Of a DNA stretch of 38,706 bases, positions 1 through 38,706 are shown in pieces. The stretch's first letter is position 1; each line of letters begins with the position of its first letter. The position numbers and the translations under genes are program-made. The notes under the pieces are model-generated. The model was given only the letters and a program-made list of their open reading frames with translations, was not told the origin of the DNA and did no database searches. The DNA is from Herbinix sp. (lineage in GTDB: Bacteria > Bacillota > Clostridia > Lachnospirales > Lachnospiraceae), in the NCBI GenBank assembly GCA_029239365.1, contig JAQZBA010000001.1, forward strand, positions 1 to 38,706, in the 5' to 3' direction.

Positions 1-334
1 CATAGCCCGCTGATAACTTCAGTCCCTTCTCTAGGATTAGCTTCTCCAACTGCCTCATAGCCGGTCCAACGGAACCACCACAGGTGATTAGGGCAAATAC
101 ATAGGAATTATTCTTCATAGACAATGTTTTAATAAATTGCTCCATAAGCTTAGGAATGCTAATATAATAGACGGGAAACACAAATCCTATCCGTCCTTCC
201 GGCGACTCCTTAAGCTCTTTGATACTTGCGCTATGAATTCGGATCACTTCACAGTCCGGTATCCGGCTTGCTAGATCCTTGGCTACCTTCAGTGAATTAC
301 CGGTACCGGTAAAATAATAAATTGTCGTCTTCAT
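1..334 (-). CDS. EFR1-family flavodoxin/ferredoxin protein, N-terminal part (runs off the window start)
   Basis: Not in the ORF track. Manual translation from ATG at 334 (GGAGGTG RBS upstream) gives MKTTIYYFTGTGNSLKVAKDLA...IGFVFPVYYISIPKLMEQFI...YVFALITCGG. This is the flavodoxin-like N-terminus typical of EFR1 proteins; the frame stays open to base 1. Confidence 0.8.
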   Translation of the reverse strand, partial: MKTTIYYFTGTGNSLKVAKDLASRIPDCEVIRIHSASIKELKESPEGRIGFVFPVYYISIPKLMEQFIKTLSMKNNSYVFALITCGGSVGPAMRQLEKLILEKGLKLSAGY

Positions 335-362
335 CCTTCACCTCCAACTAAATCATTATCTT

Positions 363-1085
363 CTAGATATTCTTTTGATTGGGTAAATTATTTACGAAGG
401 TAAGCAGTTCATCAAAGTTTCCCTGCTGATAGATGGAACTATCCAAATCCTCAGGACAGATCAGGCAATCCTTCAGAAGATACGTGTCCATGCCTAAATT
501 AGCTGCACACATGTCCTCTTTCACATCATTTCCGATCATAATACATTCCTGCGCTTCTTTCCCAAGATTCTTAAGTACCTCTAAATAATAATCCATCTTT
601 GGTTTACAATAAGTACTATTATTATAGGTCGTAATCAAGTCAAAATCCTCCGGATCAAGTCCTGCCCAGTTCAGTCTGGTATGGGTGGCCACGGGAGGGA
701 ACAGTGGATTCGTTGCTAATGCGAGGGTATAGCCCTTCTTCTTCAGAATCCGAATACATTCCTTCGCATGGGGATGTGTCAAGGTCGTACTCTTCGCTTG
801 ATGAAATTCATTCCGATAGAATTCGTCAAACAGTGGCTCTAACTCCTTTGCTTTCTCACCCATTACTGAGCAGAAGACGATCCAGAAACGTTCTTCATTC
901 GTCATGGTTCCATCATTTTCTATCATTGCTTTCGTTCCTACCCACACTGCTTTCGTTAGCTCCTTGGGATCATAACCATAAGGGGCGAATTTGGTAGCCA
1001 ATGCTTTAAAGTAGGAATCTAAGAAAAGTTCTTGATCAGGCATAGGAAGCAGGGTTCCATCCAAGTCAAAAATGCAAGTATTCAT
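363..1085 (-). CDS. HAD-superfamily hydrolase
   Basis: Motif I FDLDGTLL, motif II ATNP, Lys in CKP, motif IV MIGNDVKEDM. Confidence 0.9.
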   Translation of the reverse strand: MNTCIFDLDGTLLPMPDQELFLDSYFKALATKFAPYGYDPKELTKAVWVGTKAMIENDGTMTNEERFWIVFCSVMGEKAKELEPLFDEFYRNEFHQAKSTTLTHPHAKECIRILKKKGYTLALATNPLFPPVATHTRLNWAGLDPEDFDLITTYNNSTYCKPKMDYYLEVLKNLGKEAQECIMIGNDVKEDMCAANLGMDTYLLKDCLICPEDLDSSIYQQGNFDELLTFVNNLPNQKNI

Positions 1086-1214
1086 ATGCTCTTCCTTTCA
1101 TAATACCGTGATACGGTTCATACTGATTTTTCCAGTTATATCTCCTACATACTATCAAATTCGACCTCGATATTCAATCCTTTTTCTATAAGAATTCTTA
1201 TGAAAACCTTAGTC

Positions 1215-2471
1215 TTAGATATAAAAATATAAAGACTCAATTAGATATTCCTGCCCATGCTCGTTGGCGCACTTAAGTAAATGATTTTTTACTGTCTGTA
1301 TGGAGGCTTTACCAAAGGTATAGTCCTCCATCAGCTTTTCATAGCGCTTCTTCTCAGCAGCGGTACAATCCTTACTCAAATACCCCCATACATGCTGGGC
1401 GGCATTGGTCTGAGCTCCTGTATTTTCAGGCATCCGGTATGCCCTCTCAATAATCTCATAGAATTCCTTAGCAACCCGATTCTCTTTCTCCTTTAGCAGC
1501 TCCCGGATTGCTTGATAAGCCTTCGCATCCTTACTTAATACATAATACTTATATCTGGCCCATTCCGACTCCAACTTCATTGCTGTGGAATTCTTCAGGA
1601 CAACATGCTTACACTTAATTGCAGACAGATTCTTATCCTTGACTTCCAGCATAATGTCCGGATCAACACTCTTCAACTGTTGATAATATTCGATAAATGT
1701 CGAGATATTGATGGTATCAGAATGGCTCCCCGGTTTCGCTTGGTCCTTCTGCTGAGAATAATGAATCTTTTGCTTTCCGTCCACCTCACTCCAAGTATGG
1801 TTACACTGAGTAATCCACTGGTAATCCGATAACTCTTCTACCGGAGGATTAATATGATGATGGAGATTGTCAAAAATAACTGGCGCACCGCAGACCTTTG
1901 AAATCCGAAGTACCTCGCTGATATTAAAGCATCGTTCATCATTTTCGATCACAAGTCGTCGCTTTACTTCCTCCGGAAGTAGTCCATACTCCCGAATAAA
2001 ACGATTCGCAGCTTCGGTTCTATTATCATATACTCCGCCAATGTGTAGAATTAGCTTATTTGACTGATCTACACCCAAGGCATCCAGTAATCTTGCATGG
2101 TAGATCAATTCCTGTACGGCCTTATCTATCACCTCTTGATGATTCGAATTGAGTACTGTATATTGTCCGGGATGCATGGATACCCGAAGCCCAGCCTTCT
2201 TAATGATAGTTCCGAGCTCCTCGAACACTTCCCTGTAATCCTTCCACCAGTGTACCTTGTTCACCGGATGGGATCCAAAAGGAATCAGCTCTGAGCTGAT
2301 TCGAAACAAATGGATATCGTTTCTACTATTATAATCCAATAGAACCTTCAGTGCTTCCAAGTTCTTAAGAATCAACTTTCGTAGATTCTCATCGGTTGCA
2401 TTTTTCAGTGTACAGCCGGAGATGGAAGTACCCGGAACACCAATCGCTAAGCATGCATAGCCAATCGCCAT
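1215..2471 (-). CDS. uvsE: UV DNA damage endonuclease UvsE/UvdE with C-terminal DUF1722-like extension
   Basis: IGYAC, FRISSELIPF, RVSMHPGQYTVLNS, LHIGG, LVIENDE, FDNLHH, HYSQ, HSD and DIMLEVKDK motifs. About 120 extra C-terminal residues contain NAAQHVWGY. AGGAGG RBS. Confidence 0.92.
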   Translation of the reverse strand: MAIGYACLAIGVPGTSISGCTLKNATDENLRKLILKNLEALKVLLDYNSRNDIHLFRISSELIPFGSHPVNKVHWWKDYREVFEELGTIIKKAGLRVSMHPGQYTVLNSNHQEVIDKAVQELIYHARLLDALGVDQSNKLILHIGGVYDNRTEAANRFIREYGLLPEEVKRRLVIENDERCFNISEVLRISKVCGAPVIFDNLHHHINPPVEELSDYQWITQCNHTWSEVDGKQKIHYSQQKDQAKPGSHSDTINISTFIEYYQQLKSVDPDIMLEVKDKNLSAIKCKHVVLKNSTAMKLESEWARYKYYVLSKDAKAYQAIRELLKEKENRVAKEFYEIIERAYRMPENTGAQTNAAQHVWGYLSKDCTAAEKKRYEKLMEDYTFGKASIQTVKNHLLKCANEHGQEYLIESLYFYI

Positions 2472-2593
2472 AAGCTCCTCCTTTGACAGTTTGAACTCAC
2501 ATCATTCTGCTAATTCAAGTATTGCCATAAATTGAAACCTTATTGAATAACATAATTTTACTACGATACGAACCCGATATGCTATGACATCAC

Positions 2594-3889
2594 TTAACAA
2601 TCATATAACAGCAGCTGCTTCTGCCACTCTGTTTGAGGCTCATAATCCTCCAACGATATACTTCCTGCCTCTAGTAGGATACTTTTCTTAAGGACCTTAA
2701 TCTCTTCTTCTCCCAGTAGCGGATAGATCTTAGCATACTCCTCAGGATAGAAACATTCCTCTAACAGAAGAGTAAGATCGATAATACTTCTGACCTGCTC
2801 GAGAATTAAGGTAACTTTAGCAGCAAGTGTAGCTTGTTGATTCAGCAACAATATGAATTCTCTAAGCTTATCATCCTCCATCGGCGAACCCTCATAGAAT
2901 TCCTCGAGTATAACCCAATCATGATCAACTACAATAAAGAATCGTTCCAAGGTCTTCAGATTGACATTATTCCATAGCCTCTCTGTAAGCTCCGGTATAG
3001 TAACCCTTAGATAACTACTTTGTTCCTCATTAAGTTCAAGCTCCTCCATGAGCTGTGATAAAGACTCCTTAAGCAAGCTTCTTACCTCTTCCTTGTTCCT
3101 ACCGGATAGTATATTTTGTAACTCTACAAGGTCGGACTTTGTTAGGGTAAGCACTGTATAATCCTTTTTCAACATTACACAGCCTATGGCATTGATCAAG
3201 ACCAATTCACAGAGATTAATCAACATATGTTCTGCCTCGCGATCGAAGCAGTGAATCAACCGATTAATAGGATCCGCTTCGAATTTGTTAAGGATCGAAT
3301 CTTCCATGCATAATAAGCTTAGGTATCGCAGAATAAATTCCACACCCAAGTATTCTTCCATTGGAACCAGGAGGGGATAATCAATACTACCAGGAATATC
3401 ATGTGACCCGTATTCTATATTATAATCGTGAAAAAACTTCACAATTCCCTCAAATATAGAATCCTGGTAAGCGATGCTGGCCAATTTACGATCATTCCTT
3501 TGAAGCTGCTCCATCACCAGCATTGCTTCCTTTTTATTTTTTGCAGTTACATCTAATCCACGATAAAACAATACTGACATAGTCTCATTCCTTAACTGCT
3601 CCAGTATCGTCTGTAGATCAGGTATCGTTTTCAGATATGCTCCGATTAAATAAGTAATCGACTGTAATAGTTCCTGTGCTTTCTCAATCGGAACTGAACT
3701 ACTCTCACCATTCGTATAGCGTTCAACTTCCTTCGCCATAAGATCCAGTAGACTAAATTGAAGCTTTTCTATCTGCTCCGGTGTCATTAGATGGTTATTC
3801 GCTACTTCCTGAAGTATTGATTGAAAATAATAACCCTGGTTAAGTGTATTCATATCGATACCCAAATTACTTTTACTTAACGAATTCAT
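2594..3889 (-). CDS. DUF6179-family protein of unknown function
   Basis: 431 aa acidic, helical-looking protein; ERYTNGESSSVPIEKAQELLQSITYLIG and IDYPL segments recalled as DUF6179. GGGAGG RBS, 31 bp downstream of the DUF6323 gene. Confidence 0.7.
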   Translation of the reverse strand: MNSLSKSNLGIDMNTLNQGYYFQSILQEVANNHLMTPEQIEKLQFSLLDLMAKEVERYTNGESSSVPIEKAQELLQSITYLIGAYLKTIPDLQTILEQLRNETMSVLFYRGLDVTAKNKKEAMLVMEQLQRNDRKLASIAYQDSIFEGIVKFFHDYNIEYGSHDIPGSIDYPLLVPMEEYLGVEFILRYLSLLCMEDSILNKFEADPINRLIHCFDREAEHMLINLCELVLINAIGCVMLKKDYTVLTLTKSDLVELQNILSGRNKEEVRSLLKESLSQLMEELELNEEQSSYLRVTIPELTERLWNNVNLKTLERFFIVVDHDWVILEEFYEGSPMEDDKLREFILLLNQQATLAAKVTLILEQVRSIIDLTLLLEECFYPEEYAKIYPLLGEEEIKVLKKSILLEAGSISLEDYEPQTEWQKQLLLYDC

Positions 3890-3920
3890 TCTAAGACCTC
3901 CCTTCTCATTTCACTATCAA

Positions 3921-4427
3921 TTAATATTTTTTCTCATCCCAATCCAGAAAATCCGTATAATCATCTTCATAGCCATTCACTTTTTGATAATCTTTTGTTC
4001 TATAGCGAATATCCCTACAATAATTCTCAAGCATGCTAGATCGTAAAAATTCGATAGATCCATGACACACCTCATCATAGTATAGCTTCATGAGCCCAAT
4101 CAGCTCATCATCGGATATCTCCTCCAGTGATTCCTTCTTAAAATAATAAAAACATTCCTGAAGCTCATTGAGGATTTCCACATAATCCTGTTGGTTAACA
4201 TAAACAGAATCTGCAAACTCCATAATAAGCTTTTGTATGATTCCACCGCCAAATTCAATTCGGCCGGTCTCTTCCAATACCATCTTACGATTTTCAACCA
4301 GCTCCAGTATCTCCTGCTCTGACAGCTTCAGACCAAAACGTGAAGTATAATCATTACAATCCCTAATAATAGTAACAGTCTGTTGATTCATAAGCATAAC
4401 AGGCAAAAACATAAATTGATTGTTCAT
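3921..4427 (-). CDS. DUF6323-family protein of unknown function
   Basis: NDYTSRFGLKLSE, GRIEFGGGIIQKLIMEFADS and FYYFKKESLEEISDDELI segments recalled as DUF6323. Confidence 0.7.
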   Translation of the reverse strand: MNNQFMFLPVMLMNQQTVTIIRDCNDYTSRFGLKLSEQEILELVENRKMVLEETGRIEFGGGIIQKLIMEFADSVYVNQQDYVEILNELQECFYYFKKESLEEISDDELIGLMKLYYDEVCHGSIEFLRSSMLENYCRDIRYRTKDYQKVNGYEDDYTDFLDWDEKKY

Positions 4428-4466
4428 AAGCTAATATCCTTTCTGAAAATAATTTTGAAAAGGGGG

Positions 4467-4495
4467 TTGACAATCATAGATATTTGTGCTAATAT
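4467..4495 (+). promoter_or_regulatory. Strong sigmaA-type promoter facing away from DUF6323 and converging on its promoter
   Basis: TTGACA (4467-4472), 17 bp spacer, TAATAT (4490-4495); TGTG extended -10 at 4485-4488; AT-rich UP-like tract at 4446-4461. No plus-strand CDS follows. Confidence 0.7.
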
Positions 4496-4542
4496 TATAT
4501 TGGAAAATTATATATAATGCATTAAATAGCACAATTAATTAT

Positions 4543-4571
4543 ATTATATACTTCCATTGCTCTAAAGTCAA
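4543..4571 (-). promoter_or_regulatory. sigmaA-type promoter for DUF6323-DUF6179
   Basis: Minus strand TTGACT (4571-4566), 17 bp spacer, TATAAT (4548-4543). Confidence 0.75.
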
Positions 4572-4639
4572 CATCATTTTAAGAACAATAAGTTTGCTAT
4601 AGCAAATACATAAATAATTGCCCATGCAGGGCAAACCTT

Positions 4640-4662
4640 AAAGCCAGCATAGCTGGCTTTTT
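4640..4662 (+). terminator. Intrinsic terminator, possibly bidirectional
   Basis: AAAGCCAGC-ATA-GCTGGCTTTTT. The longer T-run is on the plus strand; it could also end the minus-strand M20 operon. Confidence 0.75.
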
Positions 4663-4735
4663 AGATTCCCTATCTGTAACTTATGATTCATTGTTGACTT
4701 TATTATCTGGAGAGATACTCTCATCTCCTATTATC

Positions 4736-6178
4736 TTAGCACGTCTTCATTAAGCTAATATAAAACTCAACAACCTTGATTAAGCTTGCTATCTTAATTC
4801 TCTCATTATGCCCATGGATTAAGCCTCGTTCCTCCTTGCTTAATTCCATTGCAGAAAATCGGTATACCCGGTCGGTAATTCGGCAATAATGTCTGGAATC
4901 ACTGCAAGCCATCATCAGATAAGGCGAAACAATGGCTTCCGGCCAAGAATTTTGGATTACCTGTACCAGCTTCTTGTATTCCTTACAATCAGTATCTGAA
5001 CAGGGAGACGGATTTACACCATTGACTACCTTAACCTCGATCTGATCATTCGCGATTACCTTCTTTAGGTAGCTCTGTGCTCCTTCCATTGTATCCACAC
5101 CTAACAGTCTCAGATTCGCACCTGCGCTTACCTTGGTTGGTAATACATTAATCGTATTGCTTCCTTCCATCATCGTTAACGCACAGGTAGTTCTCATCAT
5201 TGCATTCAATTCACCACCGGAACTCTTGCCAATTAGATTAAGTAATGGAGAGAAGCACCATAGATTGGCAAATAGAATACGATAGGCAAAGCTACTGTGT
5301 CTGCCCAGTGTATCAAACATGGATCTGACCGGTTTGGTTAATTGAAAATGAAACGGCTTCCTCTCAATTGCAAGTATCGCCTCTGAAATGCTTCCTAGCA
5401 TGGAATGCATCGGAGGTGTAGAGGCATGCCCACCCTTACCCTCTAGAGATATTGAGACATTCGTTATTCCTTTTTCGGCAATACCAATTAATGCAGCCGA
5501 TTTCTTAACCCCAGGGAACACCTTATCAACAACTGCACCGCCCTCATCCAGTACGAGTGCAGGCTTAATCCCCCTATTTTCCAATACTTTTACGATTTCG
5601 GGACAGCTGTCTCCAAAGACTTCTTCCTCACCGGAAAAAGCAAAATAAATGTCCTGTTCCGGTAGAAATTTATCAAAAATCAGATGCTCGGCAGCTTCCA
5701 GAATTCCGCAAAGGGTGCTCTTCGTATCCAACGTACCTCTTCCCCAGAGCGTTCCATTCTCAATGATACCTTCAAAAGCTGGCTTTAACCAGCCACTTTC
5801 ATCAGCAGGTACAACATCATAATGTGACATCAGCACCGTAGGCTGGTCCGAAGCTATCCCCTTAAGGCGATATAAGATTCCGGTTTTTCCTATATATTCT
5901 CTGCTGCAGTTCTTATGTATGAGAGGATATCGCTCCTCTAAGAGTGCTTTAAACCGGGTAAATTCATCCCAGTCGGTTAAGCTCTCATCCATGTTTGATA
6001 TGGTGCGACAGCGGATCATCTCTGCCATATTATCTGTGATCTTATTATGATCAAGGGAATAGGTCACTTCTTCTGTCACTGCTTGTGATATTGGTCGTAT
6101 TAACCATGCACGCATCAGGATAATAAGTAATAATATTCCTACGAGTGCCAACAGGATAAAGCCTATCGATTGAAGCAT
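4736..6178 (-). CDS. M20-family metallopeptidase/amidohydrolase (carboxypeptidase S/PM20D1-like) with N-terminal membrane anchor
   Basis: [33 protein letters not shown] and IHGHNER motifs; hydrophobic N-terminus. Confidence 0.9.
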
Positions 6179-6191
6179 TCGTTCCTCCTAC

Positions 6192-6851
6192 TTAAATTTT
6201 ATTCTTACTATATAGAATCCTCGCTGCTCCAATCGAGATCAAAGCACCGACCGGAACTAAGATACCCACAGAACCTGACAGGGAGGGTACACAAATAAAT
6301 AGAATAATCATAAATATCATAGGCGCCAGGGATATCTTCCAGTTCTTGCTTACATACACCACTGCAAGGCCGCCAAACAAAGAAGGGAGTATATTTTCAA
6401 AGGCTGGCTTCAGAGTAGGTGAATTAATAATGGGAGCGAGTTGAGCAAGTAGTAAGACACCGACTGCAATAACGATGGTAGTAACAATGGAGGAGGTTGC
6501 AACCGCTATGGTTGATATTACCTCTCCCTCCTCCGTACCGGATTTAACCTTCGCATTTTCCATCGCACTTAAGGCACTTGGAACCTTAAGATTAGTGAGA
6601 TTACCCGTTACAAAAGCCAGATATGAACCTCCTGTGCCAAGCATCGGAGTAAAGGTAATTACCTCAATTGTCCCAACCGTCCAGAAGATCGGTGCTACGC
6701 CCAGCAATCCTTTAAACACCGGAGTAAATCCCGGCCAGGCATCATAGTAGACACAGATTGCAATCGGAACGCATAGAAGTAATACAATTGCAGTCCAGAT
6801 CCATATCCTCCCGTAAAAATGTGACATTTCATCATAAGATTTCTGTTTCAT
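6192..6851 (-). CDS. Multi-pass membrane protein, partner of DUF5058
   Basis: Start reassigned to ATG 6851 (MKQKSYDE), which follows AGGAGG/AGAGG just after the DUF5058 stop. Contains YLAFVTGNLTNLKVP and several hydrophobic helices. Confidence 0.75.
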   Translation of the reverse strand: MKQKSYDEMSHFYGRIWIWTAIVLLLCVPIAICVYYDAWPGFTPVFKGLLGVAPIFWTVGTIEVITFTPMLGTGGSYLAFVTGNLTNLKVPSALSAMENAKVKSGTEEGEVISTIAVATSSIVTTIVIAVGVLLLAQLAPIINSPTLKPAFENILPSLFGGLAVVYVSKNWKISLAPMIFMIILFICVPSLSGSVGILVPVGALISIGAARILYSKNKI

Positions 6852-6865
6852 GTCCTCTTTCCTCC

Positions 6866-7588
6866 TTATCCTATGATTGGTGTAATCAAGGTTGCGAAAG
6901 CCATAGCTCCGAGCATACTGATCGGCAAGGCATAATTCTGTAACCAATTCATCTTACACTTCTTAATTAATAAACCACATATCCCCATAAGTAAGGCCGA
7001 AAATAAAAGAACAAAGAAGGGTATCCATCCTGCAAGACCACCTCTGATGTCTGCAAATACCATACCTAAGAAAGCAGATATCATTCCTAAAAACATAGCA
7101 GTGATAAATAAATCGCCCCATTTACTATCCTTGTTCTTAATTGAGAGCAGACCCTTCTGAATTCGTTTTAAAAGAATTGGGACTAATACAATACTGGGAA
7201 GTATTCCAACGGTCATTACCCAGGCAATCGCCGAATATACTTTCGGATCCGTTATGGTATCAGAGAGTGATACCTGCAAGGCATTCGCCGTCGTTGTAGC
7301 CGCCGGTAGCTCATATGTAATTGCTCCGATTACACTAAGTCGTATCCATGGAAGAGGTAAACCCAAGAATTTTGATAAGGTCACCACACCTAACAGGATT
7401 GAAACCGCAGGTGCAATTGTAAAGATTGAAGTAGAAATAATTGTCTTTCTAACCTGTCTCATATCCATGCCGATGGCCTTAGCACGCCGGTAGGAACGTA
7501 TGAGGAAGAAGAAAGATTGAGCGATAACAAATAGAATAACAATTACTGCTACCGCATACAGAAAACTACTATTCGGGTCAAAATTCAT
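6866..7588 (-). CDS. DUF5058-family membrane protein
   Basis: Start reassigned to ATG 7588 (AAGGAG RBS). LGLPLPWIRLSVIGAITYELPAA signature and several TM segments. Confidence 0.8.
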   Translation of the reverse strand: MNFDPNSSFLYAVAVIVILFVIAQSFFFLIRSYRRAKAIGMDMRQVRKTIISTSIFTIAPAVSILLGVVTLSKFLGLPLPWIRLSVIGAITYELPAATTTANALQVSLSDTITDPKVYSAIAWVMTVGILPSIVLVPILLKRIQKGLLSIKNKDSKWGDLFITAMFLGMISAFLGMVFADIRGGLAGWIPFFVLLFSALLMGICGLLIKKCKMNWLQNYALPISMLGAMAFATLITPIIG

Positions 7589-7712
7589 GGTGTTTACTCC
7601 TTTTAAGATATTATATTTTATAACAATTCTTCTATAACTTAATAGCTTTGTTATCAAGCTCTTACTATGTTTCATTGTTCCTTGCTATTATTTTCTTGAT
7701 TAATAAACTTCA

Positions 7713-8939
7713 TTATTTAACATTGATATGATTCTCAAGAGATTGGTTCTCAGGAGCTTGATTCTCAGGAGCTTGATTCTCCTGAGTATGACTCTCAATA
7801 GTACGGCTTCTATGGGTATGGTTCTCATGAATATGGTTTTCATGAGTATGACTCTCATGGGCATGGTTGTGATGTGTGTCCGGGGTATGGTTATGACTGT
7901 GAGTTAATGACTCATGGTTATGAGTATGACTATGCTCGCCGACAATCTCCGGATTATGGGTATGAATATGATGACCATCCGAATGATTGTGTTTATGCTC
8001 ATGCATCGCCGCCTCGTGGATATGGGAGTGATAATGCACCTCCGATATTGCAAAATAACAGCCAATCAGCATAATACCAAGCGCTATCAGGAACTGTAGG
8101 GATATTCCCTCCCGGAAAATGATCCAGGAAATAATCACTCCGATAAAGGGGGCCGTCGCATAGAAGGTACTGGTTCTTGCTGCACCCAACGATCTCTGAG
8201 CCTTTATATAACAATAGATACTTAGGCCATATGCTACAAAGCCAAGAAGTAAGGTACCTAGAATCGATGGAAGATGCCTACTGTATTGTCCCATCACGAT
8301 GGAAATCAATAAAGCACCTGTTCCTGATCCAATTCCCTTGATGATAACAATTTGAAGTGGATCCTTGATCGAAAGCTTTCTGGTACAATTATTCTCAAGG
8401 CCCCACAGACAACAAGCAAGAAGAACGAATACTGAGCCCAAGGAAAAGGATAAGCTTTCTCTTCCTTCCAGTGTAAGAACAATACTTGATAAACTGATAA
8501 AGCCAATCGCAATCCACATCCTCTTTCCGATCGCTTCCTTAAATACCAAAAGAGCCAACAAGGAGGTAGCAACAATCTCAAAATTATTCAATAACGATAC
8601 ATTAGCAGGCTTGGTCAATGTTAATCCAAGCATAAGAAGAATTGGTGCTCCTATATCCAGTATAATCATTGCTATCACAAAGGGTAGCTCTTGTCTAGTC
8701 AGCTTCGCTTCCTTCTGATCCTTTTTTCTACTCTTATAAATGTTACGTACAAGTAGCATCCCAAAGCCTGCACCCAGATACAAAAGAGCTGCAATCATAG
8801 TGGGAGGTATCTCCTGTAATAATAATTTTGATAAAGGCGAGCTGATACCATAGAGCGCCGCCGCCATTATTGCAGTTAAAGCAGCACCTATATTAACCAA
8901 TTGTCTTTCAGGTAATTGTTTTTGATTTTTGCTTTTCAT
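7713..8939 (-). CDS. DMT/EamA-family transporter with long His-rich C-terminal tail
   Basis: Two EamA-like repeats (YGISSPLSKLLL, VSLLNNFEIVAT, LWGLENNCTR, AQRSLGAARTS), then about 100 aa rich in His. Confidence 0.85.
   Translation of the reverse strand: MKSKNQKQLPERQLVNIGAALTAIMAAALYGISSPLSKLLLQEIPPTMIAALLYLGAGFGMLLVRNIYKSRKKDQKEAKLTRQELPFVIAMIILDIGAPILLMLGLTLTKPANVSLLNNFEIVATSLLALLVFKEAIGKRMWIAIGFISLSSIVLTLEGRESLSFSLGSVFVLLACCLWGLENNCTRKLSIKDPLQIVIIKGIGSGTGALLISIVMGQYSRHLPSILGTLLLGFVAYGLSIYCYIKAQRSLGAARTSTFYATAPFIGVIISWIIFREGISLQFLIALGIMLIGCYFAISEVHYHSHIHEAAMHEHKHNHSDGHHIHTHNPEIVGEHSHTHNHESLTHSHNHTPDTHHNHAHESHTHENHIHENHTHRSRTIESHTQENQAPENQAPENQSLENHINVK
7725..7859 (-). repeat. Degenerate 15-bp tandem repeat, about 9 units, encoding xE(N/S)(H/Q)x pentapeptides
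   Basis: HESHT HENHI HENHT HRSRT IESHT QENQA PENQA PENQS LENHI; near-identical DNA units ttg(g/a)ttctcaggagc. Confidence 0.85.
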
Positions 8940-9055
8940 ATCATCGTCCGTTCCGTTTCCTGTCGCACTAAATGGTTTGTGCTTGTGAAACCTGAATGTT
9001 AATTAAATACTTGTATAGATTAATTAAACGTCTAGAATATTAGGCCTAGTAATGA

Positions 9056-10423
9056 CTAAAACATCTTCTTTAAAGTTTTAAGATGATCCTTATACGGAGG
9101 GTACCTAAGCGGTATATCCAGCCAATTTGCTTTCTTCAGAACACTCTTCTTATGTGAGAAGGTATCGAAGCTATCTCTTCCGTGATATCTACCCATTCCA
9201 CTATCTCCTACACCTCCAAACGGCATATGTGAGGTAGCAAGATGCATGATGGTATCATTGATACATCCACCACCGTAAGAGATATTACCGATGATCTTTT
9301 TCTCATTCTCTTTCTTTGTCGTAAAATAGTAAAGTGCCAGTGGCTTTGGTCGACTATTAACCATAGTTATCACTTCATCGAGATTACTAAATTCCAATAC
9401 CGGAAGAATTGGTCCAAAGATTTCTTCTGACATCACCGGGCTGTTCCAGGTAATATGATCAATAACGGTTGGAGATATCTGATTACTCTGTCTGGAGAAG
9501 GTACCTCCGATGACAATCTTCTCACCCTCTAGTAAACCTAATAACCTGTCAAAATGCTTCTCATTAATTATTTTCGGAAAGTTCTCATTCGTGCAGGCCT
9601 CGTCACCATAAAATTGATGAATGTATTTCTTCAGCTTCTTAAGAAGTACTTCCTTCACATTATGATGAACCAACAGATAATCCGGGGCAACACAGGTTTG
9701 TCCTGAATTCAGGAATTTACCCCAGACGATGCGTCTTGCGGCCAACTCCAGATTGGCTGTTTCATCGACGATACATGGGCTCTTGCCACCCAGCTCCAGT
9801 GTAACCGGGGTTAGATGCTCGGAAGCTGCTCTCATTACTGTCTTACCAACCGTTACACTACCTGTGAAAAAGATATAATCAAACTTCTGCTCTAGCAAAG
9901 ACTTATTGGCGTCTCTTCCGCCTTGTATGACAGTAACATACTCCTTCGGAAATACCTCGGTCAGAATCTGTTCGATTACTGCCGAGGTGTTAGGTGAATA
10001 GTTAGAGGGCTTAACAATGGCACAGTTACCTGCAGCAATTGCACCGACCAACGGCGAGATGCTTAATTGAAACGGATAGTTCCAAGGCGACATGATCAGT
10101 ACAATTCCATATGGCTCTGAATAGATCCTACTTACGGAAGGAAAATTAGTGATTGGGGTCTTCACCTGTCTTGGCTTAGCCCACCCTTTCAACTTCTTTG
10201 TTACAAACTTAATCTCCTCCAAAACCATGCCTATTTCTGTTGCATAAGCTTCAAAGGGGGCTTTATTTAAATCTTTTCTTAGAGCCTCCATAATATCATT
10301 TTCATGGTTACGAATTGATTGCTCAAGATTTTTTAGGAATTCCATCCGCTTAATAATGTTCTTAGTCTTTCCTGCTGTATAATAGTATCTTTGTATTTCT
10401 AATGCATTTGCTATATCCTGCAT
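9056..10423 (-). CDS. Aldehyde dehydrogenase (ALDH3/YwdH-like)
   Basis: PWNYP, VKPSN, FFTGS, LELGGKSP, GQTCVAPDY (catalytic Cys), EEIFGP and PFGGVGDSG. Confidence 0.95.
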   Translation of the reverse strand: MQDIANALEIQRYYYTAGKTKNIIKRMEFLKNLEQSIRNHENDIMEALRKDLNKAPFEAYATEIGMVLEEIKFVTKKLKGWAKPRQVKTPITNFPSVSRIYSEPYGIVLIMSPWNYPFQLSISPLVGAIAAGNCAIVKPSNYSPNTSAVIEQILTEVFPKEYVTVIQGGRDANKSLLEQKFDYIFFTGSVTVGKTVMRAASEHLTPVTLELGGKSPCIVDETANLELAARRIVWGKFLNSGQTCVAPDYLLVHHNVKEVLLKKLKKYIHQFYGDEACTNENFPKIINEKHFDRLLGLLEGEKIVIGGTFSRQSNQISPTVIDHITWNSPVMSEEIFGPILPVLEFSNLDEVITMVNSRPKPLALYYFTTKKENEKKIIGNISYGGGCINDTIMHLATSHMPFGGVGDSGMGRYHGRDSFDTFSHKKSVLKKANWLDIPLRYPPYKDHLKTLKKMF

Positions 10424-10663
10424 ATTTATATTAATCCTCCAATCTTTCGACTATTATATATTAATAATTTATAAATTGACAAACCAGACGTTCCGGATAG
10501 TGTATAAAGCTTTCATAAATTGTATTATGCCAACTATCTTATATTTTAGACTCATTTACCATATTTTTCACTCCGATTAGTGATAGAATCAATTATTAAT
10601 TAAAATCTTTCTCCCTACCTACAACAAAATCCATGCCAAGCGATGAATTGTGTTCTCAATAAG

Positions 10664-10712
10664 TAAGAAAGCCGATTGGTTGTATATTCCTACAGACCAG
10701 CCGGCTTTCTTA
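10664..10712. terminator. Inverted repeat / likely intrinsic terminator downstream of flavodoxin
   Basis: TAAGAAAGCCG-ATTGGTTGTA...TACAGACCAGC-CGGCTTTCTTA, with T-rich tails on both strands. Confidence 0.65.
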
Positions 10713-10728
10713 TTATTAATTATGAAGA

Positions 10729-11202
10729 CTATTTATTACCTAATTGTGTTAAAAGTTCTTGAATTAAAGCATCCCTTTTTTTACTTTTCCAGTTCACAAT
10801 CGCTGTTTCACCAATAACTGCGCCTTTTTGTTCACAACTTTTCTTCATTTGCTTGATCGCATTATTGCCACCCATCCAGCTATGAGGGAAAGCCTGTGTT
10901 ACAAATAAGTCTACCTTCTGACCTTTGAGTGTAGGGACTTTATTAAGATAGGCTGCCAATACGGGTGAGATGGAGAACCCTCTCACCGGTGCTCCAACAA
11001 TCACATAGTCAAATCCACTGATTTCCGGTTCCGGCTTAAATTGAATACGATTGATATCAATCTCATTTTTATTCTCGCCACCGACCGGCTCTAACTTTCT
11101 CAGTTCCACAACATGACCATTCTTTATTAGCTTATCCTTCAATTGCTCTGCTACAGATAAAGTATTACCTGTGTGCGAATGTACTAATAGACCGATTTTC
11201 AT
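10729..11202 (-). CDS. Flavodoxin-family protein
   Basis: Start reassigned to ATG 11202 (GGGGGG RBS). HSHTGNTLSVAE FMN loop and VIVGAPV. Confidence 0.85.
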   Translation of the reverse strand: MKIGLLVHSHTGNTLSVAEQLKDKLIKNGHVVELRKLEPVGGENKNEIDINRIQFKPEPEISGFDYVIVGAPVRGFSISPVLAAYLNKVPTLKGQKVDLFVTQAFPHSWMGGNNAIKQMKKSCEQKGAVIGETAIVNWKSKKRDALIQELLTQLGNK

Positions 11203-11329
11203 ACCATACCCCCCAAATGTTAATGATATACTTACACTTACCATAGCAGATTACTTCATGCTTTTTAAGTATTAAGTTCATTATAATATATCTTCTATAA
11301 ATTACTAGCACGCGAGCAATATTCTAATC

Positions 11330-11788
11330 TTATTTTAATTTCTTTCCTTCAGAAAGCTTTGCGATGGATTTCTCAACTCGATCTCTTCTAGTCTCTTCCC
11401 TCTTAGCATCGGTGATCCATAGAACATAGTCTTTCTTACCGGAAAACGAAAGCTTATCATAGGTTATCAAAGCTTGCGGATTCGCATCCAAAGCCTCCTG
11501 AAAATCTTGGGGAACTTCCAGTACTCTCTCTGCTTCATCTTTTTCTATCGTAACTTTGACGATATCACCGGCATCTTTACCTATCTGCCTACGGATATCC
11601 TGTGTCATACCAAGCATATAACAGCCACCCATACGAACGATGGAACCTCGATAAGGTACACCATCGAAAGTAGCAGCCACCTTAACTCTTTTTGCACCAA
11701 ATACAGCCTCTACGTCAAAGGGAGGCTCAATATAGGTCCCATTGACATCTTCAACCTTCTTAATCACTGCATCAAATTCCTGCTTCAT
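11330..11788 (-). CDS. DUF1905 + YdeI/OmpD-associated domain protein
   Basis: Start reassigned to ATG 11788 (AGGTGG RBS). [17 protein letters not shown] (DUF1905-like) and VPQDFQEAL...[14 protein letters not shown] (OmdA-like). Confidence 0.85.
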
Positions 11789-11824
11789 ATAGGATTCACC
11801 ACCTTTCATTGATCGTAGTGTTGA

Positions 11825-12637
11825 TTAGATCAACCTCTGATCCTTCAACAGATTCATGACCGGAACATTATAACTAATATCCTGTGTAGTATAATTCACT
11901 TTCTCCTCATCACTAGTCTGTTCCTTCCGCTCCTCTTCTTCCTTCAAGAGCAAATCCAGAAATTCCAGATAATCATCATAAGAAAACACTGAATTTAAGC
12001 TCTCCATCTCACCCTCATTTCCGGTGATACTATTAGCAATTAAGAATGCATAATTGTTCTGTACCGGAGCTGAGGCAGCCGTTGAAACTTTCACAGTATT
12101 ATTCGATCGTTCTGCAGAGGTAACACTTGCTACAGCTCCATTGGTATCAACACCCTGTTGCATATAAGCTGTTACCTTCTTCACATAATTTTGTGTTTCT
12201 TCAAAGGGAGGGATTCCACCATACTTTTTGACATTTCCACTACCCGCATTATATGCGGCTAATGCAAGCTTAGTATTACCCTCATATTTCTTGACTAATT
12301 CCGAGATATATTTAGCTCCACCCATAATATTTTGTTCAGCATCAAAAGAATCCGTAACACCTAAGGATTTTGCTGTGGCTGGCATTAACTGCATAACACC
12401 TTGTGCTCCACAACGTGATACCGCATCCGCCTTAAAATTCGATTCAGCCTTTCCGATCGCTTTCAGGAGATCAACGGACACATTGTATTCTTTCGCAGCT
12501 TTATCAAATATTTCATCCAGTGTCTTTGTTTCCCCCAAAAAGGAAGAAAAATCTGTATTATCATTATTCTTCTTAATCACACCCACGCCTAGGGTATTCT
12601 TTAATTCAACATTTGAGATTCCATTAATTTCAGCCAT
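11825..12637 (-). CDS. Lytic transglycosylase (SLT domain)
   Basis: AESNF (catalytic Glu), GAQGVMQLMPATA, ALAAYNAG and ETQNYVKKV. Confidence 0.92.
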   Translation of the reverse strand: MAEINGISNVELKNTLGVGVIKKNNDNTDFSSFLGETKTLDEIFDKAAKEYNVSVDLLKAIGKAESNFKADAVSRCGAQGVMQLMPATAKSLGVTDSFDAEQNIMGGAKYISELVKKYEGNTKLALAAYNAGSGNVKKYGGIPPFEETQNYVKKVTAYMQQGVDTNGAVASVTSAERSNNTVKVSTAASAPVQNNYAFLIANSITGNEGEMESLNSVFSYDDYLEFLDLLLKEEEERKEQTSDEEKVNYTTQDISYNVPVMNLLKDQRLI

Positions 12638-13110
12638 CGTATCACCTTTATGCTACTCATTGGCAGCTCATTCTATTCAAGATAATAGTAACATTTCTTC
12701 TTACCGTACAAAAAAGATTCGTTTGTACAAGGTAGGTATTGTATATTCTATTTTAAGCTATTTTACTTCATTAATCAACATGATATCTCAAATAGTTATA
12801 ACCTCATTATGCCATCTAACTCCCTACGGATGCCACTCAGCGATACTAGAAAATGCTACAATCACTTCATGCTCCTACAACAGTATCTAAGAAGATACCG
12901 ATTATAAATTATAACGTACTTGTTATTATTGTTACATCTGCTATGATTAATCTGAAAATTATATCAGCATTACCAATTCGTACTTAGTACTTGTTTTCAA
13001 GGATAATTATGTAGTACAATGAGAATAATGTAGTTTTTAAGTGTCAACCGAAATCTATTGAATTCTTTTGACATCATTATATATCATTTTTATATCAGGA
13101 GGTTAGTACT

Positions 13111-14316
13111 ATGTATTGTGTCCAAGAAATAACACCTAAGGTATTCTGGGTTGGAGGCAGTGATCGGCGTTTAGCGTTGTTCGAAAATATGTTTCCCCTT
13201 CCGAACGGTGTTGCATATAATTCCTATCTTATGATGGATGACAAAACCGCTCTAATTGATACGGTGGACCGCTCTATCAGTGATCTATATCTGGAGAATG
13301 TTACTCATGTTCTTGGTGGCCGTTGTCTGGATTATCGAGTGATTAATCATATGGAACCGGACCATTGCGCTAATATTGAAGAGATTGCCCGCCGTTATCC
13401 GGATGTTAAGATTATCGGCAATAAGAAGACCTTCCAATTCATTGAGCAATTCTATACTATGGATCTTAAGGCAAATTATATGGAGGTAAAGGAAGGCGAG
13501 GAGCTGGTACTCGGTAGTATGACACTTCGTTTTTATATGGCTCCGATGGTTCATTGGCCTGAGGTTATGGTTACTTATGAGATTAGTCAGGGAATCTTAT
13601 TCTCTGCAGATGCTTTTGGCTCCTTCGGTGCCGACGCAGGTAATATCTTTGCTGATGAGCTTGATGAAAAAGATATGGATGAAGCAAGACGCTATTATGC
13701 TAATATCGTAGGACGTTATGGTACACAGGTTCAGGCATTATTTAAAAAGCTCGCAGGCGTCGAGATTACAATGATCTGTGCTCTGCATGGACTTATCTGG
13801 CGTAATCAGGACGTTTCCTTTATTCTCGATAAGTACAACAAATGGAGTCGATATGAGCCCGAGAAGAAGGGTGTCGTATTAGTCTATGCTTCCATGTATG
13901 GTAACACAGAGAATGTGATGAATGCATTGGCTAATAAACTGGCTATCCGTGGCGTTCGCGATATGAAGATGTATGATGTATCAAAGACCCATCCTTCCTA
14001 TATCATCTCCGACCTATGGAAATACAGTCACATGGTCATTGGATCACCTACTTATAATATGCATCTTTATTTTGTGATGGATGCTCTATTAAAGGATATC
14101 TCAGTTCTAGGCTTAAAGGACCGTAAGGTATCCATCATAGGTAATCATTCCTGGGCAAGCGCCGCAATGAAGTCCATGAAGGAGCAATTTGGTGCTATGA
14201 ATAACATGGAGATCATTGGAACTCCACTTGATGTTCGTTCCACCATCAAAGCGGATCAGGAGCAGGAGTTAGATGCCTTAGCAGATGCTATCTGTGAATC
14301 AATAAAGTCCAATTAA
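13111..14316 (+). CDS. fprA: Flavodiiron protein (FprA family, O2/NO reductase)
   Basis: NHMEPDH, MVHWPE, LFSADAFG and HG diiron ligands; flavodoxin domain YASMYGNT. AGGAGG RBS. Confidence 0.93.
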   Translation: MYCVQEITPKVFWVGGSDRRLALFENMFPLPNGVAYNSYLMMDDKTALIDTVDRSISDLYLENVTHVLGGRCLDYRVINHMEPDHCANIEEIARRYPDVKIIGNKKTFQFIEQFYTMDLKANYMEVKEGEELVLGSMTLRFYMAPMVHWPEVMVTYEISQGILFSADAFGSFGADAGNIFADELDEKDMDEARRYYANIVGRYGTQVQALFKKLAGVEITMICALHGLIWRNQDVSFILDKYNKWSRYEPEKKGVVLVYASMYGNTENVMNALANKLAIRGVRDMKMYDVSKTHPSYIISDLWKYSHMVIGSPTYNMHLYFVMDALLKDISVLGLKDRKVSIIGNHSWASAAMKSMKEQFGAMNNMEIIGTPLDVRSTIKADQEQELDALADAICESIKSN

Positions 14317-14399
14317 TAAATATTGCGGTTTTTGATTTTAATAAAAAATCTTAATTCGCCTTCTGCTACTATTATCATCTTAAACCTGTGGCAAGGCAT

Positions 14400-14456
14400 A
14401 AAAAACAGGAAGGATACTACACTCCGTCAAGCAGTGTATTATCCTTCCCTTTTCTT
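14400..14456. terminator. Bidirectional intrinsic terminator between fprA and the GGDEF gene
   Basis: A-run, then GGAAGGATACTACACT-loop-AGTGTATTATCCTTCC, then CTTTTCTT. Confidence 0.75.
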
Positions 14457-14468
14457 ATGGTTCAACAT

Positions 14469-15020
14469 TCAGCATTCTGATTCGACTCTATTTCTACCTG
14501 ACTCCTTCGCAGAACATAATGCTTTCTCTGCTAGTTTTAACATCTCTTCGATTGAGTTATATCGTGATGGTATCATGGACGCTACACCCACACTGATCGT
14601 TGCGGACTTTTCATAACTCGATATTTCGTGAGGAATCCCTATATTAATAATTGCTTTTCGTAGATTCTCACCAATAAACGTCGCACCACGTAGATCGGTC
14701 TCCGGGAGAACACAAGCAAATTCATCCTCACTCCATCTCGCTACCAAGTCTGCCGGACGCTTTAGATTTTGTTGTATTGCTTGTGCGATTATAGTTAAGC
14801 ATTGATTTCCTTGAAGGTTTCCGTAAATATCATTATAATCATTAAATAAATCAACTTCTAATATTACCACAGATAGGATAGCGCCATTTCTTTTCGCTCT
14901 CTCCCATTCCTGAAACAATACTTCGTTGAATTTATGACGATTAGCAATCTGAGTCACCTTATCAATCAAGCTGTTTTCCTCTTGCTCATTTTCTGTCTTC
15001 TTGACAACCTTGTCTTCCAT
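14469..15020 (-). CDS. Stand-alone degenerate GGDEF-domain protein
   Basis: GGDEF fold motifs (TQIANR, YNDIYGNLQGNQCL, TISVGVA, AKESGRN). The active site reads WSEDEF instead of YGGEEF, while the RxxD I-site (RPAD) is retained. Confidence 0.85.
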   Translation of the reverse strand: MEDKVVKKTENEQEENSLIDKVTQIANRHKFNEVLFQEWERAKRNGAILSVVILEVDLFNDYNDIYGNLQGNQCLTIIAQAIQQNLKRPADLVARWSEDEFACVLPETDLRGATFIGENLRKAIINIGIPHEISSYEKSATISVGVASMIPSRYNSIEEMLKLAEKALCSAKESGRNRVESEC

Positions 15021-15068
15021 GGTATCGCTTCTCCTTTGTCAACTAGCACAGATATAATTATCTGATGA

Positions 15069-15124
15069 AATAGATTCAATATAATCTATTAATCTATTAT
15101 ACGGTATCAAATAACATCTAGCAA
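15069..15124 (-). promoter_or_regulatory. sigmaA-type promoter of the GGDEF gene with adjacent palindrome
   Basis: TTGCTA (15124-15119), 17 bp spacer, TATAAT (15101-15096); inverted repeat AATAGATT-N6-AATCTATT at 15069-15090. Confidence 0.5.
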
Positions 15125-15173
15125 TATCGGATATTATACCTATCCTTGTAACAATATACAAAAAATCAAAGCA

Positions 15174-15716
15174 TTAGGTAATCAGTAAAAATTCATCTGT
15201 ATCTATCACCTTAGCAAATACCCCATTGATAGATGCCATATAAGTATTGTGGACTATTTCTGCCGGTATGATATCCTTATGATAAGATAAATCCTTCGTA
15301 GCACAGGCATCGTCAATTACAATCACCTCATAACCATAATCCTGAGAGGCCCGAATTGTTGTATCTATACACATATGTGTCATCATTCCTGCAATCACGA
15401 GCCGTTGTATACCAAGAGATTTAAGCTGCTTATCCAACTCTGTGCCTAGAAAAGCACTTGGATATTGCTTTTCGATTATAATTTCATCGGTTTCTGGAGT
15501 GACTAAGGAATGAAAATCTCTAAGATATTCCAATTCCTCCAGGTAACCCGCTCCATCAAATAGATGCTTTATATGAATTACCGGAAGCATCTTGTCTCTA
15601 AAGTATCGTAACAGCTTGGCAGCATTCTGAGCTGCGTTCTCGGGACCTCTGAGTTTATACTTCCCCTCAGTAAAATAAATGTTTTGAATATCAATTAAGA
15701 TAAGTACTGTATTCAT
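15174..15716 (-). CDS. Cysteine hydrolase (isochorismatase family)
   Basis: LILIDIQN, IEKQYPSAF and AGMMTHMCIDTT (D-K-C triad). Confidence 0.92.
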   Translation of the reverse strand: MNTVLILIDIQNIYFTEGKYKLRGPENAAQNAAKLLRYFRDKMLPVIHIKHLFDGAGYLEELEYLRDFHSLVTPETDEIIIEKQYPSAFLGTELDKQLKSLGIQRLVIAGMMTHMCIDTTIRASQDYGYEVIVIDDACATKDLSYHKDIIPAEIVHNTYMASINGVFAKVIDTDEFLLIT

Positions 15717-15790
15717 GATATGTCCTCCACCTATTCTTAGGATGATTTTATTATAGTATACGTTTACAGCAAGCCAGTATGCATAATAGA

Positions 15791-15856
15791 AGGAATGCCT
15801 TTCCTGGCAGTTGAGACCGTTCCCGGTAACTCAATTTTGCCATGAAAGGCTTTCTT
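15791..15856 (-). terminator. Long stem-loop immediately after gntR
   Basis: GCCTTTC-CTGGCA-GTTGAG-ACCG-TTCC-CGGT-AA-CTCAAT-TT-TGCCA-T-GAAAGGC nested inverted repeat; imperfect U-tract. Confidence 0.55.
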
Positions 15857-15866
15857 ATGATACAAT

Positions 15867-16553
15867 CTATAGATCAGAGGAATTCAACTGGAAGAAATGC
15901 GGATATTTTTTAGACATTAGCTTTACCTGCTCTATGAGAATGTTAGAATGCTCCGATACAACCTTCCGCATAGCCTCTGCATCACGCTTCTTAGCAGCTT
16001 CAATGATCTTATCATGCTGATCGACTACATATTTATCTATGCCATTCAGCTTGCCACAGAGCAAACGGATGCGGTTATAATGGGATGCTACATTCTCAAT
16101 CGTAGACCAGGATAACTCCTCCCCGGCTGTCTCAAAAAGAAGCTGATGAAAACGGTTATCCTTGGTATAGAACTCTCTGAAATGATCTTTATCTAGATAT
16201 TTTCTCTGTTTGTTTACAATCTCTTGCATGGTATCAGTAACCAGTTCGCTGCACTTATGTATAAACTCATCAACAACAGCAGCTTCCAGTGAGGTCCGAA
16301 TAAACCATTCCTCATGAACCCTTTGAAGATCAATTTTGGATACTACTGTTTTTCTCTGGGGATAGATTACCACCAGCCCGGACTGCTGAAGACGAACCAC
16401 AGCTTCCCGCACCGGAGTCCGGCTGACACCGTAACGTTCCGAAAGCTTTTGTACGCTAACATCTGTTCCGGGTTCAAGAGTCATATTCATGATATCATCC
16501 TTGATTTTATTATACGTAACATCATTCAATGAATTATTATTAACAATCTTCAA
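15867..16553 (-). CDS. GntR-family regulator (FadR/FCD type)
   Basis: wHTH LSERYGVSRTPVREA; FCD motif DNRFHQLL...QHDKIIEA...H. The TTG start overlaps the end of the upstream gene. Confidence 0.93.
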   Translation of the reverse strand: MKIVNNNSLNDVTYNKIKDDIMNMTLEPGTDVSVQKLSERYGVSRTPVREAVVRLQQSGLVVIYPQRKTVVSKIDLQRVHEEWFIRTSLEAAVVDEFIHKCSELVTDTMQEIVNKQRKYLDKDHFREFYTKDNRFHQLLFETAGEELSWSTIENVASHYNRIRLLCGKLNGIDKYVVDQHDKIIEAAKKRDAEAMRKVVSEHSNILIEQVKLMSKKYPHFFQLNSSDL

Positions 16554-17244
16554 TTGTCCCCTGCACCTTCCTGACTTGATTCGCTAAAACGTCTTTATAT
16601 ATTTTCTCGGCACTAGCAGGATCGTAGGAATAGTATAGAAGAACATCAAGTAGAAAGGGTGAATAGCTCAACCTCATTAATTCCTTCGTAAATGCCATAG
16701 CTCCGATTTCGCCCAAGGTACGTATCACAGAATAGTTCTTATAACCCAGAAACTTCCATAATAGTATTTTTTCAGTTCGTGTATAAATCTGTTGTGTGTA
16801 TCTTTCTTCTACAAAATGAAAAATTTCGTGGCCCAGAATAATATCAATTATATCATTATGTTGAAATTCTTCAACTAGAAAAAGTGATTCCTCTGAAATT
16901 CTTTTTACAGCTCGAAGAATTGGCTCTTCCATAATCTCAATTAATGACGGAGGAGTAAAGCGCGCAAATAGCACCCTCTTACCAATCATTGATAAATCAT
17001 GATATTCCACCTTTAGCTTAAGGGCTTTTGCAATCGTCTTAATATCAGAACTTCCTATCTCACTAACTATCTTCTGAGCATATTCCTTACCGCAAGCATT
17101 CGCTTTCGCTATCATAGTAAGCTTTTGATCCGGCTGTATGCGTTTATTCAATAGTTCTCTTGAAAATGCATACAGCCCCCAAGTATCATCATCCACTTCT
17201 AGTAAATGATGCAACATTTCCCCAAAACGAATAGTATCCGGCAT
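16540..17244 (-). CDS. Hypothetical protein with HExxH metal-binding motif (possible zincin/ImmA-IrrE-like fold)
   Basis: ILGHEIFHFVEE plus downstream LGEIGAMAF; embedded in the hydantoinase cluster. Confidence 0.65.
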   Translation of the reverse strand: MPDTIRFGEMLHHLLEVDDDTWGLYAFSRELLNKRIQPDQKLTMIAKANACGKEYAQKIVSEIGSSDIKTIAKALKLKVEYHDLSMIGKRVLFARFTPPSLIEIMEEPILRAVKRISEESLFLVEEFQHNDIIDIILGHEIFHFVEERYTQQIYTRTEKILLWKFLGYKNYSVIRTLGEIGAMAFTKELMRLSYSPFLLDVLLYYSYDPASAEKIYKDVLANQVRKVQGTIEDC

Positions 17245-17298
17245 TTACTTTGCCCCCCATCATTTACTTAAGTGGACTAGACTCTATCTTTCATACAG

Positions 17299-19431
17299 TT
17301 AGCTTTGTTTTATATTAGCAGCTACAACAATTACTTCGGTATCAGGCTCAAAAGCCATTATCTCGATATCCATCAGAAGCTTAATCTGGTCAAAATCTGA
17401 TGCCGTAAAGTCCATCACTCGTGCTCCGATACAGAGATAAAAATCCGGTCTTGCAATCAATTCGGTCTGATATACCGCCATTGACTCCCAAAGCTTCTTC
17501 GCTGCTTCAATATATTCTCCGGCAATCGTCTTAATCACCTTGGCATGACCTCTTTGGACCTTAATGAATCCCTTAGTGTCCAAGATACGAATGGCACCCG
17601 GTTTATCCGGGCTTTCCACCTTCTCACCAAAGATATGAATATATCTGGTACGTTCTACCATGGTCGTCTGCTCTAACGGGATTCGCATATCGTTTGCTGC
17701 AATCTGTCTCAGTTCCCCTTCGGAACACTCCTTTAACAGATCTGTGGTTTTTACTTCCGTGGAACCGGTAGCAATTGCAGTAACTTTAGAAGTCTGCGGG
17801 TCAATATCAATATGAATTTCTACACTTTCCGGAGTAGCTCCACTTTCTATTGCCTTATTCAATGCTTCCATCTTAATAGCACTGATTGCTTCCTTGGTCG
17901 GTGATGGAATGATACGTTCCACAACATCTCTAACCATGGAGAGTGCTACACCAATGGAGGAAATAACTTCTGCATTCTCAGGAATACTATATTTAAGCCC
18001 CATTTTCTCTGCAAAGTAGATAATCAAGGAAGCTGCTCCTCCTCCAACGCCTACCAGAGAGATCTGGTCTTTCTCAAGCTTGTATTTTTCAGCGAGGGAC
18101 AGAATAACCGGTTCAATCTTAGCATAAGCACGCTCCATAATCTGCTTCGCGATATCTTCTGCTGTTGTACCGCAATAATCTCCGAGCGCTTGCAACGCTC
18201 TTCTGGCAGATTCAACATTACCATAGGAGAAGTGTTCCTTCTTCACCAGACCCAGTACGTTTGCAGCGCAGGAATTGGTTATCGTAACACGCTCCCCATT
18301 CTCCATACGAACCGCTACATAATCTGCCGGATCACCTGCTTTCGGTGAAAAGAATTCTACCTTCGGTCCATTCATCTTATTAAGGTCAGTATATACAGAA
18401 TAATCAAGCCCGGCGATATGCGCCGATCTTGGACCTACATCAATGACTCCACCCTTATTCGCGCGGACCATGGAACCTCCTGCTACACCAAGTACCCGAA
18501 CATCCAAAGAATTTATATAGGTCGGATGTCCGCCAACGATAGAATAATCTATAGCCGGGCGACCGTTCTTAATAACACCGATATTGGTAGTAGTTCCACC
18601 AACTTCAAAATATACTCCATTTGAAGCTCTAAGATACATCAAAGAACCCATTACAGAAGCTGCAGGACCGGAAAGCATAGTTAGTACCGGACGCTTCTTC
18701 ATTTCATTTATCTCCATTACACCGCCATCACCTCTCATAATCATAAGAGGTACATTTACGCCGGCTTCTCTCACCGAACGTTCTGTAGAGGTAGCGGTAT
18801 CCAACATTTTCGGAAGAATACTTGCGTTAATCGCTGCTGTTCTAGTTCTTCTGGTCAATCCATACAGTTTTGTGATATCGGAAGCCATCGTAGTAGGAAT
18901 ATTCTTCTTCTCTGCCACACTAAATACCAGCTTTTCCGGTTTATCATTATCAACACCAAAAGCCATGGAGGGAACTATTACCTGTGCACCTTGCTCTTTT
19001 AATTCATTAATCATCTGAAGCACTGAGTCTTCCGACATTTTATTTATATTCATAAAGCTGTTAAAAATATTGATTTCCTTGTTGTTACCCAAATTAATGT
19101 TTTGTATTTTTGTCTGTCTTTTTGCTAAAAAGCCTTCCAGTCCACCCTTGGACATACCGATGATGCCGACCTGAGCCACGTCACCTTCAACAAGAGCATT
19201 GGTCGCTTGAGTTGTACTATGTGCAACAAAAACAACATCCTCCGGTTTGATATCGTGCTCTCCAAGACAATTCTGAAAACAATTTACAACACCCGCTGCT
19301 ACACCTCTCGGATCATCATGCGTAGTCTTTACAGACGATTTTCCAATTATTTCATGTGTATCATTATCGATTGCAACTGCCTTAGTATGCGTCCCGCCTA
19401 CATCAATTCCCATTCTAACCATTCTGCCCAT
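17299..19431 (-). CDS. Hydantoinase/oxoprolinase-family ATPase (A-subunit type)
   Basis: Start reassigned to ATG 19431 (GGAGG RBS). GIDVGGTHT, HSTTQATNAL, RTRTAAINA, MRGDGG, LSGPAAS, EVGGTTT and GVAGGS motifs. Confidence 0.88.
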   Translation of the reverse strand: MGRMVRMGIDVGGTHTKAVAIDNDTHEIIGKSSVKTTHDDPRGVAAGVVNCFQNCLGEHDIKPEDVVFVAHSTTQATNALVEGDVAQVGIIGMSKGGLEGFLAKRQTKIQNINLGNNKEINIFNSFMNINKMSEDSVLQMINELKEQGAQVIVPSMAFGVDNDKPEKLVFSVAEKKNIPTTMASDITKLYGLTRRTRTAAINASILPKMLDTATSTERSVREAGVNVPLMIMRGDGGVMEINEMKKRPVLTMLSGPAASVMGSLMYLRASNGVYFEVGGTTTNIGVIKNGRPAIDYSIVGGHPTYINSLDVRVLGVAGGSMVRANKGGVIDVGPRSAHIAGLDYSVYTDLNKMNGPKVEFFSPKAGDPADYVAVRMENGERVTITNSCAANVLGLVKKEHFSYGNVESARRALQALGDYCGTTAEDIAKQIMERAYAKIEPVILSLAEKYKLEKDQISLVGVGGGAASLIIYFAEKMGLKYSIPENAEVISSIGVALSMVRDVVERIIPSPTKEAISAIKMEALNKAIESGATPESVEIHIDIDPQTSKVTAIATGSTEVKTTDLLKECSEGELRQIAANDMRIPLEQTTMVERTRYIHIFGEKVESPDKPGAIRILDTKGFIKVQRGHAKVIKTIAGEYIEAAKKLWESMAVYQTELIARPDFYLCIGARVMDFTASDFDQIKLLMDIEIMAFEPDTEVIVVAANIKQS

Positions 19432-19541
19432 GATGATTACCTCCAATTATCATAAATGTAAAATAAATTGGTAATCCAATTCATTTGTTATCATAACTTA
19501 CATGATGTTGCTACGAGCAGCATCAATATTTTTTATGAATA

Positions 19542-19570
19542 ACCGGCTACCGAAAGAAACGGCAGCCGGT
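19542..19570 (-). other. GC-rich stem-loop between transporter and hydantoinase genes
   Basis: ACCGGCTACCG-AAAGAAA-CGGCAGCCGGT with a weak U-tail; could be a partial terminator or mRNA-stabilising hairpin. Confidence 0.5.
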
Positions 19571-19644
19571 CATTTCATAGTAGTTGATTTATGAAAGATA
19601 GTTTTTAGCTTTCATTTTATACTAATGTTCTAAAGCTCTGTTCC

Positions 19645-20994
19645 TTATACTAAGTGTCCATACATTACAAATACTACGGTGCAGAGAATAATACCAATAA
19701 TCCATCCGGTAGGAATTGACATCTTCATGTAATCCCTGGTTGAAACCTTAGTATATCCAAAGCCCCATGCAACCCAGGACTGAGTAATGTCAAGATGCTG
19801 GGGTGCAACTGTAGTGATTGCGAATAATGGATATAAGAACTGAACCGGCCAAGCTGCTGTTGCTACCACTACTGCAAGAATTGCAGAGCCACAACCAACC
19901 AAGTTCAACGGGCCTCTGAAGAAGCCCAGTGGCGTTAATACTGCGAATGCGATACATAACAATAACGCACTTGTAGGAATTGCACCACCGAAAAGCTCTT
20001 TGAAATAAGGAGCAGCATAATTTGCTGCACTATTAAACATGGATAATGTTAATAGGAAGCCTACCATAGGAGCAACATCAATTGCACCGTCCGCGAATTG
20101 TTTTGCTAACATTCTGCATATTTCAGCAAATCCACCTTTTAATTTTCTACAAGTCAATAAAGCATACAAACCTGAAACAATAAATCCAAAAATAATCGGA
20201 ACCTTAAGACCAACAACACCAATTACAGGAAGAATAACAGCAATCCAGGAAATTACCGGAGCATCTACTGTACTACCTGTATCAGCAGTTGCAGCCCATG
20301 CATAAGAGGTCTTCTTCTTGCTCAATGCGATATTAGCTACTACTAGTACAATAACTAAGGAAACAACCAAACCAATCACGCCGAAGGTAAAGTATGCATT
20401 GTAATCGTATGTTGCATATTCTTCATTCGCTGTAGCAAATATCGCCTGGTATTGTTTGAAGTTAACAACATTACCAAAGATTCCTGCCATGATGGATCCC
20501 ATAAATGCGAACAAAGCGATAGGGGAAGGAATTCCAAGAGAAAGCATAATAGGTAATACAATTACGGCGATGGAGATAACCGGTCCGATACCTGTCATGG
20601 ATGTAAAAATAACTGCTGTAACAATACATAATAGTGACATGGTGATTCTTGGCTTATCTCCACCAAGCTCAACAACCTTACGAATTAAAGTTGCAGCAAT
20701 TCCTGTGTCGATTAATATTCTTCCGAAGAATGCGCCGAAGAATACATTGACGAGAATTGCTTTACCATAATTCTCCGGTCCCGTTTGAAACACGTTGGTC
20801 AAGACATCAATGAATGTTTTGTCAACCATTGCTGAATTCGGTGTGATAGCATTACCAATTAATGCGATCGCAGTCCAAAATGCCGACATAACGAAGAAGC
20901 CAACGATTAGGTTGTACCCCTTAATGCAGTACCATACAAGTCCAAAGAACGAAAGAACCATAATGATACCAATAATGATGTTAACTGATCCCAT
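19645..20994 (-). CDS. Ion-transporter superfamily permease (GntP/CitMHS-like)
   Basis: About 11-12 TM segments; FFGAFFGRILIDTGIAATLIRKVVELGGDK is typical of IT-superfamily permeases. Confidence 0.8.
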   Translation of the reverse strand: MGSVNIIIGIIMVLSFFGLVWYCIKGYNLIVGFFVMSAFWTAIALIGNAITPNSAMVDKTFIDVLTNVFQTGPENYGKAILVNVFFGAFFGRILIDTGIAATLIRKVVELGGDKPRITMSLLCIVTAVIFTSMTGIGPVISIAVIVLPIMLSLGIPSPIALFAFMGSIMAGIFGNVVNFKQYQAIFATANEEYATYDYNAYFTFGVIGLVVSLVIVLVVANIALSKKKTSYAWAATADTGSTVDAPVISWIAVILPVIGVVGLKVPIIFGFIVSGLYALLTCRKLKGGFAEICRMLAKQFADGAIDVAPMVGFLLTLSMFNSAANYAAPYFKELFGGAIPTSALLLCIAFAVLTPLGFFRGPLNLVGCGSAILAVVVATAAWPVQFLYPLFAITTVAPQHLDITQSWVAWGFGYTKVSTRDYMKMSIPTGWIIGIILCTVVFVMYGHLV

Positions 20995-21033
20995 AAAAAA
21001 AACCCTCCTTTAATAGTGTTAAGATAAAGCAAA

Positions 21034-21099
21034 CTAACATGATATTCTTTCATCTAACATGTTAATTAATACACTAACATGTTAGTTATAGATTGTCAA
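21034..21099 (-). promoter_or_regulatory. sigmaA promoter overlapped by three CTAACATG(T/A)TA(G/A/T) operator-like sites
   Basis: TTGACA (21099-21094), 17 bp spacer, TAGTGT with TG extension. CTAACATGATAT at 21034, CTAACATGTTAA at 21054, and the perfect palindrome CTAACATGTTAG at 21074. Confidence 0.8.
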
Positions 21100-21244
21100 T
21101 ATAGTCTTGTGCAATTTTACATATTTTCAATAAATAAAATTGTCTTTTCCGTTGTTATTTCATATTAAGTTATGTATCTCCCTTTTATCTTCCGTATATT
21201 CACCAATATTATTATCTACATCTTAGCGTAAATCATTCATTTAC

Positions 21245-21282
21245 AAAAAAAATAGCCACTAGATTATCAAATCTAATGGCTA
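21245..21282 (-). terminator. Intrinsic terminator of the sugar ABC operon
   Basis: Minus strand TAGCCATTAGAT-TTGATA-ATCTAGTGGCTA followed by T8. Confidence 0.85.
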
Positions 21283-21317
21283 AAATTATGAATGACTGAT
21301 ATAAACCCAATCAATTA

Positions 21318-22166
21318 TTATTCCTTAACACCGCCTAATGCAACACCTGCGATAATATATTTCGATAATAAGAAATATACGACAAATAGCGGTAATACAG
21401 TCAGCGTTAATCCTAAGTAAACGGAACCGAATTCTGTCTTATAGATATCGCCTTTTAACAAGCTTACCATGATGGGCATGGTATATTTATCTTTGTCAAT
21501 AAGTAAAATCATAGGCATAAACAGGTTGTTCCAGGATCCTACAAAAGCGAAAATAGCCTGAGTTGCGATCGCCGGTTTCATAATGGGAATAATAATCTTA
21601 TTGAATATGTTGAATTCTCCTGCTCCGTCAATACGACCCGAATTAACGATATCAATTGATAAGGATGCCAACAGGTACTGTCTCATGAAGAATACCATGG
21701 CAGGGGATGCTATGGCAGGTAAGATCAGTGGCAGGAAGCTATTGGTCATATGAATACTATACATAAACTGATAGAAACCGATACTGGTTACCTGCGCAGG
21801 GATCATCATAACCGCTAAGATAAAAGTGAAAAACGGCTGACGTAATCTCCAATCATAGGCTACTAAAGCATAGGCAGTAAGTGATGAGAAATATACTGCA
21901 CAAGCAGTTGCTCCTGTGGAGATTATAGCTGAGTTTATAAATCCTCTAAAGGGGTTAAAGCCCTTTCCTGACAATACCTCTAAGTTACTGAAAAAGAATT
22001 TAGAAGGAAATAATGATATCGCATGCTGTTGAATCTCAAAGGTACTACGAGTTGCGTTCATAATCATAATCCAAAAAGGGATTATGCTTAAAACTACCAA
22101 GAAAATGCATACAACATATTTTACAACATTTAAAATCTTGTAGGGTAGGTTTGATCCAGTTTTCAT
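21318..22166 (-). CDS. Carbohydrate ABC transporter permease (MalG-like)
   Basis: EAA-like loop IVNSGRIDGAG, FVGSWNNLFMP, about 6 TMs; ATGA overlap with the upstream permease. Confidence 0.93.
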   Translation of the reverse strand: MKTGSNLPYKILNVVKYVVCIFLVVLSIIPFWIMIMNATRSTFEIQQHAISLFPSKFFFSNLEVLSGKGFNPFRGFINSAIISTGATACAVYFSSLTAYALVAYDWRLRQPFFTFILAVMMIPAQVTSIGFYQFMYSIHMTNSFLPLILPAIASPAMVFFMRQYLLASLSIDIVNSGRIDGAGEFNIFNKIIIPIMKPAIATQAIFAFVGSWNNLFMPMILLIDKDKYTMPIMVSLLKGDIYKTEFGSVYLGLTLTVLPLFVVYFLLSKYIIAGVALGGVKE

Positions 22167-23143
22167 CGCACAGCCCCCCTTGTTGCCTTTTCAGCTTTTT
22201 TATATTCTTTTTCCAGTTTCCTGTTCATTTTATAAATCCTTGCTGCATCTCTGTCTCGCATTACATAGAATACGATAGCAGATAACACAGAAATTATGGC
22301 AAACATCATCAAACTTGCAGCTGATGCACGATTATATAGATAACTTCCACTAAACGCCTGATTATAAATGAATACACTTGTTGTAAGTGTAGCACTGTCT
22401 GGGCCGCCATTGAGGAACAGTCTCGGAATATCAAACATCTGTAAACCTCCGATTAAGCTCGTAATCAGTGTATAGACAAGTATTGTTCTCAAATTCGGGA
22501 GTGTCACGAAGAAGAACGTCTGTGCACCTGTTGCACCATCAATCTCTGATGCCTCAAAAAGTTCAGGATTCATACCTAATACACCCGATATCAATACGAT
22601 CATTGTATAACCGTACCACATCCAGAATTGGATAAATGCTACAACGCCTCTTGCTGTCCATCTCTGGATAAGGAAGTTAATTGATCCATCCGATAACCCT
22701 AATCTTGCAAACAGGTCGTTGACAGGTCCCATCGGATATCCAAACAGAGATTGGAATAGGATAGCTATCGTAGCTGCCGTAATAATATTCGGCATGTAGA
22801 AAAGAACCTTGAATGCACCCTGACCCTTTAACTTACGTCGATTATTCGTAAACCAGGCAGTAAGCAGGAGTGCAAGCAATATCTGCGGGATAAAATTAAT
22901 AATCCAAATGATTCCCGTATTAATTAAGGATTGTTGGAATGATGGATTCTTAAGAATTGTGACAAAATTCTGGAACGGATTCTCTAAGAAATTAAATTCC
23001 GTTCTACCCAAGCCTTTAAAATCAGTAAATCCGATTACGGCAGTATATATCGTGGGATATAGCGAAAAAATAAGGAACGCTAGCACAAAAGGTATACAGA
23101 AGATATACCCGTATTTAGCGTAGCTAACACTCTTACGTCGCAT
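22163..23143 (-). CDS. Carbohydrate ABC transporter permease (MalF-like)
   Basis: ELFEASEIDGA loop and IGGLQMFD. Confidence 0.93.
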   Translation of the reverse strand: MRRKSVSYAKYGYIFCIPFVLAFLIFSLYPTIYTAVIGFTDFKGLGRTEFNFLENPFQNFVTILKNPSFQQSLINTGIIWIINFIPQILLALLLTAWFTNNRRKLKGQGAFKVLFYMPNIITAATIAILFQSLFGYPMGPVNDLFARLGLSDGSINFLIQRWTARGVVAFIQFWMWYGYTMIVLISGVLGMNPELFEASEIDGATGAQTFFFVTLPNLRTILVYTLITSLIGGLQMFDIPRLFLNGGPDSATLTTSVFIYNQAFSGSYLYNRASAASLMMFAIISVLSAIVFYVMRDRDAARIYKMNRKLEKEYKKAEKATRGAVR

Positions 23144-23247
23144 AAGCGTTCACCTCCGGTAAATTGTTTACTTTATTACATAACAGGAAGAAGCTCATGA
23201 AGCGTGCTTCTTCGGTTGCATCGTGTTTATATTACTAACTCATAAAT

Positions 23248-23285
23248 ATTAGGGGCGGTCGAAAAGGTATCCTCCCGCCCCTAAT
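23248..23285 (-). other. Stem-loop after the solute-binding protein gene
   Basis: ATTAGGGGCGG...CCGCCCCTAAT with no long U-tract; a usual position for an mRNA-stabilising/attenuating hairpin in ABC operons. Confidence 0.6.
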
Positions 23286-23297
23286 TTCAGTTTAAAA

Positions 23298-24725
23298 TTA
23301 TTCTACAACAACATCAAGATTGTCAGCAACATCCTGCTTAAAGTCTGCAATAGCCTGCTCACGTGACTTATTACCAGCGGTGTACTCACGTACCTGATTA
23401 CGCCAGTAAGTATTGATTGTCTCATCGTACTGAGTCTTGTTAGTTCCTGTTGCAAACTGACCTGCAGGAACGAATACATCGAACATGTTCTGTCCGCCTA
23501 AGAACTCAAGCGCACCATCGGATTTGCTCATAACTGTACCGGAAGCAACTGTATCCTTTGTGCCGCCTTCGCCGTTAAGAGTACCGTTAGCCCAGAAGTA
23601 CTGAAGACCTGTCTCGGAGCTGTCAAGTGTGATCCACTCGATGATATCACCAACAGCAGCTTTAACCTTGCTGTCTTTGTTAGCAAGAACCCAAGTGCCA
23701 CCCCAGAAGAAACCAACTGGAGGCTCACATACTGCCCAATCACCATAGGTGCCTTCGCCAGCTTTTGTGCCGCCGGAGTTACCAGCCATAACGTAGTTAA
23801 TTAACCAAGCAGGACCAAAGAAACCGAAAGTCTTCTGAGTTCCAGCATCTTTCATGTCTGCATACCAAGCATCTGTCCAGTCCTGAGTATCATTATGATA
23901 TCCATTGTCTTTCAGCTGCTTAGAAAGATCTAAGAATGCTTCACGCTTAGGATCGATGAAAAGCTTGCCATCTACGATCCAAGGCTGTTCGGAGCTGTTC
24001 TCAACTGCATGCCAGATATCACCGTCGCCGGATACGATACCGTAGCCTTTTGCTTTTAACTCTGCTGCTGCTGCGAAGAATTTATCCCATCCGGGACCAA
24101 TTTTATCTTTGATAGTAGCCGGGTCATCTGTGCCCCAAACATCTTTTGCAAGGGAACGACGGTAAATGAAAGCACCACCGGTAGCCTGGTATCCAAGACC
24201 TACAAGATTTCCTTCAGGACTTGTTCCGATATCAATTGTGTATTGAGCGATGTCTGCCTCTTTTACAAGAGTATCAACATCAATACCAAGATCTTTATAG
24301 GAAGCTGCAAATTGACTAGCATCGCCCTGGGAATACTTCAGGATGAATGCGCTCTCTGCACAGTAAAGATCAGGAGCCTCTGCGCCACCAGCTGCAAGAG
24401 CCTGGTCAAGTGCGGGCTGATAAAGACCGTCTGTGGTAGCGATGATCGTAGTTTTGATTTCATAATCAAAATCAGGATTAAGCGCTTTGAACTTTTCAAT
24501 CATCTTAGGAACTTCATCTGTAAAGCTCCATACATTGATAACTTTAACTTCAGGATCATTTGTTACTTCTGCTGCAGGTGCTTCTGTAGCTTTTGGCTCT
24601 TCAGAAGTACTGCTGGGTGTTTTGGTAGGTGTAGCACTAGTGCTATCATCTTTTTTGGTACCGCATCCTGTTACTAAGGACATAACAAGCATGCATGCTA
24701 GAACTAAAGTAATTAAACGTTTCAT
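23298..24725 (-). CDS. Carbohydrate ABC transporter substrate-binding lipoprotein
   Basis: Lipobox LVTGC, Ser/Thr/Pro/Ala linker, SBP family 1 features (APDLY, FFWGGTWV). Confidence 0.92.
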   Translation of the reverse strand: MKRLITLVLACMLVMSLVTGCGTKKDDSTSATPTKTPSSTSEEPKATEAPAAEVTNDPEVKVINVWSFTDEVPKMIEKFKALNPDFDYEIKTTIIATTDGLYQPALDQALAAGGAEAPDLYCAESAFILKYSQGDASQFAASYKDLGIDVDTLVKEADIAQYTIDIGTSPEGNLVGLGYQATGGAFIYRRSLAKDVWGTDDPATIKDKIGPGWDKFFAAAAELKAKGYGIVSGDGDIWHAVENSSEQPWIVDGKLFIDPKREAFLDLSKQLKDNGYHNDTQDWTDAWYADMKDAGTQKTFGFFGPAWLINYVMAGNSGGTKAGEGTYGDWAVCEPPVGFFWGGTWVLANKDSKVKAAVGDIIEWITLDSSETGLQYFWANGTLNGEGGTKDTVASGTVMSKSDGALEFLGGQNMFDVFVPAGQFATGTNKTQYDETINTYWRNQVREYTAGNKSREQAIADFKQDVADNLDVVVE

Positions 24726-25239
24726 GATATCCCTCCTCTAATTTTGTAAATTATACACATTTACATCAAAATTATATAAAAAATTCGAGAGTTATGCACC
24801 ATCTTTGTTGCTATCTTATTATAAATTATTGCTAATATCTTATTTTTTTGTGGAATATATATATATTTACTTAATATCCCAGGATGTTATTGTTGTTTAT
24901 TTATTCATAAGATATATATATAAGAAGCTTTAGCATCGGACTATAACGATTAAGCCCTTGTAAATACAGGGTTTTATGCTGTTTTATTTATATAATTTTT
25001 AATTTCTTTAAAACATATGTCTTTTTATCAATATATCAGCCTTAGTTTTCATCCATTTTTACAAAAATCATAAGCTTTTTAGTTAAGCAGATGCCCTACT
25101 ATGTCCCACCTCCATTCTTAACTAAGCTCACTGCAATAGTAACAATTCAAATACCGCTATTATCAAATTAAAAGTTCTTCAGATAACTATCATTATTATT
25201 GCATGATTTTATAATAAAAATACTAAGTGATTTTTATGA

Positions 25240-26691
25240 TTAATTTTTATCCGTCACCTTATTTACCTTTAATTGCTTTCCGCCAATCAAGGTAGTTTTC
25301 ATTGTTTCCAGTACCAACGATCCTTTTCCGTTCAGTATTTCCACATAGGTAAGAGAATCTTGAACAGTAATAATTCCGATATCTTCTGCTTTGACACCGG
25401 CTATATTCGAGATAACTCCAACGAAATTAGTTGCTCTAAGTTTCTTATTCTTACCACCATTAAATCTTAATTTCGTTATTCCCTTATTGAGTTGATCGCT
25501 TTTCATTTTCTTGATCGGAGGTTCCGTGTTGATTTTTGCATCAAACGCCGGCTTCTGAACAGACACCTCCTCTTTGGAAGGTCTCTCTAACTTTGGTAGT
25601 TCAAATCCGATTAATTTCTCAATATAATGTTGGTACCGGCTCTCCCTTGATGACACGAAGGTGATTGCTTTCCCTTTTAGACCGGCACGTCCGGTTCTTC
25701 CCGTGCGATGAACATAGTTCTCTTCTTCGAATGGGATGTCGTAGTTTATGACCATTGATATATTCTCTACATCAATCCCTCTCGCTGCTACATCCGTCGC
25801 AACCAAGTAACGAAATTCTCCCCTTTTAAAACGCTTCATTGCCTTCAGCCTGTCATCCTGTTCCATTCCACCATGGATTCGATTACAAGGATAGCCTAAG
25901 TCAGAGAGCCTTTTATAAATCATCTCAACCCGGTCCTTGGTTCTACAGAAAATAATGCAGCTATCCGGTTGTTCTATAATAGCGATATCCTTCAGAAGAT
26001 CAAATTTATCCTCTTCATCAACACGATAAAGGGCATGCTCAATTGTTGCTGTCGTTATCCTATCCTCACTGATATCAATCGTAATCTGGTTTCTCATATA
26101 ATTAGATGAGATACTTCTAATCTCTTCAGGCATCGTTGCTGAGAACAGCATGGTTACCCGCTCTGTGGGAAGCTCCTTCAGAATTGCTTCCACTTGTTCG
26201 ATGAATCCCATATCTAACATACGATCAGCTTCATCAATTACCAGATAGCTAATCTTAGATAGGATTAGTGTGCCTTTCTCAATATGATCCAGAACTCGCC
26301 CCGGTGTACCAATAACGATATGAGTTTTTTGCTTCAACTCTGTTTTCTCTATGGAAAAGGGATGTCTTCCGTAGATTGCTGTTGCCTTGATTCTTTTGAA
26401 CCTGCCTATATTGGTAAAATCCTCTTTCACTTGAACTGCAAGCTCTCTCGTCGGCGTTAATACAAGCGCTTGAGGCTTATTCTCCAGCCATTCAACCATT
26501 TCACAAATCGGGACCGCGAATGCTGCAGTCTTACCACTGCCAGTTTGAGCTTTTACAATAAGATCCGATCCTTCCAGTGCTAACGGAATGACTTTCTCCT
26601 GTACATCGGTAGGTATCTCATAGTCTAAACCCTTTAATGCACTTGCGATCGTTTCGCTTAATTTATAATCCTTGAAGCTTCCTTTGTCCAT
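25240..26691 (-). CDS. dbpA: DEAD-box RNA helicase DbpA/YxiN-like
   Basis: [26 protein letters not shown] and HRTGRTGR; C-terminal RNA-binding domain [15 protein letters not shown]...DIGII. Confidence 0.9.
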
Positions 26692-26757
26692 CTCTATCCT
26701 CCATACCTGACCAACTTATTTGAGTTATAATCCAGATTGTTTCTCTTCGGCTCTAAT

Positions 26758-27465
26758 CTATACAACCATTTTCCAATTTGTAATTGCTAACCAGTTCTTT
26801 CGCTCTTCATAATCAGGTAATATTTTACCCACCAGACGCCAGAAAGAACGATCGTGGTTTAAGTGCACCATATGGCACATTTCATGAACTACTACATAAT
26901 CAATCACCTCAATGGGTGCCATAGCAAGCTTCCAATTGAAGGTCAATTCCAGTCTTGAATTACACGAACCCCAATTACTATTATCATCCGTTATACTGAT
27001 GGAGCGCGGTTTCATCTTGAAATCAGATTGATAGAACCTTATCCTCTTCTCGACCAAATCCTTACACTTCTGATAATAGAACCGTTTTAGCGCTCTTTTT
27101 ACGGCATCATCATTATGCTGCTTCAGATAGATATGAAGCTTATCCCCTTCAATAACCACGCAGTCCTTGGGTTTCTCCTCATCTACCGTTATGATAATAG
27201 CATAGGACTTCCCCAAGTATAGAAATACTTCACCATGCTCATAGACTTTTTCTATCTTACCCTCCACACGGTCCTTCATTTCCTTCGATTTCTCTCGGGT
27301 CCAATCCCACTTATCCTCCAGTAGTGAAGTGATGTTATTCATCGGTGTATCTTTCGGTGCCTGAACTTCGATCCGTCCATAAAAATCGATATGAATACTT
27401 ATCGTTTTGCGTCTCGTATACTTTATTGTAAAATCAATTGTTGAATCTAAAAATGTATGTGTCAT
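26758..27465 (-). CDS. YgjP/DUF45-family (M48/SprT-like) metal-dependent hydrolase
   Basis: Start reassigned to ATG 27465 (AAGGTG RBS). WGSC, FNWKL and DYVVVHEMCHMVHLNHDRSFW. Confidence 0.88.
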   Translation of the reverse strand: MTHTFLDSTIDFTIKYTRRKTISIHIDFYGRIEVQAPKDTPMNNITSLLEDKWDWTREKSKEMKDRVEGKIEKVYEHGEVFLYLGKSYAIIITVDEEKPKDCVVIEGDKLHIYLKQHNDDAVKRALKRFYYQKCKDLVEKRIRFYQSDFKMKPRSISITDDNSNWGSCNSRLELTFNWKLAMAPIEVIDYVVVHEMCHMVHLNHDRSFWRLVGKILPDYEERKNWLAITNWKMVV

Positions 27466-27603
27466 CGTATCACCTTTTATATTTATTTTATAGTACATTT
27501 CAATTTTAATCCTAACAAAGCTGATCTAAGAAATAGTATCGGTATGTTAAGGTATGTTCATAATCTTTGCTTCGATTAATCTGACCGATTCCTTATTATG
27601 AGT

Positions 27604-27632
27604 TTGCTTTTATAAGTTGAATTTGTTATCAT
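27604..27632 (+). promoter_or_regulatory. Candidate sigmaA promoter for the rsmH paralog
   Basis: TTGCTT, 17 bp spacer, TATCAT with TG extension. Confidence 0.45.
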
Positions 27633-27714
27633 ATGCTATGTAACAATACTAATAGCAACAAGATGAATCGAAGAATCAATTCACTTGTCATGAATTAAAA
27701 AGGCGGAAGCATGT

Positions 27715-28767
27715 ATGATAGATAATCAAGAGGAAAAACCTCAGCGACGTGTTCGGTATCAGGGGACTCATCCAAAATCGTTCAAAGATAAATACAAGGA
27801 GCTACAACCGGAGAAATATGCGGATACAGTTGCAAGGGTTATCCAAAAGGGTAATACTCCTGCCGGTATGCATCGTTCCATTTGTGTCAAAGAAATATTA
27901 GAGTTTCTACAAATCACTCCCGGACAAATCGGATTAGATGCAACCTTAGGTTATGGAGGCCATACCCTAGAGATGCTTAAATGTCTGAATTCAGAGGGTC
28001 ATTTGTATGCTACCGATGTAGATTCCATTGAATTACCACGCACCAGAGAACGTTTGGCAGGCTTAGGTTATGGTCCGGAAGTACTGACAATTAAGCAAAT
28101 GAGCTTTTCCGAACTCGATCAAATCATTCCCGAATCGGGTCCTTTCAATTTTGTACTTGCAGATTTAGGTGTCTCATCCATGCAAATAGACAATCCTGAC
28201 AGAGGCTTTTCCTATAAGACCGATGGACCTTTAGACTTAAGATTGAATCCGAACAAAGGAATCTCCGCTGCAGAACGTTTAAAAACCATTACTTATGATG
28301 AATTATACGGTATGTTATTAGAAAACGCGGACGAGCCTCATTCAGCCGAAATCTCCCGAGCAATTATCTCCCATATCAAAAAAGGAAAAGAAATAGTAAC
28401 AACCTCAGCGTTGCAGAAAATAATTACAGATGCTTTAAAATTCATTCCCGAAAAAGACAGAATCGATGAAATCAAAAAATCCTGTCAACGTAGTTTTCAA
28501 GCAATGCGAATTGATGTAAATAATGAATTTGAAGTGTTATATGAGTTTTTAGAAAAACTTCCTGCTTGCCTTGCCAAAGGAGGACGTGTTGCTATTCTCT
28601 CATTTCATTCAGGAGAAGATCGTCTCGTCAAAAAATCGTTCCAACGACTGTATCGCGAGGGTGTCTACCGAGAAATCGCTCCCGACTCAATTCGTCCATC
28701 ACAAGAAGAATGTAACACAAATAGCCGTGCTCGCTCTGCTAAATTACGCTGGGCTATCAAAGCATAA
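27715..28767 (+). CDS. rsmH: RsmH/MraW-family SAM methyltransferase (stand-alone paralog with N-terminal extension)
   Basis: DATLGYGGHT, LADLGVSSMQID...RGFSY...GPLDLRL, FQAMRIDVN, SFHSGEDRLVK and NSRARSAKLR. Confidence 0.85.
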   Translation: MIDNQEEKPQRRVRYQGTHPKSFKDKYKELQPEKYADTVARVIQKGNTPAGMHRSICVKEILEFLQITPGQIGLDATLGYGGHTLEMLKCLNSEGHLYATDVDSIELPRTRERLAGLGYGPEVLTIKQMSFSELDQIIPESGPFNFVLADLGVSSMQIDNPDRGFSYKTDGPLDLRLNPNKGISAAERLKTITYDELYGMLLENADEPHSAEISRAIISHIKKGKEIVTTSALQKIITDALKFIPEKDRIDEIKKSCQRSFQAMRIDVNNEFEVLYEFLEKLPACLAKGGRVAILSFHSGEDRLVKKSFQRLYREGVYREIAPDSIRPSQEECNTNSRARSAKLRWAIKA

Positions 28768-28903
28768 TCAATCCTATGGCAATCTTATAGGTTGTAACCA
28801 AATAGCAATGTAGAAAGAGTAGCAGACTTCCATTTTATAGGATCAAACAGTAATTGTTTGTTTGGCCCATCATAGAAGTTTACTACTCTTCCTTCTCATA
28901 TAA

Positions 28904-29425
28904 CTATCGATATCTAATCGCTAAACCTCTCAAGAAATTTCGGGCATATCGATCTCCGCATTCCTTGTAATTACGTTGTCCTTCTCTTCGTAATACTGCA
29001 CTCAATTCACTATTTGACAGATTAACTCCGGTGCTTTTAATGATTGCAAGCATGTCCTCACCGGTAAGTGACAGTGCAATCTTTAATTTTTTCAGCAGGA
29101 CGTTGTTGACCGCTTTATTATCTTTAATCATAAATGCCTGCTTTTCAGGTTCACCCGGTTTTACTTCCTGTTTACCGCGTTTGAATGTAATAAAGCCGTT
29201 CAAAAAGGATTCCAGCATATAATTATTACATCTCTTCATATCATCATCGGCAATAAATTCCTCATCCTCCGTATCGAGATTCAAGTTATTCTTTGGCTTT
29301 AACAGCATCCTCTGCAATTCTTCTCTTGTTACTGTTATTCCACCAAGCTTAAAAATCTCAATCATATCAATATCCCTGATGTCCAGTGCATACCTTAGTC
29401 TGATTAATATATCGTTATTATACAT
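28904..29425 (-). CDS. DUF1456 (YehS) family protein
   Basis: Start reassigned to ATG 29425. Duplicated NNDILIRLRYAL / NNVLLKKLKIALSL repeats and YKECGDRYARNFLRGL. Confidence 0.88.
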   Translation of the reverse strand: MYNNDILIRLRYALDIRDIDMIEIFKLGGITVTREELQRMLLKPKNNLNLDTEDEEFIADDDMKRCNNYMLESFLNGFITFKRGKQEVKPGEPEKQAFMIKDNKAVNNVLLKKLKIALSLTGEDMLAIIKSTGVNLSNSELSAVLRREGQRNYKECGDRYARNFLRGLAIRYR

Positions 29426-29721
29426 GTAATTTTCCCTTCGATTAATACTTTTCATTTACTTTAATGAACATTCACTCCGATCGGATACTTTCAAGCATGC
29501 TTGCTATATGCTCACTACGTTTTTCATTATAACATGAACATAAGACCTTGCATACCTTTTCATCAATATCTATAAATCCAGCTTATAACTAACGAATCAT
29601 AGCTTATGTCAAAATCTTGCCTATAAATGAGAATAGAATGGCAACTTTTGTGATGATAAATTAGGATAAATACAGTATACTAATGATTTAAACTCAATAA
29701 AAATAATATGGAGAATATAAC

Positions 29722-30705
29722 ATGAATCAGCAATTAAAACCCAATCAGCCTTTAGTTACACATATTTATACTGCAGATCCATCCGTACATGTCTTCGAGG
29801 ATAAACTTTATATCTATCCATCTCATGATTTAGATCATAACGGCCCTGATAATGATAACGGGGACCAGTATAAAATGGAGGATTATCACATCTTATCAAT
29901 AGATGATTTAAACTCAACTTGCATCGACCATGGAGAAGCACTTCATAGGAAGAATGTTCCCTGGGTAAGCAAACAGATGTGGGCACCAGATGCAGCTTAT
30001 AAGAATGGCAACTACTATCTCTTTTTCCCAGCAAGGGACAAAGACGGAATCTTCCGCATCGGTGTTGCTATTAGCAAAGATCCCGCCGGTCCCTTTACAC
30101 CGGAACCAAACTATATCCCCGGAAGTTACAGTATTGATCCTGCTGTGTTTACTGACAATGACGGTAAAACCTATATTTATTTTGGCGGTCTCTGGGGTGG
30201 TCAGTTGGAAAAATGGCAGACCGGCACCTTTCTTCCTGACGCAGAAGGTCCTGCAATTACTGCACCGGCTCTTGGGCCAAGGGTTGCAGAGTTAAGTGAT
30301 GATCTTCTAACATTTAAAAATGATGCGCAGGAAATCGTAATCGTTGACGAAAATGGTATTCCGCTCACCGCCGGAGATGAGGACAGAAGATATTTCGAAG
30401 GTCCTTGGATGCATCATTATAATGGATATTATTATTTGTCCTATTCCACCGGTAGTACCCATTATCTTGTATATGCAACCAGTAAGGATCCAAAAGGACC
30501 CTTCACCTATCAGGGAAGGATCTTAGAACCAGTAATCGGATGGACAACGCATCATTCCATCGTTCAATTTAAAGGCAAATGGTATCTATTCTATCATGAT
30601 AGCTCTTTATCCGGTGGTGTTAATCACAAGCGTTGTGTAAAATATACTGAACTGAAATATAATGCAGATGGCACCATCCAGACCATCAATCCTAGTGAAC
30701 TTTAA
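29722..30705 (+). CDS. GH43 beta-xylosidase/alpha-L-arabinofuranosidase, cytoplasmic
   Basis: YTADPS, WAPD, SIDPAVF, YFEGPW and GWTTHHS motifs; no signal peptide. Confidence 0.92.
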   Translation: MNQQLKPNQPLVTHIYTADPSVHVFEDKLYIYPSHDLDHNGPDNDNGDQYKMEDYHILSIDDLNSTCIDHGEALHRKNVPWVSKQMWAPDAAYKNGNYYLFFPARDKDGIFRIGVAISKDPAGPFTPEPNYIPGSYSIDPAVFTDNDGKTYIYFGGLWGGQLEKWQTGTFLPDAEGPAITAPALGPRVAELSDDLLTFKNDAQEIVIVDENGIPLTAGDEDRRYFEGPWMHHYNGYYYLSYSTGSTHYLVYATSKDPKGPFTYQGRILEPVIGWTTHHSIVQFKGKWYLFYHDSSLSGGVNHKRCVKYTELKYNADGTIQTINPSEL

Positions 30706-30724
30706 TTATTATTAATTTTAAAAT

Positions 30725-30765
30725 ATGCCACAATCGAACCTTAGGTCTGATTGTGGCATTTCTTT
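30725..30765 (+). terminator. Intrinsic terminator after GH43
   Basis: ATGCCACAATC-GAACCTTAGGTCT-GATTGTGGCAT-TTCTTT. Confidence 0.8.
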
Positions 30766-30853
30766 ATCGTATGGATCTTACAGCAATATTTTCTACTGAC
30801 TTTACCTGATTAATTCAACGTCCTAATACCAAGTGTTTCTGCGATTTACTGAG

Positions 30854-31312
30854 CTATCTATCGCTTATCGCCATTTCATAATTCTTGATGTGCTCCTCGA
30901 CTGATATCTTACTACACAACTCCGCGATCAGGTCAAATGGGATATCCTTAGGATTTTTGAATCGAATACAACTTTTTCCCATATCAAGCTTGGCAGTTAC
31001 TCTTTTGGCATATTCCTTACGGAACCAATCTTCTATTTCATGGCTTCCATATAAGCCCATGTGATATAAGGCAATATAATTCTTTTGAGCTGCAAGTGAT
31101 AGGAAAGGGAGTGGTTCTCCCTTCTGAGCATGGTATCCATTTGGATAGAGCGATAATGGTACGACATATCCTATCATACCGTAGGATATTTGCTCGTCGA
31201 AGCCGTCAGGCAGATTTGTGAGAATTATTTCTCTTAACTTTGAAACAGCTTCCTTTTTATCCTCAGGTAATGCTTCTATATATTCCTCTGGGGTCTTAGA
31301 TTCACTATTCAT
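30854..31312 (-). CDS. DUF1801 (YdhG-like) domain protein
   Basis: EEYIEALPEDKKEAVSKLREII, SYGMIGY, AAQKNYIALY and DMGKSCIRFK. Confidence 0.85.
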   Translation of the reverse strand: MNSESKTPEEYIEALPEDKKEAVSKLREIILTNLPDGFDEQISYGMIGYVVPLSLYPNGYHAQKGEPLPFLSLAAQKNYIALYHMGLYGSHEIEDWFRKEYAKRVTAKLDMGKSCIRFKNPKDIPFDLIAELCSKISVEEHIKNYEMAISDR

Positions 31313-31387
31313 AATACACTCCTTTCTGATTATTCTTGTGTTATTTATCCATTATAGCATTATACTTACAGGAGGGTAATTTTATAT

Positions 31388-31423
31388 AAAAATGCACCCA
31401 TTCATATGAAAATGAGTGCATTT
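31388..31423 (-). terminator. Intrinsic terminator after the SRPBCC gene
   Basis: Minus strand AAATGCACTCATT-loop-AATGGGTGCATTTTT. Confidence 0.7.
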
Positions 31424-31443
31424 AACCTTACTTTTCCATAAAG

Positions 31444-31860
31444 TTATTTTTCAGCATATCGTTTAAAATTATCTAAAATAGACTGCCAGCCTGCCTCCTG
31501 CATCTCGATGCTATTTTCACTCTCAGCTTCAAAGGTTTCAACTACTTTTGTTTTCTCATCTTCACTGGTAAAAGTAATCTTAACTGTTCTTGTATCCCCT
31601 AAAGTGTAAGCTATCGTCTTATGTAGAAGCACTTCATCATAAACACCGGAAAAATCAAAACCGAAACTACCATCTTTGGCTTCCATTCTAGAGAGAAACG
31701 TACCTCCAACTTTTAAATCATTTTCTGCCGCAGTAGTGTGCCAGTCCTCTGAGGCATTGTTCCATAATTTAATGTGCTCCGGTTCAGTCCAATACCTCCA
31801 CACTTTCTCAATCGGTGCATCAACTGTTGCTTTTATAGTTATCTTTTGATTATTACCCAT
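31444..31860 (-). CDS. SRPBCC/AHSA1-family protein
   Basis: APIEKVWRYWTEPEHIKLW, DLKVGG...MEAKDGSFGFDF and QEAGWQSILDNF. Confidence 0.9.
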   Translation of the reverse strand: MGNNQKITIKATVDAPIEKVWRYWTEPEHIKLWNNASEDWHTTAAENDLKVGGTFLSRMEAKDGSFGFDFSGVYDEVLLHKTIAYTLGDTRTVKITFTSEDEKTKVVETFEAESENSIEMQEAGWQSILDNFKRYAEK

Positions 31861-31862
31861 AA

Positions 31863-32069
31863 TTAATTCTCCTCCTTTCTAAGAGATAGCCCCTCTTCTT
31901 CCAGGATTTTTGTTAGTATTCCTAATGCCTTAGGACCAAATCCGTGAAGAGCAAGTAATTCTTTCTCAGTAAATTGAGTTAACTGTTCGACTGTTTCAAT
32001 CCCTACATTGATCAATGCCCTATATGCAGGTTGACCTATCTTTATAGTTTCTATCAAGTGTTGCAGCAT
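31863..32069 (-). CDS. Small helix-hairpin-helix protein resembling the RNA polymerase alpha C-terminal domain
   Basis: Start reassigned to ATG 32069 (AAGGTG RBS). PAYRALINVGIETVEQLTQFTEKELLALHGFGPKAL parallels alpha-CTD RxxNCLKRAGINTVxELxxxTExELxKVRNLGxKSL. Confidence 0.75.
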   Translation of the reverse strand: MLQHLIETIKIGQPAYRALINVGIETVEQLTQFTEKELLALHGFGPKALGILTKILEEEGLSLRKEEN

Positions 32070-32122
32070 AATCACCTTCTAATATTAAATTTAAATTGAT
32101 TTGTGTATCGATATCTAATTTT

Positions 32123-32150
32123 ATTATACTATATAATTATATTTCGTCAA
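32123..32150 (-). promoter_or_regulatory. Candidate sigmaA promoter for the alphaCTD-like/SRPBCC pair
   Basis: TTGACG (32150-32145), 16 bp spacer, TATAAT (32128-32123). Confidence 0.55.
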
Positions 32151-32286
32151 TATTAAATATTATCTGATAATTACATCGACAATAGTAATATAGTCGAAAT
32201 ATTATCCAATCCAAACATCCATTTTTACTTGATTGGATTGCCGGTTATTACAATATGATATTGAATTTAACTCATTAGATATATCC

Positions 32287-32763
32287 TTATTTTATTGACA
32301 CATAGATATCAATTTCATTATCAACACTATCCGGTTTGTATCTTTCATCCCAAATTTCGAAATCAAATCCTGTCGGAATATTTCCGGTTTTCTGCATCCA
32401 GTTTTGATAAAGGAAGTCATAGGAACGCTGCATTTCAGATTCCATTCCCTGGTGAGTACACGTAACATAGTTTCCTTCCGGCACCTTATGAATTATCATA
32501 TCGACAGGTATATTGGCTGTATCTGTAACCTCATAACAGAGCATCTGGATATAGCGATCAACCCACGGATCAAAGTCTGGCTTCATCGGATAAATCTGCA
32601 AAAGTAATACATTAGGGTGTTTCTTATAAGAAAGCTCGTCCTTTTTTAATAACAACTTCTGATAAGTAGCTTTCCCGATACCGGAATTGAATTCTTCCAA
32701 GTTGGTTTCAATTTTATAACCTACGACAGTAAATCCAGATAATTTAACGTTTGTTGCTTTCAT
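32287..32763 (-). CDS. GyrI-like small-molecule-binding domain protein
   Basis: Start reassigned to ATG 32763 (AAGGAG RBS, ATGA overlap with the GNAT stop). VPEGNYVTCTHQG...YDFLYQNW...DFEIWDERY...IDIYVSIK. Confidence 0.85.
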   Translation of the reverse strand: MKATNVKLSGFTVVGYKIETNLEEFNSGIGKATYQKLLLKKDELSYKKHPNVLLLQIYPMKPDFDPWVDRYIQMLCYEVTDTANIPVDMIIHKVPEGNYVTCTHQGMESEMQRSYDFLYQNWMQKTGNIPTGFDFEIWDERYKPDSVDNEIDIYVSIK

Positions 32764-33344
32764 AAGCACTCTCCTTTCTTATACTGATCAATTCTTGCGG
32801 GAGGTTCCTTAACACTAATCCTCCATATCATATGATGCGATCCCTTTCCCCAGAAATCTCTCAAATAATACTTAGGATCACCAAATCTCTTACACCATAT
32901 TTTCTGTGCAATCTTATATCCACTGTCAAAGCATATTTCTTGGATTCCTTGATTATACAACTCCTTGAACAAAGAATCAAATAATAAAGAAGATACACCC
33001 TGCTTCTGATATTGGGGGTGTACAAACACAGTTCCTACTTCAAATAAATCCTTCATCTCATTATTAGTACACCGATTCAACAGTTCATTGGATAATCCAT
33101 ATTCGATTGATCCTATAATTTCATCATTATACTCTGCCAGAAGAAAGTAACGATCCCTTCCATTCGTTGAAAAATCCTGATTAATACATCTTCGTTTATC
33201 CAAAATTTCTTCCTCAAGAAGGTCGTTCATGGTTTGAAGTCCATTTGCATCAAATGTATCCTTCAACACAATTTCAAAGAACCCATGAATCAGATCTATT
33301 TCCTCTATTCTCGGCCTTCTAATCGCTATTTCATCCCTTTTCAT
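32760..33344 (-). CDS. GNAT-family N-acetyltransferase
   Basis: Acetyl-CoA binding motif VFVHPQYQKQGVSSLL and FDSGYKIAQKIW. Confidence 0.85.
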   Translation of the reverse strand: MKRDEIAIRRPRIEEIDLIHGFFEIVLKDTFDANGLQTMNDLLEEEILDKRRCINQDFSTNGRDRYFLLAEYNDEIIGSIEYGLSNELLNRCTNNEMKDLFEVGTVFVHPQYQKQGVSSLLFDSLFKELYNQGIQEICFDSGYKIAQKIWCKRFGDPKYYLRDFWGKGSHHMIWRISVKEPPARIDQYKKGECL

Positions 33345-33426
33345 AATAGAAAGGCTCCTTCCAGAAAGCTTTGTTCTACGTGATGATTATTATTCATGCT
33401 GAGAACATCCATTTAACCTTCATTAT

Positions 33427-33948
33427 TTAAAATTTATTGTAATGAAGCTTTTGATAAAGTAGTGTATCTTCTTCATACGGCTTTTTTTCTTCCGCAGGAT
33501 AGCCGATTGCAATGATACATTCCACACAATATTGCTCCGGAATCTCCAATACTTTTCTTATATATTCTTCGGCACTCTCCTGCTCCGTATGAAAACGTTC
33601 TCTCACTTGGATCCAACAAGAACCCAGATCTAGATCATGCGCCGTCAATTGTATAAAAGTTGATGCTATGGAAGCATCCTCAATCCATACATCACTCGCT
33701 TCCTTCTCTGCTATCACTACAATTGCGAAAGGAGCCTCTGCCAAAAAACGGGGACCGGGTTCTCTGCATAGCGAGAGCTTCTGAAGTAGAATTGTATCTG
33801 TGACGGCTATAAAATGCCAAGGTCTGATCGATCGTGATGATGGGGATTGCAACGCACTCTTAAGGATTAAAGCTATTTTCTCCTGTTCTATCTCCTTATT
33901 TTGATACTTTCTAATACTTCTTCTGGATTTTAAAAAATCAAATAACAT
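33427..33948 (-). CDS. Nitroreductase-family flavoprotein
   Basis: RRSIRKY, SPSSRSIRPWHF, DLGSCW and IAIGYP. Confidence 0.92.
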   Translation of the reverse strand: MLFDFLKSRRSIRKYQNKEIEQEKIALILKSALQSPSSRSIRPWHFIAVTDTILLQKLSLCREPGPRFLAEAPFAIVVIAEKEASDVWIEDASIASTFIQLTAHDLDLGSCWIQVRERFHTEQESAEEYIRKVLEIPEQYCVECIIAIGYPAEEKKPYEEDTLLYQKLHYNKF

Positions 33949-33973
33949 AAACTATCCCTCCTGTTTTTATTAC

Positions 33974-36610
<2,637 letters not shown>

Positions 36611-36686
36611 CTACTATGATTTTCTATTGATATTCCTCGGACTATAACTATTTACCTTAGTCTTATATAGCGTCTTATATCGTGCA

Positions 36687-38706
36687 TTATAATAACGGAC
36701 TAGCCTCTCCCTTACAGAACATATTAAACCTATGAAGAGCCCTTGTACACGCAATGTATAATAATTTCTTGTCGTCATCACTGTGATAATTAGAGGTATC
36801 TGAGTCACATAGTAAAACAGAATCAAACTCAAGTCCTTTTGACATATATACCGGAATAATGAATACACCCTGTAAATCTGCTGTACTCCCATTTTTTATT
36901 AATTGAACATCAACTCTATCCTTTAACAGCTCATACAAATACCTGGCATTTTTTTCTGTTTTACAGATTAATCCGATTGAACGATAACCTTTATCCATAC
37001 ATAATTTAATTTCTGAAACAATCATATCATTACAGGATAATTGGTCAGGAGCTGAATAGACTTTCGGTTCATCTCCTTGTCGATTAAAGCTCTTTATTTC
37101 GTAACTTTGCTCAAGGAACTTCGAACTATACTTCAATATTTCGTTTGTACAACGAAAGCTTTTATCCATTGTCGCAAGGGAAGATTTTTTCTTATTCAGA
37201 ATTTTCCTAATCTGTTCATAAAAAGATAAATCTTCTCTTTTTTCAAGGGTTTGGTTGATATCTCCCAAAATCGTAAACTTAGCATTTGCAAACAATAATT
37301 TAAATATTTCATAATGGAGGGGATAATAATCCTGCGCTTCATCGATAACAACTTGTTTTATATTTCTATATTCAGTGGCTCCATTGATTCTTAGATTTAA
37401 ATAGGCGAGGGCAATTGCATCCTCATAGTATAAAAGCTTGGTATTTAAATTCTCCTGTGTGTATTCTAAAATATCTTCGATACAATCGGGTAGATCAAAA
37501 TCTTTTGCTAAATTATTAAAGTAATCACTATCACTAAATAACTTTTGGTACAGAGACAAAACATTAAGCTCAGTGAACTTCAGTATTTCTTTCTTCTCAG
37601 ATTTCCTAATACGAATCTTTTTAGACTCATAGATTGATTCTACAATAAACTCCTCTAATTGCTTCAATTTCTCCCCGAAGGGAATTTCGTTTCTTCCTAC
37701 TAATCGCTCCTGAAGCACATCTTTGGTTACGATACACTGGGCATCATAATAGACATCCTTTAACTCTAGAATGCTTAACGGTATATCATTGATTAAGCGA
37801 TCTAATAGTTCCATAAACAGATGTGAGGTTTTGAATTCCATACTGCTTTTTATAATATCACGATACCCGGAGCTTGTAATTAACATCTCTAAAAATTGGT
37901 TTCTTGATTGGATATGCTTGCTTTGTAAGATTGTAGTAAGCATCTCTTCGAAAACCACTGAAATAACATTATCTTCTCCAAGTTCAGGGATTACACTAGA
38001 GATGTACTGCTCAAATAATGTGTTCGGAGAAATAATTATGATGTTATTCGCGGATAGCTTAGATGACAAACCCTGATACATAAGATAGGCAGCTCTATGA
38101 AGAGCGATGGAAGTCTTACCACTTCCTGCCACTCCTTGCACAATCATTAAATCATTCTCCATATCTCTTATCACTATATCTTGTTCCTTCTGTATGGTTT
38201 CCACAATCGTTTTCATTTTGGAGGAAGTGTTCTGGGATAACAGTTTCCTTAAAAATTCATCCACAATTTGAACATCCGAATCAAAAAAGTATTCCAATAC
38301 ACTGTTGTTTATTTCATACTGACGTTTTAAATTAACCTCTCCTGTTATCCTACCAACAGGTGCATCATAATAAACCTTTCCCGTTACAAAACGGTAAAAG
38401 ACACTTGCTATTGGTGACCTCCAGTCATATACCTCCATTTCGTACGAATTTTCTTTCTTTAAGGAAGTCCGTCCGATATAAATTTTTTCATCGGTATCCT
38501 CGTCATCAAATTTGAAATCAATTCGAGCAAAATAAGGCGATTTTATTAAATTCTCCAGTAGTACAATTCTGTGTTCCACCGCTTCGTAGTCTTCGATTTT
38601 ATCTGTTACGGGATTCACATATTGACTTAATTCAGCAAGCGCTTCGAAAGCATCGGAAGACCAAAGGCTTGAAATAGAATGTGATGTATTTTCACGCAAT
38701 TCTTTT
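36687..38706 (-). CDS. helD: HelD-family RNA polymerase-recycling ATPase (5' end outside the window)
   Basis: PYFARIDF, YIGR, DWRSPIASVFY, MKTIVETIQKEQD, QGVAGSGKTSIALHRAAYL, VIDEAQD, GDINQ, KGLEFD and LYIACTRALH. The frame stays open upstream of the TTG at 38699 to the window edge. Confidence 0.9.
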   Translation of the reverse strand, partial: KELRENTSHSISSLWSSDAFEALAELSQYVNPVTDKIEDYEAVEHRIVLLENLIKSPYFARIDFKFDDEDTDEKIYIGRTSLKKENSYEMEVYDWRSPIASVFYRFVTGKVYYDAPVGRITGEVNLKRQYEINNSVLEYFFDSDVQIVDEFLRKLLSQNTSSKMKTIVETIQKEQDIVIRDMENDLMIVQGVAGSGKTSIALHRAAYLMYQGLSSKLSANNIIIISPNTLFEQYISSVIPELGEDNVISVVFEEMLTTILQSKHIQSRNQFLEMLITSSGYRDIIKSSMEFKTSHLFMELLDRLINDIPLSILELKDVYYDAQCIVTKDVLQERLVGRNEIPFGEKLKQLEEFIVESIYESKKIRIRKSEKKEILKFTELNVLSLYQKLFSDSDYFNNLAKDFDLPDCIEDILEYTQENLNTKLLYYEDAIALAYLNLRINGATEYRNIKQVVIDEAQDYYPLHYEIFKLLFANAKFTILGDINQTLEKREDLSFYEQIRKILNKKKSSLATMDKSFRCTNEILKYSSKFLEQSYEIKSFNRQGDEPKVYSAPDQLSCNDMIVSEIKLCMDKGYRSIGLICKTEKNARYLYELLKDRVDVQLIKNGSTADLQGVFIIPVYMSKGLEFDSVLLCDSDTSNYHSDDDKKLLYIACTRALHRFNMFCKGEASPLL

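Follow-up and report, generated by a model that had tools for sequence, protein, structure and literature searches.

The closest described counterpart of the locus analysed here is the dual-promoter rifampicin alarm reported at the helD and pps genes of B. subtilis (Sudzinova et al. 2026, PMC12802891). According to the accessible portions of that paper, a stronger, fast-escaping antisense promoter silences both genes and low rifampicin relieves the silencing; the two start sites are 39 bp apart, and shortening this distance by 17 bp (to 22 bp) abolishes induction. Its authors searched for convergent sigmaA promoters at most 300 bp upstream of genes with a -10 to -10 spacing of 45–55 bp, described a 19-bp antisense spacer in both B. 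subtilis cases (the relevance of which is only speculated upon), and reported a greater need for initiating GTP at the antisense helD promoter, suggesting a link to sporulation (PMC12802891). A second system of interest is the rifamycin-associated element (RAE) of Actinobacteria, a 19-bp palindrome found before rgt, rph, rox, arr and helR whose mechanism is described as unknown in the consulted parts of the two reports (10.1101/2021.05.10.443488; PMC10719064). It led to the discovery of a new resistance gene, helR, and was, as far as the same texts go, not found in that study with the HelD clusters of Firmicutes. HelD/HelR and RbpA are themselves, in the accounts available, RNA-polymerase-binding proteins linked to rifampicin resistance.

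The window studied here, a stretch of 38,706 nucleotides from Herbinix sp. (assembly GCA_029239365.1), is a whole contig (JAQZBA010000001.1) that ends inside helD. Its minus strand encodes a DUF6323 protein (3921..4427, 168 aa, pI 4.4, Pfam PF19848, 160 bits against a cut-off of 30.6) and a DUF6179 protein (2594..3889, 431 aa, pI 4.6, Pfam PF19677, 251.6 bits against a cut-off of 25), both predicted to be all-helical. Upstream of the ribosome-binding site of the DUF6323 gene (4437..4443, minus strand, recognised from its sequence) two sigmaA-type promoters face each other. The sense promoter, TTGACT-17-TATAAT (4543..4571, minus strand), has no extended -10 and matches the consensus at 11 of 12 positions, while the opposing one, TTGACA-17-(TGTG-C)-TAATAT (4467..4495, plus strand), matches at 10 of 12 and carries TG before its -10 (the TGTG spans 4485-4488). 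An A/T tract (4446..4462, plus strand, 88% A+T) lies 5' of the antisense -35 and would be UP-element-like. Both promoters are found exactly where the preliminary description had placed them. The predicted starts, at about 4536 for the sense promoter and at G 4502 for the antisense one, are 35 nt apart inclusive, in agreement with the separation of about 35 nt it had proposed. The antisense promoter had also been said to serve no coding sequence, and indeed no plus-strand ORF reaching 70 aa begins between 4502 and the peptidase gene, and none of the three frames of the stretch after the antisense start has an ATG-started ORF of more than five codons. A hairpin followed by a T run (4640..4662, plus strand, -12.3 kcal/mol) is the predicted terminator of the antisense RNA, which would then be about 160 nt long; the hairpin probably has a double use, also terminating the upstream peptidase gene.

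By analogy with helD and pps, we consider this head-on pair to be probably a regulator-free switch that is turned on when rifamycin-type drugs stall promoter-bound RNA polymerase. As in B. subtilis, frequent firing of the antisense promoter would knock waiting polymerase off the consensus sense promoter. With little drug present, the busy antisense promoter would be the first to trap drug-bound enzyme, interference would stop and the operon would be read. The silencing of helD and pps by a stronger convergent promoter and its relief by rifampicin, which the preliminary description had invoked, match what the available text of PMC12802891 reports. Taken alone in one genome, the promoter pattern is weak evidence. 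The loose motif of that paper (PMC12802891) gives 180 matches in the whole genome, and strict pairs are no commoner at this gap than at others (three at a gap of 40-60, zero to four in each of nine other 20-nt gap windows), as one might expect of a chance match in A/T-rich DNA. Within positions 1-8000 the sense promoter is the best promoter match and the antisense one the joint second best. The other two strict pairs of this genome (C140 and C256), located before cell-wall hydrolase-like and peroxiredoxin-like genes as judged from translations read by eye, lack the conserved signature and were treated as chance.

It is because of conservation among the leaders of orthologues, and not because of single-genome counts, that we dismiss chance at the studied locus. 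We compared 24 distinct leaders, the window's own included, from DUF6323 orthologues at 52-72% identity; those close relatives that have a name are assigned to Herbinix, Mobilitalea or Anaerotaenia. Conservation in relatives had been asked for, and both promoters are kept in all 24, with unrelated spacers. The sense form across this set is TTGACn-17/18-TAnnnT. The antisense form is TTGACA-17-TGn-TAnnnT in every leader, its -10 varying only as TAnnnT and its 17-bp spacer holding throughout by the extended -10 reading. The -10 to -10 gap, 47 here, ranges from 43 to 49 among close orthologues and from 21 to 49 across the class. T/A runs resembling the 4446-4462 tract recur in most close orthologues, and 14 of the 24 leaders show a terminator-like hairpin in the antisense direction within the 110-240 nt available. 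A scan of 61 genus genomes with the face-to-face pattern returned 33 rows (32 places), against none for the reversed-pattern control; of the 32 places, 28 lie before DUF6323 or DUF6179 and two before small regulator genes, and at the last two no ORF was found. Conservation in every close leader, and a scan whose control was empty, refute a chance match, the probability of which we put at close to nil.

The same alignment bears on what the switch might sense. T followed by G is found at bases 6-7 past the antisense -10 in 23 of the 24 close leaders, and within this set the sense promoter shows no comparable start-site signature and no G at the same position. In B. subtilis, stringent control follows a rule of G versus A at the +1 position of promoters. 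The interference switch could therefore be tuned mainly to GTP, as part of the stringent response or of sporulation: when GTP falls, an antisense promoter that starts with G would weaken and free the A/T-starting sense promoter, drug sensing being a side effect. The initiating-GTP requirement and the sporulation link suggested for the antisense helD promoter in the accessible text (PMC12802891) point the same way, as does one DUF6323 leader of the class (L147), where the opposing promoter belongs to and drives a tRNA-Gly gene (L147:4259-4333) that replaces the blank antisense RNA. Tuning to GTP nevertheless leaves unexplained why the alternative element described below is common to rph and arr, which encode rifamycin-specific enzymes, and we regard it as unlikely.

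Class-wide, 40 loci were fetched, 39 of them with a leader. A fixed face-to-face rule recognises 20 of the 39 DUF leaders, against three of the genome's own 1,487 leaders, the studied locus among them, and 28 of the 39 have either the face-to-face form or a back-to-back one. A DUF6179 gene that comes first in its unit (L219/L242:1644-2912) carries the face-to-face pair, and loci with reversed gene order (L139, L159, L163 and L164) carry the back-to-back element, so that the switch heads the module in either gene order. In three copies from the class the gap is 21, 22 or 26 bp (L142, L123 and L127, respectively); the implied starts lie nearer to each other than the 22 bp at which B. subtilis lost induction, and the published model, as far as it is laid out in the available text, would not predict that such copies function.

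In copies with their own promoter region, an outward promoter tends to be present in any geometry, these short gaps included. This tendency, and a terminator that would define an RNA of about 160 nt, are what one would expect if the opposing promoter were a fixed damper or a source of a small RNA, keeping down the expression of two genes that are harmful or costly, with no inducible sensing. We disfavour this explanation because only the promoter elements are conserved and not the transcribed stretch. It is also at odds with the Rfam search, in which no family reached the cut-off (there was one chance match below it), with the back-to-back form, in which the RNA has no overlap with the mRNA at all, and with the sharing of the element with resistance genes. 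Altogether, a damper or small-RNA source seems to us quite unlikely, and an inducible interference switch remains our preferred reading.

The layout of the back-to-back element is constant: the -10 and -35 of the outward promoter are separated by 17 bp, a 3-bp G[ACT]C core follows, and then come the gene-facing -35 and -10, again with 17 bp between them. The two -35 boxes are thus 3 bp apart and the starts about 74 bp apart, and the gene-facing -35 is often a poor match. We propose that this poor gene-facing -35 would be activated by polymerase caught at the outward promoter; alternatively, induction might come from relief of occlusion. A hairpin lies 3' of the outward promoter in at least 11 of 29 back-to-back leaders, a count that is a floor because the script missed cases visible by eye. 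The core is near-palindromic and RAE is thought, in the sources at hand, to bind an unknown factor, which might suggest that a protein regulator binds the region and that the promoter-like sequences form its binding site or have no role of their own. What the face-to-face form conserves, though, is the -35, -10, extended -10 and start-site bases and nothing else, the spacers being free, and across the class no regulator gene accompanies the DUF6323-DUF6179 module; we consider control by such a protein very unlikely.

In a first set of comparisons, the back-to-back element was found before nine distant DUF6323 copies. Within the genus it also precedes the close helD orthologues (seven of the eight whose leader is available) and five rph genes that stand alone, in both cases without a face-to-face pair. 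The genus scan located it at 39 places (41 rows), with five for the control: 16 before DUF6323/DUF6179, seven before helD, five before rph, four before other ORFs and seven with no ORF. Since the genus pattern derives from these same genes, matrices were cross-trained. A matrix built only from 12 helD/rph leaders scored 13 or more in 19 of 58 DUF leaders, a level that no more than 0.4% of 1,487 controls attained. Conversely, a matrix from 18 DUF leaders only, for which 1,487 own-genome leaders gave a 99.5th percentile of 11.8 and a maximum of 20.9, scored 15-23 in six of eight class rph leaders (at least 69% identity) and in none of 18 distant rph-like or 30 class helD-like leaders. The arr gene was chosen as a test because it was absent from all training, and of 30 arr leaders sampled across the phylum, eight scored at least 13 with the DUF-only matrix. 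The back-to-back regular expression and column mask were set after viewing the DUF and helD/rph leaders, and prospective evidence is accordingly confined to arr and the other-family rph genes.

A metagenome scan with the helD/rph-type pattern found 118 loci in total: 64 in a helD cluster (seven distinct sites), 37 at rph (32 sites), two at arr (one site), one other and 14 with no ORF. By locus, the back-to-back leaders of helD, rph and arr in Bacillota are L048-L055, L079-L085, L255-L260, L429 and L442-L450. The element also precedes a SAM-dependent methyltransferase gene in two genomes, and likewise one for an ATC-hydrolase-like protein (L240:1859-2959, L203/L241, L239:2451-3026); both are candidate further members of the regulon. 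The literature search, with most subscription papers outside its reach, returned no paper describing such a back-to-back element upstream of resistance genes in Bacillota.

Several variants accompany these leaders. A second helD type (L057-L076) includes 13 leaders in which the two -35 positions overlap at a conserved AGTCTAGTAA core and are 6 bp closer to each other. This genome's own second-type helD (C355) keeps, by eye, the hairpin and has no promoter pair, the overlapping -35 variant having apparently been lost. A third spacing between outward and gene-facing promoters was seen by eye in a helD subgroup (L285, L286, L304 and L309), with an outward TTGACA promoter immediately followed by a hairpin. 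Distant rph-like genes (L086, L266-L268, L275, L276 and L278) have, again by eye, repeated TTTGAAATAT/ATATTTCAAA inverted sites over their promoters, often with a divergent gene, an arrangement that suggests repressor control instead. The face-to-face form, for its part, precedes only one of 30 class helD-like, none of 27 rph-like and none of 30 arr genes, so rare an occurrence that the tie to resistance genes runs mainly through the back-to-back architecture. The best full-length B. subtilis-type helD with a pair of its own in the class sample (L282) has the face-to-face form with a gap of 46. On a quick tree of the DUF copies, in which 26 of 55 branches are open, each promoter form needs 5-6 label changes, despite which each may have had one origin.

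The window itself holds two of the genes concerned. Its helD, the 5' end of which is lost at the contig end (36687..38706, minus strand), passes the NCBIfam HelD_BACSU cut-off and is directly followed by rph, encoding a rifamycin phosphotransferase (33974..36589, minus strand, NCBIfam NF041857, 1440 bits against a cut-off of 999); we predict that both belong to the same regulon as DUF6323-DUF6179. No contig overlapping the helD end of the window was found, leaving this genome's own helD leader unassembled. The preliminary description had proposed comparing that leader with the DUF6323 one; in the relatives, the close helD orthologues use the back-to-back architecture instead. On the minus strand at 30854-36589, rph is followed by genes for a nitroreductase, a GNAT acetyltransferase, and GyrI-like, SRPBCC and DUF1801 proteins, possibly a drug-response cluster. 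Elsewhere in this genome two genes pass the cut-off for the primary sigma factor RpoD (G000 C64:2156-2869 and C379:4747-5454), and rpoB was not found in this assembly, which is 81% complete. Among class genomes, DUF6323 is present in six of 17 with rph and 17 of 64 with helD, against 8-10% of the rest; of the nine whose rph is closest, six have it, compared with 38 of the 390 others. Kin are non-independent in both comparisons. The helD figure is a floor because the search missed this genome's own gene. A helD-like gene adjoins the DUF6323-DUF6179 module in only one of 75 loci.

As for the two proteins themselves, no publication naming DUF6323 or DUF6179 was found in the literature searched, which left most subscription papers out of reach. 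Of 399 class genomes, 47 have the DUF6323 family, in varied neighbourhoods; a profile search recovered 2,713 unnamed relatives of DUF6179, and the two are fused in L156, P0340 and P0414. In the window, genes for a UvdE endonuclease and a HAD hydrolase lie 3' of the module (363-2471, minus strand), as in many genus relatives and not class-wide. Full-length predicted models are confident (pLDDT 85 for DUF6323 and 91 for DUF6179). A Foldseek search with both found nothing at an E value of 0.001 or lower (which proves neither a new fold nor a function), the best Z values were 6.3 and 5.6, and the ESM Atlas yielded only DUF6323 itself and low-grade leads. Neither profile nor fold searches detected an ATPase domain in either protein.

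DUF6323-DUF6179 is likely to belong to a rifamycin/RNA-polymerase-inhibition regulon, to judge from leader sequences, through two interchangeable switches. Because its copies bear either the face-to-face switch or one common to helD, rph and arr, it probably constitutes a new defence module of Clostridia that is induced by antibiotics. On weaker grounds, we infer that the two acidic helical proteins act jointly as a resistance module. Perhaps they bind and rescue RNA polymerase, a role that we favour weakly, and with less than even confidence, over a second and distinctly less probable one, modification or binding of the drug; some other stress role is also less likely than polymerase rescue. 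It is possible, though less likely than not, that the whole represents a new resistance mechanism, in which a two-protein polymerase-rescue complex of new fold is governed by two regulator-free geometries, the published face-to-face one and an undescribed back-to-back one where trapped polymerase activates, the latter being the Bacillota counterpart of RAE. Two widespread, little-studied families of Clostridia, neither with a fold match, become testable as candidate rifamycin-resistance genes, and the swapping of geometries by the same genes opens regulator-free rifamycin sensing, a long-standing question, to short reporter constructs.

How far the locus follows the helD/pps alarm can be judged against the accessible parts of that paper. 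Shared are the convergent sigmaA promoters in the leader, the motif fit, a spacing of 47 within the 45–55 bp used there and the antisense extended -10 (all 24 close leaders here), along with an antisense G start and a downstream terminator, both only predicted at the DUF locus; the starts are a predicted 35 bp apart here versus 39 bp. It differs in its antisense spacer of 17 bp instead of 19, in belonging to Clostridia, in controlling two DUF proteins and in that its genes alternate with a back-to-back element absent from the paper's description as available. The earlier reading as an interference switch thus stands in its motif and geometry and gains a comparative tie to rifamycin-resistance genes, while the 17-bp spacer, the back-to-back helD leaders and the 21-26 bp gaps fit it less well. 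Among the 11,038 Table S3 rows listed in the supplement (PMC12802891), which carry no product names, we found no DUF names, genus names or either of two tried locus-tag prefixes; the authors' full locus list may hold such DUF loci.

With HelD/HelR and RbpA, going by the accounts consulted, the possible analogy is functional, namely drug-induced target protection; DUF6323 and DUF6179 differ from them in having no sequence or fold similarity that our searches found, and no ATPase domain. A search for literature on Clostridioides proteomics under rifamycin-type drugs with HelD retrieved nothing relevant. As described in the available texts, RAE is a cis element marking a set of rifamycin-resistance genes, and the back-to-back element does the same for helD, rph and arr of Bacillota, which makes it a candidate counterpart of RAE in that phylum and one that could be used, like RAE, for finding more resistance genes there. 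The likeness rests on the genes marked and not on the RAE sequence, and the window's own element is face-to-face and non-palindromic. Relative to these systems, the face-to-face mechanism is already published; what appears to be new, as far as sequence comparison can tell, is a conserved variant of it, a candidate resistance module under its control and a putative second sensing geometry.
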